NCBI RefSeq assembly: GCF_009914755.1
Contig: NC_060931.1
Strand: one strand, 5' to 3'
Source: the human T2T-CHM13v2.0 reference genome, Homo sapiens
Length of the DNA: 64,000 nucleotides
Part shown: positions 1-64,000 of the stretch, piece after piece
How positions within the stretch are numbered: position 1 is the stretch's first letter
Layout of the letters: the number at the start of each line of letters is the position of its first letter
Position numbers and translations under genes: made by a program
The notes under the pieces: model-generated
The model's input: the letters and a program-made list of their open reading frames with translations, nothing else
Databases searched by the model: none
What the model was told of the DNA's origin: nothing

Positions 1-2949
<2,949 letters not shown>

Positions 2950-3020
2950 GAATTAGAAACAAAGTAAAAAGAAAAAGAAAAAGAAAAAGAAAAAAGAAAA
3001 GAAAGAAGAAGAAATAGAAA
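2950..3020 (+). repeat. A-rich (AAAAAG)n low-complexity tract after the L1 poly(A)
   Basis: aaaaagaaaaagaaaaagaaaaaga... visible directly. Confidence 0.8.
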
Positions 3021-3039
3021 ATCAGAACAGATCTATAAA

Positions 3040-3630
3040 AGTAAAGAGATAAACTAGTAATCAAAAAAAACTTTGCACAAAGAAAATACTGTGGTTGAAG
3101 GCCTAGTGGTTTCCCTGGTGAATTCTGCCAAACATTTAAAGAATAATTCATAACAATACCCCATAATTTCTTCCAAAAAATAGAGAAGGGGGGAACTCAT
3201 TATTTGAAGCCACTATTACCCTGACACAAGGCCAGAAAAAACATCATAAGAAAATAAAAATACAGAGTAATATTCCCCATGAGTAGAGATGTAAAACTCC
3301 TCAACAAAATACTAGCAAATCAAATAATCAAAGAAACATAAAAAGAATTTTTATGGTGTAAAGAATTTTACACCATTACCAAGTGGGCTTCACTCCAGGA
3401 ATGCAAGGTTGGTTTATCATTCAAAAAATAAATTAATGTGCTACCCCATATTAATAGAATAAATGACAAAAACTACATGTTCGTCTCAATACTTACAGAG
3501 AAAACATCTGACAAAATTCAACATTCATTCATGATGATTTTAAAAACACTCAACAAACTACAAATATCAAGCAACTTCCTCAATGTGATAAAGAACATGT
3601 GAGATAAACCCACAGTTTGCATCATAACGT
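3040..3630 (+). mobile_element. Old L1M ORF2 (RT region) fragment
   Basis: Degenerate copy of the ORF2 segment seen at ~270-840 (e.g. ctcctcaacaaaatactagcaaatc; caagtgggcttcactccaggaatgcaaggttggttt). Confidence 0.85.
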
Positions 3631-3639
3631 GAAAGACAG

Positions 3640-5790
3640 AATCTCAGAATATAATCTTACCTGGAAATAGTGTCTCTGCAAATGAAATTAGTTAGGATGA
3701 AGTCATATAGGATTAAGATACGCCCCAAATCCAATGACTAGTATCCTTTTAAGGCCACATGAAGACACACAGGAAAGAAGGCCATCTAATGACAGAGACA
3801 GAATGGAATGAGGCAGCTAGAAGACAAGGAATGCCAAAAAAAAAGAAAAAAAAAAAAAAAAAACCAGCCTGTCACCACTACGAGTGGTGACACTTCTACA
3901 CCCTTCAAAGGGAGCATAGGCCTTGAATTCAGGCTTTTAGCCTCCAGAACTGTGAGAGAATAAATTTCTGTTGTTTTAAGCCACAGAGTTTGAGGTAATT
4001 TGTTACAGTACCCATAGGAAACTAATATAGATTTTAGTACCAGGGCATGGGGTGCTGCCATAACAAATATCTGAAATTGTGGAAGGGACTTTGGAATTGG
4101 TTAATGGGTAGAGGCTGAAAGAATTTTGAGATACATGATAGAAAACCTAAATTGCTTTAAAAAGTTTGCTGGTGGAAATATGGGCATTAAAGGTGATTTT
4201 GGTGAGGGCTCAAAGGAAAAGAAGAGAATAGTAGAGTTTCTATCACTTTAGGTAACACATATGTCATCATGATTAGACTGATGGTAAAAATGTGAACATT
4301 GAAGATGCTTCTGGTGAGGTCAGAAGGAATTGAAACACATGATTAAAAAACTGGAGGAAAGGTGATTACTGTTATAAAGTGGCAGTAGAGCTGACTGAAT
4401 TGTGTTCTAGATTTGGATGGAAAGTAAAAATTGTGAGATATAAACTTGGAGATTTAGTGGAGAACATTTGCAAGCAAAGTGTGGAAGATGTGATCTTATT
4501 TCTCCTTGCTTCTTATAGTATAAATGCAAGAGGTGTGAGATAAATTGAGAAGGGAACTATTATGTGAAAGGAACCAGCATTTACTGCCTGAAAAAATTCT
4601 CAGCCTATCTAGATAGCAAAAGATGAGAAAATATGGTCTGGAGAGAACACCAAAGGCGAGGTGGACAAAAGTTTGTTGATGAGATATGTGACTTACAAAT
4701 ACAATCAACCATCTTATCAGAAGCCACAAATAGAGATGGAGTTATCTAGAAACAAATCTATGCAAGACTCCCTTGTCTAATGGCTTGAACGCCCATGAGC
4801 TGCATAGGAAGCAGACAGGTTTTTGAGGATTTTGTGCCAGTAGGAACACTGTCAGCCTGTACTAAAAGGGGTAAAGATGGGGTAAAATGAAAGAAGTCTG
4901 GCTCCAAGGACTGAGCCATGGATGCAGTAGATGGGGTCATTATTGCTGCAGCCCAGAAGATGGAGCACCAAGTCACAGAGAATTATTCTTACATCTTGAA
5001 ACTTAATGGAATCAGGAAACCTGTTGGCTAACAGAGGCCCCTTTATTCCTTCAAATTTCTCCCTTTTTGATTGGAAATATCTCTCTTATGTTTGTCCCAC
5101 CATTGTATTTTGGAAGCAGATACCTTATTTTCTGGTTTCACAGGTCCACAGATGAGAAATTTTCCCCAGGATGAACCATACCCAGATTCTCACCAATACC
5201 TAATTTTGATAATGAGATTTAGGACTTTTTTAGTTGATGATATTTAGATGAGATTTTGAACTTATAAGTGATGCTGGAATGGGCTAAGACTTTGAAGGAT
5301 GCTGAGATTAGGTAAATGTATTTTGCATGTGGGATGAATGTGAATTTTGGGGAGTCACAGGGACGACTGTATGGGATTGAATGATGATCCCCCAAAACAC
5401 ATTGGTCTAAAACCTCAGAATTTCACCTTATTTGGAAATAGAATCTTTGCAGATGTAGTTAGCTAAGTTGGAGTCATAATGGGTTAGAGTGAACCCTAAA
5501 TCCAATAACTGGTGTTCTTATAAAAAGGTCATATGAAAATACTCAGGAAAGAAAGCCCTGTGACAACAGAAGTAGAGATTGGAGTGATGCAGCTACAAGC
5601 CAAGACCTGCCAGGAACCACCAGAAGTTAGGAAGTAGCAAGAAAAGATTTTTTAGAGCCTTCAAAGGGGATATTTTCCTGCTGACACCTTGATTTCACAC
5701 AGCCTTCAGAACCATGAGAGAATAAATTCTCTTGTATTAAGTCATGCAGTTTGTGGTGTTTTGTTACAACAGTTCTAGGAAGCTAATTCA
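3640..5790 (+). mobile_element. MLT1-type MaLR element: 5'-truncated LTR (~3640-4029), internal region (~4030-5367), 3' LTR (5368-5790)
   Basis: Two homologous LTRs with MLT1 hallmarks (ccagaactgtgagagaataaatttctgttgttttaagcca...ggaaactaata and cagaaccatgagagaataaattctc...ggaagctaattca). Internal region starts gattttagtaccagg. Confidence 0.85.
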
Positions 5791-5809
5791 TCAACCTTGA
5801 ATTATTGTG

Positions 5810-6257
5810 ATAAATCTTTATCTTCTACCTAGGTATTGTATCCATTACTGAAAGTAAAATATTGAAATCTCCAACTGCTACCAAATTGTCGGTTTCTCCC
5901 TTCAATTCTGTTAATTTTTGCTTCGTGTATTTTGGGGTTAGGTGCATGCATGTTCATAATTGTTATATTTTTGTGATAGTTGACCTTTTCATCATTATAA
6001 AATTTCTCTTTATCTCTAATAACAATTTTCTTTGTTTTGATTTAAAGTCTAATGGTCTGATATTAGTGTAGCCATTCTGCCTCTCTTAGATGGTTGCTGT
6101 TTGCATGGTATAGCACTTTGGATCCTTTTATTTTAAACCTATTTGTGTCTTGTGTCTTTGAATCCAAGGCATGTCTCTTGTAGTCACCATATAGTTTGAT
6201 CTTTTGAAAAAAAATCCAGTCTGACAATCTCTTTCTTTTGATTAATCCATTCTTCAA
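5810..6257 (-). mobile_element. Old L1M ORF2 endonuclease-region fragment
   Basis: ORF 6063-6257(-) IKRKRLSDWI...DTNRFKIKG..LYHAN resembles the L1 EN N-terminus (IKRHRLASWIK...DTHRLKIKGW..IYQAN). Confidence 0.8.
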
Positions 6258-7104
6258 TATGCATAAATATGTATGTTTTGCATTAATTCTGGAATTTTGA
6301 ATTTTTAAAATAGATTCTGATTCTCATGAAATTCTCCATCTTTACTCATTAATCAAAGCTATTTTTTAAGTCTGTCTCTGATAACACTAATAACTGGGTC
6401 ATCTGTGGATGTTTTTATTGCCTTTTCCCTCATAGTTCAGATTTTTAATATTCTTTGAAATTTTTGACACAATGTTAGCTATTAGATATGATACATTTTA
6501 TAGTGTCTGGATGATATATTCCTGGTGGGAAGATAGAGTGGTGGCAGGCAGACTGCATTAATTCAATCAATCATTCAGTTGACTTGAAGCTAAGTTACAA
6601 TTTTTATAAGGTATAATTTACTTTGATTCTCCTGTTTGTATCTCTACAGAGTTCTTAAATGAGATCCTGGGATATGTACTAGTGGCTTTCCCTTTTGAAG
6701 GGTTGTGAAATAACATTTTTATCTCTCAGTGCCATGATGCATAAAAACTAAAAATCTTTTTTCTGGCTTTCAGCAAGTTTCCGCCTCTTTTTTTTCTTTT
6801 TTTTTTTTTTCCCCTCTCTGAGCAATCCAAGAATTCAGCAAATACTCAAGAGGAAAACAAGGAAAGTGCCAGGCTCACTTCTCTGAACTTCCTGTCTTAC
6901 TAGGATCTCTGCTCTCCCAAGTGCGATTGGTTTAAAGGCCCTGTTCTTTTTGTTTCTCCAGTCCTGTGTGGTTTCCATAACTTGTTTGCTTCTCTGATTC
7001 TTAACAGTAACTCTCTTCTTGGGCCTTTTACCCAGATTTGGCAAATTCCATAATGGAAGAAGTAGCTGCAGAATGTCTGCTCACTTCTCTGGTTAAAATA
7101 CTTT

Positions 7105-7661
7105 TGTATTGGGAGTCCCCAAGACCACGCCAGCACCCCAGGTTCAGTGATTCAACAGAAGCACTCACAAGGCTCAGCATATAGTCATACTCATGGCTAT
7201 GATTTATTAGAGAAAAGTACTACAAAGCAAATCAGCAAAGGGGAAAAGGACATGGGGTGAAGTCCAGAGGAAACCTGACACAAGATTCCAAGAATCCTTT
7301 GCCTGTGGAATCACACAGGCTGTGGTTAATTACTTCAGTACTGAATTGTGACAACAGGTGTGAAATGTTGTCTGCCAGGGATGCTCGTTAGAGTCTTACT
7401 GCCCAAAGTTTGTATTGGAAGTTAGTGATAGAGGCACCCTCTGCCCAGCACAAATCATAATTCCAGACTCCTAGAAGCAAAGCGGGAATTCAGCATAAAC
7501 CATGTTGTTTATATAGTTTACAAAGAGTAAACCCCCTTATCAGTTAGGGAATGGTGGGAACATTCCGGTAATCCAAGTTCCCAGACACTAGCCAAAGCCC
7601 AGCTTTAAAATCAGGGCTAAGGATAGCATCTCAGCCTCTTATGTTAACTCTTTTCTGCACA
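7105..7661 (-). mobile_element. MER21-family LTR
   Basis: Minus strand begins TGTGCAGAAAAGAGTTAACATAAG, the MER21-type 5' end; TG...CA termini. Confidence 0.75.
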
Positions 7662-8231
7662 CCTTCTCTCTGGCGTTTTGTCTTCTAGAGTCCTGTTTAG
7701 CTGAAAGTTCTTCAATGGCTTCAAACAGAGGTTTTAAGCAATTTTACCCAAAGCTGCTTGTTGTTCTCAATGAGTGTTGCTCTGCTATAGAAGTGTCTGG
7801 TTATTTTTCTTTTCTCTTGTGAAGACTGTATTTGAAAAATTGTAGAACTTGAGGCTTAAGATGATGGGGGTTTTTTTCCACCTCCACAGAGGATTTGTTT
7901 ATTACCAAGCACTTAGGGGATCATTTTTAATCTGATTTCAGGAATTGGGATGGTTTGAATCTGTGCTGAATTCCCTGTGTATGGGGGAGAGTTGATGCAC
8001 TTTCAATTCACTCTTACTCCTATGGTGGAGCTTTTTTGGGTCCCAGCCCAAAGCATGGGAATTTCCTAAGCCCTCTTTTATGACTTGGCAGGCACTGGCA
8101 TTCAGTTTTTGTCCTCCTAATATCCTGGAGCAGTAAGAAGCACTGCTTATCCCCTTAAATGCTTCTAGAATCAGCCAATACCTCCAGGAAAGAAGTTGTG
8201 CCAATGCTTGCCTCTCTAGATTTTCATGTTT

Positions 8232-8562
<331 letters not shown>

Positions 8563-8649
8563 TAGTTGCCAATGGGAATTTTGATGTTAATTACCTAGTT
8601 TCCCATGACTGAAAGTGTAATTCTACCTCTACCTCACTGATTACATTGT

Positions 8650-9560
8650 AAAATAAGTTTCTTAGAAGCAATATTTTGGGGAAAATCATAATGGTGAACA
8701 GGAAGCTTATTATTGCACACACAAGCATGGTGCTTAGGGAAGGCAAACTTAAAGCCAGATCCAGAGTAAGGCTCTATTCCATGAGGACAAATAGTTGTCT
8801 CTCCATGAAAGAAAATATTTGATATAATCAATCTGCCACTAACTATCTGGTCACCCTCAGATGTTATATCTTAGGATGGTCACTGCTGCTGGCCAGTTCG
8901 GCTCCTGGCAGTAATAAGGACAGCCTTGATGAAAGGAGGCCTGTATTGTTGAAGTTCCTGTGTAGCCCTATCCTTCCAGTATAGCCGCTTTGCCCATAAA
9001 CTGTTTGAACAAAGGCTGGAATACCAAAGAGATTTACTGATATCCTCAAAGTCATCTTGACCATCTGATTATTTAGCACCTCCTTCACCACAGGGCCTTT
9101 GTTTAATATGTCTGTAGGAAACAATTATTCTTGCAATCTGAGCCTATTTTAAGAAGTCCAATATGTTTAGCTCCCAATTTTTGTCACTCATCCTCCAATC
9201 TTATTACGTCTGTGTTTCCAACCACCTGGCCAGGTATAAATGGTGTAGATCTGTATCTTGGGATGGCTCACTTTCGGTGCAAAGCAGACTAGAAATACTG
9301 CTCATATTTATTCTCGCTGGAAAAAGTTCATTTCCTCACTGTCCTCCAGAACCATCTTTGAGTGAAGCTGAAACACTGTAGGCTATGTCTAGCTAGTATC
9401 AGCATGCTGTGCAATACTGCTTGTATAACCAGTCTCAATTTTACCCCTTCAGGGAACTGGGAAATGTATATTATGTCCTATTGTACGAGTATTCATGGGT
9501 TTGCTTGCTTGTTTGGTTTGTCCTTCTTTCAAACATATCCTGTCTCATCAAATTCAACTT
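8650..9560 (-). mobile_element. Ancient ERVL-class internal (pol RNaseH/integrase) fragment
   Basis: Minus strand aaataatcagatggtcaagatgac...gggcaaagcggctatactggaaggataggg...tcatcaaggctg...ggccagcagcag resembles the ERVL integrase HHCC-coding region; heavily decayed. Confidence 0.6.
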
Positions 9561-10495
9561 GGTGGATATAAATGAATTTAAAGGCTTAAGGAAAGAATAA
9601 ATATTGAAACAAAAGTCTTAAACTAGAGGGGAAACTAGAGGGGAATTAGAATAGAGGAAGAAAAAGTGGTGATGCTCTTCCAGAGGGTTTCATTTCAAGG
9701 GATTTGGAGGTGAAAATGTTTGTAGAAAATTACACAGCACAGCAGGCAACATAGAAGTAGAAATATGTTGGCTAAATGAAGAGAGTAAAAGTTTAAAGAT
9801 AAATGCATGATAGGCTTTCAGTAGGCCGTAGTGGATCTAGGATACAAAAAGTTAAATATACTTGTAGTTTCTACAAAAGGAAGCAAGTGAGACAAGGAGC
9901 AAGAATTCAGTGTTGAAGTTAGGCCTTTCCTACGTTGTTTTCTGATTAGTCCAGATACCATTCATATTCACCACAAATCTACAGGAGTGAATAATAAATG
10001 TCAAACATTAGCCCAGAAAATTCTTCACACCATTCATAGTCTAACTAAAGAGAAACATGATGCATAATTTACTTCTCAAAACATTTTTATGCAGGCATGC
10101 TTAAAATAATCAGAGTAAAGCTTTACAACCTTCATTTTCATCTCCATGAAGAATATTAGAGAATAAAAGGAGTTTCAAAGACTTCTATTGAATAGAAGAG
10201 AAGCAACACAGTCTCTCCTATGCTGCCACTGATTTCCTGGATTCGATTTATATTCTATCTAGTAAAACAAATCTTTATTCACCATTATGTATTAGTTATA
10301 TTATATTCCCACAGGGCTGTGGTCTAGTGAGGGAGACAAATATGAGAAAGATAAGTCACAGCACAATGTGATGTGGATTATATTAGAACACTTAACAAGT
10401 GTGAACCAAGTGTTATAGAGGTCAAGAAGCTACAGAAATCTTTGCGATCTTCAGCAGAACACTAAGAAGTCACCAAAGATACATCAATTGTTGGA

Positions 10496-10532
10496 GCTCC
10501 AGTGGTACGATCAGTTAGCATGCCGTACTTAT
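10496..10532 (+). pseudogene. 5'-half tRNA-Ile(TAT) retropseudogene fragment
   Basis: gctccagtggtacgatcagttagcatgccgtacttat versus tRNA-Ile-TAT GCTCCAGTGGCGCAATCGGTTAGCGCGCGGTACTTAT; most differences are CpG transitions; ends at the anticodon. Confidence 0.8.
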
Positions 10533-10789
10533 GACCTGTCAATTGCTATATACATAATATTGACTTATAATCTTTGAATAGAGAGAGCTAAGAAAAACAA
10601 ACTGAATCCATCAGTGTCAATACAGCTTGGATAAGACTGTAGCCCATGTATGTCAACATAACTTAGTTGTTTATTCCAGGAAATCTTTGCCCAGGAAAGA
10701 TAAGATTACAAACAAAACAAAGCAAATAAAAACAAGAACAATCCCTATTTTTTTGTTGTTGTTGTTTGTAGAGGAAATTCCTAAGGTTG

Positions 10790-11113
10790 AAGACAATTCC
10801 TACAGGTGAAGCCCTGCTCACCTGGGCAAACAGCTTGTTTCTCAAACAACAGTTGACTTTTCAGGAATCTTCAAGAACCCTGCTTGCTGTGTCCACTAAT
10901 TCTGAACTATCAACTTTGCTAATCCCAATCAGTTCCCTGCCTTGACAGACATACCTTAAACCATTTGAGCATAGATCCCAAAGCCCTACAAATAATCTTA
11001 CTTTCTGGTTCTGACACACAACCAAATCAAGGTGGCACTTTCTCTTACCACAGTAAGTCCTATTATTTACTTGTGCTTTATTAACAGGTCATCTGATATT
11101 TGGGAAGTTCAAC
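10790..11113 (+). mobile_element. LTR fragment (MER21/MER77-like)
   Basis: 3' end tgctttattaacagg...gatatttgggaagttcaaca resembles these LTR ends; by eye only. Confidence 0.45.
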
Positions 11114-11349
11114 AAGGATTTTTTAAAAGGCTTGCTCATTTAGTTGGTGTGTAGTGCTGTATGGTAGAATCATTTTTCTATGTCAGGCCAATTCACCTTC
11201 ATTAACAGGTCTATGCTGATAACGTTACTCAACTGGCTTTATTTTAGGTAGGCCTCATTTAAAATACAAGATCTCTTCAAGAAGTTTGCCCTTTCTAACT
11301 ACAATCCACTACCAGATATCCAATTCATTGCTGTCAGCTACTAGACCAT

Positions 11350-11521
11350 ATTTTACATTTGTATAAGCCATCAACTGAGGAACCCGTTAGAAATACAGGT
11401 TTCCATGCTTCACTCACAGTGATTCTGATTCAGGGAAATTAGCACAATGCCCAGGAATCCCCATTTAAAAAAAAAATTTCCTAATGCAGGCTGTCTTTAG
11501 ACCACACTTTGAGAAACAATG
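11350..11521. mobile_element. MER5-type hAT-Charlie MITE
   Basis: gattctgattcag...cccaggaatc...gaccacactttgagaaacaatg. Confidence 0.65.
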
Positions 11522-11619
11522 CTCTCCTCCCCCATACTAGCAAACGTAAGTGTGTATTATACATATACACACACTCATATTTAACTACTGCACACATTTA
11601 TAATGCAAGTGGGATCATA

Positions 11620-12075
11620 CACTGAATAATCAATGTAAATCATCACATACAGATCTGCATTCTTTTTAATGGCTACATTATATTCCACTATATGTACGTA
11701 CCATAATTTATCTATTCCTCTATTAACAGACATTTAGATTTGCTGGCTTGTTTTTGCTATTACAAGCAATACTGCAATGAATACCTTGCATGCTTATGTT
11801 TATATATTTGTGCTAAATTTTCAGTAGAATACAGAGAATGGAATAAATATAGAAGAGTAGGATGGCTGTTTCAGAGGGTATGAGATACACTTTAAAGTCT
11901 GATAGATCCTGTTGAACTGCCCACCAATTCATTTGTACCAATCTACAGTCCTGCTAATCATCTCAGTGACTAATGATTTCCCCATACCAATGTCAATACT
12001 AGAACCAATCTTTTTCATCTTTATCAATCTGACAGGAAAAAAAAAGAGAAATCTTATTTTAATTTGCATTTTACC
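11620..12075 (-). mobile_element. L1ME 3' region fragment
   Basis: ttctttttaatggctacattatattccactatatg...gctattacaagcaatactgcaatgaata, typical antisense L1M 3' sequence. Confidence 0.7.
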
Positions 12076-12289
12076 ATGCTTTTACTAACAGAATAACGAG
12101 CATTGTTTGACCACTAAAACACAATTATCTCTAATTCTGTAAAATGTATTATGATTTACTTTTAGAACACTTTGATTTTATCTTACCTTAAAACTATTAC
12201 CTGTAAGACAGATGGGGTGAGTGAATTTTAAATACATCTCTATTAGGTAGGATTTAATTAGTATCTTCTTTTACCAAGCTATATAAAGT

Positions 12290-12445
12290 GAGAGTCCTAA
12301 GACCTGTGTTCAAGGCTGAGTTTTGCCACTCAGCAGCTAGGTGACCTTAGCCAAGTACTCTACCCTATTGAGAGCTTCAGTTTCCTCTTCTGTAAAATGG
12401 GGATTCTATGCACTTTATAGGATGATTTTGAGGATAAGATGATCA
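12290..12445 (+). mobile_element. MIR
   Basis: Core gtgaccttagccaagt...cttcagtttcctcttctgtaaaatgggga. Confidence 0.75.
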
Positions 12446-12814
12446 TTTTAATTACACATATTAGCTACCACTACTATCACAATAACATAATGCAAAGAAA
12501 ATAATAACTACAACTGGTTGTAAAAAATCTTTCTCTACAATTATAAAACAGTTATCTTGATATTAACAAAGTCGGGTTGTAGGAGGTGAGTCAGCTATGT
12601 GGACTACTGGAGTTACTGGAAGAGTGCATATTGTATAGGACAAAATACTGCTTACAAAATCACCACTCTGGTTCTCTACAAGTACCCTTCTAAGAGTAGT
12701 TAAGAACACATTTCCTAAATTACTTAGTTCCTTAGATGAAATGGAATTAACCAAACATATAATCAACTACAAGCCAGGAATTTTTTCAAGTGTCTAATAG
12801 GTTAATAGGTTCTG

Positions 12815-13123
12815 TTTTTTTTTTGTTTTTTTTTTTTTTTTGAGATAGAGTCTCACTCTGTTGCCCAGGCTGGAGTACAGTGGCATGATCTCGGCTCACT
12901 GCAGCCTCCGCCTCCCAGATTCAAGTGATTCTCCTGCCTCAGCCTCCTGAGTAGCTGGGACTACAGGTGCCCGCCACTATGCCTGGCTAATTTTTGTATT
13001 TTTAGTAGAGATGGGGTTTCGCCATGTTGGTCAGGCTGGTCTTGAACTCCTGACTTCAGGTGATCCACCCACCTCGGCCTCCCAAAAGGCTGGGATTACA
13101 GGTGTGAGCCACCGCACCCAGCC
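12815..13123 (-). mobile_element. AluS element
   Basis: Full dimer, T-tract on the left, ends accgcacccagcc. Confidence 0.97.
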
Positions 13124-13391
13124 ATAAGTTCTTTTTTCTAAGTACATGCTATAATGCAATTCATGTAATGCCACTGAGATTTCCTAAAGCCAACAAACAA
13201 AATTCTAAAATTGTACTGTTAAAGAAAACACTGAAGACTTATCCTTGATTCTTTTCCAAAGCTAACATCAACCTAACTCATTTATTGTCTCATAAATGTC
13301 TAGATACCTACCACGCACAAAGTCCTATCTAGGTACTAGGGGCATATAATCTCTGTACTCAAGAGATATAGACTCTTTCTTCTTCTTTTGC

Positions 13392-13505
13392 TTTTTTTTT
13401 TTTTTTAAGAGATAAGATCTCGTTATATTGCCCAGGCTGGTCTCAAATTCCTGGGCTCGAGTGAACCTCCTGAGTAGTTGGGACTACTACTCACCACACA
13501 TGGCA
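13392..13505 (-). mobile_element. Alu monomer/FLAM-like fragment
   Basis: T-tract followed by ttgcccaggctggtctcaaattcctgggctcgag. Confidence 0.75.
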
Positions 13506-13824
13506 ATAAAGATTCTAAAGTTAGAAGGACAAAGTGATGTTACCTAAATTTGCCTGTGCTTCTGATATGACAAATAATCCGCCACTGGTGAATGGCCCAT
13601 AGAGCTCATCTTCATCTTTGGATGAATACGAGTGGACCTGTCATACTCCTCAGCCCTATGACATGTAAAGCACAAAGCCAGGAATGAGGTCATTGTCTTA
13701 TCACTTACCCCCAAAAGCTCTCAATGGCTCAACTTACCTAAGTCTTCCTCCTTTATTCTCTTCCTTCATATCAAAACTTCTGCAAATTTTTATAATAATT
13801 TTTTAAATGAGTAAACTGATCTGG

Positions 13825-16800
13825 AAAAAATATTTTTTTCAGTTTTTATTTCAATAAAACAAGAGGCAACACTTGTTGTATAAAGTACTACATATGGAGA
13901 ACATTTACACAAATATACAAAAATTCAAAAAACTAAACTCCAGTTTATTTCCATAGCCTTAAGAAGGTAGGGAACACACAAAAATAGCCAAAGTCGTCGT
14001 TTATTCTTTAGGAATGTAAACTCTAGGAATACAATTAGAAACAAATATATTTACTATGAAAAGATTAGTATCACTAAATGATTAGAAATAAAGGTAAGAG
14101 GTACACAATAAGTTCCATATAAGAGAAAGCAACAATACGTGAAATAAAATCTTGGGTTTATGGTAAAAACTTCCTATTAAGACAAATGTACTCTAAAACT
14201 CTACTATAAAAAAACACAAAAACATCTCCCAAAATGTTCGTTGTTAGTTTCTTTAGATATGCACAAGTTACAAAGTATAGAAGACAATATATTTATGCTC
14301 TCTGATGAAGAATTTAACAATATTAAACATAAATCTGAATAACTCAAAGTACTGAGGATAATTTTACTAAGCAACAAATGTAGAAGTATAAATTCATGCT
14401 CATTAAAGGACTAGAGAGTTTTAATTTTTCATACAAAGACTGGGAGGACACTATTATACATTAATTTCTATCTACAATGCTTAAAGTACCCATCAAATTA
14501 TTTTTCTTTTTAAGTGGTTTTTAAAAAATATTTTTCAGTTACATTATTCAACATGTATATATTTCCTTGATGTGCTTCCCTTTAATACAGATTTATTGTG
14601 CCTAAACGCAAATGTTAACCTGCCTTATTTTAAATATTTGTTTAAAATTATGTCTCAGAGTACATCTGTTCTCTGTAATTCAACAGTTTTAACATTTTAG
14701 TTTTATTCTTCCAAAATAGGCAAAATCCCTTAAAACTGGGATCATTTTGATCTATTTTGGTTTTAAAAATATATTTCCCTTTAATTCAACTTTTTAAAAA
14801 AATGAGTAATATTTGCTGAGCAGTTGCTTCACAATTGAAAAGAGCAATGAAATATTGCTTTTTCAAAACAAACTTCAGGCATCATTTAAATGCCAAGAAT
14901 TCCAACTCTTCAAGTCTTGAGAGCTTGCCTTAAAAATTTCCATAGTGGTATACAAAGGACTCCAGGGTGCTTTCCTGTGGCTTCAGGAAGGGAAGGGAAG
15001 ACATTTGCCCTGGGTAGTCTGGGACAGTCCCTTGAAAAGTCTATTTTTGTTTCTCTCCCCACTTGGATTCCAAAAAGCTAGTGCTGGCTCCAGTGCCACC
15101 AGAATACTCCAGGCCGTTGGGTTTTCAAATGTGAGAGGTTGGGTGATTTCAAGAATCTATAGAGATTTAAAATGTGCAATGAAGCCACAATTTCTGTTCA
15201 GATCCTCTGAAATATGGGGTGCAAGACCCCAATTTTGTGTGGAATCCTTCTCATGATAAAAATATTATTCTGGATACTTAGGAGATCTGTGACCATCAGC
15301 ATCTTTATAAGAAAGTGACCTACAAAAGCTACCCCAATTTTCAAATTTGAAAGTTCAGTGGGGAGAAAGTAGTATGGATAATAGTAATGGTTACCATAGT
15401 TAAGATTATCCAATTTTCATAATTTCTATAAAAACTTTCAATGTGTAATCCTTATTTGAAATAGTATCAAAGGAACTATAAAAGAATTTTGTTGTTAACA
15501 TAACTCCGCTCTCCAGAAAATCAATTAGTGCAAATCATTTGAAGCAAAAAATCAGAACCATTTCACTGAGCAAGTCTTCAGAGATTTTTTAAAAAGAATA
15601 TACAAATGCAAATTTGTTGTGCAGTATATAAAAGGGTGGCACCCCTTTTCACACTTAAAATTTCAGGCATTTACAGCTCTGATTCCATTTATAGTTAACA
15701 AGAAAAATATAAAGTGTTACTTTTTTACTGCAAAAATAAGGATCATTAGCAATCTAGAATTCAAATACTTAAGAAGCCATATGTCAATATTATTAAACTA
15801 ATTAATTAGCTGTCAAAACCAATGAAGATTATAATGATCTAGTGTCTGACACATTTGATCTAGGGCTGTGAGACCACTGGGAATTCTACATATTAGACGA
15901 GTAATTTGTTTGCACTCTGATACTTTCTTCTCATAAAAATCACTTGGGAACCTTGTTAAGAATGCAAATTCTGATTTAGTAGACCTAGAGTGGCATGAAA
16001 TTCTGCATTTTTAACAAGATACCAGATAATGCCAATCCTACTTACTGGTCCTCAGACCACACAGCTAGCAAAGGTCTAGAGAGGTCTAAATGAGGTTCCA
16101 TTACAGTGATAGAACATGAAAATCTGATCTCTCAGCTCTGTCAGCTAACATTTCCCCAAACTTATTCTACAATGTTTCCTAAGCACCTCAACTTGCTTAA
16201 AATGCCAATCTTAAAATGCCAAATTAGTTTTTAATAATACCAATACTATTAATAACTATGCACAGGGGAAATTCATTGTTAAAGAATGACAAAAAGACAT
16301 CTGTAAATTCACAGTGATATTTTACAAATATTTTAAATTGTACACAGGGTTCCTATTAAGTTAATACAATATCAAGTTTCACTGCCCGATTGCCTTACAG
16401 TTCTTAACTACAATTTATGGCAATAGATCTTATTCCATTCTGTTACTGGAGCTAAAAGAAAATCAAATTCATTTATGTCAAAATCCACATTGTAAACAGG
16501 GCTAATGAATGAAAACGAGTTCATGCTTTTTGAAGAACTCGGTTTAAACTGGCAGCCAAAGCAGTTGCAGTTAAAACTATGTCCAGAGTATAAATGCTTT
16601 GGCAGCCTTCAAAGCATACAAATTTTTCATATATCTGAGCTCTGCATAAGCAGGTACAAGAGGAAAACACTAGCATGCTCTCTTGGTGACTACAGCAAGG
16701 GACTATGAAGAAGGAAACCGCTGTGCAGTCACAGTGAAAAAGAGCCAAGAACTGGACAGCTCCTTAGGTCTTCCTCAACGGTCAACTGACTCAGCCTCAG

Positions 16801-18160
16801 CCGTGCTTTCTCTCTCTCACTCTGAATGATGACTTAAGTACACTTGCTTTACAGGGGAACCGCAACCATAGCCAAAAGGACCACGGCTAGCAAACATCAA
16901 ACTTTTATTTCCATCTAGAGGTCACATACAGATACATACAAGTTTGTTTCAACTTCTGCCATGTCGTCTTTTTCATTTTTACTTTTTAGTTGGGAGGTAA
17001 CTAAATTGATTATTCTTTTGATATCATACTAAGATATTTAAAACAGGCCTGTTCACTAACAAGAAAGACATTTCTTTTTCTTCGTGTTTTAAATTTAAGA
17101 ACACAAACATAAACAACTTTAGTTAATATATAAATGTCCTTTGTCCATATTTCACTACCTTTATTTTCTTTCATGACATTTTATAGATGAAAAATGCATT
17201 TGCAGACAAACAATTACATATTATACAGTGGTATCTTGAGAGCTATGTTGCAAGATTTACACTGATTTCCAGGAAGTCTTCCAATGACGTATGCTCTGAA
17301 TTATAGGAGTCCAAACTAACTAGGATTTCCAAAGTCCAGCAGTAGGGTAAATCAGCTTTACAGCCTATTATACCTTAATAATTGAAAGGGATCTTCACAT
17401 GCTAAATCCAGATAAAACACTTCAAAACAACACACCTACCAGCAATCTGATTTTTGATATAAAAATGTTTCAGAGATAACAACAGAAATGCCTCTAGCCA
17501 TCCCCTGGAATCATATAATATTCTAGGCACTGGGTTACCAGGCATTTTCCAGGGCTTTGAGCAAATTGTTCTAATCATAAAGATGATCTGCTTACAAATA
17601 TTTTCATCAGGTGCTTTTCATACACATCATTTTTGTGTTTCCACATGCCTGTTTTCAGATTGGCTTCCTGACCAGGAGCTAGAGAATTCCTGGAGTTGTG
17701 CCTCTGCCCCATTCTCTATAAAACAGTTCCCATACATGCAGACTCCCTTTGACTCTGAAGGCCAAACACACAGCCACCAAAATAGGAGCTATTAAAAAAC
17801 CAAACCAAACCAAAACAAGAAAAACCACCTTACAACCTCACATGAGACATAACCAACTTGATTAGACAACCTGTCAAAATTTATTGTCACTGACAATCTT
17901 AGGGCAACAATAACAAATAGGAGGAGGGAAAAAAAAGACTCAAACCAAGGGGAAAAAATCTTCATCAAGAAATAACAAAACCATATTTCAACTTACTGCA
18001 ACCTAGACAATCTTCCCTTCATAAAGTCAGGGGAGCCTTCAGAATTTAAGACATCAGGGCTCCTGTCAGGAATACGGATGAAAGACCCAGGGTACTTTCA
18101 TAAAGAAGCAAAGTTGTATTTCCAGGTTCACTAGGTTATGGGAGAAAAATATGTTACTAA
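13825..18160 (-). other. HYCC1: HYCC1 3'UTR (~4.3 kb; distal end approximate)
   Basis: AT-rich, nearly repeat-free sequence after the stop codon up to the AATAAA at 13845-13850; one MER5 relic at ~15940-16075. Confidence 0.7.
13845..13850 (-). terminator. Probable distal polyadenylation signal (AATAAA) of HYCC1
   Basis: tttatt on the + strand; upstream UGUA elements; lies where repeat-poor UTR-like sequence gives way to repeat-rich flank. Confidence 0.65.
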
Positions 18161-18735
18161 TTAATCTGTGGACAGAGTAATGCTAATACTAGGAGGTCTC
18201 TGCTGACCTGATTGATGCTTCATTGGAAGTTCAGTTCTTTCTGAAACGTAAATAAGCTTTTCTTCTTGGAGACTACAAGCGGAAAACCTATTGGCATCTG
18301 TCCCAGCCCCACAACCAACAGCAGATGACGGGTTATGTGGGACTGTGACACCACTGACTTGTTCAAAGGATTTACTAAATACAGTCGCTGCGGTCTTAGC
18401 CAAACCATGGCTACTAGGCTTAGGTAGGGATTGGCTGGTTGTTAAAGTAAGTCTCTTCAAAGAGAGAAGCTCAAGATTCTCACTTTGGGCTCTCTGAGTT
18501 TGTTTTCGAGCAAAGTGATCTTTGCAAGATTCCCCTGTAGTTTCTTTTTCTTTTCCTCCAGTTTTGCTTCCTCCTGACCGTCTGTGGTTCTTTCCTATAC
18601 TTGGCTTGTTACTACAATTGTGACTACTGTTTGATAAACCCGACTGGCTGGTACTAGACGCAGCCCTGGAATAAAATCCCTCGTCAACTTCAGATATCTC
18701 CATCAGTTCTTCTTGACCTGTTAATTCTGTATTTC
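18161..18735 (-). CDS. HYCC1: Hyccin last coding exon (exon 11; aa 331-521, disordered tail with PSISIT)
   Basis: Acceptor tttgtttag|GAAAT (AG at 18737-18736); phase 1; [10 protein letters not shown]...[11 protein letters not shown]; 575 nt completes the 1566-nt CDS. Confidence 0.97.
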
Positions 18736-19435
18736 CTAAACAAAGAAATGACAAAGATTAATTAACATTAAGTATTTTAAGCAATCTTTTTAAATGATTA
18801 ACACCAAATCAGTTATGCTTCACATAAATTAAGCTTTAGCATAATTTATAAAGCAACAGATTATAGAAAATCAAAGGATAAATCAAAACATTTATTATAA
18901 AATGTCAAAAATAGTTCACTGTAATTAAATGACAGTAATTTATAGTGTATTAAACAAAAAGCATGCCATAAACCATACCCCATTAAGTTTTTAGAAAGAA
19001 TTCTCCTATTCATGCAAAAGATAAGAAACAATTAGAAATATCACGCAGTAAAACTAGGGGTGAACTCTCCTTCAGTAGCAAAGCAGTATAAAATCAAAGC
19101 TCTTACCAAGGAACTTTTAAAAAATTGGTATTAGAATACTTTAAAGACTTTTTTAGAAGGTTGTACTCTATATTGTAGATTATTTTATCAAATTAAAAAA
19201 ATCTAGACTCTAAATATCACAAGCTCAAACATAAAATTCTATACACATTATCCTTCATAACAAAGATGGCAAAAAGACAAAGCCGAAAAAGTAATTTTAG
19301 AACTCCAAACATAAGCAGAAAATTATTTTAGAAGGAATTTTCTGCCTCAGTTTTCATAAAAATTTACTCAAAGACGATAAAGGTATAATCATTCCAAAGA
19401 GCATTAAGAGTCATTGAGAAATGTGGTGCATAATT

Positions 19436-19498
19436 CATGCATTTGGATTAGATTACATGCAAAATTTTTGTGACTGTGCAACTGCTGCTTAACATGCA
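19436..19498 (-). promoter_or_regulatory. Cluster of three RBFOX-binding TGCATG motifs downstream of the alternative exon
   Basis: catgca on + at 19436-19441, 19456-19461 and 19493-19498; a fourth at 19011-19016. Confidence 0.75.
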
Positions 19499-19550
19499 TC
19501 AGTGGCCCTTTGCCTTAAGATACCTTGGAGTGCAGTTATAAAGTGCTCTG

Positions 19551-19819
19551 CTAAAACTGCACTCTGCCAGGTGAGTTTATTCCATCCTCCATCATTTTTC
19601 TTACAGATTTTTGCCTCCTGATCTCTGGCAAGCCTTTGCTCTCAGTTCTAGGATCTGTGGCTGTTTCCTGCACACCCTGTATATGCTGAGCATCAATCTC
19701 TCCTAGTGTTCTGCCTTTTTCCCCATTCCCGGTTCTCTCTCCGGCCACATTTGTGACACTAATCTCAGGAATGACAAGGATGCCCAATTCAGTAGCATCA
19801 TTATTGTTGTCAGGTTGCT
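19551..19819 (-). CDS. HYCC1: Alternative hyccin C-terminal exon (exon 19524-19819, 296 nt) giving a 419-aa isoform ending ...SPGRVQF*
   Basis: Acceptor ttcaattctag|AG with ~70-nt AG-free pyrimidine zone; phase 1 matches exon 10; 89 open codons; donor AAG|gtatct at 19523. Confidence 0.85.
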
Positions 19820-20954
19820 CTAGAATTGAAGATGATAAGACAAAATGATGGATGAAAACAAAACAAAAACGTGAAATGAGAAAAGCAAAAGACTCAAAAC
19901 AAAAATTAGATGACTGAATGTTATGAATTAAGCCAAATATTTGCACTGTAGTAATTTCCATAATTTATAATACTCTGATAGCACCAGAGACAATAGGGTC
20001 ATATTCTTTAATTTTAAATGACAAACAAAAAATTCACAGAGCATCAATTCACGTTCTGCATTTTTTCACACACACATTTCACATGGAATATGAAAGATAA
20101 ATTTTCTAATAAATCAAAATAAAATTTGTTTTTAAATTGTTCTTTTTGTGTTCTTTGGGTAATTTTCTAGTGTTTTTAAGATAATATGGTGACCACCTGA
20201 ATTTATGTCAAGTCTTAGGCAAATGTTCAAGGATCTACAGCCAAACCTTTAGCTTTTGTCAACATTAGGAACCAAGCCACACAGAAGTTCCCCTTTGTAC
20301 TCTTAAAATTCTAGTTTTTTTATGAGGCTACATTGAGACTGACTTAATAAACCATGATATTTGGGAAAATGCTTATTCATATATGATATCATGGTTAGTA
20401 ATGGCACAGGTATAGTTTTTGTCTCACATATACATCATCTATTATTAACAGTAAGTATTAATGTGGCTGTGATATAGTTAAGCAGTTGATTTATTCAGAC
20501 TCATACCAATTTCATAAATTTAGTTCATTACTAGACTAGAGAAAAATAAAAATGGATTTGGAAAAACAAATTCGTTGTCAGCCCTTTATCTGAAAACAGC
20601 CATTATAAATGAAACAAAGAAACAAAACTCCTAACTAGTTAATACCTGTAGACATGATTTTATTCTGGTCTTAAATAAGAAAGGCATAATGTTACAAGGA
20701 GTTATTCATGTAAATGGGGAAAAGTAACATAAATATACCTAGAAGGTGACAGTAGTGAAACAAAGTTCAAAGCAACATAAGACTATGTAAAACAGCATAT
20801 ACTTTTTAAAAACTGTAGACCACAAACCTGCTTATGGGACATCACCTACTATTTTCAAATACTTTCGTGATAGGATTATCAGACTCCCACTAATGATGCT
20901 AAAGGCTGAGAAACAGCAACAGGTAGTAAAAGAACAAAGGCCAGAGCCACATAT

Positions 20955-21132
20955 TACTGTGGTTCCCTAACTTAGCTGCACATTGGTATCACCTGAGCAT
21001 CTTTAAAAACTACTGATGCCTGGCTCCAACCCCCAAACATTCTAATTTATAATTAGTGTGAGATATGACCTGGGCATAAGATTTTTAAAAGCCCCAGGTG
21101 ACTAACGTGTAACAAAGTCTGGGAACCACTGC
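20955..21132. mobile_element. MER5-type MITE
   Basis: ctgcacattggtatcacctgagcatctttaaaaactactgatgcc...gggaaccactg. Confidence 0.65.
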
Positions 21133-24100
21133 TCTATTCTGATTCTTTCAAATTTTAAAAACTTAAGATAAAAGTTGTTACGGGTGCCTTGGATACTCCA
21201 TACCCAGCAGCAATATGCACTTCTGGGAGCCCCTCCTCAAAGCTTCATGGTGCCTCGCACTGCTGAGCCAACATGCTGGTGTAATTATTTCCCCTAAATT
21301 AGTGCTTCATAGGCTTTTGACTAAAGGTTCTCTAAGTGAAGTTTTTATTTCCTAGATAGGCTGAAGAATGTTGGTGAGGTAGTAGTGCACTGCTGCTTCT
21401 GGGTGCTCTGTAATAAAGGATTAATGAAACTAAAAACCTCCAACCAAGCCTGTTTCCAATTGCTAACAACTGTCTTCCAAGTTAGGGCAAATAAATTCTT
21501 ATTGAGGTACATGCCAGAGGTCACTGCAACTGAGATAAAATCGCCATGGCACTGTGGAGTGACAGCCAAGACTTGTTTATTTACATTGTGGAAGCTGTTT
21601 CACAAAAGATCTACTAAAGGGATCTCCAGTCCAAAAAAAATCAAACTTCGGAAATTATCCAGACATAAAAAAGGCAATGAATATTAAAATTTAATAAAAT
21701 TTTAAAAGCTAAGCATAGGCCTAATAGAATACAGAACAATACTTACAATGAATTGCCCTAAGTCGCTTTCTTGAGAGTGTTCACATATATTATTCAATTG
21801 TAATCTCAAAACAATCTATTAGTGAGCCTCTGAAGTAGGCAATTTGATTCCCATTTACAGACAAGGAAACTGAAGTTCAGGAAGAGCTACACAACTATTC
21901 AGTGGGGGAAGCTAACCAGTAAAATCTTTTAACTTCAAATGTCTCTTCTAACATACTATAAATACTAACTCTAACTCTTCATTCGAGTCCGTTTGAGTTA
22001 AATATCCTCTGACATCCCACAGTTAGGTTTAATTTATTCATGTAGATTCCTGGCCATTTTACAAAAAGCAAACAATTTACTTTGAATGGAGAGCTGGAGA
22101 AAATAAAAGTCTGGAAGAAATCCTAGGAAAGTAATAATTCTTGAGTTTAGGTCTGTGTTTTTTTTTAATTGGGTCAATTTTTTAAGAGATGCCAATGAAA
22201 GCTGTTAATCTAAAGTGGTGCTTCAATGGCAGAAATTCAGGATTTTGCAAGAAAAACTAGAAAATGACAGGGAGAATATTACATAAAGCAGTACCACGCA
22301 ACTGAAATGTAATCACTTTTATCAGAATAAAGGTCTGCAGCCCAAGAAGTAATGATATTACATTTAAAAAAATCATGGAATTAAATGGCAAGTAGAAAAA
22401 TAAGATCATGTGTTTTCCCACAAGCATAAGTCTTTACCTAATTAATTGATACTTGTTATCACTCAAAAATGGTTAACAATGGCAGATTTTTTAAACTGCT
22501 TATTAAATTTATAAGAAGAGCAAGTAATTCTGTACAGAGCTAGAAAGAACAGAAACATAATTCTCAGGAAAACTACAGAATAAAGAAAGATAATTAAGTA
22601 ATCCAAACAAACATTTGTTACCTAATCTTGCTCTCTATCAGCTCTCCAACTTCTTTCCCTATATAACTCTGTGACCCGACATTCCCACCCACACTGTCTT
22701 ACTGCTGTCCTGGCTGCTGTCTTCTCCTGGTGGCTGAATGGCTCATTTCCTTACTTCACATCTTTTTCAAAAATTTCCTTTACAGTGAAGTCTCCCTTGG
22801 TCAACCCATCCAAAGTTTTAATAGCCCCCACGTTTCACATACCCTCTTCCTTTTTTCTTCTTCTTAGCACTTAACACTCTCTAACCTACAATTATTTATT
22901 TATCTTGTTTCCTAGACCTAAGTTCCATGAGGAAGGAGATTTTAAAATTTTCATCTAGTCACTACTATGTATCTAGTACCTGGAAAAGTAGCTTGTATAC
23001 AGTAGACACTCAATACATCTTTTTTTGATGAATTGAGTGAATATTCTGTTATGAGATTAAATTATTAGAATAAATAAAAGTGAGAAAACATACAGAAGAC
23101 ATGAGAAGGGTAAGCTGTGAATGTGTTACTTGACTGGATAAATGAAATACATATAGCTTATGCTAATAAGAATTTTTACATGGCAAAGAAAAGCAAAGCC
23201 TCTTTGTTTTGGAAAAGTGAAGGAGCCGTCTCTAAATGTAGGTTTAGCAAGATGCTTAGGTCAAAAAGATCATTTTTAAAATCTATTTTTTTATTATGTT
23301 ATCCAGAGGATGGCATATATAGCTAAAGAGTAGAACTTAATCCTTTCTTTAAGAAAATTATATAGAAGATGCTGTAAGGGAATATAAATGCATAATAAAA
23401 TAGATTTTGTTTTTCCCAGAACTTAACAATCTATGCAAATGGAGTCATGATTAATCCACACCTTAAAAAAAAAACAAAAAACAAGTACTTGACTTCAAAT
23501 AATTCAAAAAGCTCAAAAAAGATCCAAAAAGAAACTTCTCAGGATATATTTTATTTGTGTAACCCCCTATATGCACAAATAGGTAAACTCTCCACATGTA
23601 GAAATGAAAGTTAAAGAATACTTTTAATAGACATTTCCAAATTAGTTCTCAAAGGTACTCAAATAATTTTGCCCAAAAAAATTTCTTCCAGCTTTAAGAA
23701 AAAAAGTGAAGCAAATTGCAAATATTATTAAAACTGATGACGAAAAGTTGTGATTTCTCTCAAATGTCATTTTATAATCCCAAATATCTATTTTATTATG
23801 TCACTTACAAAACCACCTTAGCTTTTGCTTTTATTTGTTTTATGGCTGCCATATTTACTAAAGGTGAGAATTTTAATAAAAGAATAATTTATTTATTCAT
23901 AGAATTTATACATCTCTGTACTCAGATTACTTTGAGTCTAAAGGCATCTGGCTCTGACATGGGGTGCTTACAAACTTATTTGTGAAAATAATAAGCTGAA
24001 GCTTTAAAAATATAATTTATTATTTGTCTGCATCATACAATTTTTTACATGAATTATGAAAAATACTTTAACTTAGAATAAACCCCAAAACAAAGTCATA

Positions 24101-24609
24101 CACATTCTTTTACAATTTATGAGATGTAGATATTTTAAATGCCATACCAGAACAAATATCCTTTAATATAGTCATTTTATGTTTATAATATATTCTGTTC
24201 AATGGAGAAAAATGTTATCTGTATTCATTAAGCTATTCCTTACAGTGTTATTTATAATAGCAAAACTCAGAAACAAATTTCTTAACATATTAGAAGAATG
24301 ATTAAGCAAATGATGGAATATTAACTCAATGTGATATCATGTAGCCATTAAAATAACTGTATTTACTAGGAGAACTAGGGAAAATGTCTGACAATATTAA
24401 CTAAACAAAAACAAAATACCAAAAAAGTTTAAATAGAGTACAACCATGAAAACATACATGCATAGAAAAAACTAAATGAAAATTCTTTAAATACTGGAAT
24501 TATAAGTAAATATCCCCTAATCTAGTTTACTATCATGTTGTTATACTGTTCTTCAACAAAACAAGAAAAGAAAGAACAACTTGCTCACCCTATGTTATAC
24601 ATTTCTTTA

Positions 24610-25190
24610 TCATTCACTCACTTATTCATGCATTCAACTGAAATTTGTTGAGCACCTATAATATGTCAGACATTGATTTAGATGCTGGGGATACAACAGC
24701 CAAAAAGATAGATTCTTCCCTCACTATATAATAAGGGAACAGAGCTCACACTGTAATATCGGAACCAAGTAAACAAGATAATTTAAATAGCAGAAAATGC
24801 AATAAAAAAATAAGATGGGAAAGAGGAAGTAGGGTAATAGGGGATAAAAGTACTTAGATGGGTGGTCTGGGAAAACCTCTTTGAAGAAGAGATGTTTAAG
24901 CTGAGGTTTGAATGATGAAAAACTGCTAGCCACACAACAATCTGGAGTAAGGGAAGTCAACATACCTTTCACTATTCAAATTTCAGCTCAAATACTCCAA
25001 ATAACTAGACAATGCCCCTAAGGCAGAATGGCTTAGTACGTTGAAGTGTTAGAATGAAGGAGTCTAATGAACCAGGGTGAGAGTGGTCTTAAAGTGAGGT
25101 CAAAGCAGTAGTCAAGAGGTCATATCACCAGGATCACATATGCCATAGCACGAAGTCTGGATTTTATTGTGATTACAGTGGATGGCCAGT
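24610..25190 (-). mobile_element. L2 fragment
   Basis: cattcactcacttattcatgcattcaac...tttgttgagcacctataatatgtcagacattg, antisense L2 3' end. Confidence 0.7.
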
Positions 25191-28100
25191 GACAGCTACA
25201 TGAAAAAACTATTTGCATATCTTTCATACTTTACTAGCCTTTTTTATCAATAGAAGTCACATTCGCGTAACACAAGATACTGAGCATAAACTGTGTCCCA
25301 AGTCATAAAGAATAGCACTGTGGCAATGCTTAACCTGGGCCAGTATTTACAAGGCAGATTAGAGGAAAACAAAGCTATCACAGAAACACAGGATGGGACC
25401 CTGCAGTTAAAGGGCTGCACTCTGAGCAAGGGCAAAAACAAAGACTAAGATGTCAAAATCTGAGCTCTGAAGCAGTAAGTAGTCTTTCTAGGTAAGAAAA
25501 GAGCAGCCTGGGGCATACAGAAAAACAGTCTGGAACAAGACAATTTGTATAGACACACCAGTTAGGAGCTATCAGCAGTTTCCATAAGAGATAAACAGTC
25601 AGATCTTTAGCTTTAGTTGTATACATGGTAAATGACAGAATTCTCCTTATTGAGGTGGATTCAATTACTCTCAGTAACTCCTTTTGTCATCTTTATTAAG
25701 TCTCAAGTTTTAAATAAAATCCAATAGAGAATTGCAACATACGGCCGCTGCAGGACCAGGTGAATCCTTTATGATTATTACAGATCCTCATGACCACGTA
25801 GCACAGACCAAAAACAGGTCAGCAACACCTATTACAAAACTACCTGTAAAAGCTTATTTCTTCCTTGGTGTGCAATGTGCAGCAAATGCTCATAAAAAGG
25901 TGGAGAAAGGAGGAGTGCTCAATAATCAATAATAAAAAATAATAACTTTCTTAACTACAGCAAGATTTATGTAAGTCCCCCTTAGTAAAAATGTAGAATA
26001 CAATAATTTACGAACAAGTTTTTTTGCCTCATGAGACCAATAATTCTGTCTCTGGCTGGAAAATTTTTTAACTTCATTTTACCTGGAAATAAAATGAGAT
26101 TTTTTGTTTTCCTCAAAAATTGTCTAAGTCAGGATTCTGTACACAGTCTTTCTTTCCTCTCTCAAACTTAATATCCACATGTGTCAAACATATCAATGTA
26201 TTTCAGCTCTTTGGTTAATATGTCTTTTTTCCTTGAGTAATCTAATATTTCCTAATATTTTATTTTGTCCTCCATGGAAGTTCCACATTGAAAATGCCAG
26301 TTAAAATTCACAAAATTTTTGGTAAGAAAGAAATGCTTATTTTTGTCCAAATGTTTTATCTTCTATATTGGGAAAGAAAATCTGTTCCTCAAATAGCATT
26401 TTAGAATCTGAAAGTAATGGAGCTTCTCAAAATGATACTAAAAGTATTTACATTTTTTAAAATAAAACTGCCAGATAATTTTTTATTTTCTAAATTTCCT
26501 TAATAAGTATAGACAACCTTTAAAATAAAAACATACACATTATAAATTTTTAATTGCCGATGTAAAAATCATTCCAATAGACAATTCTGTAAAGTTTACT
26601 ACTTTGGGGTTTAAAATTATTACCATTTCTTTGTTTTTCAAAATGCTTCTTAACTGTTAGCAACTTTATTTCTCCTCAACTGAAGACTTTTCTCATAGTT
26701 GTAAAATCAGATTTACAAAATAAATGTTCCATTTCAAGATTTATTACCATTTACCTTTTGTAATATCTAGAAAGACAACCTTAAATGCTTAAAAATATTT
26801 ATAAACAATTATTATTTATAATATTTACTAAAATACACCCATTATAATTTTTCAGATTTGTTCAATAATTAGTACTTCCTTGCTTTATCAATGTTATTAT
26901 ACAGCAGAAATTTATTAGAATTTTCTAAATCAATAACCAGTTTTAAATGTTTTCCGATATGAATTGCAATCTTTTATTCTTTTCTTTTTTCATCTAACAA
27001 GCTAGTACTAAACCACTGAATAAGCAAATTATGAAACAAATCACTTTTTTGTTTTTTTTAAATCTCTTTGAACTCTGTTATAATCATTTAACTTTATTTA
27101 AATATGATGGCATCCATTAAAGAGAAGCAATTATTTTAAATGCTGAAAAATGCAATAAAACTGCTTTAACAACATGAAACTGTACTTTCTTTTTATTTCA
27201 ACTACATAAATTTCATTTAGTCTGATTGTTCACATAAACACTGCATATAATTAAATATTCTAAAATTCTTGCAGTACTTATTTTGCATCATTAAGTTAGA
27301 AGACTTAGAAATATATACAGTTGCTACTTTTAATTCTTTTTTACTACTTAAAATTTTGTACTCTTGGATCCCCTAACTGAAAATAATTAAATGCACTGTT
27401 ATTAAAATAAACCATTTAACATCTGCCAGGACCAAAAGTAGGGAAACATTGAAAGTATCTTGTTTATAAACATTCCTTTTATTATTGATACCTACTAGTT
27501 GCAAACAGTTATAACTGTACATAAATAAGAAACATAAATTTTGTCTATGTAATTTCTATTTTTATATTAACTTGGGATTGAAACAATAACAACATTTTTA
27601 AAATCCTTACTGTAATAGTGATATACACGTTAGATAATAAAGTTAGAGTACTATACTCCAGTATCACAGAACATACAAAAAATCTTTAAAGTAATTGTTA
27701 CTATTATATAACGTGTATTTTTGCATTTGATGCTATACTCAAACTAAACAAGTTTAACTCAAATTGAGAAAATCCAAATTACAAGTTTCAAAAACTTACA
27801 GTTTTGGGAAAGTACTAAAGAATCACAGGACAACTTGAATAGCAAACTAGCTAATAAAAACTTATTAAGAATATACTTATTTTGTAGCTAGTAAAACAAA
27901 CAAAACTGTTCTTAATTAATAATCTACCTTTATGTAGTGCTTTAAAGTATACCAAATGTTTTCACTTACTTGTCTCATTATCTCACAAAGGCACAAGTGG
28001 GAAGAATGATGGGCAGCAATAAAAAAATCGAGATTCCACTGGATAAGCCTTTTGATTAGTTGGCAAAAAATATAAGCACTCATTATTTGGAACTATAACT

Positions 28101-29214
28101 TAATTAGGGGACTTTTATAGAATGAATGACTAGTATTACAATAACTATTTTGAAAGAAAGGAGGAAATCTCTTACATTGTTCCAAGTATGGATAATTTCT
28201 TAAAAAGTGGAAGAAGAATGAGTAATCATGGTAGTAGTAGTTGTCGTGAACAGAGAGAAAATAGCAATTAGATTTGCTCTAGAAAAGGAGGAAGGAATGG
28301 AAAAACACAAGGAAATAAACAAGTATAAATTGTATACTAGAATACTGGAGTGGTAGAGAACTTTTCAGGGACTTAAGAAAAGGGGCTTTTTAAAATAGCT
28401 GAAATGGTAGATGATGAAGGTATCTTTGGAAACGACATTTAAGAATGACTATAGAATTAAAGCATAATTATAAAGAAATAACTTTCTATTTTCCTTTAAC
28501 TTCTTTTTATTTTTAAAAGGAAATAAATATTTAAGCAAAATTGAATTTTAATGATTAACTTGAAAAATTAATGAATTATTTTACTAAATTTTATCTCATT
28601 TTTCTTACTGGAATTTTCATTTTGACTTTTATTATGGTCATAATCTATTCAGTCTTCTCTAAACTTATTGAATGCTTTTTAAAGCTTATTTTATTATTAT
28701 CTTTCTCCCACTATGTTTTACTTTCAAATTATGACTTCTAGACAGCCCTCAATTTGTAGGTGACTTGAAAATCTATGTTTGAAAAAATACACCTTTGCCT
28801 TGAATTATTTGCCATCTATAGACTAAATTAAACACAATACGCATAAAAGAATAAGCAACACATAAAGCTTTTAATTCTGAAATTATGTTCCTTAAAAGTC
28901 GAAAGCAGCAATTCTACACTGTAATTTTATTTCCCAAACATATTTACTGACATAAAATTATGAAGTCATTAGAATTTTCTCAAAGATTTAAACACAAAGT
29001 TTAAAAAATTTGAAAAACACATTAAGTTAAGCCATGTCCATACAATTGTTTAACTTAAACTGAAAAGTGGGGCAAATCAAGCAAACACACCATTAGTTGT
29101 CAAACAGATCTCTCCAAAATAATACCTCAGTTAAAACCAACCTTTCTTTAAAAATCATCCTATTTAATTGACATGAGGATGCACTGTCTGGTCAAAATTT
29201 AAATTATAGGTCCT

Positions 29215-29375
29215 TACAAACGTACCACTCTGGTGCGGGATGTTGATATACTGGGGGAGGCTATGAATGTGGGGTCATGAGGTATTTAAGAACTCTCTTA
29301 TTTTCCACTCAATTTGGCTGTTAACCTAAAACTGCTCTAAAAAATAAAGTTTACTAAAAAAATAAAAATAAAAAA
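29215..29375 (+). mobile_element. L1MC-type 3' end fragment
   Basis: gtaccactctggtgcgggatgttgata...aacctaaaactgctctaaaaaataaagt plus A-rich tail. Confidence 0.75.
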
Positions 29376-32089
29376 CAGAGCCAAGCAAATAACAGGACTG
29401 GTCAAAATACAATTCTAGAAACTTGAATTGATAACAACAGCAAAACCATGGCCAGAGATGCGTATTCTGAAATGTGTAGAAATGTTAAGAATAAAGTAAT
29501 TTTTAAACTTCCATTATAATACTTTCCATTAAAATATGTTGTGAATAATTCTTAACCTTAAGAAAAAAATGGCAGATCTATGAAGCGTTACAGAATCCTA
29601 AAATACATTCTAGGATAGCTTTAAAATATTTTAAAATGTAAACAATTAAAACTTTTCAAAATTCATTTTAAAAACACTACAATGTGAGATTGGGCTGTAA
29701 AGAAAATTGAAAGATTCTTCTGTTACTGATAATAAAAGAGAATAAATGTCCATTAATTGCTCTAATTTAATGTATTTGTCGGCTGTGTAATAATTTTTGG
29801 TGACTCAGATATGCAAACACACCAGTACATTCACATGGCTTAATTACGTATATTCTTTTATGGTAAAGGGAGATGGAAAAAAAAAAAAAGCAAAAAGGAA
29901 AGTTTTACTTGGCGTCTTCCATGAGAAAACCTCATTCACTCGTTTCCCTCTTCTACCCAGAAAAGATAGAAAGAGGAGAAATTAGAGGAAATGCAATAAT
30001 AAATAAAGACAAATAAGTAAAAGAAAAAGAGAAGAGCTCCAACAGAAAAAAAGAAAAAAGGGCCAATTGCTTTCTTCTTTCCAAAAACTAGGAAAACAAA
30101 GAGGCAAGGAGAAAGAGGAAAAAAAGAATATTTCTTAAAGTTCATGGTTCTCGTCCCTTCTCCTTTCCCAATCCTCATCACCACTGGCTTAAGGTGGGAT
30201 ATTCCTTGTTTCTACTGTATGATAGATACAGCTGAGGGTTTGGGAAGAAATTTGTCCTACTGTGAGGGTTGGTGTGGTGAGGGAATAGTAGGGATATGAG
30301 TGGGTGGAATGGGAAACACATTTAGAGTTCCATTAAATATAGAAACTCTAAATGTATTTTCATACAGCCATAAACTGAACTTACATTCTATAGTCCTATG
30401 TTTCAGAAACATTATGAGATAAAAAGGCTGTTGTGGCTCACCCTGGGATCTACAAGCCCTTTAACATTGTTTCTAAAGAAATGTATAAACAAATTTTGTT
30501 TTGATTTATATATAAATATTAACAATAGAATTTATATATTAACACAATTAAATTAAAAAATCTATAATTTGAGAAATTTGTAATTTATATATAAACAAAA
30601 TTAAATTTAAAAATCTATTTATAATTTGAGAATTGTCTATATATCTAAGAAGTACAGCAAAGGTGTCTACCTTCCCCACAGGAAGCCAGTGCCTGTTAGA
30701 GAGCCTAGAAAAACAATGTGTTCAAGTAGGAAGCAGGACCATGAGGATGGAAAATAGAAACCTTTCAAATTCAGCCGAACATGGTAACTTTACTGCTCTA
30801 GAAGGGAAAGCCAAGACTACCCTAAAAAGGGAGGAGACTGCAACCTACCTGTAGAGGCAAATAAGAAGGACTTAAGAGTATTTTAGAGTCCACTGGATAA
30901 AGGGAATTCACACTAAAGAAGAGTGATAAACAAGGCTAAGCTGTATTCTGTACCTGTTCCATGCATGTGACTTACTTTTTATAGTTCATTCACTTCTATA
31001 TTCTCATCTGTGACTTTATTGTTATAATAAACAGAGTTTCCCAAGTGTTAGAATTGTGAAGGGGTACAGGTGATAAGAATGCTACTTTAATGAGGGTACA
31101 ATCCTAAGACAGAGTGCTAACCCCTCAAGTGGCAGCCAAAATACAATCTGGAAGATATGTAAGAATCTGCTAGAAACAATACATTCAAGCAGTCTTTTCT
31201 CTTGTTTTGTAATTTTTTTCCTATAAAATATGTCTGGGAAATGGCTTCCATTTTGTTGCAGGGTACAGACCTCCTTGTTTAAATGTACGCCTGGACATGC
31301 ACACATACTCTCTCTCATATACACACATATGCACAAATACAAGGGAGCATCAATATTTCACATTTTTAACTGCAGGACCTACATTTCTCTCCCAAATTCC
31401 CAATATGTCTACCTAAATAGCAAGAAGGAAAGTGGAAAAGAAATTAAAATTCATTCTTGTGCTTCCTGTAGCAGTAGCTTAGAAGCAATTATGGCCACAG
31501 TAACCACTATGATCTGCTTCATTGCCTCCGTGCCTGTTCTCACACATTAATGCCAAAACAGAAAAACCAACCTCAGGGTAAACCATATCTAATTAAATTA
31601 CTTTCTACCTGTAATCTAGCCCCATTCAGTAGCATAATTTTCACTGAAGAAGCTGAAGTATGTTTAGACTATATGTTTTAAATGGTGGTATAATTTGCCT
31701 TGCTATTGGCAAACATCACCGCCTCTTTTATACTTTCCTATGGAACTTTCAAGAATTGCTACACTTTAAAAACACCAAAAATGATCACTAGGTAAGCTGG
31801 ATAATCATTATTGTTTTCTGACATACAATCACCTAGATTCTTTAAGTGAAAACAATGGCAACTGTTCTCATCACCAACTTTCTAGTTTACCATAAATAGC
31901 TCCATTCTTCTCCTTTCCCATTTTCTCTATAGAAACCACAACACAACCAGTACCAAATATACCAAAAGGAACTATTATTTTCACCTCAGTTTACAGGAAG
32001 AAGAAAATAGAGAATGGATTTTGTTTTACCTCTAATATACACGTTTGCTTAGGGTAAAGAAGTAGCTTTTTGCTTCCCACCATGGTTAC

Positions 32090-32146
32090 CTTCTGAGGAA
32101 GGTGATAATTTCCTTCTTAGACTGGTTGTTGACACTACAATAACTT
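32090..32146 (-). CDS. HYCC1: Candidate in-frame 57-nt cassette exon (EVIVVSTTSLRRKLSPSSE)
   Basis: Acceptor cttccctcctacctag|AA with ~83-nt AG-free zone; donor GAAG|gtaacc; phase 1-1; no stop codon. Confidence 0.5.
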
Positions 32147-32828
32147 CTAGGTAGGAGGGAAGTTATAAAAATAATATGAAATTAAATAAAGAACAATAAA
32201 TTAAAAGACAAGGGAGGGAAATGGGAAAGCACTGAAAAAGCCATAGTGAATGAAAATGACTTCCAATAAAATTTTAAAATAATAAAATGAAGCAGACAAG
32301 AAGGGATATATATATACACACACACATACACAGAATCTTGAAAGAAAATTAACTTCAAGAAAATACAACTAGTGTTGCGTCAACACTATGGCATTCTTTA
32401 CCAGAAAGTGCAGACAAAGTGTTTAAAGTCCCTATTAGTTGTTCTACTTCAATATGTAAATTCACTTGCTTAAGAGTTCACTGAGAAATCAGAAATATTA
32501 ATTAAGGAACATTTGCAAATACTTTTGAATACAAGCCCAAAATGTATGAGTAATTTTAAAATGCATTTTCCTTATTCTCCTACTGAAGTAACAATTTCAA
32601 ATTGAATATGATTTTTAAATACATTTTCATTCATATGTGTAACATAAGGGGCTCCATTTTTCTTACTGCCTATTGCTCCTAGATAATAAATTAGGAGTTA
32701 AGGGCAACTCCACAGCTCTTTCTTCCAGATTACTATTTACTGAAGTTAGAAGTTATAGCACCATAAGTACAGTGAAAAATGTAAAAGAATCAACAATGGT
32801 TTGACTTGAAGAGTTACGTATTTCTTAC

Positions 32829-32988
32829 CATGTCTTTTCCACCTATGACCCCTTATTGACATGCTGGTTACTGCATTTCTTGATATTCGAGAGGAAGTTG
32901 GTGTGATTTCAACTTGAATACACCTTGTACCTTCCTTATTAGATTTCATGGGACCATGAGGCAATGAAGCCTTTATTGCATTAGCAAC
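32829..32988 (-). CDS. HYCC1: Hyccin exon 10 (160 nt)
   Basis: ttctccttag|GTT...CATG|gtaaga; [12 protein letters not shown]...RGHRWKRH. Confidence 0.97.
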
Positions 32989-33340
32989 CTAAGGAGAAAA
33001 AATATAGTTTAAGATCAACATGAGCAGATAGAGCAGATATATTATCTAACCCTTCGATAAAACATGATGCTAAACAGGCTTATACAAAGAGGCTCTTCCC
33101 AAGCATTTTATAAGATGATACAGAAATCCTCTAAGATAAGAATAGGAGGCTAAGAGGGAAATTCATGGTTAAAAAAATATGTAAATGATAAAGTTAAAAA
33201 TTTCAAAATATTCAATTAGATTTCCAAATGCCTAATGTTAATTAATAAATGCAGCTAAAGTATGTTAAGGAGAACAATTCTCATAAGTTAAAAAGACAGT
33301 TAGGTGTCTAGGAAGTCAGTCTAATAAAAATTTTTATTTT

Positions 33341-33644
<304 letters not shown>

Positions 33645-33802
33645 TTATTTGTTACTTTTCTAAGTTATAAAACTTCCATGTATAACAAGAGCATGAATAC
33701 ACTGAGTATTAATGACATATTAATAAACTATGAATGGCTCTCTCTCAATTTATAGTTCTAAATTGAGAAATCTTAAATTATAACATTTACATAAATAAGT
33801 CA

Positions 33803-33907
<105 letters not shown>

Positions 33908-34404
33908 TTAGATGAATTAAATGAAGAAATTATAATTATTTATAACTGAACAAAATACAATGAGAAACTATCTTTACTGAAGAAAATAAAAGATCATATT
34001 AGCACATTGCTTAACATTCTACTCCTCTTAAAAATGTATCTTTAAATCTTTGAATTCCTTTCAATTGCATCTAAATGCCTATTAATAGCAAAGAAAATTT
34101 TATAGATGTACATTTCTTCTCTAAAGAACATGACTATTTATAGAACAGAAATAAAAAAAGCTAAGGCAATTTCAAAGCATTTTATACTTTCAAAGCAAAT
34201 CAGAGAATAATAAATTATATACCTTAGAAAAATGTTCAGAACACTTTATGGCCAAATTATTCTGTAACTCCCACAGTTTTTAATGAGAATCTACTACCAG
34301 TGTGGCTTGCAGTATCCTGAGTAGTTATTTCTTTGCATTCTGATAATCACTTAGAAGTGTATTTGCTACATGTTGCAAATAGCAGAGCAACTTGAGGGAA
34401 AAAG

Positions 34405-34470
34405 TGTGTGTGCATGTGTGTGTGTGTCTGTGCATGTGTGTGTGTGTGCATGTGTGAGTGTGTGTGTATG
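34405..34470. repeat. Imperfect (TG)n microsatellite
   Basis: gtgtgtgtgcatgtgtgtgtgtgtctgtgcatgtg... Confidence 0.9.
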
Positions 34471-34549
34471 CATAATTTTCAAAGATATGCCAAACCCTTC
34501 CTAAAAATCAGCTAAATTACAAAAATGAACAGGGATATAGTGGCTTGAT

Positions 34550-36162
34550 CAACTTCCAACAAAATAAAGAGGTATAAATTACATCAAGAGTGCAAGCGAG
34601 GCCTAAAAACTGGCAAGAACATTGCTCCCACCATAAAAACAAGATAAAGCCAGGTAATCTACAAAATTATAAATTCTCAAGAATCCATCAAAGAGCCGAG
34701 GTAACAAGGGCTTCCACATAGCCGGAACCCTAAAGGGAGACAGGTGCCTCTAAGGAGAGATGGGCCACAATACAAGCAGGTAAGAAACATTTAGCTAATT
34801 TTCTTAACAAATTCCTAGAAGCCAAATTGCTAAAAGGTAACTCATGGGCTAGCAGGAGAGTACAGAATCTCTAAAAGCACATACAAGTGGGAGCCTGTAT
34901 CCACCACAGGCTCTTCGCCATAAATCTCCTTTAGGCACTCACAAGAAAAACTAGAAACAGGGCAGGTCAGAGAAAACTGCCCTTGATGGTATAGGCCTGA
35001 AGGAAAAGAGTAACCACTCCTGTGAGAAAAGTACAAAGAGCCAGCCAGATGCCTTTATCACACAGAACAAAAATTTTAAAGCCTTTGGGGAAAGAGCAGC
35101 AATCCCTTTCACCCCCCAGCGAACAAGTGAAGACCAATTCGGCTCTGAGGGTAAGAAAAAAAAAAAAAAGCAAAAAACCTCTCATTCTATGCTGAGATAA
35201 GTAGTGGGGGTCATCACTGAAGGGGCAGGACTACTGAGAAACTCCCATCCCTGAGATGCGGGGACATGGGATCAGCCTAAAACTGAGGCTGGACCAGGAC
35301 AACAGAGAACACTACCTCCCCCCATTTCCATGCCCCCCCACCCAACCCCACCACCTCCCCAGCCACCACCAGGCTAGTGCACACCCAGAACCAAGCAACA
35401 GAACTGTACTGCTGGAGGAAGGGGTGAGAACATGGAAAGAAACCTATCTGCAGTGGAGGCATACAGAGAAGGCTGAAAGCTGAGGACGAAGCAGGAGTAT
35501 TAAGAAAAACCCTCCAGCAATCCAGCTCTCCACCTAAGTACCAGGTAGCACTAGAGGAATTTGAAGTAGATGGTGCCCTGAGGGTAACCATAACAACAAA
35601 ACCCAATCCTAGGTCACTTCTGCCTATAATAATTCCACTAGCAGCCTAGAAGAGGCATGCCCATTTCCTGTCATAAATAATATTTACCTCAGTCTCTACT
35701 GTCCTACTGCTAAACAAAATCATGAACAATCAAAAATTACAAGGCACATGAAAAGCAAAACAAACAAGACCAACTCTGTCAAGAGATAAAGCAAGCAGTG
35801 GAACTAAATTCATAGATGACCTAAATGTTGAAGTTATTTGGGAAATTAAAATAACTATGACTAATATACTAAAGGCTCTAGTGGAAAAGACGGACAACAT
35901 GCATGAACAGATGAAGATTTCAGCAAAGAGACGGGAACTACAAGAAAGAGTCTAATGAAATGGTTAGAAATAAAACACGGTAACAGAGATGAAAAATGCC
36001 TTCAGTGGTCTCCTTTCTAGACTTGATCTAGTCAAGGAAAAAAATCCATAAATGCTGAAGATATAGCTAACAGAAATTACTCAAACTGAAACACAAAGAA
36101 AAAAGATAAAATAAAGTAGATCAGAGCATCCAAGAACTGTGGGACAATATTAATGGTCTAAC
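34550..36162 (+). mobile_element. Old L1M 5'UTR/ORF1 fragment
   Basis: gagatgaaaaatgccttcagtgg...cagagcatccaagaactgtgggacaat resembles L1M ORF1; left boundary uncertain. Confidence 0.65.
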
Positions 36163-36163
36163 A

Positions 36164-36365
36164 CAAGGGTCAGAAAATTTTTTCTTAATGGGCCAGACAA
36201 TAAGTATTTTAGGCTTGTGGGCCGTACAGTCTCACCTATTCAACTCTGCCATTGTAACACAAAAGCAGCCATAGACAATACATAAACAAACACGCATGAC
36301 TGTATTGCAAAAAACTTGACAAAAACAGGCATCAGGCCAGACTGGGCCCACAGACCATAAATTCT
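36164..36365. mobile_element. MER58A-like DNA transposon
   Basis: gggccagacaataagtattttaggcttgtgggcc...ctctgccattgtaacacaaaagcagccatagacaatac. Confidence 0.8.
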
Positions 36366-36991
36366 GCCTTTAAGAAGTTTATAAATTCTGTCTTCAAAAA
36401 GTTTATACTCTACTAGAGAAAATTAAAAGTATCAAGTGAATATAATGCAAAGTAAATGAGATACATATAATAAGAGAATTATAAAGTAAAAGATAGGGTT
36501 CAAAGAAAAATACTAGTACCCAAGTCATCAGGTAAGACAGACTGAGCGCCAATATTAGAAACTAATAGAAAGCTAATAATAAACTATTTCTAATCAAAGA
36601 GGCTCTGAAATTTTTTTAAGAGCTAAAGTTTCTGGCAATGGAAAAATATATTTCTTGAGGAAAAAAAGCTATTTGGAAATTATAGCAAAAAAAAAAATGA
36701 AGAAAGGGACCATGAATATATTTAAGTGTTACTGATTTTCATTCCGTCCTTGAATTTAAGAAAGATGATGAAGTGTTTTAGTTGGTTAGAAATTCTTCAG
36801 AACTTTAAAAGATATGTTTTAAACTAAGATAATAGTTTTAAAGTATTAAAACTATTATCAAGATCTTCATATTTCACAAAAAGTATGCAAATCACTTATC
36901 TATTGACATTATAATATAGTGACAATAGATGAACAGACTATAATTTTCCAAAGAAATTAAATGTTTATTTCGCATATGATGAGATACTTAC

Positions 36992-37108
36992 AAGGCAAAA
37001 TAAATCCCTGTTAACATTTGCACCATGAATCCTGAAGAAACTGGTATCCTGCTACTTATACCTTTATATTTTCTTACATGTTGTCGAGGATATCCACAAA
37101 CACAGATT
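36992..37108 (-). CDS. HYCC1: Hyccin exon 8 (117 nt)
   Basis: ttttctag|AATC...CCTT|gtaagt; [16 protein letters not shown]...MLTGIYFA. Confidence 0.97.
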
Positions 37109-37429
37109 CTAGAAAAACCAAAATAAATGTATTTCTAAAATTGGTAAAATTTTAGGTGATTTATTTTAACATTTATAAGCCAACAATGTACTAGGTACAC
37201 TTTCATAACAAACCTAATATTTATGAAACAAAGAATCTTTCCAAACAGAACATTTGTCTGTAATACATTCCTGAGTAAGTTATACCAGGAAAAAACATAT
37301 AAAGCTGAGGTATGTTGATACACAGAGTAAGTGAACCAGATTCACTTACTGGTTAGTTCGCTAATTTTGGTCAATTAACTACCAATAATTTTTGGGTACT
37401 GCTAAACCTACTACATGAAACTTGGCACT

Positions 37430-37742
<313 letters not shown>

Positions 37743-38073
37743 GAAACTTGGCACTATTTGTCATAAATAGATGTGTGGTATGATCCACAATTTCTGACAA
37801 AGTTCTTGACACAAACTGCAGGATCCAAAAAAATTCTATAAATTAGACTCAAACTTCATGCAGTATACCATAATAAACTTCAGATAGATTATAACCGTTA
37901 ATGTTTAAAAACCACAAAGGAAATAAAACATAGGCAAATAGTTACATACTCTTTGCATGCTACCTAAACATGACACCAAAGGTAGAATGCTAAAGAAAGA
38001 TCAATAGATTTTACTTTTTTTTTTTCAAGAAACTACCATAAACAAAATGACATGTAAATAAATATTTATTTCT

Positions 38074-38191
38074 TGGCACATGTATACCTATGTGACAAAC
38101 CTGCATGTTCGGTACATGTGTCCCAGAACTTAAAGTAAAAAAATAAAAATAAAAAGAAGACATGGAAACTAAAAAAAAAAAAAAAACAAAG
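38074..38191 (+). mobile_element. Severely 5'-truncated L1PA (PA7/8-like) 3' end with two A tracts and a TSD
   Basis: tggcacatgtatacctatgtgacaaacctgc...cccagaacttaaagt; TSD aaatatttattt at 38060-38071 and 38192-38203. Confidence 0.85.
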
Positions 38192-38214
38192 AAATATTTA
38201 TTTATTATTATTAG

Positions 38215-38488
38215 TTTTTTAAAGTCAAGGTCTTGCTGTGTGCCTAGGCTGGAGTGTAGTGGCATGATCATGGCTCACTGCAGCCTTGAACTCCTGGGTT
38301 CCAGCAATCCTCCCATCTCAACCTCCCCAGTACAGGTGCATGTCACCACACCTAGCTGTTTAAAACAAAATTTTTTTTTGAGATGGGGTCTTGCTATGTT
38401 GTCCAAGCTGGTCTTGAACTCCTGACATCAAATAATCCTCCCACATCAGCCTCCCAGTCGCTGAGATTACAGGTATCACACTCAGCTC
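38215..38488 (-). mobile_element. AluJ element
   Basis: atcatggctcactgcagccttgaactcctggg, AluJ-type diagnostic. Confidence 0.9.
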
Positions 38489-38854
38489 CAGAAATATGTA
38501 TTATAGTGAGGAATATTTAAGGAGTACTAAAGCTAAGGAGCATTTATTATAACGAAAAGGAAGCAACCTAAAAGTCCAACACAGGAGACCAATTATATAA
38601 ATCATTCAGAGAATACTATAGAAACTAAACATAATGTTTTGAAAATCTATTTAAATGACAGGGAAAAAAAACTGTCCAAAACAACAGATGCAGCATAATC
38701 CCATTTTGCAATAAACAAATAGGCGTATAGTGTGTGTCACTGCAAAAAGTACATTAAAAAGTCATAGTTATCTCTGATCTGTGGGATTATAGATCTATTT
38801 TCTTCTTTATATTTACATGTATTTTTGAACTTTCTGACCAACATGCACTGTTTT

Positions 38855-39096
<242 letters not shown>

Positions 39097-39654
39097 TAAA
39101 CAGTAAGTTTTTATTTTTAATAAATTTACTAGAAAATAGATGCTTTCACATAATATTCTATGCTTGATATAATATGAGCTTCACTTAATATAATACTAGC
39201 CAATAGATTGTAATTATTTACTCACTCTTCCCCCGCACTGACTACCTAGAACTTAAAGTTATTTCCCCTACTCAATGAATCTAAGCCTTCACTTTAAAAT
39301 GTCTAAGTATGCCACAGACCATTTCAAAAATATTCCCCAAGAATGTCATTAATTCAGAGCAACTTTAAAAAATCAACATAAATGCATTTGATATTAGAGG
39401 ATCCCAGAACTTTTTAGAACCAAGAGTAAAAAGTAAGCAGGGAAACAGAAAAATTAGCTGCATGTGAAATAAAACAAACTCAAGTTTTGTTTGAATTTAC
39501 AAAAATGTATGCCCAAACTAGAATAGAGACTCCTGTTACTCTTATTAACTAAAGAAGCAAACAAAAAATTTTACTTTCTTACATCTCACATTGTTATGAT
39601 AGGGATGATTGTATGGTTGTAAATAATAGAGAACCGATGGATGAAAGAAATTTT

Positions 39655-40470
39655 CAGTTAATTCATTTATTCATTCTGTAAATATTTATTAAAGATTGAT
39701 ACTGTGTCAGACTCTAGAGATATACATGATGGATGTAGCTCCCACAGGGACTCACAATCTAATCATGGAGACTGTGTAGTAAGCAAATATTTTCAATGAA
39801 CAAGTTCAAGATGTGGTAAAGGAGAGAATGGTAAACTCAGGTAGAAGAAGCGGAGAGTCAGAGAGGAATTCTCAGAAAAGAGATTCCTTTGAATTGAGTC
39901 TTGAAGAAAAAGTGATATTTTTCCAAGTGGAAAACATAGGAAAGTTCAAAGGCAGAGGTGGGATGAAACAGCATGACATTGAGGAGACTGTGGATATTTT
40001 AGCAGGATAGAGGGCTAGGACACTAGGAAATACTAGAGAAGCTCATCACATCATGGAGCCAGAACATGAATATCTTATAACCTGCTAGGTTTTACCACGT
40101 AGACACTGGTAAACAACTAAAGATGTTTTGTTTTGTTTTAAGCAAAGGAGTACCAAAATCAGATTGGTCTTCCGATAACATCACTCTGGCTATATTGGAA
40201 GAGTTCATTGAAACTGGAGATGGGTGGGATGAGGATCCCAGTAGTGAGATGAAGGAGGACTGAATACAAGACATAATGGTGGGTAGGAGGAAGGGTAGGT
40301 TTGGAGTCATATCTAGGAAGTATAAAGAAGGTGAGACCAAAGAAATAAGAAGAGTGGATAATTATTTCCACATTTAGTTTGAATAGCTGACCACATGACG
40401 GTGTCATTAACTGAGTTAGAACAAATAGGAACACTGGAATATACTGTTTCAGATATGTTGATTTTTAGGT
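39655..40470 (-). mobile_element. L2 fragment
   Basis: attcatttattcattc...atatttattaaag...tgtgtcagactct; degenerate L2 body. Confidence 0.6.
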
Positions 40471-40649
40471 ACCGTGGTATAGTATCAATTTTGTCTGCCA
40501 TGCCACCATCCCTATCTTCTATTAAAAGCACTGCCATCCCTCTTCCCTTTAGGAACTAGTCTTTCCCCATAAAATCAAGAATAATCACATGATTATGGTG
40601 AGTCTGCTAATAAAACTATCTATTACAGAGATCACTACCTCCATATCTA

Positions 40650-41137
40650 TTTGTAATAATACATACATATAAGTCACATTCCCTTCCTTTCCCCCAGCAA
40701 TTTTAGCTAGGAATGCCAGCCGCTCCACTACAGACTACATTTTCTAGCTTTCCTTGCATTTAGATGTGATCATGTGACTAAGTTCTAGACAATGGTGTAT
40801 TAACCAAAGTGGTGAAACTTCCGGGTCATACCCCTAAAAAAACTTCTATGTCATACCCCTAAAAAGCAGCTACTTGCCTTTCACTCCCTTTCTCCCCACT
40901 TGCAGGATAGAAGGCAGATGTAATAGTAGTGATCTGAGACCATACCTACAAGGGCAATACCATAGGAAATGGCAGAATCCCCAGACAGAAGCAACTTGAA
41001 CACATTGGAAACATAAGCAATCTACCTCTGAGACCACCTACCAGCTTGGACTTTTATGTGAGAGAGAAATAAATATCTACTTTAAGTTATCATTGTTTAT
41101 CTGTGTTAATACAACCAAAGCAATATTTAACCTGACA
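40650..41137 (+). mobile_element. ERVL LTR (LTR33/LTR16-like)
   Basis: ccttgcatttagatgtgatcatgtgactaagttctagacaatgg...ggacttttatgtgagagagaaataaa. Confidence 0.6.
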
Positions 41138-41282
41138 GAGTACTCTTCCAATTGTATTACCCAACATGGCCCTATAGGGGTATGTAGAAGTCTCAGGCTG
41201 TCACCCCCTTTGCTGGATGTTTTTAATACTGAAGCTGGGAGAAGTTCTTTCTGCTGAGGTCACTAAAAGCAGACAATGTAAG

Positions 41283-41597
<315 letters not shown>

Positions 41598-41703
41598 TTA
41601 GCTGCCTGAGGTCACTGTTCTTACCACATGGAAGAAGCCTATCTGCAAAAACAAAGTACAGTGCCAACAAATGAAGATGATGAGATGGGAGGGAATATCC
41701 TAA

Positions 41704-42057
<354 letters not shown>

Positions 42058-42090
42058 TGACTGCTCTTCCTAGGTACAAAAATTTGGGTG

Positions 42091-42398
42091 TTTTTTTTTG
42101 GTTTTTTTTTTTTGAGATGGAATCTCACTCTGTCGCCCAGGCTGGAGGGCAGTGGCACGATGATCTCAGCTCATTGCAACCTCCACATCCCGGGTTCAAG
42201 CAATTCTCCTGCCTCAGCCTCCCATGTAGAAGGGATTACAGGCACCCCACCACTACATCTGGCAATTTTTGTATTTTTAGTAGAGGTGGGGTTTTGCCAT
42301 GTTGGCCAGGCTGGTCTCAAACTCCTGACCTCAAGTGATCTACCCACATCGGCCTCCCAAAGTTCTAGGATTACAGGTGTGAGCCACCGCATCTGGCC
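42091..42398 (-). mobile_element. AluS element
   Basis: Full dimer with T-tract. Confidence 0.96.
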
Positions 42399-43972
42399 CC
42401 TTCGGTATAATTTAGTTTGATGTAGATATCAGTTGGTTGCCATAGGAAGAGTCCTAAAACTTACACGGTATCTATGGGACATGTTGACAGAGATGGTTCC
42501 TGGATTGAATATACAGGTTTAGGAATCAGGAAGGAAATAGTATAGGGTTCAGGAAACAGAACATAGGTAAGTTACTGTTGTTATTATACAACTAAAAAAA
42601 AATTTGCATGGCTCTAGGATGGTCACTCATCTTTTAAACTTACTTTATGTAAGAATTACAGAGACAATTCTCTCAAATACCAACACACATGAAAGATTTA
42701 CAAAGGAAATAAAATTCCAGGTTCTCTCATTTTCTATACTAGCTACTTGTAAGGAAATAAGTGATCATCTATCAGAGGCTGAAATTAAACGTTTATTCAG
42801 AAATGCAAATTGTTAATGTTTTATAACTAGGAAAACTAAAACTGATGATTTTATTTACCAATGAAAGATTTTTTAAAAGTAAAAATCCAATTATTTCCTT
42901 TAATCCTAACTCTACTTATCAAATCATAAATCTGAGTTGAAGAGCTCATCTATCATTCACTCATTCAACAGTTATTGAGGTTCTATCATATGCCAGGCAC
43001 TTCTAAGCTCTTGTGATACAGCAGTGAACAAAAAGTTCCTGACCTCTTGAAGTTTCTAGCAGTTGACAGTCTATATCAAAAGAACAAACAAGGTAATTAC
43101 AGTGTTATGAGTGCTACAAGGAAATAAACTAGGGTGGGAAAGTGCTACTTTAGGAATGATGGTCACGGAAAGCCTCTCCAAGGAGGTATCATTTGAGCTG
43201 AGACCCAAAATAATCTAGTCCTATCCCTCTGCATCATTAACTGGTAATGGCATCTCTTTTCTCTACTCCTTTATTTTGGTACTTAAGAATTCTCTGAATT
43301 AGGTTTTTTCTGATTCCTATCTTCAAGGATATTGTTTGCCCATATACCCTTCACTGAATTTAAATGCCAAAAAAACAAAGCAATAAAGCTATATGCCACA
43401 TGAATGCCTGGCTCCTCTGTTCATCACGGCTATGTCCTGAAGTTCTCTGATTTCCCTTCACAAATCCAAACATAAGGGTATGTCCTTACAAAAGAGCAGC
43501 TGAGTGCCATAACAGCTATGTCTGTATTAAATTTACTCTGCCAAATTCACAAGGCATGTGAAAATAAAATCCTTTCCGGAAGGTGTATTTGGTCAATATA
43601 TTTCTTGGAGAAGTTCTTAGCATCAATGTGTAAGTGAGAAAAACTCTTGTTGTGATTCTCATTCTCTGGTGAGAGACATGTGTGTTATTCTTAGAATAAA
43701 AATAAACTTTTGGGATTGTTAATATAGCCTCAGTTACAAACCATAAAATGATTAGGAAGACCCATTCCAGTGAGTTTATTTATTCATGATAGACCAGAAC
43801 CAAAAGTAGAAAAGAAAGGTTAATTATCAGATAATATAAATGTATTCAGATAATATATTTATATATAAATATATAATTATAATATTACATATAATATTAT
43901 TATCAGATTATTATTATCGGATCTCCAGATCATCAGGCTAGTGAGTAGAAACTTGGCTGAAAAGGGGAAACA

Positions 43973-44271
43973 GGCCGGGTGTGGTGGCTCACGTCTGTAA
44001 ACACTTTGGGAGGCTGAGGCCCCCAGAGTGCCTGAGCTCAGGAGTTTGAGACCCGCCTGGGCAACATGGCGAAACCCTGTCTCTACTAAAAATACAAGCA
44101 ATTAGCTGGGCATGGTGGCATTTGCCTGTAGTCACAGCTACTCAGGACGCTGAGGCACAAGAATTGCTTGAGCCTGGGAGGCGGAGGTTACAGTGAGCAG
44201 AGATTGTGCCACTGCACTCCAGCCTGGGCAACAGAGCAAGACCCCATCTCACAAAAAAAAAAAAAAAAAAA
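43973..44271 (+). mobile_element. Alu element
   Basis: ggccgggtgtggtggctcac... plus poly(A). Confidence 0.96.
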
Positions 44272-47200
44272 GAGGGGCAGAGAGAAGTGGAGAGGAAAAG
44301 ACCAGGAGAATAGAAAAAGGGGAAAGGAGAAAAGAGAAAGTGGAAGAATTGCCTGAATAGTAATGAGCACTTTTCTGTCCTGCTTGTTCTGCTCTTTAAG
44401 AGCTTAATAAAGTCTGTATCTTCTGTCATGTTTCTCAAGTGAAGATCACACACAAAAATCATGCTCACGTAGTTGGAGGAAAGATTATTTCAGTTGGGTT
44501 GTGAAGGATGGGCAAGATTTACATACCGGTAAAAAGAAGTTTCCAAATAAAATAACAAGCAATTGAAAAATTTGCCATAGGTTCTTTCAACCAGAAATGA
44601 CCTTATATCAGATATGCTCTAGAATTGTTGATACAGTCATAGCAAACAGGTGAGAAAAAAAATGAAAGCAATGACTTATGTGCATCCATAGTGAATGTGT
44701 GTGCTCACTGATGGGGTACAATAATATGCCAGCTGTCATTTACTAGATGATAGCAAAGTGGCTGATGCTGCATTAAGTGCTTTATATTTATATAAATTTT
44801 ATTAGTCAGGAGCAAAATGGCTTACTCGTAACAAAGCTGCCCTTAATTGACAGAAAACAATCTGTTCAGGTGGTCAGAAAAATTGACCTAGAAGTGAGGA
44901 GAGGCAGGGATTCATTACAGGTACACAGAAACAAATACACTGATCAGGAACTCACAGCTATCCATATCCAGGTTCGTCAGTTAGATGACTCACTAGCTAA
45001 ACAAAATCAGAGCTGTCCCTTAGACAATGGGAGAGAATTCAACTTAATAGCTGAGCATAGTTTCATTCTTAATATTTATATTCCACATCAAAAAAGAAGA
45101 TAAGCCATTTGTTAAACAGTCTTGTATTAAATGTCCAACAGAAAGAAATCATTTCCTCAAACTTAGAGGACTCTGGCATATACTAGCAAAACTTATTTGT
45201 AGCATTGGTGAGTATATTTCTTTTCATAGTGCCATATACATTTAGTACTAGCAGAGAACAAAAGCTTCCTGACTATAGCTTATTCAGTTTAGCTCTTGCT
45301 TGCTGTCAGATCTCTTCTTCAAGTTGTTCACACATACTATGTAGGAAGAAAACAGGCTATCAAGCTGGCCATCAATCAGTCTGAATCAGGAAGGCAAAGC
45401 TTATAGTAACTGAACAGATTTTTGCTCAGTAGAATGAATTTGTGTGAGCATAGGTGGAGGGTGGGAAGTGTTCAAGATTGTTTTAATTATTTTCATAACT
45501 AATTAAAATCAGAAGATTAAAAAAAGACTGTAACACATTTGTCACTGAATCTAGTTCATCTATCCCATGAATTTTTTCTGGTTGTATTTATGTATCCTTT
45601 CTCCTAGATGACCCAGTCAATCATTTTGGTATAGTCATCAACCAAATTGAGCAGCAATCTAAAACAACTATCACATGGCAAACAGGATTAGATGGCCCAT
45701 GTAACAGCAGGATCACTTTCATCTTCAGGAAAACCTGTGTTAGTGCTAAGATCATTAAGAAGCTCTTGTACTTTAACTGGTATAACCATTTCTAACTTAC
45801 TTATCACCACAGTTCTGTAACCAATTTTCTTTCCATAGATATGAACTAGGCTTAACATGATTAACAAAAGTGTTTTCTAATTCTTTTCTATTCATCTTAG
45901 AAATGTACAAAACCTCCTAATTAGAATATCTGATAAATGATTAAGAAAGCCAGTAGGTAAGAGAAATAAATAACTGGATTTTATCATTGAGAATACAGTC
46001 AATAGGGAATCTAAAATGAAAACTTAAAGACATAAACAACTAAAAATGACAGGAATGATAAATTTGATAGAGTTCCTCTAATATAACACATTGTAGTTAA
46101 GAGTTAGCATTATTTAGATAGCTTAAGTCTTTTAAATTACTTAGATCTTTTCCCCCACTCTTGTTTTTTTTCACAGCTGGTGGACATTTATATGAAATTA
46201 ATTTCTCTTGTGGCATAAATTGATCTATTTCTACCAAAACTTCCTTGGCCAAAATCCTATAGCTAGTTTTAAAATAATCTGTTTCTCTTTGTTTTTAAAG
46301 CCAGTTTTTACTTGCATTCTCTGTTGAAGAATTATTCAGTTCCCTGGTCAGGTAAAATTGGTATATTAGCAATTTTCTACTCATAATATAAAAGTAAGTA
46401 TATTAGAATGTACTACGTTAGAGTTAGATAGGCTAAAAATCAGTGACACATGTTCTTTTCTAACTTTTCCGTCAGTAGTTTCAGGGAAACGTCAAGAGTG
46501 GTTGGGCACTGTATTAGAACATCTATGGAGCTTCAAAAAATACATTTATATATAATACATAAAAATACAAATATATACATATATAGGCATTCCTGGATCC
46601 TACCATCTAATACACTGCTTCAAAGTAGGACCTGGACTTCGCAGTGTGTTCTAAGTTCTAGAGGTGAAAATTGCTGCATTGTTACTCCTTAAACCAGTAT
46701 TTCTGAATGTTGGTCCTTATACCCATTTTAGTCGATAACAGAGTTTTCACTAGACCATAGTGAAACGAAAAGCAAGGAAAGCTAAACTTATCCCATTTTT
46801 AATTTATAAATTATTTTCCTTCCCTTCCACCCTCCCACCTTTTTGATATTAAAATAGTCTCCCTTTTGTTAAATAATGTTGATGGTAGACATTTACAATA
46901 TAATGACTTGGCAAAATAAAAAGTTGCCAACACTTATGTAAATAACCCAGCTGTTCCACCTTTTTTGAGATTTTACAGATCTGTGAAATTCAAAAGTCCG
47001 GACATTTCTGCCTTTAAACAATTTAAAGCAAAAAACATCTTAGAACGACTTGGTGAGTGGGAGAGATGAACCACTGGTACCATCTTTTAAGGTTAGGAAA
47101 TGTAATTATGCTCTAATTTGGAAAACACCTGAAAGACTTCACGTCTCTATCTTCTCTACCAAGCCCTTTGTCTTGTGAATTCTCTTCCTCTGCTGATTCT

Positions 47201-47296
47201 GCATGGCTTTCTATCCTATTCAGTATCAAGTTCTGATTTTTTGTTTATTTTGTTTTCATTTCATTTCTAAGTATTGCTCAATGATCCCGTCCTCTG

Positions 47297-47659
47297 TGAT
47301 ATGGTTTGGCTGTGTCCCTACTCAAATCTCATCTTCAACTGTAGCTCCCATAATCTCCACATGTTGTGGGAGGAACCCAGTCAGGGGGTAATTGAATCAT
47401 GGGGTTGGGTTTTCCCATGCTGTTCTCACAATAGTGAATAAGTCTCATGAGATCTGATGGTTTTATAAAGGGGAGTTCTCCTGCATATGCTTTCTTGCCT
47501 GCTGCCATGTAAGACGTGCCTTTGTTCCTCCTTTACTTTCCACCATGATTGTGAGGCTCCCCAGCCATGTGGAACTGTGAGTCCACTAAACATCTTTTCC
47601 TTTATAAATTACCCAGTCTCGGGTATTTCTTCATAGCAGTATGAAAATGGACTAATACA
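47297..47659 (+). mobile_element. THE1 (C/D-like) MaLR solo LTR, antisense to HYCC1
   Basis: tgatatggtttggctgtgtcc...atggactaataca; near-perfect 5-bp TSD ctctg/ctcag. Confidence 0.93.
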
Positions 47660-48267
47660 CTCAGGATAAGTTGCATTTTCTAAATAAATTCCTCAAATAG
47701 AAATTATTCCACATGTTCCTTAGTTCTATAATATCTCTTATTTACTTGAATTATCGAGGGGAATAATCTGACATTTTTGTTTGTTTTGTTTCTCCTTTTT
47801 AAAAAAAGTAACATTCACATTACCAAAAATTTAGAAAATCACAAAAAAAATCACAAAGGAGAAAATTAAAATAAACCACAATTCCACCAACTAGAGATAA
47901 TCATTGTTAATATTCTGGTCATATTCAACCAATCAGGAAATCATACCATACATACTATCATTAACTACTCTTTTAAATCAGGATTTTTAAAATGTGAATA
48001 TACTATACTCAAGGATATAATTTATTTTATAACCCCTTGGCTCAATTTATTTTTAACAAGAAAAGTTTAAGAACCAGTATCTCTTACTTATTTCTTAGTT
48101 CCAAATTAGAGCACAGTAAAAATAAATAAATAAATGCAAACAAAAAGAAGCCAACCACATGCCAAAACTTGAAAGGTCATAACAGCTCTATCATTTAGCT
48201 ATATACTATAATCCTTTTCTGATTAAATAGTCAATTTAAACGTTATTCAGCTTTACATTCTTCATGA

Positions 48268-48593
<326 letters not shown>

Positions 48594-48782
48594 CTTTATC
48601 ATGTTTTTTGTGACTATCAATTATAGGGAACTTTCCATGTGTTGGGTAGGCTGAGCTTTACATTAACTTATTTAATGTTTTAAACAAATGATTACACAAA
48701 ACAAAAATAACTTAGGTATGTACCAGACTAGCAATCATAGATTCATATATTTCAATATTAGAAGCACTTGAATTTTACTTTA

Positions 48783-48920
<138 letters not shown>

Positions 48921-49229
48921 CTAAGAAGTCAACTATAATAGGGGAGAGAGCACTCCTTGGGGAGAGATACAATGTTACAGAACAGACCTGCACAGTATAA
49001 GCACACCAATAATGAAAAACTACAAGGAAAAAAAGACTTTCCAAGTAACAGCCATATGAAACCTGTCTTTAAAATTCAGTGTTCCAGCTGACACCTGAAG
49101 CAAAGCACAGTGACAAATCTAGATCTGTTTTTCTCTTGTATAAAATGACTCAGTATTCAAATAAATTGTCACACACAACTCATTAAACATTATTTATAAG
49201 TCTACTGAAATAATTTTCTTAAAAAATTA

Positions 49230-49382
<153 letters not shown>

Positions 49383-49893
49383 CTAGAGAAAAGACATTTG
49401 AATAAAGAAAAAAAAAGCTATTCTGCTGAAAAGGTGATATATAGAATATATATATACCACTAAAATAGCTACCACGAACATCATATATCTTAAACATATT
49501 TAGGCTGCCTACCAAATTTTCTGCTCGAAGATTTAATAACTAATTTTAAAACAAACCACAAATGAGAAATAAAAATTAGTTTAATTTCACAAATTCTACC
49601 ATGGAAATACACAATTGCCCACCCACCACCCCCCTGCCCGCCGGCCAACACACACAAGTAGCCATCCATCAGGAAGAGGGAAAAATATTTCAAAAAGAAT
49701 ACTTTCAATAGATCTCTTATTAGCACATTTTAGTTTGATGTTCATTTATTTTGATTTCTTATCTCAATTTGGAAATAGTAAATACTTTGTGGGTGTTTAT
49801 ACTTTTGCAGGTACTAATAAATTGATCAATTTTTTTCCTAAATAACTAGATTATAACTTGTGGCAATATCAAAGCTTAGGGTCAATAAACTTA

Positions 49894-49995
<102 letters not shown>

Positions 49996-50833
49996 CTATA
50001 GAAGTGAAAGAAAATATATTAAAATACATACTTTCTTACACACAAATTTACAAACTAAATTTAAATAGTCTAAAACATTTTTTTGAAAAAGACCTGAATA
50101 GAAAGGAATTTTAAGTTAAAACCTTAAACCATGATAATCCATTATTATTCATCAACACCGGTAGTTAAACTGTACATCCTTCCACTTAAAAAACATATGT
50201 AACAAATTTTCAGGATGGCTGAGATACAGATACAGTGTCTTAATAATCCTTGATCTTACTCATGTAACAAGTTATATTTGCTAAGCGAAGTAATCATTTA
50301 AATATGAAATATGTGAAGAAAATGACCTTATATTTCTTTTCTATTTTGAAAGGTACAAAACTTAAGTATCTAGAATACCATACGAATTAACATATAAACT
50401 CTATTAGTAATGCAAGCCGTATGTTAAAATAATGTTGTACACTCTGGAGACAGTCTAGATTTTATGCAACTATGATTGGTGAATATTAGAGTAAATCTTT
50501 TCTCCCAAACTTTCTGTGAAGGTCAGAAACAGATCATTTATAGACAATGGACTTTAAGTTTACAAAATTTAAAATGCAACACTGATATTTTCAGATATCT
50601 CTATAAAAGAAATGAAATGGTCTGATTTTCAACCTTCAATCAATCCATAAAGGTAAGTTACATAATTACATGTACGCTTGTATGTCTCCCAATCCCCAGA
50701 AAGTTATATTTGGAAGAATGGGCTATGAGTCATTTGGTGTATGAAAAAACAAACACTAGCTTTATTAAAATGAAAAGCAGTTGCACAGGTTATATATTTG
50801 ATTTTGTCAAAAAAGATTTTGTTAACTCCATTA

Positions 50834-51022
<189 letters not shown>

Positions 51023-54000
51023 CTAGAAGAAAGACAAAATGTTAATTCAAGAACTGGACTGTATTTGAATGGAACTACTATATGAAGTATAAAAGGTTTT
51101 CTCAGATTGGTAAAAATCATATCTTTTTAAGTTCTTAAAATAGCTAAGTTGTAGGGAGTTTCTTCCTAAAATATCCTTTCTTCCTGGTAAAACACATGCC
51201 ACTATATAAAGGATTGACTATGGGGTTGAAGAAATTGAATGGGAATCCTGGGTAGTTACTGTCCTATCTCCCGCCTCCTGAGTTTATAATTTGACAGCAT
51301 CTGACAGGAATGATTGGTACATAGGGGGGCTAAATAACTACAGACTCCCCTGGATCTAGAACCCTATTGTAACCATGATTAATTGGCCCTGGATAATCTA
51401 AATATTGCTGTAATTTTATTTTAAACATAATTTGGAGTCATCTACAACCTTTTCCTCTCCCACCACACTCTCAACATTATCCAGTTAATAGAGCTGACTG
51501 TATCTTTATAATGGGCTTTAAAAAATCAGATAGGCAAGGTAAGACCCTCTTATAGGTAAGTATTCTCTTAAAGCATATACAATGATTGCACACAAGTCAT
51601 AATCAAATATGTTAAGAGATTCACAAGGTACTGTTCACAAGGTACTGATTTTTCAAGCAAATTATCAGGCTATTTATTATATATATCCAATGAACTATAC
51701 CTCACCTAAGGCAACAAATTTAAATATACTAAACAGATTTTCTACAACCAATAATGGTAATGAACAAAAACTAATTTACAGTGGATGTTTTGATTTCAAG
51801 TAAGTGAAATATGTAAACTGAATATAATTAAAGTCAATATTGTTTATAAAAGGTATAACAAAAGTTATACTTCAATAAACACTAAGTCAAACTAGTCTTT
51901 CCTATTGAAAAATTACCTAACTTCTGACAGTTAATCTTCCACAAGGAATACTTTCTCCACTCTTGAAATGGTCTTTAGAGGGCAACAGATGTCCACTGTG
52001 GCCATGGAAAGATAACAGAAAAACAGAGGGGCAGGAGGTAAAGTCATGCCATTCAGAGATAGCAAGAAAAGTTTTTAGCGTAGGAATTTGGAATGGGGAT
52101 AGAGGTGGCTGGAAGAAAGAATGACTGGTTAGGGATATTTAGCTTTCAGGGTGGAGTTTTCAAAATTTTCTTTGCGGACCCACATCAATAATCTTGAATT
52201 GTGGCATAACATCCCTCCCTCATCTCTAAATCCCTCAGAAAGCTAAATCAATTGAGATAGTCTAACAAACATTGCAAAATTATGAAATCTTATTTGAAAT
52301 TTTATTCAAGACAGTTTGTATGAACACATAATTTTAATCAAAACATACTCAAAAGGCTTTATAACCCATTTAAAATCCAAAATTTAGAGTTTTTGCCATA
52401 CGAAAATATAACAAGACAGATTCAAAGGGGAGGTAGAAATATATTGCAACAAGATTAGATGAAATTATGCATTTGAAATTAGTACAGATAAATATCAATA
52501 TCTGCATAGTGTGTCACAGATTACAAAGTACTTACACATACATAAACCCATTAAATTCCCACAACACTGGAGGGTAAAATATCATTATCCACACTTTCCA
52601 CAGAAGGAAACTAAGACAAAGAGGCTATCCACTATGACCAAAATCACATGACTCACAAGGGTCAGACCTGGAGCCAGGTATTTTGACTTCTTTACCAACA
52701 TACCTGAAAAATGTCAGGAAGAATAAAATGATATACAGTGTGGGAAATACGGACAGTGTCTGACATATCTAACTTGACTATATTTGAAGCAAGCAAAGGA
52801 GCATTAGAACCTGCTGTGTTCCTGGTGTCTGGGTTGCATTTTTTAATGTTTTTTTTTTTTCATGGAAACCATATTATTTATGGTGGTTAGGTTTTACAGT
52901 ATTATTAAGAGAGACTGTACCTCAAGTATATTTATATGTGTTAAATGGGCTTTTATGGGTTTAATGAGAACCTAGTCACCATGTGTCATCTCTCCATTGT
53001 AAAATAAATTTTGAGTTCTGAAACAACTAAGCTGCAAATGGATTTTTACAACAATTCATTCATAAGTAACAAGTCTGTATCCTAAGAGAGATTTCTAGTG
53101 GTAACAGGCACATGACTCAAAAATGTTCTTTAATGACTAAGTAAGGAAAATGTTCTTTAATGACTAAGCAGGAAAAGAGTCAAGTTTTGGTAAATTTAGA
53201 AGGAAAATCTTGCAAAATTTTTTGTATTGAACAATTACTCAGGAACATTGGGTAAGAAAAAGATACGGAAAAGTTGGAGAACACTACTATTCAGGAACCA
53301 GCAGCTACTGGTACCGGACCTCTCCACTCTCTGGACTCCCGACTCCTAGAACTCCAAGGAGACTTTATGTAGGTCTTTCAAAAAACAGCTGATTTCATAA
53401 CAGACTTAAGTAGTATCAACCTCTACTCATAGGCCTGTCTCAAAGTTATAGTCAACTAAAAGCGCCGTTTAAGCAAACTGCACTGTACCCATATAAACTG
53501 CCTCTTTATAAGTTTCTTGAACACATCACATATCGCAGGGCCTTTCCACCTACAGTTCCCTCTCCTGGAAGGCTCTTGCCCCTGATTCCACCCCAACTCC
53601 TAATTCGTTTGGATCTTGATTCAATCGCCAACTTCCTCAGTCCCAACACATATTTCCCTTACTTCATTTTATTTATCCTTATAGCTTTATCACTAACTGA
53701 CATAGTATTATATGTTTAGTTATTTGTTTAATGTCTTCTCACTAACTAGAAAACAAGTTTTAATCTACAAGATCAAGAATTTAGTCTATTTTGTTCTCAT
53801 AATTCCTAAGTGGTTCCTGACACATTAAATGCGTTTAATAAATATTTATTAAATGAATAAAACTGAATAATGAAAAAGTACTATTAGTGAAGTTTAAATG
53901 CCAAATTTGTTGCACTTCAAATAATACCAGAAACAATATCTCAAATTTCAAAAATTCTGGAAAATAATAATATCAACTTGTTAGGAATATTTTCAAATTT

Positions 54001-54186
54001 AGACACAAAATATTCTAAACAGCAAAAGGGAGGTTACAATGTTAAAGTAGATTACACTGTTATATTTTAGAAGCACTTCCAAATATATCTGAAAGAGCGA
54101 GTGGTTTTTTTAAGAATACAGAATACACACAGTCTTCACCACATGAACCAGAATAAAAGCACGAAACTAACATGCAAGACCAGAAC

Positions 54187-54498
54187 CAATGCTTCGGAAA
54201 GTGTGGTCCTGAGGATCATCCACAAACTGTTATCAATCTCCAACAATATAAATATAGAAATTGAGAGGAAATATTTATAAACTTTTATAGCAACTTAATA
54301 TTGTTACAAGATCCAAGTGAGTGATTAGCAGATTTATCAGAGTATACATCAGTTAGGGAATATCAAATTTGTGTGGTGCCTCACACATGGTGTGAGTTCA
54401 TGTTAGTCATGTATTTCAGATACACATATTTGTCTGTGACAGATGATAATTTTTTTAAAAAACTGGTCCATCATCACTAGTAGTTTGAGAAACACTGC
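54187..54498. mobile_element. hAT-Charlie-type DNA transposon relic
   Basis: Imperfect TIRs caatgcttcggaaa / tttgagaaacactg. Confidence 0.5.
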
Positions 54499-55605
54499 TC
54501 TGAACCATTAGAGCTATATTCACTAGAGTTATCTGAATAAAAGGAATGCTATAAACTAATCTAGCCAATCATAAATTTATCCTACAAACACTTTCCAAAG
54601 TAGCCTAATTAAAACATACTTCATGACAGAATAATTTTTAAGCTTCTCAAAATAATAAATAATAAATGATCAACAACATTTGTTAAAAAACATAAAGCGT
54701 ATGGCTATACTTACCCTATTTGGTGAAATATATAATTCTAAACCAAACATGGAAAACCTTAAAACAGCTTTCACTCAATATTTAAAAAGTAAAATCCTTC
54801 AAGAAAACAGCCTACCTGTGCATTCTATACAAGTTAAGAAGCTTTGGGAAGAAGGAAGAGACAAGACAAATATGATTCTTCAATTCAGTTATTCCAGTTA
54901 AAGTTTTTTGGCTTGTCAATATACTCCCTAATCCCTTCAGCACCTAAAATTCATGATACGCATTATAGTATTACCAGTAGGAGTGGGATATTCTATACCC
55001 CCTCCAAAAGAGGTTAACTACTCAAAAGAAGAGCCTCCCTCAATTTTGGTAGTTTCATCCCAGAGATACATAGATCCATATTGGACTGGACTCCAGGATA
55101 TGTTACTTTACCACTGAATCTGCTGTTAGAGTCTATCATGCCATCAATCAAACTCAAGTACAAAAGGAATTATGTACTTCAGATCCCTCTCTTCTACCAT
55201 ACCTCTTTCCACTCCTCCTGACGCTGCCCAAGTTTAGGTTCTCAACAGCTCCCTCCTAGGCTATTGTCATAGCTTCCTAGTCTTCTTGCATTCCCCATCT
55301 TTTCATTTGCCAATCTATCCTCCACATAGCCACCTTCCTAACCCCTCAGTGCAAAAAAAGTCTAAACTGCTTAAGATGGAATTTGAGGCCCACCATGGTT
55401 ACGTCCTAAACCTAGCTTTCCTAGCTTCAGCTCCTATCACAGCCTTACCCTCTATTGTTAACTACTGCATTAGCCTATTCACCTTTTTCCAAATGCCATA
55501 CCTTTTTACTTTTCATCCTATTTCCAATTTTTTTTCTATTTCTACTATGAATGGTAGGATTTACAAGCAGCAGAATCTGGAATATAGATTATTTTATTAC
55601 CTTCA

Positions 55606-55926
<321 letters not shown>

Positions 55927-56519
55927 TTAGCCATCTGAAAAAAGAAAGAGTGGTAGTGGGGCAAGAGGAAAGACTGGGAAAGGCACTAGCCGGGCTAAAC
56001 TATTTGCCATTCTTTAAATGCCTTGCATTTTCTGAGCCTCCGTATACTATCCCCACTGCATGGAATATTCTTTTACCTTGCCACCTGGAAAACTTGTGCT
56101 TATCCGTAGACTGGATTAAGGATTGCCTTGAAACCATGTGTTTACTTATTTTCTCCCACTTTCCTCTTTCAGGATAAAAACCATGTGTTACTCAATTTGA
56201 TTCTCTACTGCCTAGCATAGCCGATGGCTCATAATGGGCACTCAAATACTTGCTGAATGAATAAAATGAAATGCAGTGACATAGACTTTTCAAAGCTACC
56301 TCTAGCGAGAGAGAAAAAGAGAGAAAATGTTCAGAGATGGCTTCTGGAATACGGTAATAAATTATATTTCTTGGCTTGGGGAATGGTACACTAGAGTTCA
56401 TTTCAGTATTGTTCTTTAAACATATACATTTTCTTACCCCTTTATATCTATTTCACAATAAAAAATTAAAAATCAATCAAGTCAATACTGTTAGCACAAT
56501 AAACCATAAAAGTACTTAC

Positions 56520-56621
56520 CTCACTTTGTGGCTCCTGGATAACTTTATAGAGAGATGAAACTAAAGAACTCTTGTCTTTCAAATTTGTGGCATAATTTGG
56601 TAAAGATGTTTCTGGTAATGT
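56520..56621 (-). CDS. HYCC1: Hyccin exon 3 (102 nt)
   Basis: ttgtttag|ACA...GAG|gtaagt; [34 protein letters not shown]. Confidence 0.97.
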
Positions 56622-56649
56622 CTAAACAAATTTAAAAAAATACATTTTA

Positions 56650-56905
56650 CTTTTATGAAATGTCCAGAATAGGCAAATCCATAGATGCAGAAAGTAAATT
56701 AGTTGTTGCCAGGACTGCAGATGGGAGAAGAAGATTAGGAGTGACTAACAGGTATGAAGTTTCTTTTTGGGGTGATGGAAATGTGCTGGAATTAGATGCT
56801 GGCATTGGTTGTACAACACTGTGAATATATCAAAAACCAAGGCAAGGTAAACATGTTTACCTTAAATTAGTAAATTTTATCTTATATTAATTATATCTCA
56901 ACAAA
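56650..56905 (+). mobile_element. L1MB-type 3' end fragment
   Basis: gaaatgtccagaataggcaaatccataga...tttctttttggggtgatggaaatgtgctggaattaga. Confidence 0.8.
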
Positions 56906-56976
56906 AATTCAAAATAAAACAAAAAATATACTTTATCCTCTTATCAACAAGGACATAAACTAACATCAACACTTCA

Positions 56977-57293
<317 letters not shown>

Positions 57294-59142
57294 TCAAATT
57301 AACTCCGGAGTTACATACTCTGACGGTTGAGCATGAGAAGGCTGTTCTACTTAACCAATTGAAGGGAAAATTTAGACTTTTCAGAGCTAGAGAAAAAGAT
57401 ATCCACACTACCAACAAACGAATTTTCCTAATGCCATTTAAAATACAGACAACTAGTCACAGCTTGCCAGAACCACCTATTCAGAACAAACACCATGACC
57501 AGAGAGTAATGGGAAGAGATAAAACTCCAGTAGTAAGTCAGATGATTTTGAATAAAAGAGTAGGGAAATCTGAATAAAAACATTTCATTATCATAATGAT
57601 AAAAACCTTTCCTTCTGGAGCACACCCCCTCCTCAGCGATATCTGTTTCCTAAGTCATTATTCTCTCTCACCCAAATTACTTCCTTCAGTCAGTCATTGC
57701 CAATCCTGCAGTAGATACCATGTCTCAGGATATTCCTAACTCACTCTAAACGTACATTATTCCTTATATGTCTCATATCCTAGTATTTCAAAATTTAATA
57801 TGGGTTATGATTAGTATATAGGTGGATGTGTGCATAAATTAAACAGCATAAATTTTTACAATAAAGACATTTGATTCATTTTCACTTTACTGTGAGCTCC
57901 TTGAGGGCAAGAACTGTCTTATCATCTCTGCAACCACAGCACTCACCACAGGCCCTCATACGCAAATCTTTGCTGAGGGAACATATTATAGATAAACAAA
58001 ATAAGAAATGAAAATTGCCATTGCTTATACTTTGGTAGATTCTTTAAAAGTGGGTCATATTTCACCTTGGGATATATAAGTGAATAGAATTTTTTTTAAG
58101 TTTAATAAGAGAGTTTTATTTACCAGAAGGGCAAGCAAATGTGGACTATTTGGAAACCTTTCACAATTCTCCCGACGGGGGAAAAAAAGGTTTTACTGCA
58201 ACTGCTTACATAAAGACGAGATTAAGGCATTCTTCAATATTTCAAAAGTATGACACAAAAGATCTCGAGGCAACATTCCATTTCCGTCATTTGATCAAGA
58301 GTAACCTAATACTGGGGGAATTTATATAAAAGGGAATAACAGTCAAATAAACAGCAGATTCCTAATCCTCTGAATAAAAATAAATCTAAATTATATATAT
58401 AATTTATATATATAAAATGCATTATATATATTTAAAACACATTGATGTCTAACATATGTAACTATGTATACATAGTTACATGTATACATGTCTATGTATA
58501 CTGTGTATACATGTCTAACATATATATCTAACTATAAAATTGAAGAATAAATGAACCAAAATATAAATGTTTAAAAAAATTAGTGAATAGAAAGATTACT
58601 ACTTTATATATATATATATCATCTAGGCTAAAACTAGATCATTCATTAAAAACATGAATTACAATGTTCAGCTTATATACTAGCTGACCGTCACGAGGTA
58701 AAATATTTTCTGTGAAACACCCAAAGGCAAAAAGACAGCTGTTTGTCTGAAAAGACAAGCTCTGGAAAATACCATGGACCCAGGCTACCACTGATAAATG
58801 AAAGGAAGGGTATCTTAAATATTAGTGCAGTAATAATACCTTTTATTCACAATTCTGTCATCATTTTATTTAATGAATGTGGGAAAAGTTAATTTTGTCT
58901 GTAGAGAGGGAGAAAATGTTGTGTTCATGAATGGTGTTTTAAAAAACAAGATCTAAAGGAGCCAAATGAATTTAAATACTATTATAGCAAAAACATTTAA
59001 ATTTTCTCACACTGTACTAGTTCAAAGGTAGTGACCTTCTTAAATACTAGCTTAGCTTTCTCACATTTCAGAAGGCATAACTGGAGCTGAAAAGCACCTA
59101 ATGGAAAATTATGTTGGTATATTATTCTTGGCAAAATTTGAC

Positions 59143-59470
<328 letters not shown>

Positions 59471-59840
59471 CTAAAGTATCATTTGACAGATGGTTTTTCA
59501 AAAATGTAAGGAGGTGATAGGGGTTGAGTAGCAGAGAATTAATGAAGATGGACAGATGGGTGAAGAACCAGTAATTAAAACAATCCTATTCAACAACATC
59601 ACACATAAGATTTGATTTTGAGTCACATATTGAGATTCAGCAACTATCAGAAAATTTAAAAAAATCAGGAGTCTGGAAATCTGCTAGATAAATCTACCAC
59701 ACAGCAGTAACAAAAATAACACAATCTGAAAGATAATATTTTATAAGTAAATCTTTGAAAAGATAGAGCTTGAACTATTCATGAAATCTTAAAATAATGA
59801 AGTCCTAGACTAATCATTTAGTTGGTACATAAAGAAAATA

Positions 59841-60135
59841 GGACAAGCGCGGTGGCTCACGCCTATAATCCCAACACATTTGGGAGGCCAAGGCAAGCGG
59901 ATAACTTGAGGCCAGGAGTTCGAGACCAGCCTCGCTAACACGGCAAGACCCCAGCTCTAATAAAAATACAAAAATTAGCTGGGCATGGTGGTGCACACCT
60001 GTAATCCCAGCTACTCAGAAGGCTGAGGCATGAGAATCACTTGAACCCAGGAGGTGGAGGTTGCAGTGAGCCAAGACTGTGCCACTGCACTCCAGCTTGG
60101 GTGACAGTGTGAGACCCTGTCTCAAATTTTAAAAA
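59841..60135 (+). mobile_element. Alu element with TSD
   Basis: TSD aaagaaaata on both sides. Confidence 0.95.
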
Positions 60136-61862
60136 AAGAAAATACTAATGAGAGTCCATAGCTAGAGCAGACAATGAATAATTTTACCAAATTTTCAATT
60201 TCAAAAATTTCATCTCTACACATCTGAGAGATGTTGGGTGAGGTTAGGAGTTCAGACTGACTGTGCAACAGTGTAGAGCTAAAAATCATCTTCATAAACC
60301 ACTTACAGTACTTTAACTTTTCTGATGAAAATATGAGACCCGGAGAGGTTATGCCCAACATCATAAAACCAGCTTGGGGAGAATTAGAATTAAGTCAAAG
60401 GGTTTCTTTCAGTTCACTTACTCAATCATGATGACTTGGCCTTATTAGCATCACGGTTATTAAATAAAACAATCAAGCAGAAGCTTTTCTAGAAATATGT
60501 ATGTAACCAAAACCTTTCTTAAATATTTTAACAAAAATATGTAATTTAACACCAGAGATTTCAAGAGATACGTTACTCTAATTTTAAAAGTACTTAGCAG
60601 ACATGTTCCCAAGCACTTTTCTATATTCTATTACCTCTGGTATGCTGCTGATTTTGCCTGATAACCTTCTTCTCTTTGTCAAACATAGAGCTGAATACAA
60701 CACACATTAACCCAATTTAGAATAACACTCCAAATAATTATCAGGAATGCCTACCAAATTAACCAAGGAATGGGAAATATCCCTCCTTGAACTGGCTATA
60801 ATACAGATTTGAAGATAATTTAAAACATTTGAATATCAAATTGATTCAAAATTGGGTAAAGTTAATCTTGGGGTTGGGCAGGAGAAACTACTTAAACTAC
60901 ATTTTATTTCCTGCAGGCCATGATTCACTCTCTCCTCCTAAAGGAAAAGTTTCCCTATGCTTGCATTAAATTTATGAAAAATGTTAATAAAATATTGCTA
61001 CCCACATAATATGTTATATTGATAAAATATTACTTAAATAATATTTCCTATTTATTCATACTCTGGTTTCTTGTAGTGGAAGATGGTATTTGGAAAACAA
61101 GATCTGGGAGCTTAGTGTACTCACTGCGACCAGGGTGCCATTGTTTCTAGGTCCTCCCAGTGAACAAAGCTAGGAGATATATGCATGCATACATGTACAG
61201 ATACATACACACATATGTATCATATGCATACTTAGAACCCATGAGTTCATAATGATTCCAATACAACACCTTAGAGTTCTTTCTTGGCTTTCGCTGTTCC
61301 ATGATTGTAATTCCTTTTTCAGACAGATAGAAATCTAACTCCCATTATCCTCAAAATATTTACTTATTTCTTCAATCAACTTATTTGCTCAATGTAACCA
61401 ATCTACCAATGTAACTACTCTGGCTATTCTTCTACACGCCACCTCTGCAGCCCTTCACCCCAACCACCTACTTCCTCAGACACTACTGCTGTTAACCGCT
61501 GCTCTGCCCCTCACTCCTCGGTACTGCACTTCCTAGGTGTCTATATATCCAAACCAGGAGGGGAAGTGAATAAACAAACAGATGGAAAGGGAAGGAGATC
61601 AGTCATGGTTTTCCATTTTTTACCTTACTAGCTGATCTCACCCCTACAACCCACCCTTTAACATGCTCTCTTTCCACAACTCCCATCTTAAAGAATGGAT
61701 AGCTGTCGACATTTGCTTTTGCATATTTTACTTCATCATTAACATAAGAATGCCCTAGAAGAAATAGCATTCAACTGTTAAACTTGACTATTTCCATCAA
61801 TCTGCCAAAAAAAAAGCCGTGATAACAGACTATTTTAATCACAAAGATAACACAAGCAGGAA

Positions 61863-61884
61863 ACACACACACACACACACACAC
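61863..61884. repeat. (CA)n microsatellite
   Basis: acacacacacacacacacacac. Confidence 0.9.
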
Positions 61885-61899
61885 AAGATTTAATCAAAG

Positions 61900-62217
61900 T
61901 TTTTTGTTTTGTTTTGTTTTCTTTCAGAGACAAAAGTCTCATTCTGTCACCAGACTGGACAGCAGTGGTGCCATCATAGCTCACTGCATCTTTGAATTCC
62001 TGGGCTCAAGTGTTCCTCCCAACTCAGCCTCCCAAGTAGCTGGGGCTACAGGCATGCACCAACACGCCCAGCTAATTTATTTATTTATTTTTTTTTTTGG
62101 AGAGAGGGGGTCTTGCTGTGTTGCCTAGGCTGGTCTTAAACTCCTGGCCTGAAGCAATCCTTCCATCTCCGCCTCTCAAAGTGCTGGGATTACAGGCATA
62201 AGCCACCTCATCTGGCC
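61900..62217 (-). mobile_element. AluJ element
   Basis: atcatagctcactgcatctttgaattcctgggctcaag. Confidence 0.93.
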
Positions 62218-62529
62218 ACAAGTTATTAAAATATGTAGAAAGCACTTCTGTAACATTCTAATGTCACTTCATGATGACTTGGGGAATCCATAGAAGGATG
62301 CTCAATTCATGGCTATAAAAGCTGAGAAAGTAAAAGTCTGCCCAGCTATTCATCAGGATTAGATAAAAGAGACAGATAAGGCCAGCTATTAAAATTAACA
62401 GGAAACGGTGCTTTTCCTAAATACACACTGCAACTGAAAAATGTCATAACAATCTCCTTCTTTGAGTGACTACTAAGTTCTTACTTACTAAGATGACTTG
62501 TTATCTAAAATCACAGATTATAAAAAAGT

Positions 62530-62980
62530 TTGTTGTTGAACATGTATCAGTAAGAACAAAACATCCCACTCTTGCCTAGAGCATCGAAGTCACTTTGACA
62601 TAGAGAAGCAGCCTTGATTTTCAACCCAGGTGCAGAGATATAAATATGGAGTTTCTGAACATAACATTTCAAATCTACATTAACTTTGTAGTTTTCAAGA
62701 CAACAAGATCCTGGGTCTACTTTGAAGGCCAGACCAGATGTTCACCCCATTATAAATAGCCCTGCTTTGTTTTGAGTCTACCAGAATACCGTTTCATTTA
62801 AATTTCACCTAAACTCTACCCTTCCTCCAAATTACTATAATTTTATCTTTTCTTTGGTTTGGTGAGATGGTCCCATGGTGTCTGTTGGGCAATCTCTCTC
62901 AATGCAACAAGCCAATAAGCCTGACTTTGTCAGACTGTAACTTTGTCCTTATAGGTCTTGGGCTGACTGGGCTGGACAAA
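62530..62980 (+). mobile_element. Probable ERV LTR fragment (family not resolved)
   Basis: LTR-like layout: TATA (tataaatag), aataagcctgactttgt and ending ggaca; by eye only. Confidence 0.4.
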
Positions 62981-63620
62981 ATCAAACTGATAGTTGCAGC
63001 CCAAACTCTTCATTCCTGTGGTTCATGATCATGCAAGTGCACATAATTATGTGTCACATAAGGACAGAGAAAAGTAATTAGCTGATTAAAGAAATACTAT
63101 TTTAGTTATCCTAGAGAAAAGCTCATGAGACAAGAAAATATGTTTTATTTTCTTCATTAACTAATCAAAGGTTATACACCCCTTATATAGCCACTGGGTT
63201 AGCCAACTAGAGAAAGATTCACTGGTATAAAGTTGAGCAAATATCTTCCCATCCTCTCCTCATTGTTGGTCACCCCAGTTCCACTGCCCTCCAAACTGGA
63301 AGAAACATTTTGACAATGAATCACTGATGGTCGCTGGAGAATGACATCAACATTCAGAGACTTTAACTACTTTGTGGTATTGCCATGAAAGAAAGAAAAT
63401 AAACAAATGAATAAACTCTTTGAACCACTTGGGGGAAAAAAGGAATCAATTTCCTAGAAAAGATTACTATGTGTAAATAACTCTCTATTGAGATTTGATA
63501 GAAAATACTTCCACAGATATTTAGCCTTTCAGTCATATAAAATACAAAAATCACTGGAATTTAAACGCCAGACAAAACTTCCTTGGAATATAATTACTAT
63601 AGTAGAACAGTAAATATTAC

Positions 63621-63671
63621 CTTAAACTCTGACAACCATTCCTCCACAACCCCTTTCTCTGAAGTAAACAT
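63621..63671 (-). CDS. HYCC1: Hyccin first coding exon (exon 2 spans 63621-63699); MFTSEKGVVEEWLSEFK
   Basis: Acceptor ttttcag at 63701-63700; ATG at 63671 (A at -3); donor AAG|gtaata. Confidence 0.97.
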
Positions 63672-64000
63672 TTTTCCACATCTGTTCTAAACCTTCAACC
63701 TGAAAATTAACATAGAAAAATGTTAACGTTTTGAATATATTTTATTTAGTCAGATTACTATGAACAGAGATAATCCTATAAAGTTTTTACTTCATATTTG
63801 TGAAATGAGTTTCAAACATAAATTACTAAATTCATTTCAAAACCAATGTGCACAAACAAGCCTTAAAATGCAAGAATTTTGACAAAAGTATAAATATCAT
63901 AACATGATGAAATTGGCTCTCCAATTTTCATTTAGTTTTCAGGAATGCCAGCTGCAAAACATATTGGACATTTTTCCCTAGTTTCAATAAAATAATTTCA

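What the first reader, a model, noticed from the sequence alone, without database searches (positions are those of the whole stretch)
19524..19819. Alternative hyccin tail swaps phosphatase-docking motifs: PEISVT (calcineurin PxIxIT-type) plus terminal RVQF (PP1 RVxF-type)
Seen: including this exon after exon 10 gives a 419-aa isoform that loses the canonical tail, including PSISIT (aa 512-517; 18176-18193) and S485. The new tail has PEISVT (aa 348-353; 19752-19769), a basophilic IRRQKS402 site, an S-P-x-R CDK-type site (S413) and ends in R-V-Q-F-stop (19554-19565). Established: hyccin's PSISIT is a calcineurin PxIxIT docking site within the PI4KA complex, and [RK]-[VI]-x-[FW] is the PP1 docking consensus. 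V-x-F-COOH also fits a class II PDZ ligand. Inference: two unrelated, mutually exclusive tails each carry a PxIxIT, so splicing may retune calcineurin affinity and add PP1 or PDZ recruitment to the plasma-membrane PI4P-synthesis complex. The isoform itself may already be annotated; the motif reading is my inference.
Basis: partly seen in the sequence, partly recalled or inferred. Interest (0 to 1): 0.8.

Follow-up and report, generated by a model that had tools for sequence, protein, structure and literature searches.

The report
Conserved alternative hyccin tail with calcineurin motif
A known alternative exon of the human HYCC1 (hyccin) gene encodes an old, conserved replacement tail whose best-kept piece looks like a calcineurin docking site, while the proposed PP1 site at its end is not conserved.

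Summary
Exon 19524-19819 (minus strand) has an AG acceptor and a GT donor. Spliced after exon 10 it gives a 419-aa hyccin with PEISVT (348-353), RRQKS402 and a terminal RVQF. The exon and isoform are already in print as "exon 11", a "C-terminally truncated" protein of unclear function.

What I add:
- **Age:** the tail is an ancient coding sequence, found from ray-finned fishes, coelacanth and lungfish to human.
- **PEISVT:** it is the most conserved hexamer of the tail, rank 1 of 83 over 22 lineages. P, I/L, V/I and T are kept, the x positions vary, and position -1 is always I or V.
- **Precedent:** the identical PEISVT core of amphiphysin co-purifies with calcineurin in vitro. A hydrophobic -1 residue raises affinity about 10-fold.
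- **Accessibility:** the tail is predicted disordered.
- **RVQF:** the terminal F is present in only 10 of 22 lineages, with Y, C, L or T elsewhere, so the PP1 reading is not supported. S413-P is also poorly conserved.
- **RRQKS402:** nearly invariant.

Calcineurin binding itself is untested. No search found the motif reading in print.

The parts
19524..19819 (-). Alternative penultimate exon of HYCC1, long form (296 nt). It encodes residues 331-419 of the 419-aa isoform plus 27 nt of 3' UTR before the donor.
   Evidence: hub annotation; called 'exon 11' in PMC5105168.
19605..19819 (-). Short form of the same exon, using the internal donor TCT|GTAAGA. It gives a 406-aa isoform ending RRQKSEIQN, with its stop in the last exon.
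   Evidence: 406-aa models with the same break after RRQKS exist in birds and frogs.
19820..19880 (-). Acceptor AG (19821-19820) and the long pyrimidine-rich tract upstream of the exon.
   Evidence: Read directly.
19522..19523 (-). GT donor of the long exon form (CAAG|GTATCT).
19743..19772 (-). Extended PxIxIT-type motif I-P-E-I-S-V-T-N-V-A (positions -1 to 9). The core PEISVT is at 19769-19752.
   Evidence: Rank 1 of 83 hexamers for conservation. P-x-[IL]-x-[VI]-T in 100 of 103 sequences, with -1 always I or V. The identical core in amphiphysin binds calcineurin.
19767..19778 (-). L-V-I-P, overlapping the P of PEISVT. It matches the loose LxVP pattern L.[ILV]P, so the whole reads LxIPxIxVT, like the combined motif described for MAP3K7.
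   Evidence: match; pattern and MAP3K7 precedent. The first position is L in 52 of 100 sequences and F in 26, so it is only moderately conserved.
19596..19625 (-). E-I-R-R-Q-K-S402-V-R-K: a nearly invariant basophilic serine block. The V-R codons (GTAAGA) are also the internal donor.
   Evidence: Hexamers of this block rank 2-4 and 6 of 83. Lungfish has RRQRP.
19551..19565 (-). R-V-Q-F and the TAG stop. The stop ends 27 nt before the exon-exon junction.
   Evidence: The terminal residue varies: F 10, Y 7, C 3, L 1, T 1 of 22 lineages.
19436..19498 (-). Three TGCATG (UGCAUG, RBFOX-type) hexamers at 19498-19493, 19461-19456 and 19441-19436. They lie 26-88 nt downstream of the long-form donor.
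   Evidence: 20 minus-strand copies in the 64-kb window, three of them here.
18176..18193 (-). Canonical PSISIT (aa 512-517) in the last exon. It is lost from both alternative isoforms.
   Evidence: validated calcineurin site in PMC8523714.

Best explanation
This is an ancient, protein-coding alternative penultimate exon of HYCC1. The splice choice falls exactly at the end of the folded hyccin domain, at aa 330. It exchanges the 191-residue disordered canonical tail for an unrelated 89-residue tail (419-aa form) or 76-residue tail (406-aa form). The canonical tail carries the LTLT and PSISIT calcineurin sites and S485.

The new tail is under protein-level constraint. Its two best-kept elements are [IV]-P-E-I-S-V-T-x-V and E-I-R-R-Q-K-S-V-R-K.

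My reading is that IPEISVT is a second, isoform-specific PxIxIT docking site for calcineurin. On that reading the so-called truncated isoforms keep calcineurin on the PI4KA complex. What changes is what lies next to it: S485 and LTLT are lost, and a conserved basophilic serine (S402) is gained as a likely kinase and calcineurin target.

The terminal RVQF is not a conserved PP1 site.

Inclusion of the exon is known to depend on hnRNP F, AKAP95 and TRA2-beta. Three UGCAUG just downstream suggest RBFOX control as well.

Shown here: exon anatomy, deep conservation, the motif pattern and predicted disorder. Inferred: calcineurin binding, S402 as a substrate, and RBFOX control.
For: Anatomy
- Splice sites, frame and stop are as described.
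- The Pfam Hyccin domain ends at residue 330, and the tail matches no Pfam family.
- Solved structures cover residues 1-308 only.
- AlphaFold2 gives pLDDT below 50 for residues 289-419.

Coding constraint
- One search found 55 proteins with the tail at E <= 0.01, among 113 candidates.
-, a profile search, found 90 at E <= 1 among 8000 scored candidates.
- One search found 15 at E <= 0.001 in a library of 1.84 billion representatives.
- The named hits span placentals, marsupials, platypus, birds, crocodilians, turtles, lizards, frogs, a caecilian, a newt, lungfish, coelacanth, bichir, sturgeon, paddlefish, gar and one teleost.
- Many models are exactly 419 aa long.
- In-frame indels in the middle of the tail leave the downstream EIRRQKSVRK...GR.Q block in frame.
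- Identity of the tail to human is comparable to that of the canonical tail, and higher in sauropsids and platypus:

| Species | Alternative tail | Canonical tail |
|---|---|---|
| Gharial | 86% | 72% |
| Leatherback turtle | 84% | 73% |
| Platypus | 89% | 76% |
| Ascaphus (frog) | 71% | 70% |
| Coelacanth | 68% | 65% |
| Sturgeon | 56% | 62% |
| Gar | 49% | 58% |

Motif
- PEISVT has the lowest mean column entropy of all 83 hexamers, 0.118 bits against a tail mean of 1.04.
- Of the 103 sequences examined, 100 carry a hexamer of the form P-x-[IL]-x-[VI]-[T or I].
- The counts are PEISVT 89, PEISIT 3, PELSVT 2, PEINVT 2, PDISIT 1, PSISVT 1, PDISVT 1 and PEISVI 1.
- Position -1 is I or V in all 100.
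- The validated canonical motif is more variable. T becomes Q or H in ray-finned and cartilaginous fishes, and its -1 is P, S or L.

Literature
[quoted passage not shown] S3D legend). Its context there is FVPEISVTT.
- Hydrophobic residues at -1 raise affinity about 10-fold, and an I-to-V change at position 5 has little effect (PMC6728138).
- PI4KA's own IKISVT binds the same groove.

Not a decay switch by the junction rule
- The stop lies 27 nt before the last junction in the long form and inside the last exon in the short form.
Against: - No binding data exist for this peptide. Flanks matter, so an identical core in another protein is a precedent and not proof.
- The loose PxIxIT pattern is common. 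It appears in 10.6% of shuffles, and 21,791 unvalidated matches are reported in the human proteome.
- One unnamed sequence, P0211, keeps the NGE, QGVQE and KRQKS blocks but has no PEISVT. One primate model reads PEISVI.
- The sequences compared are cluster representatives and mostly predicted isoforms. They are not independent, and some were modelled by homology.
- I had no orthologous DNA. Synonymous against non-synonymous change could not be measured, so RNA-level constraint (splicing enhancers, the internal donor inside the V-R codons) cannot be separated from protein-level constraint at each codon.
- I saw no isoform-specific peptide or ribosome-footprint evidence.
- The AlphaFold2 model weakly pairs ISVT (350-353) with 301-304. 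That hints at another use of the strand, but confidence there is very low.
Confidence: 0.55

Rival explanations
1. IPEISVT is a conserved strand-forming motif for a partner other than calcineurin. That partner could be another part of the PI4KA-TTC7-EFR3 assembly, or hyccin itself. The likeness to PxIxIT would then be coincidental.
For: - The whole stretch from -3 to +8 is conserved, more than a minimal six-residue motif needs.
- AlphaFold2 draws a short strand at 350-353 paired with 301-304.
- The loose pattern is frequent by chance.
Against: - The AlphaFold2 pairing sits at pLDDT below 50.
- The extended conservation, with hydrophobic -1 and aliphatic position 8, is what the 10-residue definition of PxIxIT predicts.
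- The identical core binds calcineurin in amphiphysin.
- The complex is a known calcineurin client that already has two other sites for the same groove.
Confidence: 0.22
2. The exon acts mainly by removing the canonical tail, or by regulating dosage. The new tail would have no function of its own, and its conservation would reflect RNA-level signals such as splicing enhancers, the internal donor and decay control.
For: - Papers treat the product simply as a truncated protein.
- The exon is purine-rich (62%) with GAA and G-run elements, and it is regulated by TRA2-beta, hnRNP F and AKAP95.
- The V-R codons after S402 double as a donor site.
Against: - The frame stays open, and is restored after indels, across roughly all bony vertebrates.
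- Replacements are conservative (D/E, I/V/L, K/R, S/T/A).
- Within PEISVT the variation follows the protein motif logic.
- The stop is 27 nt from the junction, inside the zone that the 50-55-nt rule (recalled, not taken from a call) spares from decay.
Confidence: 0.12
3. The terminal RVQF recruits PP1 through the RVxF groove.
For: - Human RVQF matches [RK]-x(0,1)-[VI]-{P}-[FW] (consensus recalled).
- Such a match at the exact terminus arose in 0.02% of shuffles.
- G-R-x-Q is nearly invariant.
Against: - The aromatic position is F in 10 of 22 lineages. It is Y in 7, C in 3, L in 1 and T in 1.
- Frogs end in RVQC, ray-finned fishes in RVQY or RSQY, marsupials in GRGPL and lungfish in KVQT.
- The 406-aa form lacks the motif altogether.
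Confidence: 0.07
4. The conserved C-terminus G-R-V-Q-[F/Y/C] is a ligand for a PDZ or other domain that reads the free C-terminus.
For: - 19 of 22 lineages end in [V/A]-Q-[F/Y/C].
- This tolerates exactly the changes that break an RVxF site.
- Terminal hydrophobic-x-hydrophobic arose in 6% of shuffles.
Against: - No partner is known.
- Marsupials (GPL), lungfish (VQT) and the teleost forms (SQY, SQH, GQH) depart from it.
- The class II consensus is recalled, not tested.
- The 406-aa form ends differently.
Confidence: 0.1

Closest known systems
Canonical hyccin/FAM126A PSISIT (aa 512-517), the validated calcineurin PxIxIT site of the PI4KA complex (PMC8523714)
   Same: - Same protein and same disordered C-terminal region.
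- Same P-x-I-S-[IV]-T core pattern, and the only local similarity between the two tails.
   Different: - It lies in a different, mutually exclusive exon.
- The residue at -1 is I or V rather than P, S or L, which on published rules should favour binding.
- There is no nearby LTLT or S485.
- Binding has not been tested.
Amphiphysin (AMPH) PxIxIT peptide PEISVT (bioRxiv 632547, Fig. S3D)
   Same: - Identical six-residue core.
- Hydrophobic residues at -1 and -2: FVPEISVT in amphiphysin against VIPEISVT here.
   Different: - An unrelated protein.
- Downstream flanks differ: TPSQ in amphiphysin, NVAG here.
- Only the amphiphysin peptide was assayed.
PI4KA horn IKISVT, a non-canonical ligand of calcineurin's PxIxIT groove (bioRxiv 2024.04.09.588654)
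   Same: - Same complex.
- Shared ISVT half.
   Different: - IKISVT lacks the leading proline.
- It lies in PI4KA, not in hyccin.
MAP3K7/TAK1 combined LxVPxIxIT motif (bioRxiv 632547)
   Same: LVIPEISVT reads as L-x-[I]-P-x-I-x-V-T, with one proline shared by the two patterns.
   Different: - The third position is I rather than V in most species.
- The first position is L in only 52 of 100 sequences.
- Not tested.

Membership tests
PxIxIT calcineurin-docking short linear motif | Core matches P-[^PG]-[ILVF]-[^PG]-[ILVF]-[^PG], ideally P-x-I-x-I/V-T | tested here: met
   PEISVT at aa 348-353 is the only match in the tail. The pattern is as given in bioRxiv 632547.
PxIxIT calcineurin-docking short linear motif | Lies in an accessible, intrinsically disordered cytosolic region | tested here: met
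   AlphaFold2 gives pLDDT below 50 for residues 289-419. Solved structures stop at residue 308. The tail matches no Pfam domain. This is a prediction, not a measurement.
PxIxIT calcineurin-docking short linear motif | Flanks compatible with binding: hydrophobic or polar but not acidic at -1 | tested here: met
   Position -1 is I or V in 100 of 100 sequences with the motif. The rule comes from PMC6728138.
PxIxIT calcineurin-docking short linear motif | Consensus positions conserved more than x positions and flanks | tested here: met
   Rank 1 of 83 hexamers. Changes are E to D or S and S to N at the x positions, and only I to L, V to I and one T to I at consensus positions. One unnamed sequence lacks the motif.
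PxIxIT calcineurin-docking short linear motif | Direct binding to calcineurin A that is lost in the motif mutant and in the NIR groove mutant | not testable with these tools
The only precedent is the amphiphysin peptide with the same core.
PP1 RVxF docking motif | [RK]-x(0,1)-[VI]-{P}-[FW] (consensus recalled) | tested here: met
   Human RVQF at 416-419 matches.
PP1 RVxF docking motif | The aromatic F/W position is conserved among orthologues | tested here: not met
   F in 10 of 22 lineages, Y in 7, C in 3, L in 1 and T in 1.
PP1 RVxF docking motif | Motif-dependent binding to the PP1 catalytic subunit | not testable with these tools
Class II PDZ ligand (hydrophobic-x-hydrophobic-COOH; consensus recalled) | Hydrophobic residues at positions 0 and -2 of the free C-terminus, conserved | tested here: inconclusive
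   [V/A]-Q-[F/Y/C] in 19 of 22 lineages. The exceptions are marsupial, lungfish and opah. The same pattern arose in 6% of shuffles.
Decay-inducing ('poison') cassette exon | Premature stop more than about 50-55 nt upstream of the last exon junction (rule recalled) | tested here: not met
   The stop ends 27 nt before the junction in the long form. In the short form the stop lies in the last exon.
RBFOX-activated cassette exon | UGCAUG in the proximal downstream intron | tested here: met
   Three copies lie 26-88 nt downstream of the donor, out of 20 on this strand in 64 kb.
RBFOX-activated cassette exon | RBFOX binding, and RBFOX-dependent inclusion | not testable with these tools
   12 papers hold both FAM126A and Rbfox; 10 were listed and none treats this exon in its title or abstract. 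I opened one. Supplementary tables were not searched.

The most novel reading that the evidence does not exclude
Alternative splicing of hyccin does not remove calcineurin control of plasma-membrane PI4P synthesis. It swaps one docking module for another.
- The canonical tail offers [11 protein letters not shown] and S485.
- The alternative tail offers a likely stronger IPEISVT, with a hydrophobic -1 and possibly fused to an LxVP-like LVIP, together with an invariant basophilic serine (RRQKS402) as the regulated site.

Tissues that include the exon would then couple Ca2+ and basophilic-kinase signalling to PI4KA in a different way. These may be RBFOX-expressing neurons, heart and muscle. This arrangement would have been kept since the origin of bony vertebrates.
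Probability: 0.3. Interest if true: 0.7.

Novelty: new member of a known kind. Interest (0 to 1): 0.5.

Why it matters
Hyccin loss causes hypomyelination with congenital cataract. The PI4KA complex makes the plasma-membrane PI4P pool, and calcineurin regulates that complex through hyccin's tail.

The alternative isoform is measured again and again in splicing studies (hnRNP F, AKAP95, TRA2-beta, MYC, cardiomyopathy). Each time it is dismissed as a truncation of unclear function.

A tail conserved across bony vertebrates, with a calcineurin-type motif at least as well kept as the validated one, turns that truncation into a testable regulatory isoform. It also cautions that proteome-wide motif screens restricted to canonical isoforms can miss conserved motifs that exist only in one splice form.

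Tried and rejected
- **Complex prediction with calcineurin or PP1.** Not attempted.
- **Codon-level conservation (PhyloCSF, dN/dS).** Not possible, because no vertebrate genomic DNA other than the window was reachable. I used protein-level column entropy instead.
- **Common origin of the two tails.** Rejected. BLASTP finds only the six-residue motif, E 0.95.
- **A Pfam family for the tail.** None at E <= 1.
- **A copy in the paralogue HYCC2 or outside bony vertebrates.**
  - No protein named as the paralogue or as a cartilaginous fish appeared among the 90 hits.
  - The canonical tail does appear in chimaera and sharks.
  - Absence here is weak evidence, because alternative isoforms are unevenly annotated.
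- **RBFOX regulation in print.** 12 papers hold both terms and 10 were listed. None is relevant by title or abstract, and I opened one.
- **S413-P-x-R as a CDK site.** Set aside. P414 is kept in about half of the lineages.

Full report
**1.

On the minus strand the exon starts at 19819, behind an AG (19821-19820) and a long pyrimidine tract. It ends at 19524 in front of GTATCT. It is therefore an internal exon that is spliced on to the large last exon.

A second donor, TCT|GTAAGA, lies after 19605 and gives the annotated short form 19605-19819.

Joining the annotated coding exons in a script gave three products:
- The 521-aa canonical hyccin, with PSISIT at 512-517.
- A 419-aa protein with the long exon, carrying PEISVT 348-353, RRQKS402, S413-P-G-R and a terminal RVQF.
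- A 406-aa protein with the short exon. It keeps PEISVT and RRQKS and ends EIQN, with its stop in the last exon.

The TAG of the long form ends 27 nt before the exon junction. By the 50-55-nt rule (recalled) neither form is an obvious target of nonsense-mediated decay.

**2. The exon and isoform are already known; the motifs are not**

- PMC5105168 (passages read) calls it exon 11 of FAM126A. It shows that AKAP95 and hnRNP F promote its inclusion in human cells, and that of the corresponding mouse exon.
- The same paper states that inclusion gives a 419-residue protein instead of 521, and that the effect on function is unclear.
- bioRxiv 634154 (passages) adds TRA2-beta as a regulator and again speaks of a truncated protein.
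- PMC9731204 lists FAM126A among MYC-regulated splicing events validated by RT-PCR.
- PMC5241776 reports both a cassette event and an alternative 5' splice-site event at this place in cardiomyopathy hearts. This fits the two exon forms.
- A full-text search for PEISVT found two papers, both about amphiphysin and neither about hyccin.
- Searches for FAM126A with calcineurin and PxIxIT, for HYCC1 with splicing and isoform and for FAM126A with 'C-terminally truncated' gave no paper that reads motifs in this tail.
- Supplementary tables were not searched, and those of preprints were closed.

**3. The tail is an old coding sequence**

Three searches with the tail found it widely:

| Query | Result |
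|---|---|
| 88-aa translation of the exon | 55 longer proteins at E <= 0.01, among 113 candidates |
| Profile of 12 tails (alignment A1) | 90 at E <= 1, among 8000 scored candidates |
| Same profile, exhaustive search of 1.84 billion representatives | 15 at E <= 0.001 |

- The named hits are hyccin isoforms of placentals, marsupials, platypus, birds, crocodilians, turtles, lizards, frogs, a caecilian, a newt, lungfish, coelacanth, bichir, sturgeon, paddlefish, gar and one teleost (opah). Many are exactly 419 aa long.
- 406-aa models that break after RRQKS exist in birds and frogs, so the internal donor is old too.
- In an alignment of 22 lineages, indels in the middle of the tail are in frame, and the downstream block EIRRQKSVRK..ED..GR.Q stays in register.
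- Identity to human is comparable to that of the canonical tail, and higher in sauropsids and platypus:

| Species | Alternative tail | Canonical tail |
|---|---|---|
| Gharial | 86% | 72% |
| Leatherback turtle | 84% | 73% |
| Platypus | 89% | 76% |
| Tenrec | 89% | 86% |
| Ascaphus (frog) | 71% | 70% |
| Coelacanth | 68% | 65% |
| Newt | 64% | 67% |
| Sturgeon | 56% | 62% |
| Gar | 49% | 58% |

- No cartilaginous-fish or HYCC2-named protein appeared with the alternative tail. The canonical tail is present in chimaera and sharks. This absence is weak evidence.

**4. Which motifs stand out**

Column entropy over the 22 lineages ranks the elements as follows:

| Element | Result |
|---|---|
| PEISVT | Rank 1 of 83 hexamers: 0.118 bits against a tail mean of 1.04 |
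| EIRRQK / RRQKSV / RQKSVR | Next in rank |
| RVQF | Rank 24 of 85 tetramers |
| Terminal residue | F in 10 lineages, Y in 7, C in 3, L in 1, T in 1 |
| P414 of the S-P-x-R site | Kept in about half of the lineages |

One search examined 103 sequences, all cluster representatives and so not independent.
- 100 carry a hexamer P-x-[IL]-x-[VI]-[T or I]. The counts are PEISVT 89, PEISIT 3, PELSVT 2, PEINVT 2, PDISIT 1, PSISVT 1, PDISVT 1 and PEISVI 1.
- Of the three my pattern missed, P0058 does hold PEISVT (seen). P0208 is a fragment that starts after the motif. P0211, an unnamed sequence, keeps the later blocks but has no such motif.
- The residue before the proline is I or V in all 100.

For comparison, looked at the validated canonical motif in 116 sequences. 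It reads PSISIT 64, PSICIT 21, PTISIT 12, PSIGIQ 4, PSISIQ 4 and a few others. It loses the T in ray-finned and cartilaginous fishes, and it has P, S or L at -1.

The two tails share nothing but the motif. The only BLASTP alignment between them is PEISVT with PSISIT (E 0.95).

**5. Why calcineurin is the best reading of IPEISVT**

- PSISIT in the canonical tail binds calcineurin directly, and S485 is calcineurin-regulated (PMC8523714, passages).
- LTLT 426-429 and PI4KA's IKISVT are further sites for calcineurin in the same complex (bioRxiv 2024.04.09.588654, passages).
- The identical core PEISVT from amphiphysin, but not a mutant, co-purifies with calcineurin (bioRxiv 632547, legend of Fig. 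S3D). Its context there is FVPEISVTT (PMC2173686), against VIPEISVTN here.
- Hydrophobic V, L or I at -1 raises affinity about 10-fold, acidic residues there reduce it, and PVIVVT binds about as well as PVIVIT (PMC6728138, passages).
- The tail is predicted disordered, with pLDDT below 50 for 289-419.
- It lies beyond the Pfam Hyccin domain, which ends at residue 330. It also lies beyond every solved structure, all of which stop at 308.

What is missing is any binding measurement. The loose pattern is common: 10.6% of shuffles and 21,791 unvalidated matches in the human proteome. I could not model the complex because no calcineurin sequence was available to the session.

**6. What else the tail offers**

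- E-I-R-R-Q-K-S-V-R-K is nearly invariant (lungfish has RRQRP). It carries basic residues on both sides of S402. From recalled consensus rules this is a basophilic kinase site of the PKC, PKA or CaMKII type.
- It is a natural candidate for the site that docked calcineurin would act on, but nothing here tests that.
- Part of its nucleotide conservation may serve the internal donor, because GTAAGA encodes the V-R after S402.
- L-V-I-P directly before the motif matches the loose LxVP pattern. It makes an LxIPxIxVT string like the combined motif of MAP3K7. The first position is L in only 52 of 100 sequences and F in 26, so I rate this low.

**7. Regulation**

- Three TGCATG hexamers lie 26-88 nt downstream of the long-form donor (19498-19436). 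The whole 64-kb window has 20 on this strand.
- Downstream UGCAUG is the classic arrangement for RBFOX-enhanced inclusion (recalled), which would predict higher inclusion in brain, heart and muscle.
- One other such triple exists in the window on the opposite strand (34411-34452), so clusters do occur by other means.
- The exon is 62% purine with nine GAA and several G-runs. This is in line with its published dependence on TRA2-beta and hnRNP F.

**8. Verdict**

- The anatomy is confirmed, and the isoform is known.
- The PP1 reading of RVQF fails that test.
- The conserved G-R-V-Q-[F/Y/C] end may be read by something that tolerates F, Y and C. A PDZ domain is possible but untested.
- I put about 0.95 on 'ancient functional coding exon' and about 0.55 on 'IPEISVT is a working calcineurin docking site'.
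- It is a new candidate member of a known motif class in a known client complex. That makes it moderately interesting and readily testable.

Noticed in passing
window 19436-19498 (-): Three UGCAUG (RBFOX-type) hexamers lie within 63 nt, 26-88 nt downstream of the long-form donor of the alternative exon. This suggests tissue-specific, RBFOX-enhanced inclusion.
   Followed up: partly
window 34411-34452 (+): Another cluster of three TGCATG within 42 nt, on the strand opposite to HYCC1. Its nature (a repeat or otherwise) was not examined.
   Followed up: no
window 19596-19607 (-): The internal donor GTAAGA doubles as the codons for V403-R404. The break after RRQKS is reproduced in 406-aa models of birds and frogs, each adding four out-of-frame residues from the last exon (EIQN in human; IILI, TLQI and ILEN in three examples seen).
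   Followed up: partly
P0052, P0053, P0054, P0088 (pangolins, squirrel, Komodo dragon); P0159 (sturgeon): Five gene models not labelled as isoforms join the first part of the alternative exon in frame to the canonical tail. In the four tetrapod models this is about 47 codons, ending ...QH[IM]Q (P0052 differs slightly at the junction); the sturgeon model joins later in the exon. Four of the five then carry both PEISVT and a C-terminal PxIxIT-type motif, while P0052 ends differently. The human window has a possible weak donor there (CAGG|GTGTGC), but no such exon is in the hub table. These are probably annotation artefacts.
   Followed up: partly
P0211 (unnamed representative): A hyccin fragment whose alternative tail keeps the NGE, QGVQE and EIKRQKSLRK..MEDG blocks but has no PEISVT-like motif. 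Its lineage is unknown. It shows that the basophilic block can be kept without the PxIxIT-like one.
   Followed up: no
Canonical tails: The validated PSISIT reads PSISIQ or PSIGIQ in sturgeon, bowfin, gar and reedfish. It reads PSFNVH or PSCNIH in shark and chimaera. KRLTLT is kept in 115 of 116 sequences. In ray-finned fishes the alternative-exon motif (PEISVT) is therefore closer to the PxIxIT consensus than the canonical one.
   Followed up: partly
AlphaFold2 model m9acb6a75e4f0 (P0011), residues 301-304 and 350-353: The model pairs the ISVT strand with the conserved IQVE strand just after the folded domain. pLDDT there is below 50, so this is not reliable, but it is a possible intramolecular use of the motif.
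   Followed up: no
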